Assembly: GCA_946007485.1 (NCBI GenBank)
Contig: CAMGAM010000001.1
Coordinates: 1 to 37,537 of the forward strand
Source: an uncultured Mycoplasmatota bacterium
Lineage (GTDB): Bacteria; Bacillota_I; Bacilli_A; RF39; UBA660
Direction of reading: 5' to 3'
DNA length: 37,537 bases
Shown here: positions 1 to 37,537 of the stretch, in pieces
Layout of the letters: the number at the start of each line of letters is the position of its first letter
How positions within the stretch are numbered: the stretch's first letter is position 1
Made by a program: the position numbers and the translations under genes
The notes under the pieces: model-generated
The model's database searches: none
Told to the model about the DNA's origin: nothing
What the model saw: only the letters and a program-made list of their open reading frames with translations

Positions 1-464
1 AAGATATAGGTTTAAAATTAAAAGAGAAAAGGGAAGAGAATGGTGTCTCGGTTGAGGAAGCGGCAGAAGACTTGAAGATGAGACCTAGTCAAATAATTAG
101 TTTAGAAGAGGGAAAAAAAGAAGATTTTAAAGATGTTGTATTCTTAAAATATTTTATTAGAGATTATGCAAAATATCTTGGTTTAGATGGGGAAAAGATG
201 GTTGATGAATTTAATGAATTTTTATTTGACTTTACATCTAAAATTCCTGTCGAAGAGATAGAAAAAGCAAAGAATAGTAATACTAAAACGAAAGAAGTTG
301 TGTCTCCATATACGAATGTAAAAGAAGAAAATAAAGCATTAAAAATGATTATACTTTCAGTAGTTATAGTTGTTGTATTAGCTATTTTAGGTTATTTTAT
401 TGCCAGTTATGTATCAGGAAATGATTTTCAAGATACGAATGTAACTTATCAAATAAGGAGGTAA
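1..464 (+). CDS. rodZ: RodZ-like HTH / single-pass membrane protein (5' end outside window)
   Basis: The frame is open from base 3 (DIGLKLKEKREENGVSVEEAAEDLKMRPSQIISLEEG, an XRE-type HTH). A C-terminal TM helix is present (MIILSVVIVVVLAILGYFIASYV). It sits directly upstream of pgsA, like B. subtilis ymfM/rodZ. Stop codon TAA. Confidence 0.55.
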   Translation, partial: DIGLKLKEKREENGVSVEEAAEDLKMRPSQIISLEEGKKEDFKDVVFLKYFIRDYAKYLGLDGEKMVDEFNEFLFDFTSKIPVEEIEKAKNSNTKTKEVVSPYTNVKEENKALKMIILSVVIVVVLAILGYFIASYVSGNDFQDTNVTYQIRR

Positions 465-466
465 AA

Positions 467-1060
467 ATGAATACAGCTAATAAGATTACAATGTCTAGAA
501 TTTATTTAGCAATAGCGATGCTTATCGTATTACTGTTTCCTTGGCATCAAGTAGTAATAGATATGCCAACATATGTTCTTAATGGTAATATGACAATTGA
601 ACTTAAATATATTATAGCAGGTGTTTTATTTGTAATTGCTTCACTTACTGATTTTATTGATGGAAAAGTAGCAAGAAAATATAATATGGTAACTGATTTT
701 GGTAAGATGATCGATGCAATAAGTGATAAGATTCTTACAAATACATTGATAGTAGTGCTTGCTTGTGATAATATGATACATCCAGTTATTGCAGTAATAA
801 TTATTGCTAGAGATATTATTGTTGATTCGATAAAGATGCTTATTGGTAATAAAGGTAAAGCTGTGGCTGCAATTAAAGTTGCTAAGTATAAAACGGCTAG
901 TTTAATGATAGGGTTAACACTTAAATTATTTTATGATTTACCATTTTCATTAATACCTATTAGAGTGTCTGATTTTCTACTTATATTAGCAGCTGTTTTA
1001 TCAATTATATCTGGGGCTAAGTATTATGTTATGGCTAAAGAATATATTACGGATAAATAA
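467..1060 (+). CDS. pgsA: CDP-diacylglycerol--glycerol-3-phosphate 3-phosphatidyltransferase
   Basis: CDP-alcohol phosphatidyltransferase motif DFIDGKVARKYNMVTDFGKMIDAISDK (DGx2ARx8Gx3Dx3D). Multi-TM, 197 aa. The AGGAGG SD lies inside the end of the upstream gene. Confidence 0.9.
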   Translation: MNTANKITMSRIYLAIAMLIVLLFPWHQVVIDMPTYVLNGNMTIELKYIIAGVLFVIASLTDFIDGKVARKYNMVTDFGKMIDAISDKILTNTLIVVLACDNMIHPVIAVIIIARDIIVDSIKMLIGNKGKAVAAIKVAKYKTASLMIGLTLKLFYDLPFSLIPIRVSDFLLILAAVLSIISGAKYYVMAKEYITDK

Positions 1061-1119
1061 GTTTTTTGATAAGTAAATTTTTTATTTTAACAGTTCTTCA
1101 ACATTAAGGATAACTAAAA

Positions 1120-1153
1120 AAAATCTAATTGAAATTTTCGGTTAGATTTTTTT
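1120..1153 (+). terminator. Weak AU-rich intrinsic terminator after pgsA
   Basis: AAAATCTAA (1120-1128) pairs with TTAGATTTT (1142-1150) and is followed by a T-run. Confidence 0.45.
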
Positions 1154-1183
1154 AATGTAAAATAAGCTTTTTAGTATTTAATA

Positions 1184-1212
1184 TGGACATAAAAACTAAT
1201 ATTTGCTATAAT
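1184..1212 (+). promoter_or_regulatory. sigma-A-type promoter for the glycine-rich surface protein gene
   Basis: TGGACA (1184-1189), 17-nt spacer, TATAAT (1207-1212). It lies about 40 nt upstream of the start codon. Confidence 0.5.
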
Positions 1213-1253
1213 TAATTAAAGATAGATTAGGTTATATTTAATAGGTGAAAAAT

Positions 1254-3527
1254 ATGAAAAATAGGAAGATATATTTTATAATAGTTGTAGTTTTAATGGC
1301 ATTATTAATAAGTGTTGGTAGTTATGCTTATTGGAGTTGGACTAGTAATGAGAATAAAGCAGTTGTTTTTAATACCAGTAAGAATATTCAAGAATATATC
1401 GTTTATGATGAGGGAGAATCTAAATTTGTTGGAGACTTTAAGGTAGGAAGCAGTTATTTAGATGGAGTACATACGACAGTATCTATTCATAAGACTAGTG
1501 AAGCAGCAAATATTATTTTATATGCATCAATTAATATGAGAATAAAAGAAATAGGTGCTAATCTAGCTAATAGTGAAGGATTAAAGTGGGTAATAACTAG
1601 TGGTGATAGTAATTCAAGTGGAGAGGTATTAGCATCTGGAGATTTTTATGGAAGTAAAAGTAATGATGAATTTATTATTTTAGATAATATTGAAGTAACA
1701 GAGACTTTAACTTCATATACCGTGTGGATTTGGTTAGATGAAGGATATGCTACAAGTGAAATGACAGGAGAAAAAATTGATACGGCTATATGGACACAAG
1801 TTGATCAATACCCTGAGAATAATTTTGAAGTTACTAATTTAAGTAATAATTATCAAGTAATAAATGCAACAGTAGTAAATTCAAATAATAATATAGTTAG
1901 TTATGCAGTAACTGATAGTAATATAGAACCAGTTAAGAATAAAATTGATAAGGTAGTAGCATCACCATTAGTAAGTAGAAGTAATGATAGTGAATTAACT
2001 ATGTTAGCAGATAGTACTAACTGGATAGATATACCAGTAGAAGATCAAAAGAAAGTATATGTATTTAAATATGTAGTAAATAATACAGGAACATATTATT
2101 TATGGTTTAAAGATAGTAGTGGTAAAGTAATAAGTAAAGAGATAACAGTTAGTAATATATCTACTGATAAGCCAGCATGTACATGGTCTAATCCTAGTAG
2201 TAGTACAATTAAAGATGGAGAGAATACAACAATTGCTTTAACATGTATTGATACATCATCAAAGATTATAGATTCAGATATAAGTATCAGTGATATTAAT
2301 ATATCAAGTACAAGTATTAATGTATCAGATAGTATTGTAAAAGAAAGAATAAAGAATGGATATAAATATACCTTTACGGTAAATACAGGTAGTGATACTG
2401 GAAGTAGTACAATAATAATACCAGCTAATTTATTTACTAATGAATTTAATCTAGGTAATGATGAAGTAATAAGTCCTAGTATTACTCATTCAGCTGTATA
2501 TAACATTACATATAAAGATGTTGGTGGTAGTGAATTTAGTGGAGTACATGAAAGTGGATATCCACAGACATATAATTCAGGTGAAGAAACAATCCTTGAT
2601 TTACCAAGTAAGAATGGATATACATTTAATGGATATTATTTAAATAGTGATGGCTCAGGTGATAGAATACCAAGTATAAGTAATACACTAACTGGAGATA
2701 TAACTTTATATGTCAAATGGATAGATGATAAACCATATGGAGTAGCTAATTTATCTTTAAATGATGGAAGATTTACATTGACATTAAGTAATTATGGAGA
2801 TGATGGTTCAGGATTAACAGGTACTTATGGTTTTTCACTTATAAGCAGTGGAAGTTGTGAGAATGCAACATATACAAGTCAAACAGGTCTATCTAAAACA
2901 TATAGCGAAAATTTAAGTAATAATGTTGAATATTATGGATGTATAAAATTAGAAGATAATGATGGTAACATTGCTTATATAAAATCATCTGGAATATATT
3001 ATAAACATACATCTGGTCAACAAACATATACGACATCAGGAGAGTATGAATTTATTGTTCCAGCAACAGGAACATATAAAATAGAATTATGGGGAGCAAG
3101 TGGTGGTAATATTAGTTATGCCAAAAATGGTGGATATACTTCTGGAGAAATAATATTAAAAAAAGATGAAAAAATTTATATATACATTGGAGAAAAAGGA
3201 CATGAAAGATGTCAGCCATATACAAGTTGTACAGGTCTATCATATAATGGTGGTGGTGCAGGTGGATATTTTACCCATTCATCATATAATCCAAGAAATC
3301 CAAGTGGTGGCGGAGCAACAGATGTTAGGTTAGTATCTGGCAATTGGGATGATAGTACAAGTTTAAAAAGTAGAATAATGGTGGCTGCTGCAGGTGCTGG
3401 TATTTTAGGATTTGAAAATGCATATAACGGTTCAGCAGGTGGATTAATTGGTTATTCAGGTTATAAAGGAACAACTAGTGGTATAATTGCATCAAGTGGT
3501 GGTACACAAGTTTCTGGAGGTTCATGA
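1254..3527 (+). CDS. Giant modular glycine-rich surface protein, N-terminal segment (ends at in-frame TGA 3525-3527)
   Basis: SD AGGTGA (1242-1247) precedes ATG 1254; the ORF track starts at GTG 1245. N-terminal anchor/signal IYFIIVVVLMALLISVGSYAYWSW. One Listeria-Bacteroides (InlB B-repeat/Flg_new-like) repeat, YNITYKDVGG...GYTFNGYY...LYVKW. A glycine-rich domain then starts at YTTSGEYEFIVPATGTYKIELWGASGGN and is cut mid-domain by the TGA. Confidence 0.75.
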   Translation: MKNRKIYFIIVVVLMALLISVGSYAYWSWTSNENKAVVFNTSKNIQEYIVYDEGESKFVGDFKVGSSYLDGVHTTVSIHKTSEAANIILYASINMRIKEIGANLANSEGLKWVITSGDSNSSGEVLASGDFYGSKSNDEFIILDNIEVTETLTSYTVWIWLDEGYATSEMTGEKIDTAIWTQVDQYPENNFEVTNLSNNYQVINATVVNSNNNIVSYAVTDSNIEPVKNKIDKVVASPLVSRSNDSELTMLADSTNWIDIPVEDQKKVYVFKYVVNNTGTYYLWFKDSSGKVISKEITVSNISTDKPACTWSNPSSSTIKDGENTTIALTCIDTSSKIIDSDISISDINISSTSINVSDSIVKERIKNGYKYTFTVNTGSDTGSSTIIIPANLFTNEFNLGNDEVISPSITHSAVYNITYKDVGGSEFSGVHESGYPQTYNSGEETILDLPSKNGYTFNGYYLNSDGSGDRIPSISNTLTGDITLYVKWIDDKPYGVANLSLNDGRFTLTLSNYGDDGSGLTGTYGFSLISSGSCENATYTSQTGLSKTYSENLSNNVEYYGCIKLEDNDGNIAYIKSSGIYYKHTSGQQTYTTSGEYEFIVPATGTYKIELWGASGGNISYAKNGGYTSGEIILKKDEKIYIYIGEKGHERCQPYTSCTGLSYNGGGAGGYFTHSSYNPRNPSGGGATDVRLVSGNWDDSTSLKSRIMVAAAGAGILGFENAYNGSAGGLIGYSGYKGTTSGIIASSGGTQVSGGS

Positions 3528-5159
3528 AAAAACACAGGTACATTTGGAAAAGGTGGGAATGGTTATATAAGTAAACCAAATTCCCCTAATAATAATGATG
3601 CCACCGGAGCTGGTAGTGGTTATTGGGGAGGTGGTGGTGGACAAAGTGGCACTCCTACTGATACAAGCACTGGTGGTGTTTCAAATGGATCTGGTGGCTC
3701 ATCATATATAAGTGGCCATACTGGATGTGTTGGAATTGAGTCTTCTTCTAGTACAGCTGCTAGAACTGGTACTGATGGTGCTAGCTGTACTACTGGAACA
3801 AGTGATAATTTATGTAGTATCCATTATAGTGGAAAGAAGTTTTCTGACACAGTGATGATAGATGGAGCTGGTTATGCTTGGACTAATACGAAAGGTTCTT
3901 TAGAACAAATGCCTAATCCGAATGGTGGATATTACGATAATGGAGTAGGACATTCTGGTGATGGCGCTGCTCGTATTACTTGGAATTATATTATTAACCA
4001 ATCAACAATTATATTGACATATGATAATCAAGGTGGAAGTGAATGTTATTCAAAATCAATCACTAGTGGTTCTACATATGGAGAATTATGTATTCCAGTA
4101 AGAGATGGATATAGTTTTGGTGGATGGTATACAGAAGCAAGTGATGGTACTGAAATAACGGCATCAACAATAGTGTCAGAAACTGTAGATCATACGATAT
4201 ATGCACATTGGACTGAAGCAACTAATCCAATAATTAATTTTAGTAATAATGGAAATAGTGAATATGTATCTGGTAATATTTCTAGTAAAATTAATGTATC
4301 TCGTGGAAGTACAGATTTAGATTTAAACAGTTTTAAATATATATATTCTACAGATAGGAATGCTACTCCTGATACGATATTTTATAGAGGATATGAATAT
4401 ACACTAGAAAATGCTACGGGAATATATTATTTAATAGCTAAAGCCTGTGATGTTAATGGTAATTGTACAATGGAAGTGTCTAATCCCTTTTATGTAGATA
4501 ATAGTGCACCAAGTGGTAGTTTGATTCTTAATACTGGTAAAAGTTCTATTAATATTGAAGTTAATGCCGGCGATCAAGGTAGTGGGATTAATACTTATGA
4601 ATATTTAGCAACATTGGATAGTAGTTGTCCAATTACCGGATATGTAAGTTCAAATAATTCAAGTTATACTGTTTATTTATCTGAAAGTGGAAATTATACA
4701 GTATGTGTAAGAATTACCGATAAAGTTGGCAATAATATAATCGTTTCAAATAATATTGAGTTAGAAAGAAAAAATACTTTACCATATGGAAGAGCAGATT
4801 TATCTTTAAATGATGGTATATTTACTTTAAGTTTATCAGATTATGGAGATGAAGGAGGAGACTTATTAAATACATTTGGATTTGCAATTATAAGTAGTGG
4901 TAGTTGTGAAAGTGCAACATATGAATATCATGAAGAATTATCTAAAATATATAGTGGAAATTATATTAGTGGAACTATTTATTATGGGTGCATAAAATTA
5001 GAAGATAGTGATGGAAATATTACTTATGTAAAATCTTCTGGAATAGAATATATATATGGTGAGGGAACACAATTGTATACGACATCAGGAGAATATGAAT
5101 TTATTGTTCCTGAAACTGGTACATATAAATTAGAAGTATGGGGCGCTCAGGGTGGAAAT
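2733..5159 (+). repeat. Intragenic direct repeat pair R1 (copies 2733-3110 and 4782-5159)
   Basis: PYG.A.LSLNDG.FTL.LS.YGD...GCIKLED.DGNI.Y.KSSG...YTTSGEYEFIVP.TGTYK is encoded twice, offset 2049 nt. The nucleotide sequences align clearly by eye, roughly three quarters identical. Confidence 0.8.
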
Positions 5160-8141
5160 GGTACAAGTACTTATAAAGGTGGATATGGAGGATATTCAAC
5201 CGGGTTTATAAATTTACAAAAATCGGAGACTATTTTTATAAATGTAGGTGGTGTTGGCAGTACTGGTAAATCGGCATCTGGAGGATATAATGGAGGCGGT
5301 GAATCTGGAAATCAAGAAAGTACAGGTGGCTCCGGTGGTGGGGCGACTCATGTTGCTACAGTTAGTGGCCTTTTATATAAATTGTCGTCACAAAGGGATT
5401 CTATATTAATTGTTTCAGGCGGAGGCGGTGGCGGAGGATATTATTCGGATGGTAATTCTGGTTATGGTGGACATGCTGGAGGATATATTGGAAATAATGG
5501 AACATCAACTAAGTCATCGGATAGAATAGGAAAAGGTGGAACACAATTAAGTGGTGGAGTTGTAGAAATACGAGGTGATATTTTACCTTATTCTGGTTCT
5601 TTTGGTCAAGGTGGAACAATGCCTTCAACAGTAACTCAAATATCAGGAGGCGGTGGAGGTGGTTGGTACGGTGGTTCTTTTGGTGGAGACTATGGAGCCG
5701 GTGGCGGAGGCGGTTCAGGATATATTGGAAATAGTTTATTAACTGATAAATATATGTATTGTTATAATTGTACAACATCAGATGATGTTAATACTAAGAC
5801 ATACACAACAACTAATGTATCAGATACGCCAACTAGTGATTATGCAAAGTCTGGAGATGGAGCTGCTCGCATTACTTGGAGTATTATTAATAATCAATCA
5901 ACTATTATTTTGATATATGACAATCAAGGAGGAAGTGGATGTTATTCTAAATCGGTTACTAGTGGTTCTATATATGGCGAATTATGTACTCCAGTAAAAG
6001 ATGGATATATTTTTAATGGATGGTATACAGAGATAAGTGGTGGTACTGAAATTACTTCATCAACTACTGTATCAGAAACAGTAGATCATACAATATATGC
6101 ACATTGGACTGAAGCAACTAATCCAGTAATTACATTTAGTAATAATGGGAATAGTGGATATGTATCTGGTAATATTTCTAGTGTTATAACAGTATCTAGA
6201 GGAAGTAATAATTTAGATATGACAACATTTAAATATATATATTCAACCAATATTGATGATACTCCAAACATTGAGTTTAAAAATGAAAATAGTTATATAT
6301 TAGAAAATGCAACAGGAATATATTATTTAATAGCTCAGGCATGTGATGTTAATGGTAATTGTACAACAGAGGTATCTAATCCGTTTTATGTAGATAATCA
6401 AGGTCCTAATGGTGAAATTACCTCGATGACTTCTAATCTTAATACTTTAATAGTTAATGTAAGTGCTAGTGATACTCATAGTGGAGTAAGTGGATATGGA
6501 TATTTGATTCAAACAGATAACACTTGTCCGGCTACAGGATATGTTAGTTCAAATAATTCAAGTTATACATTTAATGTATCAAGTAGTGGAGTATACTATG
6601 TGTGTGTTAAAATAATTGATAATGTTGGTAATGTAAATATTATATCTAAGAGTTTACTTGTTGAATTTGAAATTAACTATCAAAATATTTCTAGTAATTA
6701 TAGTTGTGCTAATTCATCAGCTGGAACAAATCCGATATTTACTTATACAGGTAATTGTCAGATTATTAATGATGGTAATGGCGATTATAGAATTAAATTT
6801 TTAACTAGTGGTGAATTTACAAACAATGTTACATTAAAGTTAGATTTATTCTTAGTAGGCGGCGGAGGCGGTGGTAGATCTGGTATTGGTGGCGGAGGCG
6901 GCGGTTATACGAAAACTTATCCGAATGAAACAATTAATCCAAATACTTATACAATAAACGTTGGTGCTGGCGGTGGTGTTTCAAGTGCAGGTGGAACAAG
7001 TTATTTTGGAAATTCATCATTATATTTTGCAAATGGTGGTAATGGTGCTTCATCATCTGCTGGTTCTGGTGGCTCAGGTGGTGGTGGAAACGGATGCTTT
7101 CATGATACCGTTAATGATGGAGAAATATGTAAACACTGTGGTTCAACATATTTCGGTAATGGTGGTAGATTTGGTAATAATGGAGAATCAGGAGGCAATA
7201 ATATTGAATATGGATGGAATAATTGTACTGGTATTAGTGGAGGTGCTGGGCAAGGAACTACGACTTGTGAATTTGGAGAAGGTACACTAGGTAGTTGTAA
7301 AACCGGTATATCTGAATATTCACGAGGAGGAAGAGGAGCGACTGCTACGGCTAATTCTGGAAATGGTGGAAATGAAAATGCGGCTGGTTCATCAGGAATT
7401 GTTATTATTCGTAATGCTAAAACTATTATTGTTAATGGTATAAAACTAGGTACTTATACTGGTTTATATAAAATTGAAGAAGAAGATTCTACTAATTGGA
7501 AAGTAAAATTCTTATCAACTGGGACACTAACATTAAATAATTCTATAGATGTTGACTTGTTCTTAGTAGGTGGCGGTGGTGGCGGCGGAAGTGATTGTGA
7601 TTCAGATCCTGGATTTTATTGTCAAGCCGGCGGTGGCGGTGGCGGTGGATATACTAATACATATAAGGATGTATCGTTAAGTGCTACAAGTTATGCAATA
7701 AACATAGGTTCCGGTGGCGGTGTAGGAAGTGCTGGAGGAACAAGTTATTTTGGTGATTCATCAACATATTTTGCAAATGGTGGTGGAGCTGGAACATCAT
7801 CTTCTGGAGGATCTGGTGGTTCAGGCGGTGGAAGTGCTTCATGCTGTCGTATGAATACTTCAGTGAATTTTTATAGTACTAGAGGTAATGGAGGCTCATT
7901 TGGAAGTAATGGAGCATCTTGTTCAGCCGATTGTCCATATCAAGGGGGATCATCTGGAGGAGCAGGTCAAGGAAGTACGACTTGTGAATTTGGACTTGGA
8001 ACGACTTCATCATGTAATAGTGGAGTAACTGTTTATTCAAAAGGAGGAACAGGATCTACTTGGATAGAAAATTCAGGTAATGGCGGTAATGTATCTGGAA
8101 GTGGTTCCTCAGGAATTGTTATTATGAGAAATAAACGATAG
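3852..8141 (+). CDS. Same glycine-rich surface protein, C-terminal continuation (frame open from 3528; no SD or signal peptide of its own)
   Basis: Same reading frame as 1254-3527. Codons 3528-3851 have no stop and complete the interrupted glycine-rich domain (KNTGTFGKGGNGY...GSGYWGGGGGQ...GDGAARITW). Downstream are two more B-repeats, Ig-like modules, a second ALK/LTK-like Gly-rich domain, and two LFLVGGGGGG...SGIVIIRN Gly-rich domains. Stop codon TAG. Confidence 0.7.
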   Translation: MMIDGAGYAWTNTKGSLEQMPNPNGGYYDNGVGHSGDGAARITWNYIINQSTIILTYDNQGGSECYSKSITSGSTYGELCIPVRDGYSFGGWYTEASDGTEITASTIVSETVDHTIYAHWTEATNPIINFSNNGNSEYVSGNISSKINVSRGSTDLDLNSFKYIYSTDRNATPDTIFYRGYEYTLENATGIYYLIAKACDVNGNCTMEVSNPFYVDNSAPSGSLILNTGKSSINIEVNAGDQGSGINTYEYLATLDSSCPITGYVSSNNSSYTVYLSESGNYTVCVRITDKVGNNIIVSNNIELERKNTLPYGRADLSLNDGIFTLSLSDYGDEGGDLLNTFGFAIISSGSCESATYEYHEELSKIYSGNYISGTIYYGCIKLEDSDGNITYVKSSGIEYIYGEGTQLYTTSGEYEFIVPETGTYKLEVWGAQGGNGTSTYKGGYGGYSTGFINLQKSETIFINVGGVGSTGKSASGGYNGGGESGNQESTGGSGGGATHVATVSGLLYKLSSQRDSILIVSGGGGGGGYYSDGNSGYGGHAGGYIGNNGTSTKSSDRIGKGGTQLSGGVVEIRGDILPYSGSFGQGGTMPSTVTQISGGGGGGWYGGSFGGDYGAGGGGGSGYIGNSLLTDKYMYCYNCTTSDDVNTKTYTTTNVSDTPTSDYAKSGDGAARITWSIINNQSTIILIYDNQGGSGCYSKSVTSGSIYGELCTPVKDGYIFNGWYTEISGGTEITSSTTVSETVDHTIYAHWTEATNPVITFSNNGNSGYVSGNISSVITVSRGSNNLDMTTFKYIYSTNIDDTPNIEFKNENSYILENATGIYYLIAQACDVNGNCTTEVSNPFYVDNQGPNGEITSMTSNLNTLIVNVSASDTHSGVSGYGYLIQTDNTCPATGYVSSNNSSYTFNVSSSGVYYVCVKIIDNVGNVNIISKSLLVEFEINYQNISSNYSCANSSAGTNPIFTYTGNCQIINDGNGDYRIKFLTSGEFTNNVTLKLDLFLVGGGGGGRSGIGGGGGGYTKTYPNETINPNTYTINVGAGGGVSSAGGTSYFGNSSLYFANGGNGASSSAGSGGSGGGGNGCFHDTVNDGEICKHCGSTYFGNGGRFGNNGESGGNNIEYGWNNCTGISGGAGQGTTTCEFGEGTLGSCKTGISEYSRGGRGATATANSGNGGNENAAGSSGIVIIRNAKTIIVNGIKLGTYTGLYKIEEEDSTNWKVKFLSTGTLTLNNSIDVDLFLVGGGGGGGSDCDSDPGFYCQAGGGGGGGYTNTYKDVSLSATSYAINIGSGGGVGSAGGTSYFGDSSTYFANGGGAGTSSSGGSGGSGGGSASCCRMNTSVNFYSTRGNGGSFGSNGASCSADCPYQGGSSGGAGQGSTTCEFGLGTTSSCNSGVTVYSKGGTGSTWIENSGNGGNVSGSGSSGIVIMRNKR
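3957..6399 (+). repeat. Intragenic direct repeat pair R2 (copies 3957-4503 and 5853-6399)
   Basis: GDGAARITW, the B-repeat, TEATNP.I.FSNNGNS.YVSGNISS and ENATGIYYLIA.ACDVNGNCT.EVSNPFYVDN are all duplicated, offset 1896 nt. Long stretches are near-identical at the DNA level. Confidence 0.85.
6790..8135 (+). repeat. Intragenic tandem repeat pair R3 (copies ~6790-7420 and ~7505-8135)
   Basis: There are two copies of K.KFL(T/S)(S/T)G..T.NN...DLFLVGGGGGG...GGTSYFG.SS.YFANGG...GGAGQG(T/S)TTCEFG...SGNGGN...GSSGIVI(I/M)RN. This pair is more diverged than R1 and R2. Confidence 0.75.
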
Positions 8142-8146
8142 AAATG

Positions 8147-8183
8147 AAAAAATATTCTTTTGGAAACTTAAGAATATTTTTTG
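8147..8183 (+). terminator. Intrinsic terminator after the glycine-rich protein gene
   Basis: AAAAAATATTCTT (8147-8159) pairs with AAGAATATTTTTT (8170-8182). Stem of at least 12 bp with a T-run. Confidence 0.75.
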
Positions 8184-8310
8184 TATACCATTTAACTACA
8201 AAATGTTTATTTGGTAAAAATTGGTAAATATCTTACCTTGAATGGTTGATTAATTACCAGTTTTTTTTCATACTTCTTTTTGATACGAAGGTATCAGAAG
8301 GAGTAGTAAA

Positions 8311-9270
8311 ATGTTAAGAAGTAAGGAAAGAATACGTTATAGGGATTTTGTGGTTGGTTGGTTAGAAAAAAGAAAGGGATTTATAAAAGAATCTACTTAT
8401 GCTAATTATTTGTGTATTGTATATAATCATTTAATACCAGAGATTGGAAATTATTATTTGTGGGAAATTGATAATGAGATTCTTCAAGAATTTATAATTA
8501 GAAAATGTCAATGTGGAAGGTTAGATGGAAGAGGTGGATTATCTAATAAATCAATTATAGATATTATTTCAGTATTAAAATCTTCTGTTAAATATGCAAT
8601 TAAAAATAAACTTATGGATTATGTAGATTTAGAATTTTATTATCCTAATAATAATCTTAAAGGTAAATTATATATATTTAGTAAAGGTGAACAGAAAAAG
8701 CTTATTGATTATACGATGAATATGAAAAGTGGGAGAGATATAGGAATTATTTTAACTTTATATACAGGTCTTAGAATAGGAGAGATTTGTGCTTTAAAAT
8801 GGGGTGATATTAATTTTAAGAAGAACTATTTAGTAGTTAATAAAACTATTCAGAGAATATATATGAAAAATAATAGAGGGAAAGGTAAATCTAAAGTAAT
8901 AATTACTACTCCAAAGACAAAGAGTTCTATTAGAACTATTCCTATTAATTGGGAATTTTGTCATATGTTAAAAGTATTAAAAAAAGATGATGATTGTTAT
9001 ATATTATCTTCTAAAACTAAGTATATTGAACCAAGAACATTTAGAAAGTATTATTATCGAGTTTTAAAGAAATTAGGGATTAATGATATGAATTTTCACT
9101 CTCTTAGGCATACATTTGCTTCGAATTGTATAAGACTTGGATGCGATTATAAAACTGTTAGTGAATTACTTGGACATTCATCTGTTAATATTACTTTAAA
9201 TATTTATGTTCATTCACAGATGTCTCAAAAGAAGAAATGTATTAATACAGTATATCGTGATTTAATGTAA
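8311..9270 (+). CDS. Tyrosine site-specific recombinase / phage-type integrase
   Basis: N-terminal SAM-like core-binding region. Catalytic signature LYTGLRIGE (Arg), HSLRHTFAS (HxxR), LGHSSVNITLNIYVH (His...Tyr). SD GAAGGAG upstream of the ATG. Confidence 0.85.
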   Translation: MLRSKERIRYRDFVVGWLEKRKGFIKESTYANYLCIVYNHLIPEIGNYYLWEIDNEILQEFIIRKCQCGRLDGRGGLSNKSIIDIISVLKSSVKYAIKNKLMDYVDLEFYYPNNNLKGKLYIFSKGEQKKLIDYTMNMKSGRDIGIILTLYTGLRIGEICALKWGDINFKKNYLVVNKTIQRIYMKNNRGKGKSKVIITTPKTKSSIRTIPINWEFCHMLKVLKKDDDCYILSSKTKYIEPRTFRKYYYRVLKKLGINDMNFHSLRHTFASNCIRLGCDYKTVSELLGHSSVNITLNIYVHSQMSQKKKCINTVYRDLM

Positions 9271-9276
9271 TAAACA

Positions 9277-9305
9277 TTTACTAAGTTTAAAACTTGTGGT
9301 AAAAT
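9277..9305 (+). promoter_or_regulatory. Extended -10 promoter for the amidase gene
   Basis: TTTACT (9277-9282), 17-nt spacer, TGgTAAAAT (TG at 9297-9298, -10 at 9300-9305). Confidence 0.45.
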
Positions 9306-9332
9306 GATAATAGAATAGATAGGTGCTTAGTT

Positions 9333-10985
9333 ATGAGAAAGTATTATTATATAACAACTTTTATTATTCTTATGTTAGTTAGTTTTATAGGAATTACTTA
9401 TTCATATGAGTATGAAAATAGTGATAGTATAAAATTTGAATTAATAGGTCCTAGTACACTTTATGTGGATGTTAATACGGATTATGTAGAGTATGGTGTT
9501 AAGATTAAATATAAGAATATGGATATTAGTGATCAGGTTATAATAGATGATAGTCAAGTAAATATGGCTGTTTTAGGTAAATATTTAGTTAAATACACAG
9601 TTAGTATTGATGGACTAAGTGAATATATTTATCGAGAGGTAATAGTAATTGATAAGACAAGTCCAGTAATTGAACTAGTTGGTGGAGAAGATATTAGTAT
9701 AATTATTAATGGTAGTTATAACGAATATGGATATTCAGTTAGTGATAATTATGATGATGATTTGGATGATAAAGTTAAAGTAAGTGGAGAGGTTGATACT
9801 TCTAAAGAAGGGACTTATTTAATAAGTTATACGGTTGTTGATAGTAGTGGTAATGAAGGGGTAGTAGTTAGAAAAGTAAAGGTAATGGAACCAATTATTA
9901 GCTTGGATAGTAATTTATCAGGAATAGTTAATTCTAATGAGATAAATGTTTCTAAACATTCAAATACAATTGTTAAAAATAGTTTTAATGAAAATGGAAT
10001 ATACTACGAAGGTTATGTTAAGGATAAGAGTGAAGTATATAAAATTAAACTTAAAAATAAGAATAATTCACTTGAGTATACTTATAATATGACAGTTAGT
10101 AAAAGTAATTATTATAGTGGAGAATTAGATTTAACAATGGTTGATAATGGAGAATATGATGTTTATGTAGTAGCAAAGAATGAAGAGAGATTGTTAAATA
10201 AACTTAATATTTTTTTAAAGATTGTTAGAGCTAAAGTTGGAAATAAATTAGTTAGTGTAAAATATTCAGATGATATGGTAAGTTTGGTTATTGAAAACTT
10301 TAGTTATCAATATGATATAGTTATTGATCCGGGACATGGTGGTATTGATATTGGGGCTTCAAATGGAATAGTTAATGAAAAAGATTTAAATTTGAAGATA
10401 TCTAAGTATGAAATGTGTCGTTATCAATCTATGGGTTATATAGTTCATATGATAAGAGAAAATGATACATATGGAGAGATGCTTGGTAAAAGTAATATTG
10501 ATAATTTGAGTAGAAGAGCACTTATGATAGGTTATTATGGATCTGTTAGTAGAGTAGTTTATAGTAATCATCATAATGGATCAGAGAGATTAGGAGATTA
10601 TGGATTTGAAATTCTTGTTGGTAATCAGACTAGTAAGAAAGATTTAATATTAGAACTTTCGTTATATAATAAGTTTAAGGATTTTTATGGTATTACTGAT
10701 AATAATATTAGGATATATGCTAGAGATTACGATAGTGGTAAAACAAATGATAAATCAAATGGAAGTATATATAATGATGTTAATTATTATGCCGTTATTA
10801 GAATTCCATATGAACTATATAATGTTAAGAATGTAATATATGAACCAATATATTTAACTAATGCGAGTGATTTTAATTGGTACTATATGAATGAAAATTG
10901 GATAAAAGTATCTGAGATGAAAATACAGGAATATGTTAATTTTCTTGGTGGAACATATAATAGTGATAATAAGAAATGTTTATAA
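9333..10985 (+). CDS. N-acetylmuramoyl-L-alanine amidase (Amidase_3 type) with N-terminal anchor and Ig-like (DUF5011-like) domain
   Basis: TM anchor YYITTFIILMLVSFIGITY. Ig-like module DKTSPVIELVGGEDISII...GTYLISYTVVDSSGNEG. Catalytic region IVIDPGHGGIDIGASNG..EKDLNL...VYSNHHNGS. Confidence 0.8.
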   Translation: MRKYYYITTFIILMLVSFIGITYSYEYENSDSIKFELIGPSTLYVDVNTDYVEYGVKIKYKNMDISDQVIIDDSQVNMAVLGKYLVKYTVSIDGLSEYIYREVIVIDKTSPVIELVGGEDISIIINGSYNEYGYSVSDNYDDDLDDKVKVSGEVDTSKEGTYLISYTVVDSSGNEGVVVRKVKVMEPIISLDSNLSGIVNSNEINVSKHSNTIVKNSFNENGIYYEGYVKDKSEVYKIKLKNKNNSLEYTYNMTVSKSNYYSGELDLTMVDNGEYDVYVVAKNEERLLNKLNIFLKIVRAKVGNKLVSVKYSDDMVSLVIENFSYQYDIVIDPGHGGIDIGASNGIVNEKDLNLKISKYEMCRYQSMGYIVHMIRENDTYGEMLGKSNIDNLSRRALMIGYYGSVSRVVYSNHHNGSERLGDYGFEILVGNQTSKKDLILELSLYNKFKDFYGITDNNIRIYARDYDSGKTNDKSNGSIYNDVNYYAVIRIPYELYNVKNVIYEPIYLTNASDFNWYYMNENWIKVSEMKIQEYVNFLGGTYNSDNKKCL

Positions 10986-10989
10986 GATG

Positions 10990-11030
10990 AAAAAAAGATT
11001 AAATTAGTGAATGTAATTTAATCTTTTTTG
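10990..11030. terminator. Bidirectional terminator between convergent amidase and gtrA-family genes
   Basis: AAGATTAAATT (10995-11005) pairs with AATTTAATCTT (11015-11025), flanked by an A-run and a T-run. The right arm overlaps the gtrA-family stop codon. Confidence 0.65.
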
Positions 11031-11455
11031 GTTTTATTTTCTTTTTTGAAAACAATTAATTTACTTAGAATATAATTTGTAATAATGATAATAATTTGAA
11101 TAATTATTTTGATTATTTTATCATTAAAATGAAGGGTTGATACGAAGATAAACATTAGTCCCATATCGATAAAGAGAGCAGCTAATCTAGCTGAATAAAA
11201 TTCAATAATTTCTTTGGTAATAGTTTTATTGGTTGGTTCAAAGACATATTTTTTATTGGTTATGTATGCAAAGGTTACACATGTTATCCATGAAATAATG
11301 TTGGCTATTTGGAGTTCAATTTTGTTATTAGCGTCTAGTATAGTGGCTACGAGGATATAATAGGTAGCTAGACTAACGACAGTGGTTAGTACTCCAAAGA
11401 TTAGATAATTAATGATTTCTTTATATTTTTTATATAATTCTTTTATTTTTTTCAT
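11018..11455 (-). CDS. GtrA-family membrane protein (putative lipid-linked sugar flippase)
   Basis: 145 aa with 4 predicted TM helices and a GtrA-like N-terminus (YLIFGVLTTVVSLATYYIL). It is the last gene of the GT2-YfhO-GtrA string and overlaps the YfhO gene by 26 nt. Confidence 0.7.
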   Translation of the reverse strand: MKKIKELYKKYKEIINYLIFGVLTTVVSLATYYILVATILDANNKIELQIANIISWITCVTFAYITNKKYVFEPTNKTITKEIIEFYSARLAALFIDMGLMFIFVSTLHFNDKIIKIIIQIIIIITNYILSKLIVFKKENKTKKD

Positions 11456-13955
11456 TTGTACTCCTTACTTTTTCACAATGTTCTTTTATAGCAATAATAC
11501 TAAATATTAAGATACCTAAGATAGAAATAATTTTACCCGCTAGTAGCCAAGGTGAATGATATGTTATCGTTATTTTATGATATCCTTTTTCTAATTTTGT
11601 TCCAAGGAAAGCAGTATTTACTTTTTCTATTTTAGATTCTATACCATCAATATATATTTTAAATCCTTCATCATATGGAAAAGTGGTTGTTAAGTATCCA
11701 TCTTCTTGAAGGTTAATTGTTCCATTAATAGTATCGTTATCAATGTTTTCAATAATCATTTCAGTTTTATTATTTTTAATTTCTAATAGACTATTATAAT
11801 CTAGAATATAAGTTTTTATATCAGTGATGTTGTAGGTTCCTTTTTTTAGGGTAATATCAAGAGTATCAAGATATTTATCATTGATAAGAAAATGAAAAGT
11901 ATTATTTTTATTGCTATATATCCAAGTTTTGCAGGTTAAGATATTACTTACATTGTTAATAGTCATTTCAATATTGTCAATGCTACAAGTGTTTTCTTTT
12001 AATCCATATAAATCAATAAATAATAATTTATTGTTTAGTGGAGTATATAGTTTTAGTTTTAAATGTCCGGTATTTTCTACTTTTAAGATATATTCATTAT
12101 TATTTTTAGTAATATCAACTCCATTGTTTGATATAATTTGATAATTTAATGATACTTCTTTGATATTGTTATTAATTGTTTTATCAAGGTTATTATTATC
12201 ATCAATAATGGTACTATTTAATAGTAATTCTATATTATACGGATAAGTATATGTTTGATAAGTATTAAGACTAATAAGATTACTAGTTCCATATATTATT
12301 GGAAGTGCTAATTCATTTTGATATAAGTTATTAGATATATTGGTATATCCAAGTCCTAGATTATTACTAGAGTATAAATATTTTACTCCCATAAAGGAAT
12401 TAAATAAGATGTTTTTATTGCCTGATATTAGGAAATAATTATAATCTAACATACTATTTTTAAATTCAGTTCTAACAAAATCTAGGTAATTTTTGTTATA
12501 TGTTGATGAGTAATAATTGGTTGTTAGATAACGGTTATCATATATTTGGTTGACGGTGGTTGTTGGATAATCTAGGTTATTAGTACGGTAGAATGATTTA
12601 TCATTATTTAAAATTTCTTTAATGGTATTAGTAGTTTCTTGATTAAAGATTTTGTTATACTCGTTTTTACTGACAATATCTTCAGATAAATTTTCAACAA
12701 TACATATAGATAAAGCAGTTATAATTAAATATCCATTAATTATCCATGATTTATTATATTTTTTATAGATAAATAAGAGAATGATGAATCCTAATAATAA
12801 TAGATAACAATATTGTGATTTATTGAAATAGTATAATGGAACACAGATAATTATTATGTAAATTATAAATGATTTAATATTAAATTTGTGATTAAATAGG
12901 TCTTTTAAAAATATAGCGATAAAATAAGCAATTAATGGAAGAAATGGTATAAAGCATTTTTCTCTTAGATAGAGACCACCATTTAAGAGATACCTAAATA
13001 TTGGTATAAATAAGATAATGGAAGAGATAATTCCTATGATGATATTATGTCTTTTTTTGGTATAAAATAAATATATTAAGGCAATAAAACCAATTATAGA
13101 TAAACCAATTGCATAAGTACCACAGAAAATTTTATGGATATGGAGATATGGTGTTAGTAATGATAATAATGTGTAGTTAGATTCACTTTCTCCACGACCT
13201 ATTAATAAGGTATACATAGTAGGTAATAATAAGATGGCACTCATCATGATTGGTAAGAAGATAAGACCAATAAATTTTAATAAATCTTTAATGAATATTT
13301 TTAATATGAATGTTTGATAATATTTTAGATAGGCATATATATAGTATATGCCTACTACTAAGATACCACAGACACTATAATAATAACTAGTCATAATCAT
13401 TAAAAAGATACTAATGATTAAAAGAGATTTTTTATTTTTTTGAATGAGATTATCTACTCCAATTAAGCTCATTATAAGGAATGGCATATAGTTAACAAAC
13501 ATGATATGTCTATGCATTTGAAAAATAAGTGGAGCTGATAAGGTAAATAATAGGGTAGTTGTTAATGATACGGAATTGCTGAAATTATGTTTTTTTAAGA
13601 AAGTGTAGAATAATAGGGATGAAGCAATAACTACTAAAATATTAACAATGGTTAAGTAAGTTGTCATACTTATAAATGGCAATAGATATGATGGTATAAT
13701 TAGAGGACTTAATAAGCCATAATATGATAAATTAAAGATATTTTGTCCACCGCCATAATTAAGAGCTAGATTAGGAATTAATTTGCCTGTTTGATAAAAT
13801 GTTTGTCTAAAGTATTCAGGAATAATGGTATGTTGATTAATCCAATCGGTGTTTGATCCAAACATATTAGAAAATTTAGTAGTTAAAAAGACAACTAAAA
13901 GAATGGCAAATATTATAATGATTTGGTTTAAATATTTGTTTATGAATTTTTTCAT
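11430..13955 (-). CDS. YfhO-family polytopic membrane glycosyltransferase
   Basis: 841 aa. A long multi-TM N-terminal two thirds is followed by a soluble C-terminal domain and a final TM helix. Size, topology and the position next to a CsbB/GtrB-like GT2 match the YfhO family. Confidence 0.7.
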   Translation of the reverse strand: MKKFINKYLNQIIIIFAILLVVFLTTKFSNMFGSNTDWINQHTIIPEYFRQTFYQTGKLIPNLALNYGGGQNIFNLSYYGLLSPLIIPSYLLPFISMTTYLTIVNILVVIASSLLFYTFLKKHNFSNSVSLTTTLLFTLSAPLIFQMHRHIMFVNYMPFLIMSLIGVDNLIQKNKKSLLIISIFLMIMTSYYYSVCGILVVGIYYIYAYLKYYQTFILKIFIKDLLKFIGLIFLPIMMSAILLLPTMYTLLIGRGESESNYTLLSLLTPYLHIHKIFCGTYAIGLSIIGFIALIYLFYTKKRHNIIIGIISSIILFIPIFRYLLNGGLYLREKCFIPFLPLIAYFIAIFLKDLFNHKFNIKSFIIYIIIICVPLYYFNKSQYCYLLLLGFIILLFIYKKYNKSWIINGYLIITALSICIVENLSEDIVSKNEYNKIFNQETTNTIKEILNNDKSFYRTNNLDYPTTTVNQIYDNRYLTTNYYSSTYNKNYLDFVRTEFKNSMLDYNYFLISGNKNILFNSFMGVKYLYSSNNLGLGYTNISNNLYQNELALPIIYGTSNLISLNTYQTYTYPYNIELLLNSTIIDDNNNLDKTINNNIKEVSLNYQIISNNGVDITKNNNEYILKVENTGHLKLKLYTPLNNKLLFIDLYGLKENTCSIDNIEMTINNVSNILTCKTWIYSNKNNTFHFLINDKYLDTLDITLKKGTYNITDIKTYILDYNSLLEIKNNKTEMIIENIDNDTINGTINLQEDGYLTTTFPYDEGFKIYIDGIESKIEKVNTAFLGTKLEKGYHKITITYHSPWLLAGKIISILGILIFSIIAIKEHCEKVRSTNEKNKRII

Positions 13956-13957
13956 GT

Positions 13958-14899
13958 TTATTTATGCTCCAGATTGGTTTCCTTAATGATATATATGGGT
14001 CTTTTTTTTGTTTCTAGGTAGGTTTTTGATAGATACTGTCCAATTATTCCTAAGCAGAATAATTGAATTCCACTAACAAAGAAAATAATGCATACAAGGC
14101 TTGGCCAACCAGAAGTTGGATCTCCAAAGATTAAAGTTTTAATGATTATAAAGATAATCATGATAAATGATATTAAGCAGAATAGAAAGCCAGCAATTGA
14201 GGCAATAGCTAAAGGCGCAGTTGTAAAGGCAACAATACCTTCAATGGCATATAAGAATAATTTCCAAAATGACCATTTAGTTTCACCAGCAACTCTTTTA
14301 ACATTTTCAAATTCAAGCCATTTTGTTTTGTAACCAACAAACTCAAATAATCCTTTAGAGTAGCGATTATATTCTTTTAATTCAAGAATTGAGTTAACAA
14401 CTTGTCTTTTCATTAATCGATAATCTCTCGCTCCATCGACCATTTCAACTTTTGACATTTTATTAATGATTTTATAAAATTTTCTGGCAAAGAAACTTCT
14501 AATTGGTGGTTCTCCTTTACGAGTAACTCTTCTTGTACCAACTGCATCGTAGTCACTATTTTCATCTTCAAGAATGGCAATCATTTCTGGGAGTAGTGAT
14601 GGTGGATCTTGTAAATCAGCATCCATAATAGCTACATAGTCGCCGATTGATAATTCTAATCCTGCATACATAGCTGCTTCTTTGCCAAAATTTCTTGAGA
14701 AATTGATGTATTTGACTCTTTTGTCCTTTTTAGCATATTCTTTAATAATATCAATAGTTTTGTCAACTGAACCATCATTTACGAAGATAAATTCAAAATC
14801 TTCTTTTAAACTTTCAGCAATTTTAGTAATTTCGTCGTAGAAAAAGGGAATAGCTTGTTCTTCATTATAACATGGAACAATAATACTTATTTTTTTCAT
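13958..14899 (-). CDS. Family 2 glycosyltransferase, polyprenyl-phosphate sugar transferase type (CsbB/GtrB-like)
   Basis: ISIIVPCYNEE...VNDGSVDKT...AIMDADLQDPP (DxD region), plus two C-terminal TM helices typical of GtrB/CsbB. Confidence 0.85.
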   Translation of the reverse strand: MKKISIIVPCYNEEQAIPFFYDEITKIAESLKEDFEFIFVNDGSVDKTIDIIKEYAKKDKRVKYINFSRNFGKEAAMYAGLELSIGDYVAIMDADLQDPPSLLPEMIAILEDENSDYDAVGTRRVTRKGEPPIRSFFARKFYKIINKMSKVEMVDGARDYRLMKRQVVNSILELKEYNRYSKGLFEFVGYKTKWLEFENVKRVAGETKWSFWKLFLYAIEGIVAFTTAPLAIASIAGFLFCLISFIMIIFIIIKTLIFGDPTSGWPSLVCIIFFVSGIQLFCLGIIGQYLSKTYLETKKRPIYIIKETNLEHK

Positions 14900-14946
14900 A
14901 ATTCACTTCCTTTATTTATTTTAATATGGAATTAACCATATGTTTT

Positions 14947-16914
14947 TTATTTATGATTTTTAAAATAATTATATTTTAGTGCTAAATCATTCTTTTTAGT
15001 AATATAGCTAATGTAGTAATTTTTTTCTTCAAGGCTTTCATAACTTATTGATTTATTGTTTATGACTTCACCATTTTCAACATAAACATTACCATCATAC
15101 CAAGAGTAATCACTGAAGAAGACAATACCTTCATAATTAGGATTTAAGGCATCAGTTCCAATATAGTTATTTGGGTTATAATTAATACCAAAGAGATTTA
15201 GAGTTGTTGGTAAGATATTTAATTGAGAAGTAGTTTTGTTTATATCAGTTCGTTTCATATCTTTACTCCAGATGAAAAATGGCGTTTTGTTAATCAAATT
15301 GTTAGATGTTTCTTTGTACTGATCTAAAATGGTCTTATCTTCAATAGTGTATAAATAATGATCAGTAAAGACGATGATGACAGTATTATCAATAAGATTT
15401 TTTTCTTCTAAATTTTGAAGAAGCAATTGCATCATGTAGTCAGTTTCTTTTGCTTGTCTTTTAATACATTCGAGTTCAGTCATTTGGATAAATTCAGGTT
15501 TTATATTATCTTCTTCTGAATTGATATCTTCTTCATTTTTTGTTTGATTAGCATTTGCAACATCTTCATCATATAACATTTTGCAGACACCTTTGGTATT
15601 GGTAAATGGTAAATGTCCGGAGTATGTAATGATATAATCAACGAATAACTTTTCTTCATTATCAGTATTGAAAATTAAACTATTAAATGTCTCATTTAGA
15701 ATTAAATTACGATCTAGACGATATGTTTCGTCTTTGTAGTCTTCAATATCAATTAATCCATAATATTTATTGTATCCCCAGTTTTGATAGTTTGTATTTC
15801 TAGAATAGTATTCACCAGTATTCATATGAAAAGCATTAACGGAATAACCTTCTTTTTTAAAGAGATTGGCCATTGAATATGGAAAACTATTTTTATTGAA
15901 GGTATAAGCATTTTGAGTGTATGATAGTGGGGTGATAAAACCAGTATTAACAGCGAATTCAGAATTAAAAGTAGAACCACCACCATTGTAGTATGAATAA
16001 TGATCATTAAAGACAAAAGAATTATTTAACATAGAATATAAAGTTGGAGTATTTTCTTCAGTTAATAACCAGTTATCAAGGCCTTCTAATTGAATAAAAA
16101 TTAGATTTTTTCCTTTAAACAATCCAGTATATTTATTACTATATTCTCCATAATCTGCAAAAGCAATATCTAAAAATTCAATATCTTCACTATTTTCTTG
16201 TTTTTCAGTTTTAATAAAAGTAATATAAAAGTTTCTAATAGTGTACTCATATAAACCACTTATTTTCATTGATTTGTTGTTATCATTAAAAGAATTATAG
16301 ATATTTCTAGGGTTTCTCCATGATGACCAAGTAAGTTCTTGATTGGCTTTTCCTAGAGTATATGGAGTAATAGTATGAATAATAATGAAAATAATGATAA
16401 ATGATAATAATATTTTATAATTGTTTTTAGTTTTGTATGGAATATATTTTAATACTTTAACAATTAGAATAGTAATAAAAATAAAGGAAATGTATACTAA
16501 AAGATTAGTATTTTTTAGGGTATCAATAATGTATGGAGCACCTTCACTAGCAGATTCTAAAAGATTAAAATCAAAAAATGTTTTAGTCATAGAATAATAG
16601 ACATTATTGACTAAGAAGATAATTAAAAATAAAACATTTATAAATAAATAAAGATATTTACCAATTTTCTTCTTAAAACCTAGAGATATTCCAATAAAAA
16701 GAATAATCCATGAAATAGTAAAGAGATTAGGTGAAATACTTAAAATACCATAAAAGTTAATATCATGACCAAATAATCTAGTAATAATATCCATAGCAAT
16801 AAATGGTAATGTTAAAAATAAAAGGTATTTATATTTATTTAAAAAATCTATTATTTTATTTAAAAAAAATATTATATTTTGTTTATTTATCTTTATTCTT
16901 TTTAGTAAATTCAT
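14947..16914 (-). CDS. LtaS-family (sulfatase-fold) lipoteichoic acid synthase/primase paralogue
   Basis: Five N-terminal TM helices, then an extracellular sulfatase domain: KNLIFIQLEGLDNW, GGGSTFNSEFAVNTG, IIVFTDH. Confidence 0.75.
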   Translation of the reverse strand: MNLLKRIKINKQNIIFFLNKIIDFLNKYKYLLFLTLPFIAMDIITRLFGHDINFYGILSISPNLFTISWIILFIGISLGFKKKIGKYLYLFINVLFLIIFLVNNVYYSMTKTFFDFNLLESASEGAPYIIDTLKNTNLLVYISFIFITILIVKVLKYIPYKTKNNYKILLSFIIIFIIIHTITPYTLGKANQELTWSSWRNPRNIYNSFNDNNKSMKISGLYEYTIRNFYITFIKTEKQENSEDIEFLDIAFADYGEYSNKYTGLFKGKNLIFIQLEGLDNWLLTEENTPTLYSMLNNSFVFNDHYSYYNGGGSTFNSEFAVNTGFITPLSYTQNAYTFNKNSFPYSMANLFKKEGYSVNAFHMNTGEYYSRNTNYQNWGYNKYYGLIDIEDYKDETYRLDRNLILNETFNSLIFNTDNEEKLFVDYIITYSGHLPFTNTKGVCKMLYDEDVANANQTKNEEDINSEEDNIKPEFIQMTELECIKRQAKETDYMMQLLLQNLEEKNLIDNTVIIVFTDHYLYTIEDKTILDQYKETSNNLINKTPFFIWSKDMKRTDINKTTSQLNILPTTLNLFGINYNPNNYIGTDALNPNYEGIVFFSDYSWYDGNVYVENGEVINNKSISYESLEEKNYYISYITKKNDLALKYNYFKNHK

Positions 16915-16933
16915 AAAATCACCACATGTATTA

Positions 16934-16962
16934 ATTATAGCAAAAACTTGGAGTTAAGTAAA
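16934..16962 (-). promoter_or_regulatory. sigma-A-type promoter for the minus-strand ltaS paralogue
   Basis: On the minus strand: TTTACT (16962-16957), 17-nt spacer, TATAAT (16939-16934). Confidence 0.5.
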
Positions 16963-16968
16963 TAATAG

Positions 16969-16997
16969 TGGTTTAATTTACAAAAATATGATATAAT
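16969..16997 (+). promoter_or_regulatory. Extended -10 promoter for the plus-strand ltaS
   Basis: TGaTATAAT (TG at 16989-16990, -10 at 16992-16997). The -35 is weak (TGGTTT). Confidence 0.4.
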
Positions 16998-17027
16998 GAT
17001 AATTATATAAAAAGAGGGAAAAGTAAT

Positions 17028-18971
17028 ATGAAGTTAAAAATGAAAGAAATTATTACATTTTTTAAAAAGATAAAAAATGATTATCCTGTGATGATATTTT
17101 TTACAATATCTAATTTTATTAATGCTTTATTACTGAGAATACTTACAACAGGATCTTTTTCAATTAGGGCGTTTTTGTTTGATATGGGGTTTGTACTTCT
17201 TTTAGGAAGTTTATCAATGCTTGTTAAAAAGAAAAATAGAAATATATATTATATAGTAGTTTCATTTATAATGGTAGCTTGTTGTATAATTAATTCAATT
17301 TACTATAATTATTATAATTCATTTGTATCTATTTCTTTATTAGCAACTTCAGTTTTTGTTAAAGATGTAGGAGATGCAGTGGTCGATTTTGCACTTAAAG
17401 CAAGTGATTGGATATATTTATGGGAATTTATTGGTTTATATATAGTCATTAAAAAGAATAAAAATAAGGAAAAGATAGATAAAAATAAATTTCTGAAAAC
17501 ATTTATTTTATCTTTGATAATTGTGGGGATTGGTTGTGTAATGCCACCATATAATTCTTTTAGTAGATTGATTAAATTATGGAATAGGGTATCGGTAGTT
17601 AATAGTTTTGGAGTATATATATATCAAATAGATGATATTGTTCAGAGTTTAAAACCAACATTTAATAATATATTTGGACATGATAAGGCATTAAAAGAAG
17701 TCAGTGAGTATTATGAAGAGAATAGAACTGTTCAAAGTGTAAATGATTATACAGGAATATTTGAAGGTAAGAATGTTATTGTTATACATGCAGAAAGTTT
17801 ACAAACTTTTACATTAGGCTTGTCTTTCAATGATGAAGAAGTGACTCCAAATTTAAATAAATTGGCTAATTCAGGAATGTATTTTAGTAATTTTTATGCT
17901 CAAGTTGGGGTAGGAACAAGTAGCGATAGTGAATTTACTTATGCGACTAGTTTACTTCCTGCTAATTCAGGAACAGTCTTTGTAAACTATTATAATAATA
18001 AATTTGTGACAATGCAAAATATGCTTAATGATAAAGGTTATTATGTCTTTAGTATGCATGGTAATGTTGGAGACTTTTGGAATAGAGATACAATGCATAT
18101 AAATATGGGATATGATAAGTTTTATTCAAAATCTAGTTTTGTGATTGATGAAGAATATGGATTGGGATTATCTGATAAGTCTTTCTTTAGGCAAGCAGTT
18201 CCGATGATTAAAGATATTAAGAATAATATTACAGGACCTTTTTATGGAACTTTAATAACACTTACAAATCATACTCCATGGAGAGATGCTTCGCTATATA
18301 GTGATTATGATGTATCTATGACTGTAGATATTGATGGAGAAGAAGTTGTTAGAGATTATCTTGAAGGTACCTCTTTAGGAAATTATATTAAGTCAGTTAA
18401 TTATATGGATCAGGCGATAGGACAATTTATAACTGATATGGATGAAGAAGGCCTTTTGGATGATACGGTAATTGTAATATATGGTGATCATGATGCAAGA
18501 CTTGGTCAAAAACAATTTGAATATATGTATAATTATGATCCAATTAATGATAGAGAATTACAAAGTTGGGAACCTGGATATGTAGAATTTAATGATTATG
18601 ATTATGAACTTATTAAGAAAGTGCCATTTATTATTTGGACTAAAGATATGCAAGAAGGAAAAGAAATAGACACACCAATGGGAATGATTGATGTGGGGGC
18701 GACACTTGGTAATATGCTTGGGGTATATAATAAATATGGATTAGGAAAAGATATTATGAATATTGATAAGAGTGAAGGAATCATAGTCTTTAAAGATGGC
18801 TCTTATATAACTGATAAAATATATTATAGTGCTAAGAATAGTGAAGCATATGCAATATCACCAGGGATAATATCTGAAGATTATATTAAAAAGAATAGTG
18901 AATATGCTGATAAGATAATTTCAGTATCATATAATTTAATTACTTATGATTTAATAAGAGATTTAGAGTAA
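17028..18971 (+). CDS. ltaS: Lipoteichoic acid synthase (LtaS family)
   Basis: Five TM helices plus a sulfatase domain. KNVIVIHAESLQTF and VGVGTSSDSEFTYATS match the S. aureus LtaS Thr-nucleophile region (GKTSD.EF). IVIYGDH is also present. SD AGAGGGAA. Confidence 0.8.
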   Translation: MKLKMKEIITFFKKIKNDYPVMIFFTISNFINALLLRILTTGSFSIRAFLFDMGFVLLLGSLSMLVKKKNRNIYYIVVSFIMVACCIINSIYYNYYNSFVSISLLATSVFVKDVGDAVVDFALKASDWIYLWEFIGLYIVIKKNKNKEKIDKNKFLKTFILSLIIVGIGCVMPPYNSFSRLIKLWNRVSVVNSFGVYIYQIDDIVQSLKPTFNNIFGHDKALKEVSEYYEENRTVQSVNDYTGIFEGKNVIVIHAESLQTFTLGLSFNDEEVTPNLNKLANSGMYFSNFYAQVGVGTSSDSEFTYATSLLPANSGTVFVNYYNNKFVTMQNMLNDKGYYVFSMHGNVGDFWNRDTMHINMGYDKFYSKSSFVIDEEYGLGLSDKSFFRQAVPMIKDIKNNITGPFYGTLITLTNHTPWRDASLYSDYDVSMTVDIDGEEVVRDYLEGTSLGNYIKSVNYMDQAIGQFITDMDEEGLLDDTVIVIYGDHDARLGQKQFEYMYNYDPINDRELQSWEPGYVEFNDYDYELIKKVPFIIWTKDMQEGKEIDTPMGMIDVGATLGNMLGVYNKYGLGKDIMNIDKSEGIIVFKDGSYITDKIYYSAKNSEAYAISPGIISEDYIKKNSEYADKIISVSYNLITYDLIRDLE

Positions 18972-19000
18972 GTATTGATAATATTTGTCAATACTTTTTC
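18972..19000 (+). terminator. Intrinsic terminator after ltaS
   Basis: GTATTGA (18972-18978) pairs with TCAATAC (18988-18994), followed by TTTTT. Confidence 0.6.
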
Positions 19001-19055
19001 TTTGAGAAATTAAATTTCTGTTAGAAAAAAGTAAAAAAAAATTAACAGAAATTTA

Positions 19056-19069
19056 CAAACAAATGTTTG
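19056..19069. promoter_or_regulatory. Degenerate LexA/Cheo-box-like palindrome upstream of recA
   Basis: CAAAC-AAAT-GTTTG is a perfect palindrome. It resembles the Firmicutes SOS box GAAC-N4-GTTC with G->A and C->T in the outer positions. It lies 10 nt upstream of the recA -35. Confidence 0.4.
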
Positions 19070-19078
19070 AAAATAGTA

Positions 19079-19107
19079 TTGACAAATGAAAAAATACATT
19101 ATATAAT
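19079..19107 (+). promoter_or_regulatory. Consensus sigma-A promoter of recA
   Basis: TTGACA (19079-19084), 17-nt spacer, TATAAT (19102-19107). Confidence 0.7.
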
Positions 19108-19132
19108 TAGTGTATACTGTAAGGGAGGAAAT

Positions 19133-20179
19133 ATGAGTAAAGCAGTTTTAAAAAATGAAAACGAACAAAAAGATAAAGCCTTAGCTCAGGTTTTGGCTGA
19201 TATAGAAAAGCAGTTTGGTAAAGGGGCAATAATGAAATTAGGGGAACAAAAGAATATGGAGATTGATGTTGTTCCTAGCGGATCAATTTCATTAGATATA
19301 GCACTTGGTGTAGGTGGATATCCAAAAGGAAGGATTATAGAAATATATGGTCCTGAGTCATCAGGAAAGACAACTTTTGCACTTCATGCAATAGCAGAAG
19401 TACAAAAAGAAGGTGGAAGAGCAGCATTTATTGATGCAGAGCATTCTTTAGATCCAGTTTATGCTTCTCATTTAGGAGTTAATATAGATGAGCTATTACT
19501 TAGTCAGCCTGATACGGGAGAGCAAGCACTTGAAATATGTGATGCTTTAGTTAAAAGTGAAGCCGTTAGTATAATTGTAATTGATTCAGTGGCTGCTTTG
19601 GTTCCGCAAGCGGAAATTGATGGTGAAATGGGAGATAGTCATGTAGGACTTCAGGCTAGACTTATGTCGCAAGCTCTTAGAAAATTATCTGGTTCAATTA
19701 ATAAAACAAATACGATTGTAATATTTATTAATCAATTGCGTGAAAAAGTTGGGGTAATGTTTGGTAATCCAGAGACTACTCCAGGTGGAAAAGCATTAAA
19801 ATACTATTCATCAGTAAGACTTGATATTAGAAGAGGAGAACAAATAAAAAGTGGAGCTGATGTTATCGGAAATAAGACAAATATTAAGGTAGTAAAGAAT
19901 AAAGTAGCACCACCATTTAAGACAGCTTGCGTCGATATTATGTATGGAGAGGGTGTGTCTCAAGATGGTGAACTTGTCGATTTAGCAAGTGAAGCAAATA
20001 TAATTGAAAAGAGTGGAGCTTGGTATTCCTATAAAGGCGAAAAGTTAGCTCAAGGGAGAGAAAATGTAAAATTACTATTTAAAAATAGTGAAGATTTTAG
20101 AAAAGAAATTGAAGATCAAGTTAGAGAATTTTATGGAATAAAAAAGAAAGATAAAAGTAAAAAAGATAAGGAAGATTAA
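19133..20179 (+). CDS. recA: Recombinase RecA
   Basis: Walker [22 protein letters not shown]-type motif [44 protein letters not shown]. The start is set at ATG 19133 behind SD AAGGGAGGA. The track's TTG 19067 start lies inside the promoter. Confidence 0.95.
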
Positions 20180-20196
20180 AAAGTATAAAAAAAAGA

Positions 20197-20227
20197 CAAA
20201 ATAGACTTAATTTTTAAGTCTATTTTG
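20197..20227. terminator. 14-bp hairpin terminator after recA
   Basis: CAAAATAGACTTAA (20197-20210) pairs perfectly with TTAAGTCTATTTTG (20214-20227). An A-run lies upstream, and Ts lie within and after the 3' arm. Confidence 0.65.
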
Positions 20228-20236
20228 CTTGGATAA

Positions 20237-20320
20237 AAATAGACATGTAAGTGGCATTTATACAATGTGTGGTTTTGCGGCGGTACACACTGTATGTGGT
20301 ATTACATGTCTATTTCATTG
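20237..20320 (-). terminator. Long compound hairpin; probable terminator of the minus-strand operon ending at 20364
   Basis: Outer arms AAATAGACATGTAA (20237-20250) and TTACATGTCTATTT (20302-20315) form 14 bp. The inner stem ATACAATGTGT/ACACACTGTAT has a GC-rich loop. On the minus strand it is followed by TTTTTA. Confidence 0.5.
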
Positions 20321-20363
20321 TATCGCAAATTTTTTATAAAATCAATAGTTTTTATGATAAATT

Positions 20364-21404
20364 TTATTTTAATAATCCGAAACCAGTGACAACATATCTT
20401 CCACCTTGTCTTTTGGCCACAGCAGGAGGGTTATTGTATAGTTTACCATTAATTGAAAGTGAGGTTGAATGTCCACCATCTAAGTTAGCAGCATTATATG
20501 CTCCATATTTCATTAGGACATCGACAACATCTTGAAGTGATGCTCCATCAATATAGTTTTCTCCATCAATGACTAGGAATAAGACAACGCCATCTTTTCT
20601 TTGACCGATAGCCACACGTGGTGATTTACCCCAAGGGTCGCCGACAATTTCAAGTGGTTTACCATTGACAATTAAGAATGGTCCAAATTCAACGCCATCT
20701 ATCATGCCGGATTCAAGGGCTTCAGTACCTGTAGTATCCGATAAGAGAAGAAGTTTTCCTTCATCGTTAAATCCAATTAAATTACTTCTTGCAGTATCCC
20801 AGCCAGAATTTGGCCAAATAATTTCACCATCATCGATGACATATCCAAGAGGAATATCGGATCCTCTACCGGTATCATCATTGAATCCACCAGCATTGAT
20901 ACAGACAAGAGCATCATATCTTTTACACATTCCTGTTACTTGTTCACCATATTTTCCAACATTAAAGTTTTTTGCTCTAATTAGTGATACTTTTTTGGGA
21001 TTATATATAGCAATTAGATATCCTTTTGAAATTCCTACTTTAATATTAATTATTTTATAATCATCATTACCTTCAGTACGAGTTAATATTTCTTCATCAT
21101 ATTCGTTGTCATAACTACTTTTAGGGGCAGTATCAATAACAATATCATCTAATTCTACTTCTTCTTTTATTTCAATAAAATAATTACTATTTATTATTTC
21201 ATTAATGCGTTTATCACTATAGAATATTTTAGCAAAATATTGATGATCTTTAGTTTTCATGGCAGTATTAACATAGAAATTTCTAATTTTATCCCATGGC
21301 CCATACATCATAACAAAGCCACCGATAGCTAAAATATCTAAGATAATAAACAAAATTGTTGATTTATTAATTTTTTTGTGTTTTTTCTTTTCTCTTTTTT
21401 TCAT
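20364..21404 (-). CDS. Phosphodiester glycosidase (NAGPA/DUF2233) family protein, membrane anchored
   Basis: N-terminal TM helix ILFIILDILAIGGFVMMY. C-terminal region GGFNDDTG...GPFLIVNGKP...PRVAIGQRKDGVVLFLVIDG...ASLQDVVDVLMKYGAYNAANLDGGHSTSL is typical of this family. Confidence 0.75.
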   Translation of the reverse strand: MKKREKKKHKKINKSTILFIILDILAIGGFVMMYGPWDKIRNFYVNTAMKTKDHQYFAKIFYSDKRINEIINSNYFIEIKEEVELDDIVIDTAPKSSYDNEYDEEILTRTEGNDDYKIINIKVGISKGYLIAIYNPKKVSLIRAKNFNVGKYGEQVTGMCKRYDALVCINAGGFNDDTGRGSDIPLGYVIDDGEIIWPNSGWDTARSNLIGFNDEGKLLLLSDTTGTEALESGMIDGVEFGPFLIVNGKPLEIVGDPWGKSPRVAIGQRKDGVVLFLVIDGENYIDGASLQDVVDVLMKYGAYNAANLDGGHSTSLSINGKLYNNPPAVAKRQGGRYVVTGFGLLK

Positions 21405-21409
21405 TTAAA

Positions 21410-22738
21410 TTACTCCATTTCATATGGACTATCATAAGTACCATTTCCCTTAACTAATAATTCTTTTTCAATACTGATAGTTGGAACAACATTTATTGCT
21501 TGAGATATTTGTTTAGTATAATTTTTTTTGCTGTTTTGAATTGTATAGATAGAACTTCCTTTTGTATTAGAGCCAGTCATAGTGTAATAATTAGTTAGTT
21601 CACTATTTAAAAAGATATTTCCAATACTCATTAAGGCTACTTTAGAATTAATTTCATCTTTTAGAGAATTAGTATAATCATAATCAGTATTGCTGTTATA
21701 GTAGCCATTAGACCAATATACTTCTTTGATTTTATCTTTATATGATAAAGAATCTAGAAAGGTATGATTTAGATAATAGGCAATAGAGTTTTTACTGTAA
21801 TCATTATAATAAGAATTATTAGCTGAATATTGATATGTTAAATTAGTACCATTAACTTGCAAGTAATTATTTAGCATAAGTCTTACTTCATTATCATTTA
21901 CTTGATAGATTCTCCAGATATCATTATCTAATTTAACATAAGAACCAAATAATCCAGATTCTTTTTCAATTTTATATGGATTATCTTTTTTACCATTTCC
22001 ACTGAGATAATCAACATTACCTTTGATAGTAATGATAGGTCTAATTCCAATAATATCTGTACCATCGCTTAATGAAGCTTTACCTTCATTTGATATATAC
22101 CATATTTTTGTTTCTTCATTGTTATTACTTAGATAGAAATATTCATCATTATTTAAATAACTATCTTTACTACCAACATTTAAATAATCAGAAATAGATA
22201 ATAGAGTTAAATAACTATCGCTATATTCTTCTTTACAAGGATTATTAGTTAATTCATTATAAATATCTTTGCAAGTAGTAGATTTTTGAAGATAAGTCTC
22301 AACATTATTTAATGATTTTTCTAAGATGCCGCTATAATCTTCAGAAGTAGTATTTAACCATTTATGTAAATGTGATTCAAGATAAGTTTTATCTTTACCA
22401 GCTGCTAATGAAGTTAAAGAATAATCACTAATTGCAGTAATAGAATTATCAGGATTTATTTTAATAATTCTCCATAAAATATTTGAATATTCTAGATAGT
22501 TAGAATCATCATTGTTGGTAAAATAATTTTTTCCGTTAACAATTTCAAAATTTTCATTGTCAGAATTATTTTCTCTGACGATGGAAACAAGAGAATTTTC
22601 CTCTTCCACCATAATTTTTTTGTTTTCTGAGTATAATTTTAAGAATCTTGTTCCATAAAAAATACAACATGATAAAATAAATAAAAAGCTTATGAAACAA
22701 AAGACTTTTTGAATGCTCAATTTTTTCATTTTTTTCAC
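21410..22738 (-). CDS. Membrane-anchored extracellular protein of unknown function with two tandem ~170-aa modules
   Basis: TM anchor VFCFISFLFILSCCIFYG. Two related halves begin ILWRIIKIN / DIWRIYQVN and end RPIITIKGNVDYLSGNGKKDNPYKIE / VVPTISIEKELLVKGNGTYDSPYEME. It lies 5 nt upstream of the NAGPA gene, so they probably form an operon. Confidence 0.6.
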   Translation of the reverse strand: MKKMKKLSIQKVFCFISFLFILSCCIFYGTRFLKLYSENKKIMVEEENSLVSIVRENNSDNENFEIVNGKNYFTNNDDSNYLEYSNILWRIIKINPDNSITAISDYSLTSLAAGKDKTYLESHLHKWLNTTSEDYSGILEKSLNNVETYLQKSTTCKDIYNELTNNPCKEEYSDSYLTLLSISDYLNVGSKDSYLNNDEYFYLSNNNEETKIWYISNEGKASLSDGTDIIGIRPIITIKGNVDYLSGNGKKDNPYKIEKESGLFGSYVKLDNDIWRIYQVNDNEVRLMLNNYLQVNGTNLTYQYSANNSYYNDYSKNSIAYYLNHTFLDSLSYKDKIKEVYWSNGYYNSNTDYDYTNSLKDEINSKVALMSIGNIFLNSELTNYYTMTGSNTKGSSIYTIQNSKKNYTKQISQAINVVPTISIEKELLVKGNGTYDSPYEME

Positions 22739-22752
22739 CTCTTACTTTTTTA

Positions 22753-22781
22753 ATTATACCAAAATAGATAAATTTAGACAA
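22753..22781 (-). promoter_or_regulatory. sigma-A promoter for the 22738-20364 minus-strand operon
   Basis: On the minus strand: TTGTCT (22781-22776), 17-nt spacer, TGgTATAAT (-10 at 22758-22753). Confidence 0.55.
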
Positions 22782-22834
22782 TTAATATTGTTATAATTTT
22801 AATTTTATAGTATAATTTACTAGAGGTGTGTAAA

Positions 22835-23149
22835 ATGCATATATATCAATATATTATTATTATAAGTATTTTACTTATAGTGTATTTTGCGATTAGAAAA
22901 TCAAATAAGAAAGATTTAAAGTTAGAATTTAATAAGTTAGTGGAATGTCTTGGTGGAAAAGATAATATTGTGGAGACAGAGATTGAAATGTCTAGGTTTA
23001 AAGTGACACTTAAAGATATTACGAAGGCTAATAAAGAAGGAATTATTAAACTTGGTGCTAAAGGTGTAGTTGAGATAGATGATCAACTAAAGATAATATT
23101 TGGAAGTGAAGCTAAACAATTAAGGAAATTTATTAATGAACTTAGGTAG
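22835..23149 (+). CDS. Membrane-anchored PTS EIIB(Glc-family)-like domain protein lacking the phosphocysteine
   Basis: Start at ATG 22835 behind SD AGAGGTG. One TM helix (IIIISILLIVYFAI). LGGKDNIVETEIEMSRFKVTLKDITKANKEGIIKLGAKGVVEIDDQLKIIFGSEAKQL aligns without gaps to E. coli PtsG IIB, [58 protein letters not shown]. Confidence 0.7.
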   Translation: MHIYQYIIIISILLIVYFAIRKSNKKDLKLEFNKLVECLGGKDNIVETEIEMSRFKVTLKDITKANKEGIIKLGAKGVVEIDDQLKIIFGSEAKQLRKFINELR

Positions 23150-23171
23150 TTGAATCGTCAACTACTTTTTT
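23146..23171 (+). terminator. Intrinsic terminator after the EIIB-like gene
   Basis: GTAGTTGA (23146-23153), ATCG loop, TCAACTAC (23158-23165), then TTTTTT. Confidence 0.75.
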
Positions 23172-23215
23172 CGACATAGAATTACATATACGACATAATT
23201 CGACAAAATACGACA
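23170..23215. promoter_or_regulatory. Four direct T(T/A)CGACA repeats (reverse-complement Spo0A '0A box' TGTCGAA) upstream of the histidine kinase
   Basis: TTCGACA at 23170-23176 and 23199-23205. TACGACA at 23189-23195 and 23209-23215. Spacing is 19, 10 and 10 bp. They sit immediately upstream of an AT-rich -10 region (TATAAT 23227-23232). Confidence 0.5.
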
Positions 23216-23248
23216 TGAGAATAATATATAATTTAACTAGGTGATGAT

Positions 23249-24454
23249 ATGGAGATTGTGGTAAGTATAATTTTAATAGTTTTTCCAATTCTTATGTATT
23301 TAGTATTTTGTTGTTATAATGTACTTGTTAATAAAAATATGGCTAGAATAGTTTTTATTATTACAATGTGTACTTCTTTATATTTTTGTTTAAGAACTAA
23401 TATAGGACATAGTGAAATGCTTATTTTTTGTAATATTCCAATAATTATATGTTATTTAAAGAAAGAAGAAAAGTTTGCAGTAGTTTTATCAATAATGGCA
23501 ATTATTTTTGGATACTTTAGATATGATATGAATACTTATATAGTTATATTTAAGCATATATGTTATTTAATAGCTTATATATTTACATATAAAAAGAAAT
23601 GTTTTAATTCATTATATTTAAAATTAAGTGCTATTATTCAAGGCTTTTTTGTATCTTTTGAATATTTTATGATTAATGATAATGGGATAGATAAAATATT
23701 TAGTTTAATACTTTATATTTTAATAATATATTTAATTACTTTCTTTTGCTTATATTTATTTAAACTAGCTGATAACATAACTTTGCTTTATTTAAATATG
23801 AATAAAGTTAATGATGAAAATAAACTTAAGAATTCATTATTTAAACTTACACATGAGATTAAGAATCCAATAGCAGTATTTAAAGGATACTTAGATATGA
23901 TGAATTTAGATAATGTAGAAAAAAGTAGAAAATATATTAATATTATTAAATCTGAGATATATAGAAGTTTAAATGTTATAAGTGATTTTATTGAGTATAT
24001 TAAAGTTAAAGTAAATAAAGAAATATTTGATATGGTAATGCTTATGGATGAGTTGTATGATTCATTTAAAATATTACTTGGTGATAAAGATATTAAATTT
24101 AATTATCATAATCAATATGATGAGATATATTTATGGGGAGATTATGAGAGATTAAAACAAGTATTTGTAAATATAATTAAAAATAGTGTTGAAGCAATTA
24201 CTTCTGATGGTATAATAGATGTAGATGTTAGTTTAAGTGATAAGTATGTATTTATTAAGATTAAAGATAATGGTATAGGAATGACTGAAGAAGAACTTGA
24301 GAAAGTAAGTGAAATGTTTTGGACTACGAAGAAGAATGGTACAGGATTAGGAGTAGCTTTATCAAATGAAATAATTATGGCTCATAATGGAGAGATTAAA
24401 TATAATTCAGTTAAGAATAAAGGAACTGAATGTATTGTTAGTTTGCCTTTATAA
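23249..24454 (+). CDS. Orphan sensor histidine kinase (polytopic N-terminal domain)
   Basis: About six TM helices. H-box LTHEIKNPIAV, N-box VFVNIIKNSVEAI, G1 DNGIGM, G2 GTGLGVALS. No response regulator gene is present in the window. SD AGGTGA. Confidence 0.85.
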   Translation: MEIVVSIILIVFPILMYLVFCCYNVLVNKNMARIVFIITMCTSLYFCLRTNIGHSEMLIFCNIPIIICYLKKEEKFAVVLSIMAIIFGYFRYDMNTYIVIFKHICYLIAYIFTYKKKCFNSLYLKLSAIIQGFFVSFEYFMINDNGIDKIFSLILYILIIYLITFFCLYLFKLADNITLLYLNMNKVNDENKLKNSLFKLTHEIKNPIAVFKGYLDMMNLDNVEKSRKYINIIKSEIYRSLNVISDFIEYIKVKVNKEIFDMVMLMDELYDSFKILLGDKDIKFNYHNQYDEIYLWGDYERLKQVFVNIIKNSVEAITSDGIIDVDVSLSDKYVFIKIKDNGIGMTEEELEKVSEMFWTTKKNGTGLGVALSNEIIMAHNGEIKYNSVKNKGTECIVSLPL

Positions 24455-24477
24455 TAATATAGAAGGATAGTGATATA

Positions 24478-24747
24478 ATGGTTGATATATTTTTAGAAAG
24501 ATACCCCAAGATTGATTTACATGGATATGATAGAGATAGTGCTAGGTTAATGGTAAATGATTTTATATCTGATAATATAATACTTGGAAATGAAATTATA
24601 GTTATTATTCATGGTAAGGGATCAGGAATATTAAAGAAAGAAGTGCATGAAGCGCTTAGAGTAAATAAATGTGTTTTAGAATATAAAACAGATAATTTTA
24701 ATGATGGATGTACAGTAGTAAAATTAGTTAAAAAAATTAGATTATAA
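24478..24747 (+). CDS. Smr (small MutS-related) domain protein
   Basis: 89 aa with IDLHGY...IVIIHGKGSGILK, the Smr nuclease-domain motifs. Confidence 0.75.
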   Translation: MVDIFLERYPKIDLHGYDRDSARLMVNDFISDNIILGNEIIVIIHGKGSGILKKEVHEALRVNKCVLEYKTDNFNDGCTVVKLVKKIRL

Positions 24748-24787
24748 AAATATCCTTAGGAAAACAGATTCCAAGGATATTTTTTTG
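24746..24787. terminator. Bidirectional hairpin between convergent smr and rluA-family genes
   Basis: AAAAATATCCTTAGG ... CCAAGGATATTTTTT, with a one-base bulge. It overlaps the last codons of the minus-strand gene. Confidence 0.55.
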
Positions 24788-25424
24788 GTAGATCAATATT
24801 AAATGTTAATAGTTCTTTGGTAGTTGGATGATAGAATGATAAACATTTAGCAATGAGAGCTAGATTTTCGTGATTATCTTTTTTGATTTGGTTATTATAT
24901 TTATGATCACCATATAAGGGATTAGATCTACTTGAGAATTGAACTCTTATTTGATGATGTCTTCCAGTGTGAAGATTAATTTTAACTAGATTTAAGTTAT
25001 CGATAGAATTAATTACTTCATATGAGAGAATGGCTAATTTGCCTTTATCTTTAGTGGTTATATATGAAGTATTAGTAGCTTCATCTTTGATTAGATAGTC
25101 TTCAATAGTATCTTTTGCTTTGAGTTTACCAAGAACGATGGCGTAGTAAGTTTTAGTAAATTGTTTATTTTGGATTTGTTTAGATAGTCTTTCAGCTGCT
25201 TTACTAGTTTTGGCAAAGACCATTATGCCTTCAGTTGGTCTATCTAGTCTATGAACTAATCCAAGGTAGACATTACCTGGTTTATTATATTTGTTTTTAA
25301 GATATTCTTTTAGAATAGTTAATAAATCTGGGTCATTTGATGAGTCTTTACATACGGGAAGATTGGCAGGTTTATTTACTACTAAAAGATGATTATCTTC
25401 ATATAAGATATCAATATTATTCAT
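24756..25424 (-). CDS. RluA-family pseudouridine synthase
   Basis: HRLDRPTEGIMVFAKT catalytic Asp motif and HTGRHHQIRVQF. The start is set at ATG 25424 (MNNIDILYEDNHLLVVNKP) behind a GGAG SD. The longer track start overlaps the upstream gene. Confidence 0.8.
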   Translation of the reverse strand: MNNIDILYEDNHLLVVNKPANLPVCKDSSNDPDLLTILKEYLKNKYNKPGNVYLGLVHRLDRPTEGIMVFAKTSKAAERLSKQIQNKQFTKTYYAIVLGKLKAKDTIEDYLIKDEATNTSYITTKDKGKLAILSYEVINSIDNLNLVKINLHTGRHHQIRVQFSSRSNPLYGDHKYNNQIKKDNHENLALIAKCLSFYHPTTKELLTFNIDLPKKYPWNLFS

Positions 25425-26283
25425 GATTATTCTCCACTTTACCATAAATTCCACATGGTAAGTATAGATTATTTTCGGTGATAGGAAGACCTATTTCTCC
25501 AGTAGTAATTGTACTATTTTTGAATGTTAATGATAAGATATTATTTAATGATATTGGAGATATACCAGTTGTATAGGCACTAATTAGGAGAAATGAATAA
25601 TCTTTATCAAGAAGTTTTTTAGTTTTATTTAGTAGTTCTTGAATATTATCTTCAAAACGCCAAACTTCTTTATTGGGACCTCTTCCATAACTAGGTGGGT
25701 CCATAATGATAGCATGGTAGGTTCTTCCTCTTCTGATTTCACGATCTAAGAATTTTAAGACATCTTCTTGAATGAAACGAATGGTATTGTTTTCTAAGTG
25801 AGATAATTTCATGTTTTCTTTTGCCCAGTCAATCATTCCTTTAGATGAATCAACATGAACTACTTCTTTAGCACCAGCAGATGAAGCAGCCATGGTAGCA
25901 CATCCAGTATATGCAAATAAATTTAGGACACGAAATTCTTTGTTGTTAGAATTACTGATTTTGTAGGTAATATAATCCCAATTGGTAGCTTGTTCTGGGA
26001 ATATTCCGGTATGTTTAAAATTAGTGGGGCTTACTTTAAATGTTAAATTTTTATAATTAATAGTCCAATGTTCTGGTAATTTTTTACGGAATTCCCATGA
26101 TCCACCACCAAGATTTGAGCGGTGATAGTAGCCATCCCAGTTGTTCCAAATAGAATTATTAGTTTTATCCCAAATGATTTGAGGATCTGGTCTATTTAAA
26201 ATAATTTTTCCCCATCTTTCTAATTTTTCTCCATTACCAGTAGCTAAACATTCATAGTCTTGCCAATTATTACTAATATTCAT
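25417..26283 (-). CDS. Class I SAM-dependent (rRNA-type, RlmI/RlmK-like) methyltransferase
   Basis: VLNLFAYTGCATMAASSAGAKEVVHVDSS (SAM motif I region) and AIIMDPPSYGRGP (DPP motif IV). Confidence 0.7.
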   Translation of the reverse strand: MNISNNWQDYECLATGNGEKLERWGKIILNRPDPQIIWDKTNNSIWNNWDGYYHRSNLGGGSWEFRKKLPEHWTINYKNLTFKVSPTNFKHTGIFPEQATNWDYITYKISNSNNKEFRVLNLFAYTGCATMAASSAGAKEVVHVDSSKGMIDWAKENMKLSHLENNTIRFIQEDVLKFLDREIRRGRTYHAIIMDPPSYGRGPNKEVWRFEDNIQELLNKTKKLLDKDYSFLLISAYTTGISPISLNNILSLTFKNSTITTGEIGLPITENNLYLPCGIYGKVENNHE

Positions 26284-26360
26284 GATATGACTTCCTTTCA
26301 GATAAAATATTATAATTATTTTATCTTAAATTTAATATTTTGTCTAGTGTATTAAAATAT

Positions 26361-26389
26361 TTGATAAATAGAGCAAAAGATGTTATAAT
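26361..26389 (+). promoter_or_regulatory. sigma-A promoter of the prepilin-lspA-rluD-rhomboid operon
   Basis: TTGATA (26361-26366), 17-nt spacer, TGtTATAAT (-10 at 26384-26389). Confidence 0.6.
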
Positions 26390-26421
26390 TTTAAGTAATG
26401 AAAGAGATATGGGGTGATATA

Positions 26422-26928
26422 ATGAATAATAAAGGTTTTACTTTAGTAGAGTTATTGGCTACAGTAGTATTGTTAGCAATAATTATGGGAATTGTTTTAG
26501 TTAGCACAACTGGTGGTTTTAAAAAAAGTAAAGAAGATACGGAGAAATTGTTTATTGATACGATTGAAGATGCAATGGATATATATTTAGATAGTGATGC
26601 AAAAAATTTGAGTTATGAATATGAAGGTTGTACAATTGATAAGACTCATAAAATTGGAGTTAAGTTATATAAGGCTAATGATATAACATTTAATGGTGTA
26701 ATAAATTCAACATATCATCCACTTACGGAATCTGATTTGGTTAATCCAGCTAATGATAAGAAATGTAAGGCTACTGCGACAATATCAATATATAGAGATG
26801 AAGATTTTGTATATTATTATAAGATAGATAAGAATAATCTTGAATGCTTGACTAGCAGTGATGTTATAAGTAATTTACCTGAAAAATGTACTAAAAATGA
26901 TTTAGAAGTGGAGTGTACTAAATGTTAA
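26422..26928 (+). CDS. Type IV pilin / pseudopilin-like protein with prepilin (class III) signal
   Basis: MNNKG|FTLVELLATVVLLAIIMGIVLV: the G-F cleavage motif, Glu at +5, and a hydrophobic helix. The C-terminal globular part has 6 Cys. Start at ATG 26422 behind a GGGGTG SD. Confidence 0.75.
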   Translation: MNNKGFTLVELLATVVLLAIIMGIVLVSTTGGFKKSKEDTEKLFIDTIEDAMDIYLDSDAKNLSYEYEGCTIDKTHKIGVKLYKANDITFNGVINSTYHPLTESDLVNPANDKKCKATATISIYRDEDFVYYYKIDKNNLECLTSSDVISNLPEKCTKNDLEVECTKC

Positions 26929-27374
26929 TATGGCTTACTTTGGTGGTAATATTACTTGATATGGTTAGTAAGTATATTGTTAGTAAATTACTTATAGTAA
27001 ATGAAAGTGTAATGATAATTAAGAATTTCTTTAATATTACTTACGTTAGAAATACAGTGTCTGCTTTTAGTATATTTTCTGGGAATACTTTTTTGGTAAT
27101 GGTAATATCTTTTATGATTATTATGGGGATAATTTTATATATAAGGAAGAATAAACCTAGTAATAAGATAGAGAAGATATCTTATTCATTAATATTAGGG
27201 GGAGCAATAGGTAATTTTATTGATAGAATTATATATGGATATGTAAGAGATTTTATAGAGATAGATATTTTTGGATGGGATTATCCTATATTTAATTTAG
27301 CAGATGTTTTTGTAGTAGTTGGAGTGATACTTTTAGTAATTGCTACTTGGAGGGGAAGAAATGATAGAGGTTAA
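26922..27374 (+). CDS. lspA: Lipoprotein signal peptidase II
   Basis: 150 aa with 4 TM helices. RNTVSAFS (variant of N.GAAF), LGGAIGNFIDR and FNLADVFVVVG are LspA signatures. The ATG overlaps the prepilin stop (ATGTTAA). Confidence 0.85.
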   Translation: MLIWLTLVVILLDMVSKYIVSKLLIVNESVMIIKNFFNITYVRNTVSAFSIFSGNTFLVMVISFMIIMGIILYIRKNKPSNKIEKISYSLILGGAIGNFIDRIIYGYVRDFIEIDIFGWDYPIFNLADVFVVVGVILLVIATWRGRNDRG

Positions 27375-28311
27375 AGTATTAGATAGAGATGGAATTAGAA
27401 TAGATAAATATTTAAATGAAGAATGTGATATTAGTAGAAGTAGGATTAAGAAATTAATTGCTGATGAGAAGATCTTGGTAAATGGAAAGAGTGTTAAAGC
27501 TAGTTATTTAGTTAAAATGGATGATGTGATATCAGTTAATAATGAAATAGATAAAGAAAGTGATATTGTTCCTGAGAATATAGAACTAGATATTGTTTAT
27601 GAAGATGAATATTTGATGGTGGTTAATAAGAAGTCTGGTATGGTTGTGCATCCTGGTAATGGAAATTATAGTGGGACTTTAGTTAATGCTTTGATGTATC
27701 ATAGTAATGATAATTTATCTTCGGTAAATGGAAATGTTAGACCAGGAATAGTTCATAGAATTGATGCAGATACTTCGGGATTATTATTAGTAGCTAAGAA
27801 TGATATGGTTCATAATGATTTGGCTAAACAGATAAGTGAGAAAAATGTAGTTAGAAAGTATGTTGCTTTGGTATCTGGAGTAATTAAAGAAGATAGTGCA
27901 ACGATTGATGCTCCGATAGGGAGAGATAAGATTGATAGAAAAAAGATGTGTGTAACGGGAGATAATTCTAAAGATGCAATTACACATATTAAAGTATTAG
28001 AGAGATATAATAATGCAACGCTTATAGAGTGTAGACTTGAGACAGGTAGAACTCATCAGATAAGAGTGCATATGGCATATATTAAACATCCAGTAGTAAA
28101 TGATCCAGTATATGGACATGTTAAGAATGATGAGAAAGTTATAAAAGAACATACGGATAATAAAGAAGAGATGCTTAAGTATATAGAATTTGGGCAATTA
28201 TTACATGCTAAAGAGATAGGATTTGTACATCCAATTACAAAAGAATTTATGGATTTTCAGGTAGATACTCCAGATATGTTTAAAGAAATTCAAGCGATGT
28301 ATAAAGATTAG
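27361..28311 (+). CDS. rluD: 23S rRNA pseudouridine synthase RluD (S4 domain + RluA-type catalytic domain)
   Basis: S4 region IRIDKYL...SRSRIKKLI. HRIDADTSGLLLVAKN and GRTHQIRVHM are present. lspA-rluD adjacency matches B. subtilis. Start at ATG 27361 behind a GGAGGGG SD. Confidence 0.85.
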   Translation: MIEVKVLDRDGIRIDKYLNEECDISRSRIKKLIADEKILVNGKSVKASYLVKMDDVISVNNEIDKESDIVPENIELDIVYEDEYLMVVNKKSGMVVHPGNGNYSGTLVNALMYHSNDNLSSVNGNVRPGIVHRIDADTSGLLLVAKNDMVHNDLAKQISEKNVVRKYVALVSGVIKEDSATIDAPIGRDKIDRKKMCVTGDNSKDAITHIKVLERYNNATLIECRLETGRTHQIRVHMAYIKHPVVNDPVYGHVKNDEKVIKEHTDNKEEMLKYIEFGQLLHAKEIGFVHPITKEFMDFQVDTPDMFKEIQAMYKD

Positions 28312-28323
28312 TACGAGGTGAAT

Positions 28324-29463
28324 ATGATGGAACAGGTAATTATAAACGATAAAGAGATAGTGGTAATGAATTTGGTTCATTATTTTGTAACTGAGAAAAA
28401 TTATAATCCAGTAGTAGTACATGGAATTAATGATGAGATATGGCTTGAGAATATGGATAGTGAATATAAATTAGTGAGAATAGTATCTAGATATATTCAT
28501 AATAATGAACAGTTAGATTTTAATAGATTTAGATCTAATCAGATAGTTAAAAAACTTAAAATGAAGACATTATCTTTTAAGATGAAGACACTTAGTATTT
28601 ATACCGATTTAGGTGATAATGTATCTGATATAGATAATGATAAAGAAAATAATTGTGAAGTATTTATTAAGAATATTAAGGATATTGGCGATAATCCACT
28701 GATATTAAAAGTATTTCCGGATATTATTGAGAAGACTCATCATGATGAGAAGGGATTAGAACTTTTATTTAAGATAACGGATGATATTAATGGAACTAAT
28801 GAAAGGAAGAATAAGAAAATGGAGAAAATATTTTCAACAAAAAAGCCAATAATTACATGGATATTGATAGGATTATGTATCATTATGTTTTTTATATCTG
28901 GTATGGGATATGATACATATAAGTTGGTTCAATTTGGAGCTAATTTTTCAAGATTAGTTAAAAATGGAGAAATATATAGACTTGTTAGTTATATGTTTTT
29001 ACATGCTGGGATTATGCATATTCTTCTTAATATGTATTCTTTATATATTGTAGGAACTAAGGTAGAAGACTTCTTTGGAAAATGGAAGTATTTACTAATA
29101 TATTTTATTAGTGGAATAAGTGGTGGTTTACTTTCGATAGGACTTAGTCAAGATACAATATCAGTTGGAGCAAGTGGAGCAATCTTTGGTTTATTTGGAG
29201 CACTTATATATTTTGGATATAGTTATCGTGGATATATTGGTTCAATGATTAGAAGTCAGATAATACCAATTGTGGTATATAATCTACTTATTGGATTCTT
29301 TATACCAGGAATTGATATGTGGGGACATGTCGGGGGATTAATAGGAGGAATACTTACTGCTAATGTGTTAGGAACAATTGAGAATAAAGATTATAAAATT
29401 AGTAATATTGTTCTTTTAGTAATATATTTTGCTTTTTTGGTATATTTAGGAATATATAGTTAG
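28324..29463 (+). CDS. Rhomboid-family intramembrane serine protease with ~170-aa cytoplasmic N-terminal domain
   Basis: Catalytic GASGAIFGLFGA (Ser) and HVGGLIGG (His), plus six or more TM helices. The start is ambiguous: GTG 28318, ATG 28324 or ATG 28327. Confidence 0.85.
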   Translation: MMEQVIINDKEIVVMNLVHYFVTEKNYNPVVVHGINDEIWLENMDSEYKLVRIVSRYIHNNEQLDFNRFRSNQIVKKLKMKTLSFKMKTLSIYTDLGDNVSDIDNDKENNCEVFIKNIKDIGDNPLILKVFPDIIEKTHHDEKGLELLFKITDDINGTNERKNKKMEKIFSTKKPIITWILIGLCIIMFFISGMGYDTYKLVQFGANFSRLVKNGEIYRLVSYMFLHAGIMHILLNMYSLYIVGTKVEDFFGKWKYLLIYFISGISGGLLSIGLSQDTISVGASGAIFGLFGALIYFGYSYRGYIGSMIRSQIIPIVVYNLLIGFFIPGIDMWGHVGGLIGGILTANVLGTIENKDYKISNIVLLVIYFAFLVYLGIYS

Positions 29464-29505
29464 AACTGTGATGAAATTTAATAGTTTCATTTAGTTCTTT
29501 TTTTG
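29462..29505 (+). terminator. Intrinsic terminator of the prepilin-to-rhomboid operon
   Basis: AGAACT..ATGAAA (29462-29476) pairs with TTTCAT..AGTTCT (29485-29498), followed by TTTTTTT. Confidence 0.7.
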
Positions 29506-29669
29506 ATATTTTATAGATAATAAATAATATTTTAAATATCTTATTATTGGTGTGATAATTTTAAATAGTTATATATTAATAGATATATAATTTAGCAATT
29601 AGTTGTTAAATATTTGAAACGGAGTTTAGATTAACTAAAAAGATAAATAAATACTTGTAGTTAATAAGT

Positions 29670-29698
29670 TTGACAAATAAAAATACCTTTGATATTAT
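29670..29698 (+). promoter_or_regulatory. sigma-A promoter for the small hydrophobic ORF transcript
   Basis: TTGACA (29670-29675), 17-nt spacer, TATTAT (29693-29698). Confidence 0.55.
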
Positions 29699-29763
29699 TT
29701 AGTAGAACATTTGATAGTTAGGTATTCCTTATTCTTAAAAAATAAAGAATGGGGGTGATATTT

Positions 29764-29850
29764 GTGGGTAAAAAAGATGTTCTTATCTTTTTCCAAAATT
29801 TCATAATCCTCCTTTTACTATTAATAATCATTATGTTGATTTTAATATAA
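29764..29850 (+). CDS. 28-aa hydrophobic peptide, candidate type I toxin (below the ORF-track size cutoff)
   Basis: SD GGGGGTGAT (29751-29759) lies 8 nt before GTG 29764. Product: MGKKDVLIFFQNFIILLLLLIIIMLILI, stop TAA. An in-frame ATG at 29749 without an SD would give 33 aa. It has its own promoter and terminator. Confidence 0.5.
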   Translation: MGKKDVLIFFQNFIILLLLLIIIMLILI

Positions 29851-29881
29851 AAGAAAATACCTAACATAAGTTTGTTAGGTA
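29849..29881 (-). terminator. Minus-strand intrinsic terminator (end of candidate antisense RNA)
   Basis: TACCTAAC (29858-29865) pairs with GTTAGGTA (29874-29881). On the minus strand it is followed by TTTTCTTTT (plus-strand 29849-29857). There is no T-run on the plus-strand side. Confidence 0.6.
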
Positions 29882-29957
29882 CGCCCAAATTATTAAGGAG
29901 TACTTGACACACCAATATCAAGTGTTCCTTTTTTATTATATGAAGTTTCCTTCATTT
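29850..29957 (-). ncRNA. Candidate ~105-nt antisense RNA convergent with the small ORF (putative type I antitoxin)
   Basis: It is bounded by the minus-strand promoter at 29964-29993 and the minus-strand terminator at 29849-29881. It is fully complementary to the 3' UTR and terminator of the plus-strand transcript. Confidence 0.4.
29897..29935 (+). terminator. Plus-strand intrinsic terminator of the small-ORF transcript
   Basis: GGAGTACTTGA (29897-29907) pairs with TCAAGTGTTCC (29918-29928). The stem is 11 bp including 2 G-U pairs and is followed by TTTTTT. Confidence 0.65.
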
Positions 29958-29963
29958 AAATAC

Positions 29964-29993
29964 ATTGTATCATAAGATTATTTGATTAGTCAA
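29964..29993 (-). promoter_or_regulatory. Extended -10 promoter on the minus strand
   Basis: On the minus strand: TTGACT (29993-29988), 18-nt spacer, TGaTACAAT (-10 at 29969-29964). Confidence 0.55.
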
Positions 29994-30181
29994 TTCAAAT
30001 TTTAATAAAAAAGGTCTACATTTGAGATTTTTTCCATCTTGTAATAATTATAGCGAATATATGATTTCTAAATTTAAGAATATTAAATTTGTTTTTAAAT
30101 ATTATAAATCTTGATGCCTAACAATGTGCATTTCTTTTTTTAAATACATGTTAGAGATATGAGAAATGTCTCTTTTTTTCG

Positions 30182-30210
30182 TTGACATATAGGGGTGTAA
30201 ATGATATAAT
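30182..30210 (+). promoter_or_regulatory. Perfect consensus sigma-A promoter of the giant FN3-like protein operon
   Basis: TTGACA (30182-30187), 17-nt spacer, TGaTATAAT (-10 at 30205-30210). Confidence 0.75.
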
Positions 30211-30255
30211 TTTTATAGTATGGTATAGTAGCTTTGATAGTAAGAGGTGAATAGA

Positions 30256-33200
30256 ATGAAGAAATTATTAGATGGAAAATTTTTATCAATATTAGCATTA
30301 AGCTTAGTCGTTTTGATTGGGTTAGTTTTTGGAGCATTTTATTTATTTGATGAAGATGAAGATGCTTTTGTAAAGAGCGGTTATGTTCTTAATCCACTTA
30401 GTGAGAAAGTAGAGAAATATTTCTTTAATGAAGATACAGGATATAGAACTAATTTATCTTCGATGGTTGAATTTAAAGATGTTGATGATAATGATGTGGT
30501 AGTTCTTAAAGATAGTTTTGTTCATTATATGGATGGTTCATTATCTTTTTTGAAGAACGGAGCAATTCTTGATTTAGATTCAGTTAATGGAACTGGAACG
30601 GTAGTGTTTTATAATGTTAGTAATAAATTAATGATTACTAAAGATAATGGATATGTAATTAAAAATAGCGGTGAAGATATTAAACTTAATAATTTTATGG
30701 GAAGAATTAGTGATAACAAGTATATAGTTGTAGGTAATGTTAAAGCTAAGATTCCAGGAAACGAAACACTTGTTTCGGGAGATTATTTTGAGTTAGTATA
30801 TGTTGAAGAAGGAATTGTCAATATAGAAAATAAGGATGTTAAATATCAAGTAACTGCTGATGAGGCAAAGATTTATGTTGGTAATTTAGTAATTGATTTA
30901 GGAGATAAAAAGATTAGTTTAAATGATACGGATATAATGTCAATTACTACAATTACAATTGATGGTGATGAGAATATAGAGATAATTCCTAAGGATGAAG
31001 AAAAGGGTGATGATGATACTTCAGGAAATGGTACTGATAATGAAGGTGGTAATGGCACTGGAGATGGAAACGGTGGTGCTGGTGGTGAAAATGGTGATGG
31101 TACTGGTATTGGAAATGGTGAAACTGGAGAAGGTGATGGAACTGGACAAATTACCAAACCAATAGAGAGTGTAATCGTTTCTTTAAAAGAAGCTTCAGTA
31201 GGAAGTACGAATGTATCATTAGTATTTGATATTATTAATGCAGCAGATGATGATATGTTTATGTTAAAAGTTACTAATTTAGATAGTGGTAGAACGATTG
31301 ATATGGTGGCTCAGGTGCTTCAAGATGAGCAAATAAATGTCAATTTATTATCACCAAAGACTAAGTATTTGTTTACAGTGATTAATGAAAAAGATGGGGG
31401 AAAATATTTTCAAAAGATATTTGAAACGAATGATTTTGGCATTAGTTTAGAGAGAACATATGCTACTTCTTCAGAACTTGGATTTAGAGTTAATGTAGAT
31501 AGCGATACGGATATTACTAATGCTAAATTATCGTTATATAAATTTAATGAAGAGACTCATCAAAATGAAATTGTTAAGATAAGTTATCAAGATGGTGAAG
31601 AAACTAAGTATATGGAGAAGACAGTATGGCTTAGTGATTTAGAAGATTCAAAAGAAGTGATTTTTGATGGACTTGATAGTAATACGATATATACAGCGGT
31701 TTTAGATGAATTTTCTTTGGTTTCTTCTAATTTTAAAGATGTTTATAATATTACGCTTACGACAATGACACTTAAGAAAACGCCATTGTTTAGTGAGATG
31801 GAAGCAAAGAAAGATACGGCATCTGGTAGTTTTAAGTTATCACTTGGAAATATAGATGATCCTGATAAGGCAATTACACAATATACTTATTTGATATATG
31901 AAAATGGAAATTCAAATGAGACAGTAATTGATCCAATAGTTAAGGGAAATGCATCACCAATTGAAGTAAAAATTGGGGATGGTGATAATGAACTTAAGAA
32001 TGATACGAATTATTTCTATAAGGTAGTAATTGAATACTATGACAATGAAAAATATGTAGAGTATACGACTGGTGATACGATTAATTTTGTAATGGGAAGT
32101 GATCCATATATTACGGTAGTTCCTAAGGAAGAATTAATTAGTTATGATAGTATTGGGGCAACAATCTATCTTACAGATAATAGTTGTTTAGTAAGTATTC
32201 CAAATCGTGAAAAATGTCCTACTGAAAGTAGTAGTACGGTAGTGACAGTAAAAAAGAATAGTGTTGGCGGAGAGGTAATTGTTTTCTCTAAAATAGTTGA
32301 TTTTGAAGTTGTCGATGGTGAGTTAAAGTATGATTTATTTGTAGATGGTCTTCAGGAAGGAACACAATATAGTATTGAGGTTAGTGCGATTTTAAATAAT
32401 GATGGTTTTGGGCAACGTGTAGAGATTATGCATACGGATGAATCTAAGAGAACTATTGCTACAAAAACACTATCTAGTTTTGTAGCAATATATCCAGCTG
32501 AAGATAAACTTTTAAGTAGTGCTAATCACGTAGTTAATCAAAGAGTAAAATTAGAAGCGTCAGAAAACAATACCGGTACTTTGACACCAGATGAGACAGC
32601 AAGTTCGATAAAAAAAGTAGTTATTAGTTTATATGAAGGAAGTCATGTAGAGGATATTAAAACGCAAGATCCTTTAGTAGCTCCAATGGTATTTACAAAT
32701 ACAGATAAAATTAATTTGAAAGAGATGTTTTATGATAATTATTACGAAATAACTACTGATGGAACATTTGGGCTTGATATTGATGCACTTAAAGCTTTGA
32801 ATAAGGATGGTAGACTTAGTCCTACTTATACAATTATGATAAGAGCTTATTATGATACAGATGAGATAAATGAAGTAAAGATAGAGAATAATGTTATGGT
32901 ATATACGATTCTTGAGTCATTACTTCTTGAAAATGTAGAAGAGCCATTAATTATTACAAAGCCAATTACGAATGAAGTTTCTGGATATATATTTGAAAAT
33001 CTTAAAGATAAGGGAACAATCGTAGGATATTCAGTTAATGCAGTATATGATCGTAAAGGATTAGTAGCAAATAATTTAACGCCTCAAAATATTAATATAT
33101 ATGTATATGATAGTAATCATAATAGAGTTAAATTTTATATAAAGGATGATAATGGTAATTTAGTACTAGTTGATAAAATTACGGAATCTATTAGTAGTTT

Positions 33201-36015
33201 AGAGATAGGTAATTATATTAATGAAGTATATATGGATTATGGTAGTGAATACGGCATAGTTGATGAAGTAATGAGACGTGGTAATAGTTATTATATTGGA
33301 TATGAAATAGAAGTTGAAACAGGCTCTGGAAATGTATTGTATCCATCTAATAAGAGTGATGATTCTCCATCAGATTATGGTGTTTATGAAAAATTGTCAT
33401 ATTCTATTAAAGAGACTCCTAATGTAAAAATGTATATTGCTAAATCTAGTAAAGATACGATTACTTATCGATATGAAATAATAGATCCAGATAAGGCAAT
33501 ATATAGAGAAAGTATAGACGATGATTATGGATTTTATTATCGAATAAATAATGGAGAAGAAAGAAAAATAAAGATAGAGTCAGTTGATGATTTGACATAT
33601 AAAGGGGATATAGTTTTAACTAATCTTAGTAACAATAATGTATATGCATTATATTATAAGAAGAATCTTAAGAAAAGTGGAATTTTTGAAGAAGATGTAG
33701 TTAATTATCTAGAGGGGGAAGATGATGGACTTAGAATCTTTGATGGATACTATGATGCGGTAAATGGAAATTATAATTTTAAATATGAGATTATTAATAA
33801 TCCACTTACTGATAATAAAGTTATTATTAAAATATTAGCATCAAATGATATGCTTGAAAGAATATTTAGTTATAGAATTAAATTTACTGATTCTAAAGGT
33901 AATACTTTAGATAAAGAAGTATGGAAGTTATCTAGTTGTTCATCTGATGATACTGAAGAAGCGAGATGTTTTTCAGTAGATTATATTGATTTAAAAAATG
34001 CTGGAATGAAATCCAATAAAGATAGTACAAATACTATTTCAGTAGAAGTAGAAGCATTATATGATAATGGACTTACAGGATATGATTATACTGTAGGTGA
34101 TGGATTAGATTATCCTTATATGATAATGCAAAATAATAACACAGATTCAGAACGTGGAAAATATGTCTCATTTAATAAAAATGGAAAAATAGTAGTTTGG
34201 GATGAAAGTTTAGATATATCTAAAGGATACTATACATATTCATTTAATAATGAGAAGAGAACATCATTATTTTATAAGAGTGCACTAAATACTAATTATA
34301 AAGATAACATTACTAATATTAGTTTATCTAGTATTGGATATACTTCTAATTATGGAACACTTAATCCAAAGATGATTTCAGTAGATAAGATGAAGTGCGA
34401 TAATAATACATTTTCATTTAGTAGTATTACTCCTAAGGTAAGTGTTGTTCAAAGAACAGGACTTGTTAATGGTTCAATTATGGGACTTACTTTGTCAGGG
34501 GTGGATTTAGCTGATATTAAGAATGAAGGTACAGATAGTAATCCAGCATATTATTTATATATAGATACTTGGGATAATGAAGATGATGCAATAAATAGTA
34601 ATAATTCATTGGTAGTTAGACCTAGACTTAAAGTAAGAATTGATAATAATGATCCAACTAAGATGATTGAAGCGGTTATTGATGGGGTAGCATCGATACC
34701 AAGTGATTATAGTTATTATTTCAATGTGTATGCTTATATGTATAAGAATGGTAATTATGAATTTGTTCAATTATTTGATGAGAGTATTAGAGATAAATAT
34801 GAGACTAAGACATATTCATTTAAAACAAAGAATGGAGAAAGTTTATATACTAGCAGAGAAGTAAGTTATCAAGTAGATGATACGGTATATGGTAATAGAG
34901 TTCTTAATACTAAGATTAATTTAACTAAATATCAAAATGCTTATCCATATAACTTTGATGTTATGTATATGATATGTGAAAGTAATGAATGTAATGTCGA
35001 TGAAGGATATATCTTTAAAAAAGAGATATCATCAGCAGATGTTGATAGTACAATTGTCAGTAAAGAAGATATAACTAGTTATGATCTAGAATATAATAAA
35101 AATTATTATATTTATATATATGCTGTGGCTTCATTGTATGAAAAAGATGAAAATGGAGAATATGTAAAAGGAGAACAGTATATTAATTTAGTTAATAGTA
35201 GGGATAAGTTGTTTAAACTTACAGCTCTTAGAGAACCATCTTTTGTAGTAACTAGAAAAGCTGGTTATGGTGATTCAGAATATTATATTGATTTTACAAT
35301 TAATGTAAATGATTTAGATAGAACGATAATTGGTGGAAAGTACAAAGTTAAATTAATTGATACGGATGGAAATGTAGTTGGTACTTTGAAAGAATTAGAT
35401 GAAGATGGTAATTATGTAGAGATAAGTAATTATGATAGTTATGAATTTGATGCATTAGTTCTTAATAAAAAGATACGAATTACAGGATTAAAAGCTGATA
35501 CCAAATATTCAATTGTGGTATATAGTGATGCTTATGTCAATAATTATAGTGAGGAGATACCGAAGGAAGATAGAACTTATGAAGTAAAAATGATGCATAC
35601 GATTTATACGACAGATAACTATGGAGTAACTTTTGGACATGATATATCTTATGTTATAACTGATAATAGTTATATTGCATTATTTAGAAGTGGTACAAAC
35701 TTTGATAATGTTGTTGGGGTTAATTACTCAGTTAGTTTGGATGATGAATTTAATCCAGGAGTTATTGTAACAGGTAGTGATATAATTGGAGATGAGCATA
35801 AATTTGAATTCAATGATGAATCAGGATATGGAATGTATGTTATAGCAAGAACAGATGGAGTAAAAAATACTTTAGGTAAATATTATTTAATTACACTTAG
35901 TTTTGAAGTGAAGGATCCTGATAATCCAGGAGAAACAATTATCTTAACAGCAGCTTATAATCCAAGATTTACAGATAGTGTAGCTTATGTTAAAGATATG
36001 GAAAATAATAGTTAA
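30256..36015 (+). CDS. Giant (1,919 aa) membrane-anchored surface protein with Gly/Asn/Thr-rich spacer and many FN3/Ig-like beta-rich modules
   Basis: SD AGAGGTGA precedes ATG 30256. TM anchor FLSILALSLVVLIGLVFGAFYLF. A ~230-aa juxtamembrane domain is followed by the spacer SGNGTDNEGGNGTGDGNGGAGGENGDGTGIGNGETGEGDGTG. About 1,600 aa of repeats follow, with recurring L.P.T.Y.F.V-type strands (LLSPKTKYLFTV, LDSNTIYTAV, LQEGTQYSIEV, LKADTKYSIVV). Confidence 0.75.
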   Translation: MKKLLDGKFLSILALSLVVLIGLVFGAFYLFDEDEDAFVKSGYVLNPLSEKVEKYFFNEDTGYRTNLSSMVEFKDVDDNDVVVLKDSFVHYMDGSLSFLKNGAILDLDSVNGTGTVVFYNVSNKLMITKDNGYVIKNSGEDIKLNNFMGRISDNKYIVVGNVKAKIPGNETLVSGDYFELVYVEEGIVNIENKDVKYQVTADEAKIYVGNLVIDLGDKKISLNDTDIMSITTITIDGDENIEIIPKDEEKGDDDTSGNGTDNEGGNGTGDGNGGAGGENGDGTGIGNGETGEGDGTGQITKPIESVIVSLKEASVGSTNVSLVFDIINAADDDMFMLKVTNLDSGRTIDMVAQVLQDEQINVNLLSPKTKYLFTVINEKDGGKYFQKIFETNDFGISLERTYATSSELGFRVNVDSDTDITNAKLSLYKFNEETHQNEIVKISYQDGEETKYMEKTVWLSDLEDSKEVIFDGLDSNTIYTAVLDEFSLVSSNFKDVYNITLTTMTLKKTPLFSEMEAKKDTASGSFKLSLGNIDDPDKAITQYTYLIYENGNSNETVIDPIVKGNASPIEVKIGDGDNELKNDTNYFYKVVIEYYDNEKYVEYTTGDTINFVMGSDPYITVVPKEELISYDSIGATIYLTDNSCLVSIPNREKCPTESSSTVVTVKKNSVGGEVIVFSKIVDFEVVDGELKYDLFVDGLQEGTQYSIEVSAILNNDGFGQRVEIMHTDESKRTIATKTLSSFVAIYPAEDKLLSSANHVVNQRVKLEASENNTGTLTPDETASSIKKVVISLYEGSHVEDIKTQDPLVAPMVFTNTDKINLKEMFYDNYYEITTDGTFGLDIDALKALNKDGRLSPTYTIMIRAYYDTDEINEVKIENNVMVYTILESLLLENVEEPLIITKPITNEVSGYIFENLKDKGTIVGYSVNAVYDRKGLVANNLTPQNINIYVYDSNHNRVKFYIKDDNGNLVLVDKITESISSLEIGNYINEVYMDYGSEYGIVDEVMRRGNSYYIGYEIEVETGSGNVLYPSNKSDDSPSDYGVYEKLSYSIKETPNVKMYIAKSSKDTITYRYEIIDPDKAIYRESIDDDYGFYYRINNGEERKIKIESVDDLTYKGDIVLTNLSNNNVYALYYKKNLKKSGIFEEDVVNYLEGEDDGLRIFDGYYDAVNGNYNFKYEIINNPLTDNKVIIKILASNDMLERIFSYRIKFTDSKGNTLDKEVWKLSSCSSDDTEEARCFSVDYIDLKNAGMKSNKDSTNTISVEVEALYDNGLTGYDYTVGDGLDYPYMIMQNNNTDSERGKYVSFNKNGKIVVWDESLDISKGYYTYSFNNEKRTSLFYKSALNTNYKDNITNISLSSIGYTSNYGTLNPKMISVDKMKCDNNTFSFSSITPKVSVVQRTGLVNGSIMGLTLSGVDLADIKNEGTDSNPAYYLYIDTWDNEDDAINSNNSLVVRPRLKVRIDNNDPTKMIEAVIDGVASIPSDYSYYFNVYAYMYKNGNYEFVQLFDESIRDKYETKTYSFKTKNGESLYTSREVSYQVDDTVYGNRVLNTKINLTKYQNAYPYNFDVMYMICESNECNVDEGYIFKKEISSADVDSTIVSKEDITSYDLEYNKNYYIYIYAVASLYEKDENGEYVKGEQYINLVNSRDKLFKLTALREPSFVVTRKAGYGDSEYYIDFTINVNDLDRTIIGGKYKVKLIDTDGNVVGTLKELDEDGNYVEISNYDSYEFDALVLNKKIRITGLKADTKYSIVVYSDAYVNNYSEEIPKEDRTYEVKMMHTIYTTDNYGVTFGHDISYVITDNSYIALFRSGTNFDNVVGVNYSVSLDDEFNPGVIVTGSDIIGDEHKFEFNDESGYGMYVIARTDGVKNTLGKYYLITLSFEVKDPDNPGETIILTAAYNPRFTDSVAYVKDMENNS

Positions 36016-36031
36016 TTATATTTAGGAGGAT

Positions 36032-37525
36032 ATGATGAGGAGAAAATATGATTTAAGAAATAAGAAAAGTTTTTTGATAATTTTATTGGTGGCTATTTTG
36101 GTGATTTGTATTTTCTCCTTGTTTATCTATAAATATACCAAAATTTCTAAGATTTTCTATACGATTGAAGCAGGTTCAGTTATTCAAGATACGGCTAAGA
36201 ACTATATAAAGATAGATGATGATGGGATACTTAGACCAAGATGGAATGGAGATTATTATTTAACATACCAAGATCAAAAAATTGATTTAGATAATAAAGT
36301 GATTGTCTACAATGAGATAACTGGAGGAATGAAATTATATGGAGTCTTTTATGAGATTTTAGAAGATGGTAAGATAGTTAAATATCAAGATGAGACGGTT
36401 TTAGCAAATACGACTGATACAAAGTTTTATAAATTAGCTGATAGGGAATATTTGCTTGTCGATAGAGAGATTGTTAGTAGTGATAAGTTTACGAATACGG
36501 TTAATTATTTGTTAGTAGAACTTGATAAACTTGGAAATGCTAAGTTATCTAATAATAAAATTAATTTGAAGACAATTACACCAATGATTTTAGTAACTTC
36601 TAAATATAGATTTGATATTAATAATGAGATTCTTAATTTTGGTAGTTATGATATTGATTTAAAAAAGATTATTGGTAGTACTAATCAATATAAACCAGAA
36701 GAAGTAGATAAAGATGTAGAATCCGATGGTACGACTGGTGAAAATGGTGGTAATGCTGGAAACGGTACTGGTACAGGAGGTGCTGGTGGCGGAACTGGAT
36801 TTGGTGGTGGTACTGGTACTGGTATTGGAAATGGCAATGGTGTAATTAATAATAGTCCAGATGGTGAAGAGACTGATATTGGAGAGATTAAAGATAAGAC
36901 AAAGATGACTTCAGTAGTTAGAGTATCTGAAGGATTAACACAAATAGATGTTGATTATGTGGTATACGATCCATATAATGAATATAAGTCAGTCTATGCA
37001 GAAGTTATGAAAGCAGGTAAGTTAGAAGTAGTATATTTATCGAAGACAGATACACATATTGTTTTTGATAATTTAGTACCAGATACAGAATATAGTATTA
37101 ATTTTGTATATACGACTACTGATGGTGAAACTGGGGAAATTGTAAGAAATACATTTGAAAAGTTGGAACTTAGAACTAAGAAACCAGAGTATTCAATTGA
37201 AATTTATAAGATAAGTAGTGTTAGTAATGCAATAACTTATAAGGTATATATGCAGAGCGGTTATAGTATTGATAATGTCCTTGTTAATGTTTCTTTTGAA
37301 TATATAGATATCGATAGTGAAACAGGAGAGAGTGTTAAGAAACAAGCATCAATTGATAATACGATAGCTGTATCTGGTAGTAATAAGTATGTAATGGGAA
37401 CGACTTCAGTTTCAGGATATAATATCGATAAAGATACAGTTATTAAACTTACGGTTAAGAGTGTATCATCTGGTGATAAAACAATAGATATTAATAGTAG
37501 TTCTTCATTTAGATATGGGAGGTAA
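36032..37525 (+). CDS. Paralogous-architecture membrane-anchored protein (TM, juxtamembrane domain, Gly-rich spacer, FN3-like modules)
   Basis: SD AGGAGG (36024-36029) precedes ATG 36032/36035. TM anchor FLIILLVAILVICIFSLFIY. Spacer GENGGNAGNGTGTGGAGGGTGFGGGTGTGIGNGNG. FN3-like strand LVPDTEYSINFVY. It lies 16 nt after the preceding gene. Confidence 0.75.
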   Translation: MMRRKYDLRNKKSFLIILLVAILVICIFSLFIYKYTKISKIFYTIEAGSVIQDTAKNYIKIDDDGILRPRWNGDYYLTYQDQKIDLDNKVIVYNEITGGMKLYGVFYEILEDGKIVKYQDETVLANTTDTKFYKLADREYLLVDREIVSSDKFTNTVNYLLVELDKLGNAKLSNNKINLKTITPMILVTSKYRFDINNEILNFGSYDIDLKKIIGSTNQYKPEEVDKDVESDGTTGENGGNAGNGTGTGGAGGGTGFGGGTGTGIGNGNGVINNSPDGEETDIGEIKDKTKMTSVVRVSEGLTQIDVDYVVYDPYNEYKSVYAEVMKAGKLEVVYLSKTDTHIVFDNLVPDTEYSINFVYTTTDGETGEIVRNTFEKLELRTKKPEYSIEIYKISSVSNAITYKVYMQSGYSIDNVLVNVSFEYIDIDSETGESVKKQASIDNTIAVSGSNKYVMGTTSVSGYNIDKDTVIKLTVKSVSSGDKTIDINSSSSFRYGR

Positions 37526-37527
37526 AT

Positions 37528-37537
37528 ATGGGTAATA
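37528..37537 (+). CDS. Start of a further coupled gene (3' end outside window)
   Basis: SD GGGAGG (37517-37522) overlaps the previous stop, and ATG 37528 follows 5 nt later. Only 3 codons are visible. Confidence 0.3.

Follow-up and report, generated by a model that had tools for sequence, protein, structure and literature searches.

What does a lone TGA in the middle of a long bacterial reading frame signify: the boundary of two genes, a recoded residue, a regulated stop, an error of assembly, or a gene that has been switched off? The question is posed by a locus near the start of the window (the whole 37,537-nucleotide stretch of DNA that was analyzed), where the public record holds two proteins of 757 and 1,428 aa and leaves the 108 codons between them without annotation. 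A preliminary description, made from the sequence of the window, had regarded both as parts of one surface-protein gene and had left three explanations for the stop side by side: a recent nonsense mutation, a sequencing or assembly error, and readthrough.

Results

The locus is a single gene interrupted by one nonsense codon

The two open reading frames, 1245-3527 and 3852-8141 (translation table 11), lie in the same frame. When TGA is read as sense they merge into a continuous 2,298-codon frame, the TGA being its one odd codon, in agreement with the ~2,300 codons proposed earlier. An AGGTGA Shine-Dalgarno (SD) sequence precedes ATG 1254, the true start of the giant gene, which is 2,295 codons long from this ATG and 2,298 codons long from GTG 1245. 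The features of the locus are as follows.

1184..1212, + strand: best promoter-like site for the giant gene, TGGACA-17-TGnTATAAT (11 of 12 positions matched; a consensus match only)
1254..8141, + strand: whole giant surface-protein gene, from ATG 1254 to TAA 8139-8141
1254..3524, + strand: upstream part, truncated midway through the first glycine-rich domain (the 757-aa protein of the public annotation)
3063..3872, + strand: first ALK_LTK glycine-rich domain, matched by Pfam as one stretch that crosses the stop
3525..3527, + strand: in-frame TGA, codon 761 counted from GTG 1245, as read in the sequence
3528..3851, + strand: 108 unannotated codons, second half of the first glycine-rich domain, with neither a stop nor an in-frame start
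3852..8141, + strand: downstream ORF from GTG 3852 (the 1,428-aa protein of the public annotation), with no signal peptide and no convincing SD
5112..5876, + strand: second ALK_LTK glycine-rich domain, intact (six-frame Pfam search of the genome)

The codons around the stop read GGA GGT TCA TGA AAA AAC ACA, with A as the +4 base, so that the single TGA at 3525-3527 and its reported context (TCA TGA AAA AAC) are confirmed. The encoded protein has an N-terminal anchor or signal peptide, two ALK_LTK_GRD domains, three Listeria-Bacteroides repeats, and two Gly_rich_2 modules. Its N-terminus, MKNRKIYFIIVVVLMALLISVGSYAYWSW, is hydrophobic, as expected of a membrane anchor or signal peptide. The ALK_LTK_GRD profile (PF12810) scored 248.4 bits against a cut-off of 24.5 (two domains, 1e-73), and the Pfam match to Gly_rich_2 (PF21722) was at 2e-14. 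The first ALK_LTK_GRD domain covers residues 607-912 and profile positions 6-241 of 243, and thus spans the stop at residue 761; the six-frame genome search likewise returned 3063-3872 as one domain match of 139 bits, flagged as containing one TGA. The claim that the 108 open codons from 3528 to 3851 supply the missing half of this domain is borne out by the Pfam match that crosses the stop. A sequence search of the PDB matched no solved structure for the first glycine-rich domain.

The first in-frame ATG, GTG, or TTG 3' of the TGA is 109 codons away; hence the 108 codons could be translated only by ribosomes that pass the stop. Strong promoter-like and SD sequences were seen only at 1184-1212 and before ATG 1254, which upholds the earlier statement that the downstream part lacks an SD, a start, and an export signal of its own. 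Nor is the joined frame a chance opening, because homology to intact proteins of 2,298-2,310 aa extends on both sides of the stop. Taken together, the joined frame, the domain across the stop, and the intact homologues establish that 1254-8141 is one gene interrupted by a single nonsense codon, as had been proposed. An A AAA AAC heptamer that starts within the TGA was considered as a -1 frameshift site and rejected, since homology is maintained in the zero frame and the heptamer itself is 3' of the stop.

The stop is unique in its genome. We scanned every TAA/TAG-delimited frame of the 951-kb assembly for a TGA with at least 70 open codons on each side, and the giant gene was the sole case of a mid-gene TGA. 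The further matches returned by the scan were adjacent genes with starts of their own (on contigs C7, C37, and C55) or antisense shadow frames.

TGA is a stop codon in the source genome

The source assembly comprises 951,681 bp in 105 contigs and is about 70% complete. The window has a GC content of 27%, and none of its ~23 other genes ends in TGA, a combination that prompted us to consider an alternative genetic code. The lack of TGA stops among these genes has p ~0.05 at a 12% rate and carries little information. Stop usage across the genome, the presence of RF2, and the prfB frameshift site led us to reject such a code. Across the whole assembly, TGA terminates 93 of 766 non-overlapping ORFs (12%). 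Both RF1 and RF2 are encoded, with prfB scoring 435.8 bits against a cut-off of 370, and prfB carries the canonical autoregulatory +1 frameshift site (TGG AGG TCT CTT TGA C). Such a site makes sense only if RF2 reads UGA as a stop, and TGA is therefore a real stop codon here. A four-contig, high-quality genome of the same genus (G010) gave a similar picture: within the 296 kb scanned, 11% of stops were TGA and no interrupted gene with a mid-frame TGA was found. The organism uses the standard code, with TGA decoded as stop.

Searches of the roughly 70% complete assembly for the components of recoding were negative. ARAGORN detected neither a tRNA(UCA) nor a tRNA-Sec, and selB gave no match above the cut-off. 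Selenocysteine was rejected on the lack of a SECIS-like fold, of SelB, and of tRNA-Sec. The TGA of the giant gene does not fall at a conserved Trp or Gly position.

Homologues are intact and carry sense codons at the stop position

Intact homologues with the same architecture include P0007 (2,298 aa), P0020 (2,305 aa), and P0006 (2,156 aa). P0020 is encoded on contig C15 of G009, a genome of the same genus, and measures 2,310 aa from its first ATG; the giant protein is 57% identical to it over 2,186 aligned residues. Comparison with orthologues and other isolates had been suggested as a check of the stop position; in the three homologues this position is occupied by K, A, or G, with a 7-residue insertion after it, that is, by sense codons throughout, in proteins that are only 44-57% identical to the giant protein and whose orthology to it is putative.

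The TGA is located in a variable, indel-prone loop directly after the conserved GGTQxSGG motif. The parallel drawn earlier with the second internal copy of the domain is sound with respect to the shared domain, but not as a guide to the original codon: the loop varies in length and sequence, and the ancestral codon can be read neither from copy 2 nor from the homologues. The giant gene contains 161 GGA, 84 TCA, 75 TTA, 38 TGT, and 25 TGG codons that are one step from TGA, and on codon counts alone GGA (Gly) would be the likeliest one-step source.

The protein family has multiple members in the genus (as many as 37 matches in G005, 26 in G009), and further family loci occur on contigs C9, C24, C29, C52, and C60 of the source assembly. 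The better genomes of the genus (G005, G009, G010, and G013) contain no interrupted copy. A search with the GRD profile across 121 genomes of the taxonomic family yielded ~177 matches; among the 150 matches listed, internal stops were present in two, the first domain of the giant gene and a domain in G086 that has a TGA plus a TAA, which marks the G086 copy as decaying. Apparent TAG stops inside family matches in G010 were rejected as interruptions; the TAG lies within three codons upstream of the start codon at the one locus checked (G010:C3:175961-176494), and the other five are assumed to be alike.

Copies from the same species were sought in three ways. An exact look-up of the 1,428-aa product matched nothing more, the exact products of the locus being confined to the source contig. 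The sole relative from a cluster look-up was an N-terminal fragment of 146 aa with 90% identity, whose 635-bp contig falls short of the stop. Searches of JGI metagenomes for a conspecific copy, by a protein pattern or by a DNA pattern with NNN at the stop, found none.

The stop is probably a recent nonsense allele

No second lesion was found in the 1,537 codons after the TGA. Of the single substitutions possible in these codons, 5.5% create a stop. For neutral divergences of 0.43%, 1%, and 2%, this gives chances of 0.33, 0.075, and 0.006, respectively, that no second stop is seen. Given this lack of a second downstream lesion, the stop would be younger than about 1% divergence under neutrality: either it is very young, or the downstream frame is still selected. 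An undecayed downstream frame is as compatible with continued translation as with recency. For the two internal repeat flanks of the giant gene, compared with each other, dN/dS was 0.40, which shows past constraint only and is silent on the time since the stop arose.

We infer that the TGA is probably a recent nonsense allele in a gene that belongs to a redundant family of giant surface proteins and is itself dispensable; of the three explanations left standing earlier, this is the one that we favor, and a changed code and selenocysteine can additionally be ruled out. On this reading, a giant, N-terminally anchored protein of ~2,295 aa, a member of a multicopy family in a small-genome, AT-rich, uncultured genus of gut Bacilli, would have lost its integrity through a single base substitution to TGA at codon 761, within the first glycine-rich domain. 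RF2 would terminate translation at this TGA, the main product would be a 757-aa anchored fragment with half a domain, and the gene would in effect be knocked out. A cell with a redundant family of such presumably dispensable surface proteins would tolerate the stop. Near-cognate reading of the UGA by tRNA-Trp may still yield a little full-length protein as an unselected by-product. The only mid-gene stop detected lies in a gene that makes up 0.7% of the genome, which fits purging of such stops in core genes and tolerance in a redundant surface family.

The strongest competitor, though itself unlikely, is that the TGA is an artefact of assembly or consensus calling, or a minority strain variant captured in the metagenome-assembled genome (MAG), and that the real gene is intact. 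The source genome is a fragmented MAG of 105 contigs at 70% completeness, the better genomes of the genus have no interrupted copy, and a total lack of further lesions is what an intact gene would display. The only other genome with comparable stops, G007 (described below), is equally fragmentary, and its gene is broken across two contigs that overlap by 82 bp near the stops. Against this, substitution errors are rare in a short-read consensus and those that create a stop are rarer (about 5% of substitutions), the sequence near the TGA exhibits no frameshift, N, or other anomaly, and the site lies in the divergent core of the domain rather than in the near-identical internal repeats that are prone to mis-assembly.

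A sister species has two in-frame TGAs in a homologous gene

Within the genus, TGA-interrupted family members were otherwise seen only in G007, which represents another species (160 contigs, 70% complete). Joined over the 82-bp overlap, its contigs C146 and C130 reconstitute a 2,230-codon homologue that is interrupted in frame by TGA at codon 192 (GAA TGA TCA) and at codon 291 (TGG TGA GCG) and contains no TAA or TAG. Neither TGA aligns with a conserved Trp, and their positions differ from that of the TGA in the source gene. From codon content, TGA is expected to account for 36% of nonsense mutations in the source genome and for about 30% in G007; three TGAs out of three thus correspond to p about 0.03, a post hoc value from two low-quality MAGs. 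The pattern hints that TGA is specifically tolerated.

The sole tRNA-Trp combines two features linked to UGA reading

A single tRNA-Trp(CCA) was found in the source genome (G000:C18:5459-5532, 74 nt). It has a U11-A24 pair, the state of the Hirsh suppressor (G24A), and an A27.C43 mismatch that reduces the anticodon stem to 4 bp. Of the 13 genomes of the genus, 12 carry the identical 74-nt gene, which also occurs in three further genera. The remaining genome, G015, has C-G in place of U-A at 28:42 and yet keeps A27.C43, from which we conclude that the mismatch is a conserved feature rather than an error. Elsewhere in the taxonomic family, G020 and G024, from other genera, have a tRNA-Trp with a 5-bp stem. 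A second tRNA-Trp-like tRNA in G009 and G010, considered as a suppressor, proved to be an ordinary tRNA-Gly(UCC).

UGA followed by A is a leaky context in Escherichia coli, and Engelberg-Kulka is said to have described it as such in 1981. In Bacillus subtilis with wild-type prfB, the TGA of catA86-TGA is read through at about 6%, according to the statement in PMC7918605 that refers to Karow et al. 1998. [quoted passage not shown] 2026, PMC13092985). Overexpression of a 4-bp-stem tRNA-Trp in E. coli raised UGA readthrough about 2.5-fold (PMC13092985); the effect of the 4-bp tRNA-Trp at native level was explicitly left open by these authors (Fakih et al. 2026, PMC13092985).

These properties bear on the possibility that the UGA is a maintained, leaky attenuator, from which mostly the short form would be made and insertion of Trp in a few per cent of cases would give the 2,295-aa protein, with the UGA-prone tRNA-Trp of the lineage as an aid. 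We consider this improbable, and it ranks just behind an artefact. The UGA-A context with the catA86-TGA precedent, the sole tRNA-Trp with both A24 and the conserved mismatch, the undecayed 1,537 downstream codons, and the two TGAs without other stops in the G007 homologue speak for it. The stop itself, however, is not conserved, and the closest full-length homologues have sense codons. No RNA structure was detected at or after the stop (a 120-nt fold had z = 0.11 relative to shuffled sequence), so that nothing 3' of it resembles a stimulatory element. The TGA is also placed in the middle of a domain rather than at a module boundary, and the short form, with half a fold, is no sensible designed product. 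The tRNA trait is genus-wide, yet neither the 296 kb of G010 nor the rest of the source assembly contains another in-frame TGA, and TGA still terminates 11-12% of genes. Two serial TGAs, as in G007, would cut the yield of full-length protein to near zero.

A broader proposal, that UGA in this clade is leaky enough for in-frame UGAs in giant surface genes to be tolerated or used as attenuators, is more doubtful still. If true, a leaky UGA would explain both the all-TGA interruptions in two species and the intact long frames downstream of them, and the cell would make mostly a short anchored stub along with a few per cent of full-length protein.

It is very improbable that the locus consists of two separately translated genes, one for the 757-aa anchored protein and another for a 1,428-aa protein from GTG 3852 or ATG 3855. 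The public annotation presents it so, but this division cuts one Pfam domain in two and leaves 108 codons untranslated yet open, no convincing SD or promoter precedes 3852, the downstream part lacks a signal peptide, and each homologue is one continuous protein of about 2,300 aa. Recoding of the TGA, whether to selenocysteine or under a changed code (TGA = Trp or Gly), would suit a small AT-rich genome whose relatives are labeled Tenericutes or Mycoplasma in some records and a window in which no other gene ends in TGA, but it is effectively refuted by RF2 with its TGA-dependent frameshift site, the 12% of genes that end in TGA, the lack of any other in-frame TGA in the genome, and the failure to find tRNA(UCA), tRNA-Sec, or SelB in the 70% complete assembly or a SECIS-like hairpin at the site.

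Discussion

The closest parallel to a recent nonsense allele is inlA of Listeria monocytogenes, a Firmicutes surface-protein gene for which alleles with premature stop codons exist. In both cases a single nonsense substitution affects a large, repeat-containing surface protein and the rest of the gene is intact; the inlA allele is tolerated and its protein is dispensable in many niches, and the giant protein too has Listeria-Bacteroides (InlB-type B) repeats. The cases differ in that the anchor of the giant protein is N-terminal, so that its fragment would stay attached to the cell rather than be released, and in that the host is an uncultured commensal and the allele is known here from one assembly.

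Coliphage Q-beta provides the model for a leaky UGA: tRNA-Trp reads through the UGA of its coat gene at about 3-5%, which yields the A1 protein. In the giant gene, too, a leaky UGA read by tRNA-Trp would give a short and a long product from one frame. The Q-beta stop, however, is at a domain boundary, conserved, and essential, whereas the stop of the giant gene is in mid-domain and is not conserved.

TGA is the leakiest stop codon, and many genes with in-frame stops have been argued not to be dead (Belinky et al. 2021, PMC7918605). The giant gene resembles those cases in that one in-frame stop stands alone in an otherwise intact frame and no decay follows it. It departs from them in that their stops are conserved between orthologues, with a downstream dN/dS <1 (Belinky et al. 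2021, PMC7918605), whereas the closest homologues here have sense codons. With respect to the tRNA studied in PMC13092985, the only tRNA-Trp detected in the genus shares the unpaired 27:43, which is conserved, and has the A24 of the Hirsh suppressor. The earlier results concerned an overexpressed E. coli C27A tRNA, whereas ours come from sequence, in organisms where TGA is an ordinary stop in 11-12% of genes. Giant proteins with ALK_LTK_GRD and Gly_rich_2 domains have an architecture that is common to hundreds of uncharacterized proteins in MAGs of gut Bacilli.

For annotation, the two unrelated "hypothetical proteins" of the public record are one interrupted gene of 2,295 codons. As an ordinary nonsense allele, the stop would add one more case of dispensable members of a giant surface family being switched off in gut commensals. 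The tRNA-Trp observation may be worth more than the nonsense allele itself: a genus whose tRNA-Trp has both A24 and an unpaired 27:43, and which nevertheless uses TGA as a normal stop, offers a natural test of how far UGA leaks at native tRNA levels.

Interrupted homologues of the giant gene

The surface-protein gene with an in-frame TGA at 3525-3527, hereafter the giant gene, was compared with its homologues in related genomes, and two loci with internal stops were found.

L013 (G007:C146) 1-963, minus strand, plus L032 (G007:C130) 1-5809: homologous giant gene of G007, on two contigs with an 82-bp overlap
G086:C22:3689-4483: match to the ALK_LTK glycine-rich domain (GRD) in G086, a genome of the same family, with one TGA and one TAA

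The homologue in the sister species G007 comprises 2,230 codons and carries in-frame TGAs at codons 192 and 291, with no other stops. Among the GRD matches listed from 121 family genomes, internal stops were present, apart from the single TGA of the giant gene, only in the G086 match, which looks like a decaying copy because it holds a TAA as well as a TGA. A close relative of the giant gene occurs in at least one other sample, since P0124 (ENA), a 146-aa N-terminal fragment from a different assembly, is 90% identical to it; the 635-bp contig encoding this fragment ends before the stop position.

An A AAA AAC heptamer (3527-3533) begins on the final base of the TGA. This heptamer is a classic -1 slippery sequence and lies in the zero-frame register; homology in the zero frame carries on past it, and its presence is therefore probably a coincidence in A-rich DNA.

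tRNA-Trp and the RF2 gene

G000:C18:5459-5532 (L117 1501-1574), outside the window: tRNA-Trp(CCA), the sole one found in the genome assembly (G000)
G000:C15, L002 about 830-910: programmed +1 frameshift site of prfB (RF2), canonical GGAGG TCT CTT TGA C

The tRNA-Trp(CCA) possesses A24, paired as U11-A24, and an A27.C43 mismatch that leaves an anticodon stem of 4 bp. Its sequence is 100% identical in 12 of the 13 genus genomes and in three other genera, and the stem is 5 bp in other genera of the family. In G015, of the same genus, pair 28:42 is altered, yet the mismatch is retained. The frameshift site accounts for the 343-aa public-style prfB ORF, which is without the initial ~25 codons.

Internal duplication and N-terminal anchor

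The giant gene contains a large internal duplication (2700-5000 versus 5000-6700), the unit of which consists of an Ig-like module, GRD, B repeat, and further Ig-like modules. Over 263 aligned codons, the flanks exhibit 66% protein identity and a dN/dS of 0.40; judged by eye, divergence between the two GRD cores is visibly greater. The N-terminal anchor (1254-1340) terminates in GSYAYWSW, with GASYAFWSW and GTFSYWTW as the counterparts in homologues, and the N-terminus gave a weak, sub-threshold match (15.8 bits; cut-off 19 bits) to TIGR04088, the SipW-dependent signal-peptide model. A signal peptidase of the SipW type may thus act on these giant surface proteins.

Follow-up and report, generated by a model that had tools for sequence, protein, structure and literature searches.

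A conserved 0A-box array in the promoter of an orphan histidine kinase gene suggests a Spo0A feedback loop in a lineage of reduced genomes that retain sporulation genes

Results

Four 0A-box-like repeats precede an orphan histidine kinase gene

The window, by which we mean the whole 37,537-nucleotide stretch of DNA that was analysed, is contig C1 of an uncultured Mycoplasmatota assembly of 951,681 bp (27.5% G+C, 105 contigs, ~70% complete). The features of the locus are given below, with promoter positions counted from a kinase start site that was predicted solely from the TATAAT hexamer.

22826-23149, + strand: gene for a membrane-tethered EIIB-like small protein (PF00367 PTS_EIIB, E 7e-7)
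23146-23171, + strand: intrinsic terminator of the upstream EIIB-like gene (stem GTAGTTGA/TCAACTAC, loop ATCG, T run merging into box 1)
23170-23176, + strand: distal 0A box, TTCGACA, exact (about -70 to -64)
23189-23195, + strand: 0A box, TACGACA, one mismatch (about -51 to -45)
23199-23205, + strand: central 0A box, TTCGACA, perfect (about -41 to -35)
23209-23215, + strand: proximal 0A box, TACGACA, one mismatch (about -31 to -25)
23227-23232, + strand: -10 hexamer, TATAAT, at a fixed distance in orthologues
23239-23245, + strand: ribosome-binding site, AGGTGAT, with GGTGAT kept ahead of the ATG in orthologues
23249-24454, + strand: gene for an orphan polytopic membrane histidine kinase of 401 aa (HisKA, PF00512, E 3e-8; HATPase_c, PF02518, E 1e-22)
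24478-24747, + strand: Smr-domain gene (PF01713, E 2e-16), 23 bp after the kinase stop

From the stop codon of the EIIB-like gene to the start codon of the kinase gene, the layout is:

...TAG GTAGTTGA ATCG TCAACTAC TTTT[TTCGACA]TAGAATTACATA[TACGACA]TAA[TTCGACA]AAA[TACGACA]TGAGAATAATA TATAAT TTAACT AGGTGAT GAT ATG

The original prediction placed T(T/A)CGACA here four times as direct repeats starting at 23170, 23189, 23199 and 23209, with spacings of 19, 10 and 10 bp, and these values were borne out, all copies lying on the + strand. The likeness to the 0A box TGTCGAA, whose core is also written TGNCGAA, held as well, as two boxes match it exactly on the other strand and two with one mismatch. 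The four boxes thus stand head to tail on one strand, with the three proximal ones exactly 10 bp apart. Spo0A contacts the bases G2, C4 and G5 of TGTCGAA, and the Clostridium difficile protein has the same specificity (PMC3485338); the equivalent positions of TTCGACA, C6, G4 and C3, are kept in 4/4 of the boxes in the window, and the T/A alternation, the only variable position of the box, is uncontacted according to the same study. The array was also said to fill the -35 region, which it does and exceeds, because the boxes span about -31 to -70 from the predicted start.

A genome-wide motif scan, proposed with the original prediction as a check for enrichment at the kinase promoter, found strong enrichment by counts, shuffles and Markov simulations. 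The window holds 11 copies of TWCGACA against 3.1 expected, a number reached in 0/100 shuffles, and the genome has only 125 (0.95 Mb). Arrays of at least three TWCGACA occur genome-wide at only two places, the kinase promoter and contig C101. In 40 first-order Markov genomes there were 0 clusters of at least three boxes within 46 bp, against three overlapping triplets in the real one, and same-strand pairs of boxes within 12 bp numbered 4 against 0.025 per first-order Markov genome.

Several other identities for the repeats were rejected on sequence, namely ComK K-boxes (AAAA-N5-TTTT), DnaA boxes (local form TTATCAACA), hexamer repeats of the WalR/PhoP type and a sigma-H promoter, for which a GAAT -10 is missing.

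The promoter has the layout of the spoIIG type

A terminator hairpin directly precedes the array, and its RNA fold is supported by a free energy of -11.9 kcal/mol (z = -3.4); an automated terminator scan reported nothing at 23146-23171. A hairpin with a T run occurs at the same place in orthologues, with different stem sequences. No TTGACA-like hexamer is found 16-18 bp upstream of TATAAT, and the promoter has no usable -35 because the hexamer 17 bp upstream of the -10 reads CAAAAT. Instead, the central box sets its TCGACA 21 bp from TATAAT in the window (22 bp in most orthologues), while the proximal box is separated from the -10 by 11 bp, a distance that is 12 bp in most orthologues. This combination, in which a good -10 goes with a -35-like 0A box at 21-22 bp and no -35 at 16-18 bp, is that of spoIIG-type promoters.

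In Bacillus subtilis, spoIIG has a Spo0A-activated sigma-A promoter in which a 0A box or -35-like element is separated from the -10 by 21-22 bp rather than by 17; another box is placed 10 bp ahead of it, a distal site is found further up, and the boxes have the TTCGACA orientation on the coding strand. The kinase promoter shares the long-spacer box, the second box at 10 bp, the distal site and the orientation with the B. subtilis spoIIG and spoIIE promoters. It differs from spoIIG in having an extra box at about -31 to -25 and in that its target is a kinase gene and not the genes for pro-sigma-E processing; activation, moreover, is presumed here. Weak 0A boxes are the subject of Baldus (1994), as cited in PMC11210211.

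At both the spoIIGA promoters (L095-L099) and the kinase promoters (23227-23251 in the window) the -10 lies just 5-7 nt ahead of the Shine-Dalgarno sequence. This implies that the leaders would be very short, starting at or in the ribosome-binding site.

The array is conserved in relatives

Orthologues of the kinase were found in 12/13 congeners, with 56-68% identity, and the array is in all of their promoters. The congener consensus reads T-run, TTCGACAAAA, ~12 nt, TtyGACATAA, TTCGACAAAA, TTCGACAT, 12 nt, TATAAT, 6-7 nt, GGTGAT. An alignment of the promoters of the 13 congeners, anchored on the central box, gave the following information content.

Central box: 2.01 bits per column, nearly invariant in the 13 congeners
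Proximal box: 1.73 bits per column
Upstream phased box (23189 in the window): 1.27 bits per column, the least conserved of the phased triplet
Distal box: 1.10 bits per column, TTCGACA or TTTGACA at -79/-80 from the ATG in congeners
Spacers within the array: 0.70 bits per column
Spacer from the last box to the -10: 0.34 bits per column

Conservation extends to other genera, where protein identity falls to 33-50% and 29/30 kinase promoters hold an exact TTCGACA about 22 bp from the -10; a phased second box matches at least 6/7 positions in 17 of the 30, and the rest keep nnnGACA. The objection that the array might be absent from orthologous promoters of related strains falls, since it was found in the congeners and in about 30 other genera, with boxes kept in the 29/30 promoters just described. 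The array is a strong phylogenetic footprint.

The kinase and its neighbours

The kinase has both HisKA and HATPase_c domains and an intact H-box (LTHEIKNP). Its residues 1-171 include four uncharged runs of at least 13 aa and further hydrophobic stretches, consistent with a polytopic membrane protein. Of its relatives with solved structures, the sporulation kinase KinB scores best (3D36, E 6.5e-26). The NCBIfam KinD equivalog matched only the catalytic core, with 98 bits where its cut-off is 775, and the protein falls outside every named Kin equivalog.

The EIIB-like gene lies directly upstream on the same strand in 40/44 kinase loci across the family (loci L003-L163), and its product is 53-91% identical between them, above the 33-68% of the kinase. 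The conserved terminator and the 0A-box promoter sit between the two genes. It is possible that the EIIB-like protein assists the kinase or supplies its input signal. Downstream, the Smr-domain gene is probably co-transcribed with the kinase gene; it is found on the same strand in 11/12 congeners and in 1/32 more distant loci.

Sporulation genes and Spo0A in the lineage

A spo0A gene, on whose presence the original prediction depended, was confirmed in the window genome (Spo0A_C 137.7 bits, C48:4509-5273), and the sporulation genes spoIVA and spoIIGA-sigE were found as well. Relatives have genomes of 0.8-1.5 Mb. In the family, the Spo0A C-domain was detected in 59/61 sampled genera and SpoIVA in 53/61, and spoIIGA-sigE was present in 5/5 genomes examined. 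Because Spo0A, SpoIVA and spoIIGA-sigE are present, the lineage appears to be one of reduced genomes that keep the sporulation programme. The SpoIIE equivalog TIGR02865 had no match in five congeneric genomes having spoIIGA-sigE and spoIVA, in which the protein has either diverged strongly or been replaced. With the sigF model, sigma factors matched only below threshold, and the best-scoring locus is not a spoIIAA-AB-sigF operon.

In seven genomes (G018, G022, G023, G024, G056, G077 and G085) the spoIVA match breaks in two near residues 120-124 of the ATPase domain, and its pieces are found either on separate contigs or, where one contig holds both, as much as 17 kb from each other. Such a pattern suggests that a skin-like element interrupts spoIVA in several genera.

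The C-domain of Spo0A aligns to that of the B. subtilis Spo0A-DNA complex 1LQ1 with an E value of 1.6e-46. Its recognition helix, TTxSRVERAIRHAIEV, is identical to that of B. subtilis Spo0A apart from x, and the same SRVERAIRHAIEV helix is found in 1LQ1 and 1FC3.

The same boxes occur at canonical Spo0A targets

In this lineage boxes are found at spo0A, spoIIGA, comK and the oriC/dnaA region, all canonical targets of Spo0A. A genus-wide search for the tandem TTCGACA-N3-TTCGACA with at most one mismatch gave 36 matches, against 1 for the reversed motif used as a control, and nearly all of them lie at the kinase gene, comK, spo0A or oriC. The spo0A promoter reads ATCGACA-N3-TTCGACA-12 bp-TATAAT (C48:4446-4462, locus L060), a design kept in all 13 congeners (L061-L075). 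The comK promoter has three phased boxes followed at 12 bp by the -10 and is conserved in congeners (L034-L056). At both spo0A and comK the distance from box to -10 matches that of the proximal box of the kinase promoter. At spoIIGA a single box, TTTGACA-21 bp-TATACT, is present in 5/5 genomes at the position of the central box of the kinase promoter. Two congeners (L111, G003:C30; L127, G011:C3; ~1480-1560) have tandem boxes interspersed with DnaA boxes (TTATCAACA / TGTTGATAA) directly ahead of dnaA, which suggests that Spo0A acts at the replication origin as in B. subtilis.

The second array of the window genome, on contig C101, consists of three perfect TTCGACA boxes with exact 10-bp spacing (C101:1073-1099) ahead of a comK homologue (PF06338, E 4e-36; C101:1143-1604) that lies between dnaN and recF, beside the replication origin. 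This contig is 99.2% identical to one of G016, a genome of another genus. As C101 may be mis-binned one way or the other, the conclusion on comK rests on the congeners' own dnaN-comK-recF loci.

Two further observations were made. One or two 0A boxes, oriented against the genes, lie in an intergenic gap of an operon of the signal-peptidase / TasA-camelysin-like type (C39:7401; L136, G010:C4:94476). On the opposite strand, TTCGACAAAACTAG is perfectly conserved in 4/4 congeners (L100-L103, ~2443-2452), just 3' of a 74-aa open reading frame that follows a sigF/sigG-like gene.

The kinase and Spo0A are the only orphans in the genomes surveyed

The absence of a cognate response regulator from the window, noted in the original prediction, was upheld, as there is no receiver domain anywhere on contig C1. 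In the 95%-complete congener G010 (four contigs) there are three non-hybrid kinases, two of which adjoin response regulators, the third being the orthologue of the kinase described here; the one hybrid kinase adjoins a REC-domain protein. Spo0A is the only unpaired DNA-binding regulator of that genome and the kinase its only unpaired working kinase. A census of G010, G005 and the window genome left the kinase and Spo0A as the only orphans. No Spo0F-sized receiver was found in the G010 census, and the Spo0B model had no match except, below threshold, the kinase orthologue's own DHp domain. Because neither Spo0B nor Spo0F was found, direct phosphorylation of Spo0A is the likely route.

Across the family, orthologues of the kinase occur in 41/61 genera (E <= 1e-30). 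They are present in 39/52 SpoIVA-positive and 2/9 SpoIVA-negative genomes (Fisher 0.004, a value that ignores kinship). The kinase is not universal, since 13 SpoIVA-positive genera are without an orthologue at E <= 1e-30.

The lineage also encodes polytopic membrane proteins of about 590-617 aa, in which a degenerate kinase core with a weak HATPase_c domain is followed by a receiver domain. The copy in the window genome (C15:2397-4175) reads NMTQEIRET at the H-box, with Gln in place of the phospho-His, and because of this replacement these proteins should be unable to autophosphorylate. G010 has five paralogues (C3:70188, C3:205025, C3:208836, C2:175441 and C2:180092). One possibility is that they serve as phosphate sinks, or as decoys, for the single orphan kinase.

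Discussion

We propose that a Spo0A~P operator, embedded in a sigma-A promoter with a good -10 (TATAAT) and no -35, switches on the gene for an orphan histidine kinase and that this kinase phosphorylates Spo0A, a circuit that we consider rather probable. Spo0A~P would bind head to tail on the 10-bp-phased boxes and turn on the kinase gene, and the kinase would most likely phosphorylate Spo0A directly, with no phosphorelay. Since the spo0A promoter has the same design, the two genes may form a double positive feedback loop that would commit the cell to sporulation, and comK could be on the same switch. The Spo0A feedback loop on a candidate sporulation kinase that the original prediction envisaged is supported by the spo0A gene, the conserved array, the motif enrichment, the same boxes elsewhere and the status of the kinase as sole orphan; binding, activation rather than repression, and phosphotransfer are the parts that we infer.

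As to the sign of the regulation, activation by Spo0A~P is the effect that we favour and, judging from promoter layout, think fairly likely, because the central box places its TCGACA 21-22 bp ahead of the -10, as at spoIIG and at spoIIGA of this lineage. An alternative is that Spo0A~P does bind the array but with repression or a pulse as the net effect, the central box activating and a later filling of the weaker boxes shutting the kinase gene; the outcome would be negative feedback or a temporal gate and not a latch. The central box is perfect and its two neighbours carry one mismatch each, which would fit such an order of filling. The proximal box, at about -31 to -25, is inside the core promoter, where sigma region 4 or the spacer would be, and B. 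subtilis PcomK has both activating and repressing Spo0A sites, of which the repressing R1 overlaps the -35 (PMC3297582); by analogy with PcomK, and given the place of the proximal box, the array could repress, or activate and then repress. However, as it has no -35 at 16-18 bp, the promoter should show almost no activity unless an activator is present. A box in the same position is also found at spoIIGA, a gene whose expression sporulation requires, and at spo0A, whose autoregulation in model species is positive (PMC12090719). We consider repression or a pulse unlikely.

The activity of the kinase itself might also run the other way. HisKA kinases are commonly bifunctional, and the protein could be mainly a phosphatase or inhibitor of Spo0A, in which case its Spo0A-driven expression would be a brake on sporulation. 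Three orphan histidine kinases reportedly inhibit sporulation in C. difficile (10.1101/2021.11.18.469199). Against this, the kinase is the only unpaired one with an intact H-box in near-complete congeners, where no other phosphodonor for Spo0A is evident, and its presence correlates positively with that of SpoIVA, so that we regard a main role as phosphatase as improbable.

The original prediction left room for another response regulator that binds direct repeats. OmpR/PhoB-type regulators bind direct repeats phased at 10-11 bp, and three OmpR-family regulators are encoded in the genome (on C64, C13 and C72), any of which might be the binder if the likeness to 0A boxes were coincidental. The 7-mer, however, is an exact 0A box and not a hexamer of the WalR or PhoP type, the boxes recur at loci that Spo0A targets in B. 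subtilis (spo0A, spoIIGA, comK and oriC), and the recognition helix of Spo0A is unchanged, all of which makes a different binder very improbable. That the repeats are tandem -35-like hexamers or AT-rich low-complexity repeats serving no regulator is hardly credible, for although TCGACA agrees with TTGACA at 5/6 positions and a promoter scan gives TCGACA-16-TAATAT and TCGACA-17-CATAAT among many chance matches, those pairings are not conserved, in contrast to the TATAAT at 12 and 22 bp from the boxes, the CG core persists despite a background of 27.5% G+C, and such clusters never arise in simulations.

With Spo0A as the regulator and activation as the favoured effect, the proposed circuit can be set beside known systems. 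In B. subtilis, Spo0A~P increases the expression of spo0A and spo0F by direct action and that of kinA by way of AbrB/sigma-H (PMC12090719; Fujita and Sadaie, 1998, as cited in PMC11210211). Both systems would have a master regulator that feeds back on genes for phosphate supply and on its own gene. The kinase arm in B. subtilis is, however, largely indirect and sigma-H dependent, with a four-step relay in between, whereas here the wire would be direct, of the sigma-A type and to a single kinase, with no Spo0F or Spo0B found. Orphan HisKA kinases of clostridia, such as Cac0323, Cac0903 and Cac3319 of Clostridium acetobutylicum, act directly on Spo0A without a phosphorelay (PMC7098912, PMC11210211). 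The original prediction had invoked these clostridial kinases; its direct route appears likely, as no Spo0B or Spo0F was found, but the clostridial setting does not apply, as NCBI labels the relatives Erysipelotrichaceae/Bacilli. The clostridial species concerned have several orphan kinases, with PAS or other sensor domains; the single one of this lineage has a polytopic membrane sensor and lies beside a conserved EIIB-like gene. In the literature searched, 0A-box arrays were not found reported for the promoters of those clostridial kinases. At B. subtilis comK, multiple 0A sites bind Spo0A~P directly (Mirouze et al., 2012, PMC3297582). The comK of this lineage is also multi-box and has the box-to-(-10) distance of the kinase promoter; in B. 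subtilis the sites are degenerate and scattered and fall into an activating and a repressing set, whereas those of the lineage are near-perfect, strictly phased at 10 bp and common to the kinase and spo0A promoters.

Much of this rests on established ground: 0A boxes, Spo0A autoregulation, the spoIIG-type promoter, Spo0A at comK and oriC, and orphan kinases that act on Spo0A are already known. What the present case would add, on the strength of sequence comparison, is a direct and strongly conserved 0A-box operator on the kinase gene in a lineage with a single candidate kinase. A direct 0A-box operator on a kinase gene itself was not found described in the literature searched. More speculatively, and with rather low probability as a complete scheme, the lineage may have a minimal circuit for the initiation of sporulation, consisting of one kinase and Spo0A, with both genes as well as comK and oriC wired directly through 0A boxes, and with the membrane-tethered, Cys-less EIIB-like protein, encoded next door in nearly all loci, as signal input. 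If true, the EIIB-like input would tie sugar or PTS status to the sporulation decision in a 1.2-Mb genome.

Where Spo0A obtains its phosphate outside Bacillus is not yet settled, and most anaerobes have so many candidate kinases that the relevant ones are difficult to single out. The reduced genomes studied here narrow the choice to one kinase, whose promoter is marked by what would be the regulator's own operator, and they may offer a compact natural example of a double feedback loop between a kinase and a regulator. The value of the finding lies in annotation and in regulon reconstruction for uncultured spore-formers and not in a new mechanism, and it provides a testable candidate for the trigger of sporulation in widespread uncultured bacteria of the gut and rumen.

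Follow-up and report, generated by a model that had tools for sequence, protein, structure and literature searches.

A candidate type I toxin-antitoxin module with predicted 3'-overlapping convergent RNAs in an uncultured gut Bacilli species

A module of ~390 bp, flanked on both sides by core genes in an uncultured bacterium from the pig gut, is read here, with a probability of about 65%, as a chromosomal type I toxin-antitoxin (TA) system of a previously undescribed family in an uncultured low-GC gut Bacilli species. The reading draws on the sequence of one window, that is, the whole stretch of 37,537 nucleotides that was analysed, together with further copies of the module from the same species. 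The best reading of its layout is the Gram-positive 3'-overlap type, in which, as we infer, two convergent transcripts would meet at their 3' ends. An earlier note on this DNA had proposed a type I TA-like arrangement, and its testable predictions held at the level of sequence: the promoters, the Shine-Dalgarno sequence (SD), the ORF, the two strand-specific terminators and the 3' overlap were all located. To our knowledge, type I TA systems are almost never annotated, and they are known chiefly from cultured Proteobacteria and a few model Firmicutes.

Elements of the module on both strands

The module sits in the spacer between a rhomboid gene, for which the exact-protein look-up matched with the start at ATG 28324, and a giant ORF. 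This gap measures 783 bp (29464-30246) rather than the 790 bp given previously. The features in it are listed below.

29613-29999, no strand: repeat unit (the module), single in the window and in tandem in some same-species contigs
29670-29698, plus strand: putative toxin promoter; -35 TTGACA (29670-75), 17-nt spacer, extended -10 TGATATTAT (29690-98); invariant in all copies
29705-29936, plus strand: predicted toxin mRNA, ~232 nt, MFE -70.3 kcal/mol
29705-29730, plus strand: 5' leader clamp strand, with predicted pairings 29705-16/29916-27 (12 bp) and 29717-30/29895-29908 (14 bp)
29726-29755, plus strand: predicted SD-sequestering hairpin UCCUUAUUCUU / AAGAAUGGGGG, 11 bp, -10.9 kcal/mol; stems invariant, loop variable
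29751-29759, plus strand: SD GGGGGTGAT, invariant; GGGGG core 8 nt before GTG 29764
29764-29850, plus strand: 28-codon ORF with GTG start and TAA stop, encoding MGKKDVLIFFQNFIILLLLLIIIMLILI (28 aa, GRAVY 2.29)
29808-29812, plus strand: CCUCC in the ORF, an optional second anti-SD and predicted SD partner in several copies
29848-29882, minus strand: antisense RNA terminator; hairpin 29882-29857, -13.0 kcal/mol; T-run 29856-29848, ending on the stop codon
29848-29957, minus strand: predicted antitoxin RNA, ~110 nt, three stem-loops, MFE -34.4 kcal/mol
29883-29894, no strand: single-stranded linker between two hairpins, where the module varies most (GCCCAAATTATT / AACAACACTATT / AACCCAATTAAT)
29895-29936, plus strand: terminator; stem 29895-29907/29918-29930, -12.3 kcal/mol; T-run 29929-29936
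29964-29993, minus strand: putative antitoxin promoter; -35 TTGACT (29993-88), 18-nt spacer to TACAAT, extended -10 TGATACAAT (29972-64)
within 29921-29718, minus strand: internal 28-aa ORF behind GGAGG (the complement of CCTCC)
29955-29893, minus strand: 20-aa ORF at the 5' end of the antisense RNA

On the plus strand, the promoter previously described as TTGACA-17-TATTAT is present and matches 11 of 12 consensus positions, with the TG of its extended -10 at 29690-91. The predicted +1 lies near G29705, exactly where sequence conservation starts, and gives a 59-nt leader, close to the ~60 nt proposed before. The near-perfect SD was likewise found at the optimal spacing claimed for it, and it resembles the SDs of neighbouring real genes. 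The plus-strand terminator is also in place, although our consensus scan overlooked it because its loop is 10 nt long.

On the minus strand, the predicted extended -10 promoter (TTGACT-18, 29993-29964) scores 10/12 plus TG, and both its hexamers and the TG are invariant among the copies. The hairpin that was said to carry a minus-strand T-run ending at the ORF stop codon was confirmed, and this terminator is invariant among the copies as well; on the mRNA strand the same sequence is the 3'-UTR hairpin, and the complement of the plus-strand terminator is the middle hairpin of the antisense RNA. The two predicted RNAs would overlap by ~87-89 nt at their 3' ends (about 85 nt had been claimed), with full complementarity of the antisense RNA to the 3' UTR of the toxin mRNA. 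Since the antisense T-run ends at the stop codon (29848-50), the body of the ORF lies outside the overlap. In a type I system the antisense RNA gene should have a promoter and a terminator of its own and be complementary to the toxin mRNA, and these elements point to such a gene; formation of the antisense/mRNA duplex is predicted at a ddG of -82 kcal/mol.

The hydrophobic 28-codon ORF was confirmed from GTG 29764, and an alternative in-frame ATG at 29749, which has no SD, would yield 33 aa. The peptide is predicted to combine a short charged N-terminus (MGKKD) with a C-terminal transmembrane helix; as in type I toxins, it is hydrophobic, shorter than 60 aa and predicted to span the membrane. 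Read in six frames, the window contains 268 ORFs of 20-80 aa, and among them the peptide is the most hydrophobic and the sole one with a 16/16 hydrophobic stretch. The hydrophobicity threshold of Fozo et al. is at least 10 of 15 hydrophobic residues, and the peptide passes it with 16/16 in a 16-residue window (PMC2887945). Five peptide variants were seen among the copies, with the changes G2S, V6I, and IILL to TNTF or TNTI; the last of these is a cluster that puts polar TNT[F/I] in place of IILL in the middle of the helix.

These substitutions bear on a different explanation, in which the ORF would encode a small membrane protein that is not toxic but modulates a membrane complex, with a cis-antisense sRNA adjusting its expression; the module would then be neither addictive nor selfish. 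The RNA and ORF features fit such a protein equally well, and the tolerance of polar TNT residues in the helix speaks for it. So does the C-terminus, as Fozo et al. noted a charged, polar or bulky C-terminal cluster in many type I toxins (PMC2887945) and the peptide has none. However, the unit is amplified in tandem to a copy number that varies between strains, is absent from sister species and occupies an intergenic hot spot, traits that mark type I TA loci rather than housekeeping small proteins, and heavy multilayer translational repression is a hallmark of toxin mRNAs (PMC6733600). We consider a non-toxic protein rather unlikely.

Copies, conservation and homology

The reading as a type I TA system gains from the distribution of the module. 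Every contig of the same species that extends to the site (ENA record prefixes GAIO21 and MUNK18, presumably pig-gut faecal studies) carries it, in one, two or at least three tandem copies: it is single in the window, L052, L068 and L073 and double in L051, L054, L055 and L076, while L053 has at least three. Tandem copies repeat every ~427-439 bp. The repeat breaks short-read assemblies of the source species at this site, 17 of 25 same-species contigs ending within the module. At the orthologous rhomboid/giant-ORF spacer of 9 related species the module is missing. Tandem duplication and strain-variable presence in an intergenic region, both typical of type I systems, were therefore found. A 23-nt imperfect direct repeat (29597-29619 and 30086-30108) flanks the module and could mediate unequal crossing-over. 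A mobile-element origin was dropped, there being no terminal inverted repeats.

Conservation was counted over 16 full copies (9 distinct) from same-species metagenome contigs. None of 30 columns varied in the promoter elements and 4 of 104 in the stems (three pair-preserving transitions and one inserted C), against 17 of 64 in unpaired transcribed noncoding sequence (stems versus unpaired, Fisher p = 4e-5) and 13 of 62 in the upstream spacer. In the ORF, 8 of 87 columns varied. Frame-breaking indels, which had been named as a possible refutation, were looked for and none was found: all 16 full copies keep 28 codons, with indels present in loops and upstream of the ORF. The tandem copies of L053 and L055 are identical over leader plus ORF (0/146) and differ at 9/87 positions in the overlap, all of them in loops or the linker. 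This pattern is non-random and supports a real module, while recent duplication or gene conversion could account for part of it. The copies compared all belong to a single species-level lineage and diverge by at most ~10%, and for this reason no double-sided covariation is seen.

The same counts were weighed for a convergent pair of non-coding sRNAs, with the 28-codon ORF as an untranslated by-product of T-rich, AT-rich sequence. The ORF is conserved no more strongly than the RNA stems, 7 of its 8 variable sites are non-synonymous, and I/L/F-rich ORFs arise easily in a genome of 28% GC. Against this, the SD is invariant, ideally spaced and like those of real neighbouring genes; a dedicated SD-sequestering hairpin is sensible only if translation matters; the ORF is free of stops and indels in 16 copies of a unit that has indels elsewhere; and the 16/16 hydrophobic stretch is unique among the 268 ORFs. 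A purely non-coding pair is improbable in our judgement.

A real gene on the minus strand was also considered, namely a 67-aa ORF (29921-29718), its internal 28-aa ORF or the 20-aa ORF listed above. The 67-aa ORF is open in 10 of 11 copies of one alignment (A1), and GGAGG stands 3 nt before the internal ATG. However, the 67-aa ORF is cut to 42 aa in L056a and extended to 75 aa by a loop indel in others, and the minus-strand terminator lies inside it, so that a transcript started at the minus promoter would end before most of it. The GGAGG is destroyed in the TNT-variant copies, and the 20-aa ORF is lost with a single-C indel (L051a, L053a/b, L054a, L055a/b) and, without the indel, in L056a. 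As they are broken in some copies, the minus-strand ORFs were dropped, and a gene of this kind is very unlikely.

Homology searches gave no relative of the module. Across the whole window no Rfam family reached its gathering score; when 29400-30300 was searched at E <= 10, only unrelated models appeared, far under their gathering scores, among them a chance match to ctRNA_pT181 (E = 4.8). At gathering score there was accordingly no Rfam match of the antitoxin RNA to RatA, SR4, SR5 or SR6. With four peptide variants, Pfam, NCBIfam and PADLOC gave nothing relevant; a match to Cation_ATPase_N (E = 0.44 in the E <= 10 search) was taken as chance. The peptide had been called unlike any named toxin family, and these three libraries agree. 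No peptide homology appeared to the Bacillus toxin families TxpA, BsrG, BsrE, BsrH and YonT, for which the libraries may lack models, and no Fst/Ldr-type or PepA1-type peptide was matched in Pfam or NCBIfam. The 33-aa ORF had 0 phmmer matches among 1.84 billion protein representatives. Searches of plasmids and phages (blastn in distant mode, tblastn) gave nothing or short AT-rich chance matches, and exact-pattern scans of viral contigs gave 0 matches. A metagenome scan with GGGGGTGATNTTTGTGGGTAA, a pattern that proved too G-rich, returned 5 loci, all chance matches in GC-rich coding DNA.

The absence of homologues outside the species would suit a chance constellation of motifs in an AT-rich spacer, or an inert mobile-element relic, as would two background rates: one-mismatch SD-like strings occur at chance rate, and promoter-like sites are not enriched in the region (21 seen versus 17.2 expected). 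The module's two promoters, however, rank 2nd and 4th of the 21, and terminator-like sites numbered 2 against 0.4 expected. Chance or decay does not sit with the non-random conservation, with folding z-scores of -7.3 and -6.5, with a leader-to-3'UTR complementarity above all 1000 controls, with a duplicated unit that has precisely the module's boundaries, or with the lack of plasmid or phage similarity and of terminal inverted repeats. We give this explanation hardly any weight.

Predicted folding and a proposed mechanism

Both predicted RNAs fold far more stably than shuffled sequences (z = -7.27 for the mRNA and -6.52 for the antisense RNA; 0/200 shuffles as stable). In the 7 distinct copies folded, the GGGGG core has a P(unpaired) of 0.04-0.13, so that the SD is predicted to be occluded, as expected for the non-translatable primary transcript of a type I toxin. 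Its partner in the folds is predicted to be UCCUU 15 nt upstream or the downstream C-rich tracts. The earlier note had suggested that a CCUCC in the ORF, which it placed 1 nt off at 29809-29813, could pair with the SD; this pairing is predicted in several copies, but the 4 full copies with the TNT variants lack the motif, and a universal anti-SD role was dropped.

The leader clamp strand mimics, in the same sense, the antisense RNA's middle hairpin, from which it differs by four bases, all transitions giving G.U pairs, and by the absence of 7 loop nucleotides. All 26 clamp pairs are retained in all copies, and the first 12 bp have a predicted probability of ~1.0 in every copy. The leader-to-3'UTR ddG is -14.9 kcal/mol versus -3.4 +/- 2.0 for shuffles, a value reached by 0/500 shuffles and 0/500 random genomic 22-mers. 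A second clamp, 29717-25/29857-65, showed apparent U-A / U.G / C-G covariation; it was dropped because most copies favour the local hairpin and give this pairing a low probability, and it was superseded by 29717-30/29895-29908. The predicted P(unpaired) of GGGGG is 0.06 without and 0.014 with the antisense RNA. With the SD predicted to be paired in either state, these values argue but weakly for a translational switch.

On this basis we propose the following mechanism. A strong sigma-A-type promoter would drive the ~232-nt mRNA for the 28-residue peptide, and the primary transcript would be poorly translatable, with its SD always base-paired and the first 26 nt of the leader clamping the 3'-terminal hairpin element of the same mRNA. 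The convergent extended -10 promoter would produce a ~110-nt, three-hairpin RNA that is perfectly complementary to the 3' UTR and stops before the ORF. The two RNAs would probably make first contact through their complementary hairpin loops or the linker and go on to form a ~88-bp duplex. RNase III would act on this duplex, which should make mRNA decay the main effect, as for txpA/RatA. Because the antisense RNA and the leader compete for one 3' sequence, antisense binding should also free the leader; the 11-bp SD hairpin could then form and add translational repression, as for bsrG/SR4. On loss of the antisense RNA, the peptide would insert in the membrane and growth would stop.

Taken together, these steps would amount to a hybrid design not described for type I TA systems, which we put forward only tentatively and hold to be doubtful as a whole. 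In it, the leader would be a wobble-paired antitoxin mimic competing with the antitoxin for the 3' terminator element, and antitoxin binding would lead both to duplex decay and, through the freed leader anti-SD, to closure of the ribosome-binding site. A hok/aapA-like 5'-3' lock would thus be combined with a Bacillus-type 3'-overlap antitoxin. As the interaction region diverges only in loops and linker within tandem arrays, neighbouring copies would be orthogonal.

Relation to known systems and significance

TxpA has 59 aa, compared with 28 aa for the peptide of the module, and Fst consists of a transmembrane segment followed by a charged C-terminus, whereas the charge of the module's peptide is N-terminal. 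The module had been likened to txpA/RatA, bsrG/SR4 and bsrE/SR5, and this likeness stands for the convergent 3' overlap and fails for the ORF. In Gram-positive type I families the antisense RNA lies on the 3' side, and according to T1TAdb the antisense RNAs of TxpA/RatA and BsrE/G/H overlap the ORF (PMC8594479), whereas that of the module ends at the stop codon. The bsrG/SR4 system of the B. subtilis SPbeta prophage shares with the module convergent RNAs pairing at their 3' ends, an SD held in a helix and a small transmembrane peptide; there is no peptide or RNA sequence similarity, and the module is located between core genes rather than in a prophage. Binding of the antitoxin to the 3' end of bsrG leads to RNase III-initiated decay and tighter sequestration of the distant SD (PMC3834814, PMC6562991), whereas the switch predicted for the module is the release of a 26-nt antitoxin-mimic leader. 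The txpA/RatA pair, for which RNase III decay is the sole or main mechanism (PMC6562991), resembles the module in its 3'-end convergent overlap and chromosomal locus; it differs in that the module has no Rfam, Pfam or NCBIfam match and in the inclusion of the ORF in the RatA overlap (PMC8594479).

An overlap restricted to the 3' UTR is found in the Gram-positive families fst/RNAII (par of pAD1) and sprA1/SprA1as; there the functional interaction occurs outside it, in the 5' region where translation initiates (PMC8594479). Like the module, these families often have tandem or chromosomal copies. Outside the overlap of the module, by eye, we saw a 9-nt match between an arm of the antisense terminator and leader positions 29717-25, and none at the SD. 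RNAduplex of leader and antisense RNA gave a long, gapped structure of -35 kcal/mol that is hard to interpret.

Hallmarks of the type I class include a primary transcript that cannot be translated, several anti-SDs and a long-distance interaction between 5' and 3' ends (PMC6733600). In hok/Sok and aapA/IsoA, such an interaction locks the primary transcript, successive anti-SDs lie upstream and downstream, and regulation is module-specific among paralogous copies (PMC6733600); the predicted 12 + 14 bp clamp, retained in all copies, would be a comparable lock. The module's antisense RNA is at the 3' end and would target the leader-clamped 3' element. Theirs lies within the mRNA, over the ORF or towards the 5' end (PMC8594479), and pairs only once the 3' end has been processed (PMC6733600). 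Their hosts are Proteobacteria and Epsilonproteobacteria, and they have no homology to the module. The E. coli systems zorO-orzO, ibs-sib and ldr-rdl resemble the module in having tandem small hydrophobic ORFs in one intergenic region that are single, double or absent by strain, with a short spacer if absent, the signature behind the discovery of zorO/orzO-type systems (Fozo et al. 2010, PMC2887945). Their sRNA is upstream and divergent or fully overlapping (PMC8594479), the host phylum is another one, and no homology to the module exists.

If the type I TA reading is true, the module would add a new family of toxins, one from a gut Bacilli lineage that is uncultured and very AT-rich. It was found by sequence logic alone, and metagenome data at the population level back it. 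At ~390 bp and naturally multi-copy, it could be a test bed for how 3'-overlapping antitoxins reach the ribosome-binding site, for whether an antitoxin-mimicking leader is a built-in competitor, and for the insulation between tandem copies.

Sequence elements and predicted RNA architecture

The gap between the rhomboid-protease gene (end 29463) and the 1922-aa giant ORF (start 30247) spans 783 bp, with a GC content of 21.7% versus 28% for the window. We read the sequence from 29300 to 30300 and ran ORF and consensus scans there. An earlier note had placed in this gap a candidate type I toxin-antitoxin module with a promoter, Shine-Dalgarno sequence (SD), GTG-initiated ORF and terminator on the plus strand and, on the minus strand, a promoter and a hairpin whose T-run ends at the ORF stop. 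Each element was recovered at its place; the sole slip concerned a CCTCC inside the ORF, which is present but lies at 29808-12, not 29809-29813.

Sequence elements of the module
29670-29698, plus strand: toxin promoter TTGACA-17-TATTAT with extended -10 TG (consensus scan)
near G29705, plus strand: predicted mRNA +1
29751-59, plus strand: Shine-Dalgarno GGGGGTGAT
29764 (GTG) to 29848-50 (TAA), plus strand: 28-codon ORF, product MGKKDVLIFFQNFIILLLLLIIIMLILI
29895-29907/29918-29930, plus strand: terminator, 13-bp stem, T-run 29929-36, -12.3 kcal/mol
29993-29964, minus strand: antitoxin promoter TTGACT-18-TGATACAAT
29882-29857, minus strand: terminator hairpin, T-run 29856-29848 reaching the stop codon, -13.0 kcal/mol

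This AT-rich region shows no enrichment of promoter-like hexamers (21 found versus 17.2 expected), and the two module promoters, both with a TG extension, rank second and fourth among these 21 sites. Of the window's 268 ORFs of 20-80 aa, counted in six frames, this peptide alone has a 16/16 hydrophobic stretch, the runner-up reaching 14/16. Folding of the predicted mRNA (29705-29940) gives -70.3 kcal/mol versus -37.4 +/- 4.5 for shuffles (z -7.27), and the predicted antisense RNA (29957 to 29845), with three hairpins, reaches -34.4 kcal/mol (z -6.52). Neither value was equalled by any shuffle.

The SD is predicted to be buried by an 11-bp hairpin (UCCUUAUUCUU/AAGAAUGGGGG, -10.9 kcal/mol). At its 5' end the mRNA carries 26 nt that complement both arms of its own terminator element, giving a predicted clamp of 29705-16 with 29916-27 and 29717-30 with 29895-29908. 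In all seven distinct copies folded, the first 12 bp pair with a probability of ~1.0; the second block appears in most minimum-free-energy structures, and all 26 clamp pairs are retained in every copy. The leader-to-3'UTR interaction (-14.9 kcal/mol versus -3.4 +/- 2.0) beats 500 shuffles and 500 random genomic 22-mers. Since the antisense RNA exactly complements this 3' element, the leader amounts to a same-sense version of the middle hairpin of the antisense RNA; the leader lacks seven loop nucleotides, and its other four differences are all transitions that give G.U pairs.

The SD GGGGG is predicted to be paired in every copy folded (P(unpaired) 0.04-0.13), its partner being the upstream UCCUU, the CCUCC in the ORF or a CCC in the linker, depending on the copy; no copy has lost both downstream C-tracts. 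The pairing of CCUCC with its own SD proposed in the earlier note is predicted in some copies, but the motif is deleted in the TNT variants, which encode TNTF or TNTI in place of IILL in the peptide helix. The mRNA:antisense duplex is predicted to be favoured by -82 kcal/mol. When the 3' region was blocked in silico, the leader refolded and the SD hairpin formed, with P(unpaired) of GGGGG falling from 0.06 to 0.014.

Copies within the species and loci of other species

Same-species contigs were collected by exact-protein look-up of the rhomboid protein (from ATG 28324) together with near-identical variants (n=25); judging by their record names, they probably come from faecal metagenomes of the pig gut. 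The module was found in all contigs of sufficient reach. The unit (~29613-29999) is single-copy in the window, L052, L068 and L073, duplicated in tandem with a period of 427-439 bp in L051, L054, L055 and L076, and present in at least three copies in L053, which has a scaffold gap within the array. Seventeen of the 25 contigs (L056-L060, L066, L067, L070-L072, L074-L080) break off in the module or elsewhere in the gap, the expected outcome when assembly runs into a repeat; most of the ends lie either just before the unit or within its first ~120 nt. The pattern indicates that short-read assemblies are routinely broken by the repeat at this site and that the number of copies may be under-estimated. 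The module is flanked by an imperfect direct repeat of 23 nt (83% identical; 29597-29619 and 30086-30108), on which unequal crossing-over could plausibly act; a similar string lies at the tandem-copy junction. The module might instead be a non-toxic small membrane protein gene with a cis-antisense regulator, but its tandem, strain-variable and lineage-restricted behaviour suits that reading less well.

Sixteen full copies gave nine distinct sequences, the first 11 copies forming alignment A1. Variable columns numbered 0/30 in promoter elements, 4/104 in stems, 8/87 in the ORF, 17/64 in unpaired transcribed non-coding positions and 13/62 in the upstream spacer, and stems differed from unpaired positions (Fisher p = 4e-5 for 16 copies; p = 7e-7 for the first 11). 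Of the four stem changes, three are transitions that preserve pairing (U.G to C-G, A.C to G-C, A-U to G.U), and the fourth inserts one base. Conservation begins exactly at the predicted +1: L068, the most divergent lineage, differs just upstream of G29705 and keeps everything from there on. Double-sided covariation was absent among the same-species copies because they are too alike. These conservation statistics and the folding statistics both speak against a chance origin of the module's elements, which we regard as excluded.

Frame-breaking indels in close relatives, which the earlier note had named as counter-evidence, were found in none of the 16 copies; the ORF carries neither indel nor stop, and indels are seen upstream, in the loop of the SD hairpin and in the terminator arm. 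The five peptide variants (reference, G2S, V6I, V6I with IILL to TNTF, and IILL to TNTI) are each 28 aa long. A purely non-coding RNA pair is disfavoured by this intact frame, by the invariant, well-spaced SD and by the dedicated SD hairpin. Minus-strand ORFs were rejected as real genes: some copies have them broken or frameshifted, and the minus-strand terminator lies within the 67-aa one.

In the L053 and L055 arrays, leader plus ORF are identical between two copies (0/146), and the sense/antisense overlap differs at 9/87 positions, all nine in loops or linker. Codons 14-17 (29804-29812) carry five substitutions within 9 nt, all at first or second codon positions, which convert IILL to TNTF or TNTI and remove the CCUCC anti-SD candidate (GGAGG on the other strand); diversifying selection, a recombination patch from an unseen paralogue or RNA-level selection could each be the cause. 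In L068 (L068:2218-2250, equivalent to 29895-29927), an A-to-G change at 29902 keeps mRNA pairing (A-U to G.U) in terminator and clamp alike and leaves the antisense RNA with a C.A mismatch in its hairpin, which hints that the mRNA fold is more constrained than the antisense fold.

Orthologous loci of nine relatives in other species were retrieved with the rhomboid protein as synteny anchor (identity 63-81%). Spacer conservation is limited to the terminator, promoter and leader of the giant ORF (~30158-30240), and 30153-30246 is the sole part of the gap conserved across the nine species.

Elements ahead of the giant ORF
30153-30180: terminator hairpin
30182-30210: perfect TTGACA-17-TATAAT promoter with TG
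within 30153-30246: conserved short leader TATAGTATGG[T/C]ATAGTAGC

The rhomboid-to-giant-ORF distance is at most ~100 bp in six of the nine, L001 has an unrelated spacer of ~170 bp, and the remaining two hold unrelated inserted DNA with different ORFs: a 354-aa ORF (L003:5131-6379), and a 256-aa ORF plus 128-aa and 77-aa ORFs (L006:5131-6848). With the module absent and unrelated inserts in two relatives, this comparison marks the spacer (29464-30246) as an insertion hot spot across species and the module as lineage-specific.

The neighbourhood also varies among strains. The giant ORF (30247-36015), with a hydrophobic N-terminal segment and a Gly/Asn/Asp-rich low-complexity stretch, differs in length, and its complete strain orthologues (1916 and 1919 aa) have no Pfam family on record. 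Across the same-species contigs (L051-L080), a prepilin-like (N_methyl) gene adjoining lspA (26398-26928) ranges from 161 to 219 aa, and the region upstream of about 24750 holds HisKA plus Smr, reverse transcriptase (RVT_1) or Fic genes.

Proposed mechanism and relation to known families

A type I toxin-antitoxin module is the best-supported reading, and whatever goes beyond the sequence and predicted structure we infer. The strong promoter would drive a peptide mRNA whose fold keeps it poorly translatable. A convergent antisense RNA of ~110 nt would pair with ~88 nt of the mRNA 3' UTR, probably starting at complementary loops or linker, and RNase III would cut the duplex, in the manner of txpA/RatA, bsrG/SR4 and bsrE/SR5 (PMC6562991). 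If the leader that mimics the antitoxin is displaced, repression of translation at a distance could be added, for which SR4 is the experimentally shown precedent (PMC3834814). SD sequestration in several layers, together with a 5'-3' lock, is regarded as a hallmark of mRNAs for type I toxins (PMC6733600).

By its layout, which the earlier note had likened to txpA/RatA, bsrG/SR4 and bsrE/SR5, the module groups with Gram-positive families of the 3'-overlap kind, and its proposed working resembles that of bsrG/SR4 or txpA/RatA. T1TAdb reports an antisense RNA that stays outside the ORF only for Fst/RNAII and SprA1 (PMC8594479); the module is like them in that its antisense RNA stays out of the ORF, but lacks their 5' interaction repeats. 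Its predicted 5'-3' lock resembles those of hok and aapA. No match was found for the module in Rfam, for the peptide in Pfam, NCBIfam or PADLOC, or in 1.84 billion protein representatives, plasmids and phages, or viral contigs, and a metagenome pattern scan gave chance matches only. The peptide matches no named toxin family, and the earlier note had likewise recognised none; the module is a member of no named family.

The module is real, conserved and amplifiable, and is a credible candidate for a new type I toxin-antitoxin family. As further candidates of type I are not uncommon, its interest is moderate; the parts worth experiments are the antitoxin-mimic leader and the loop/linker divergence between tandem copies.
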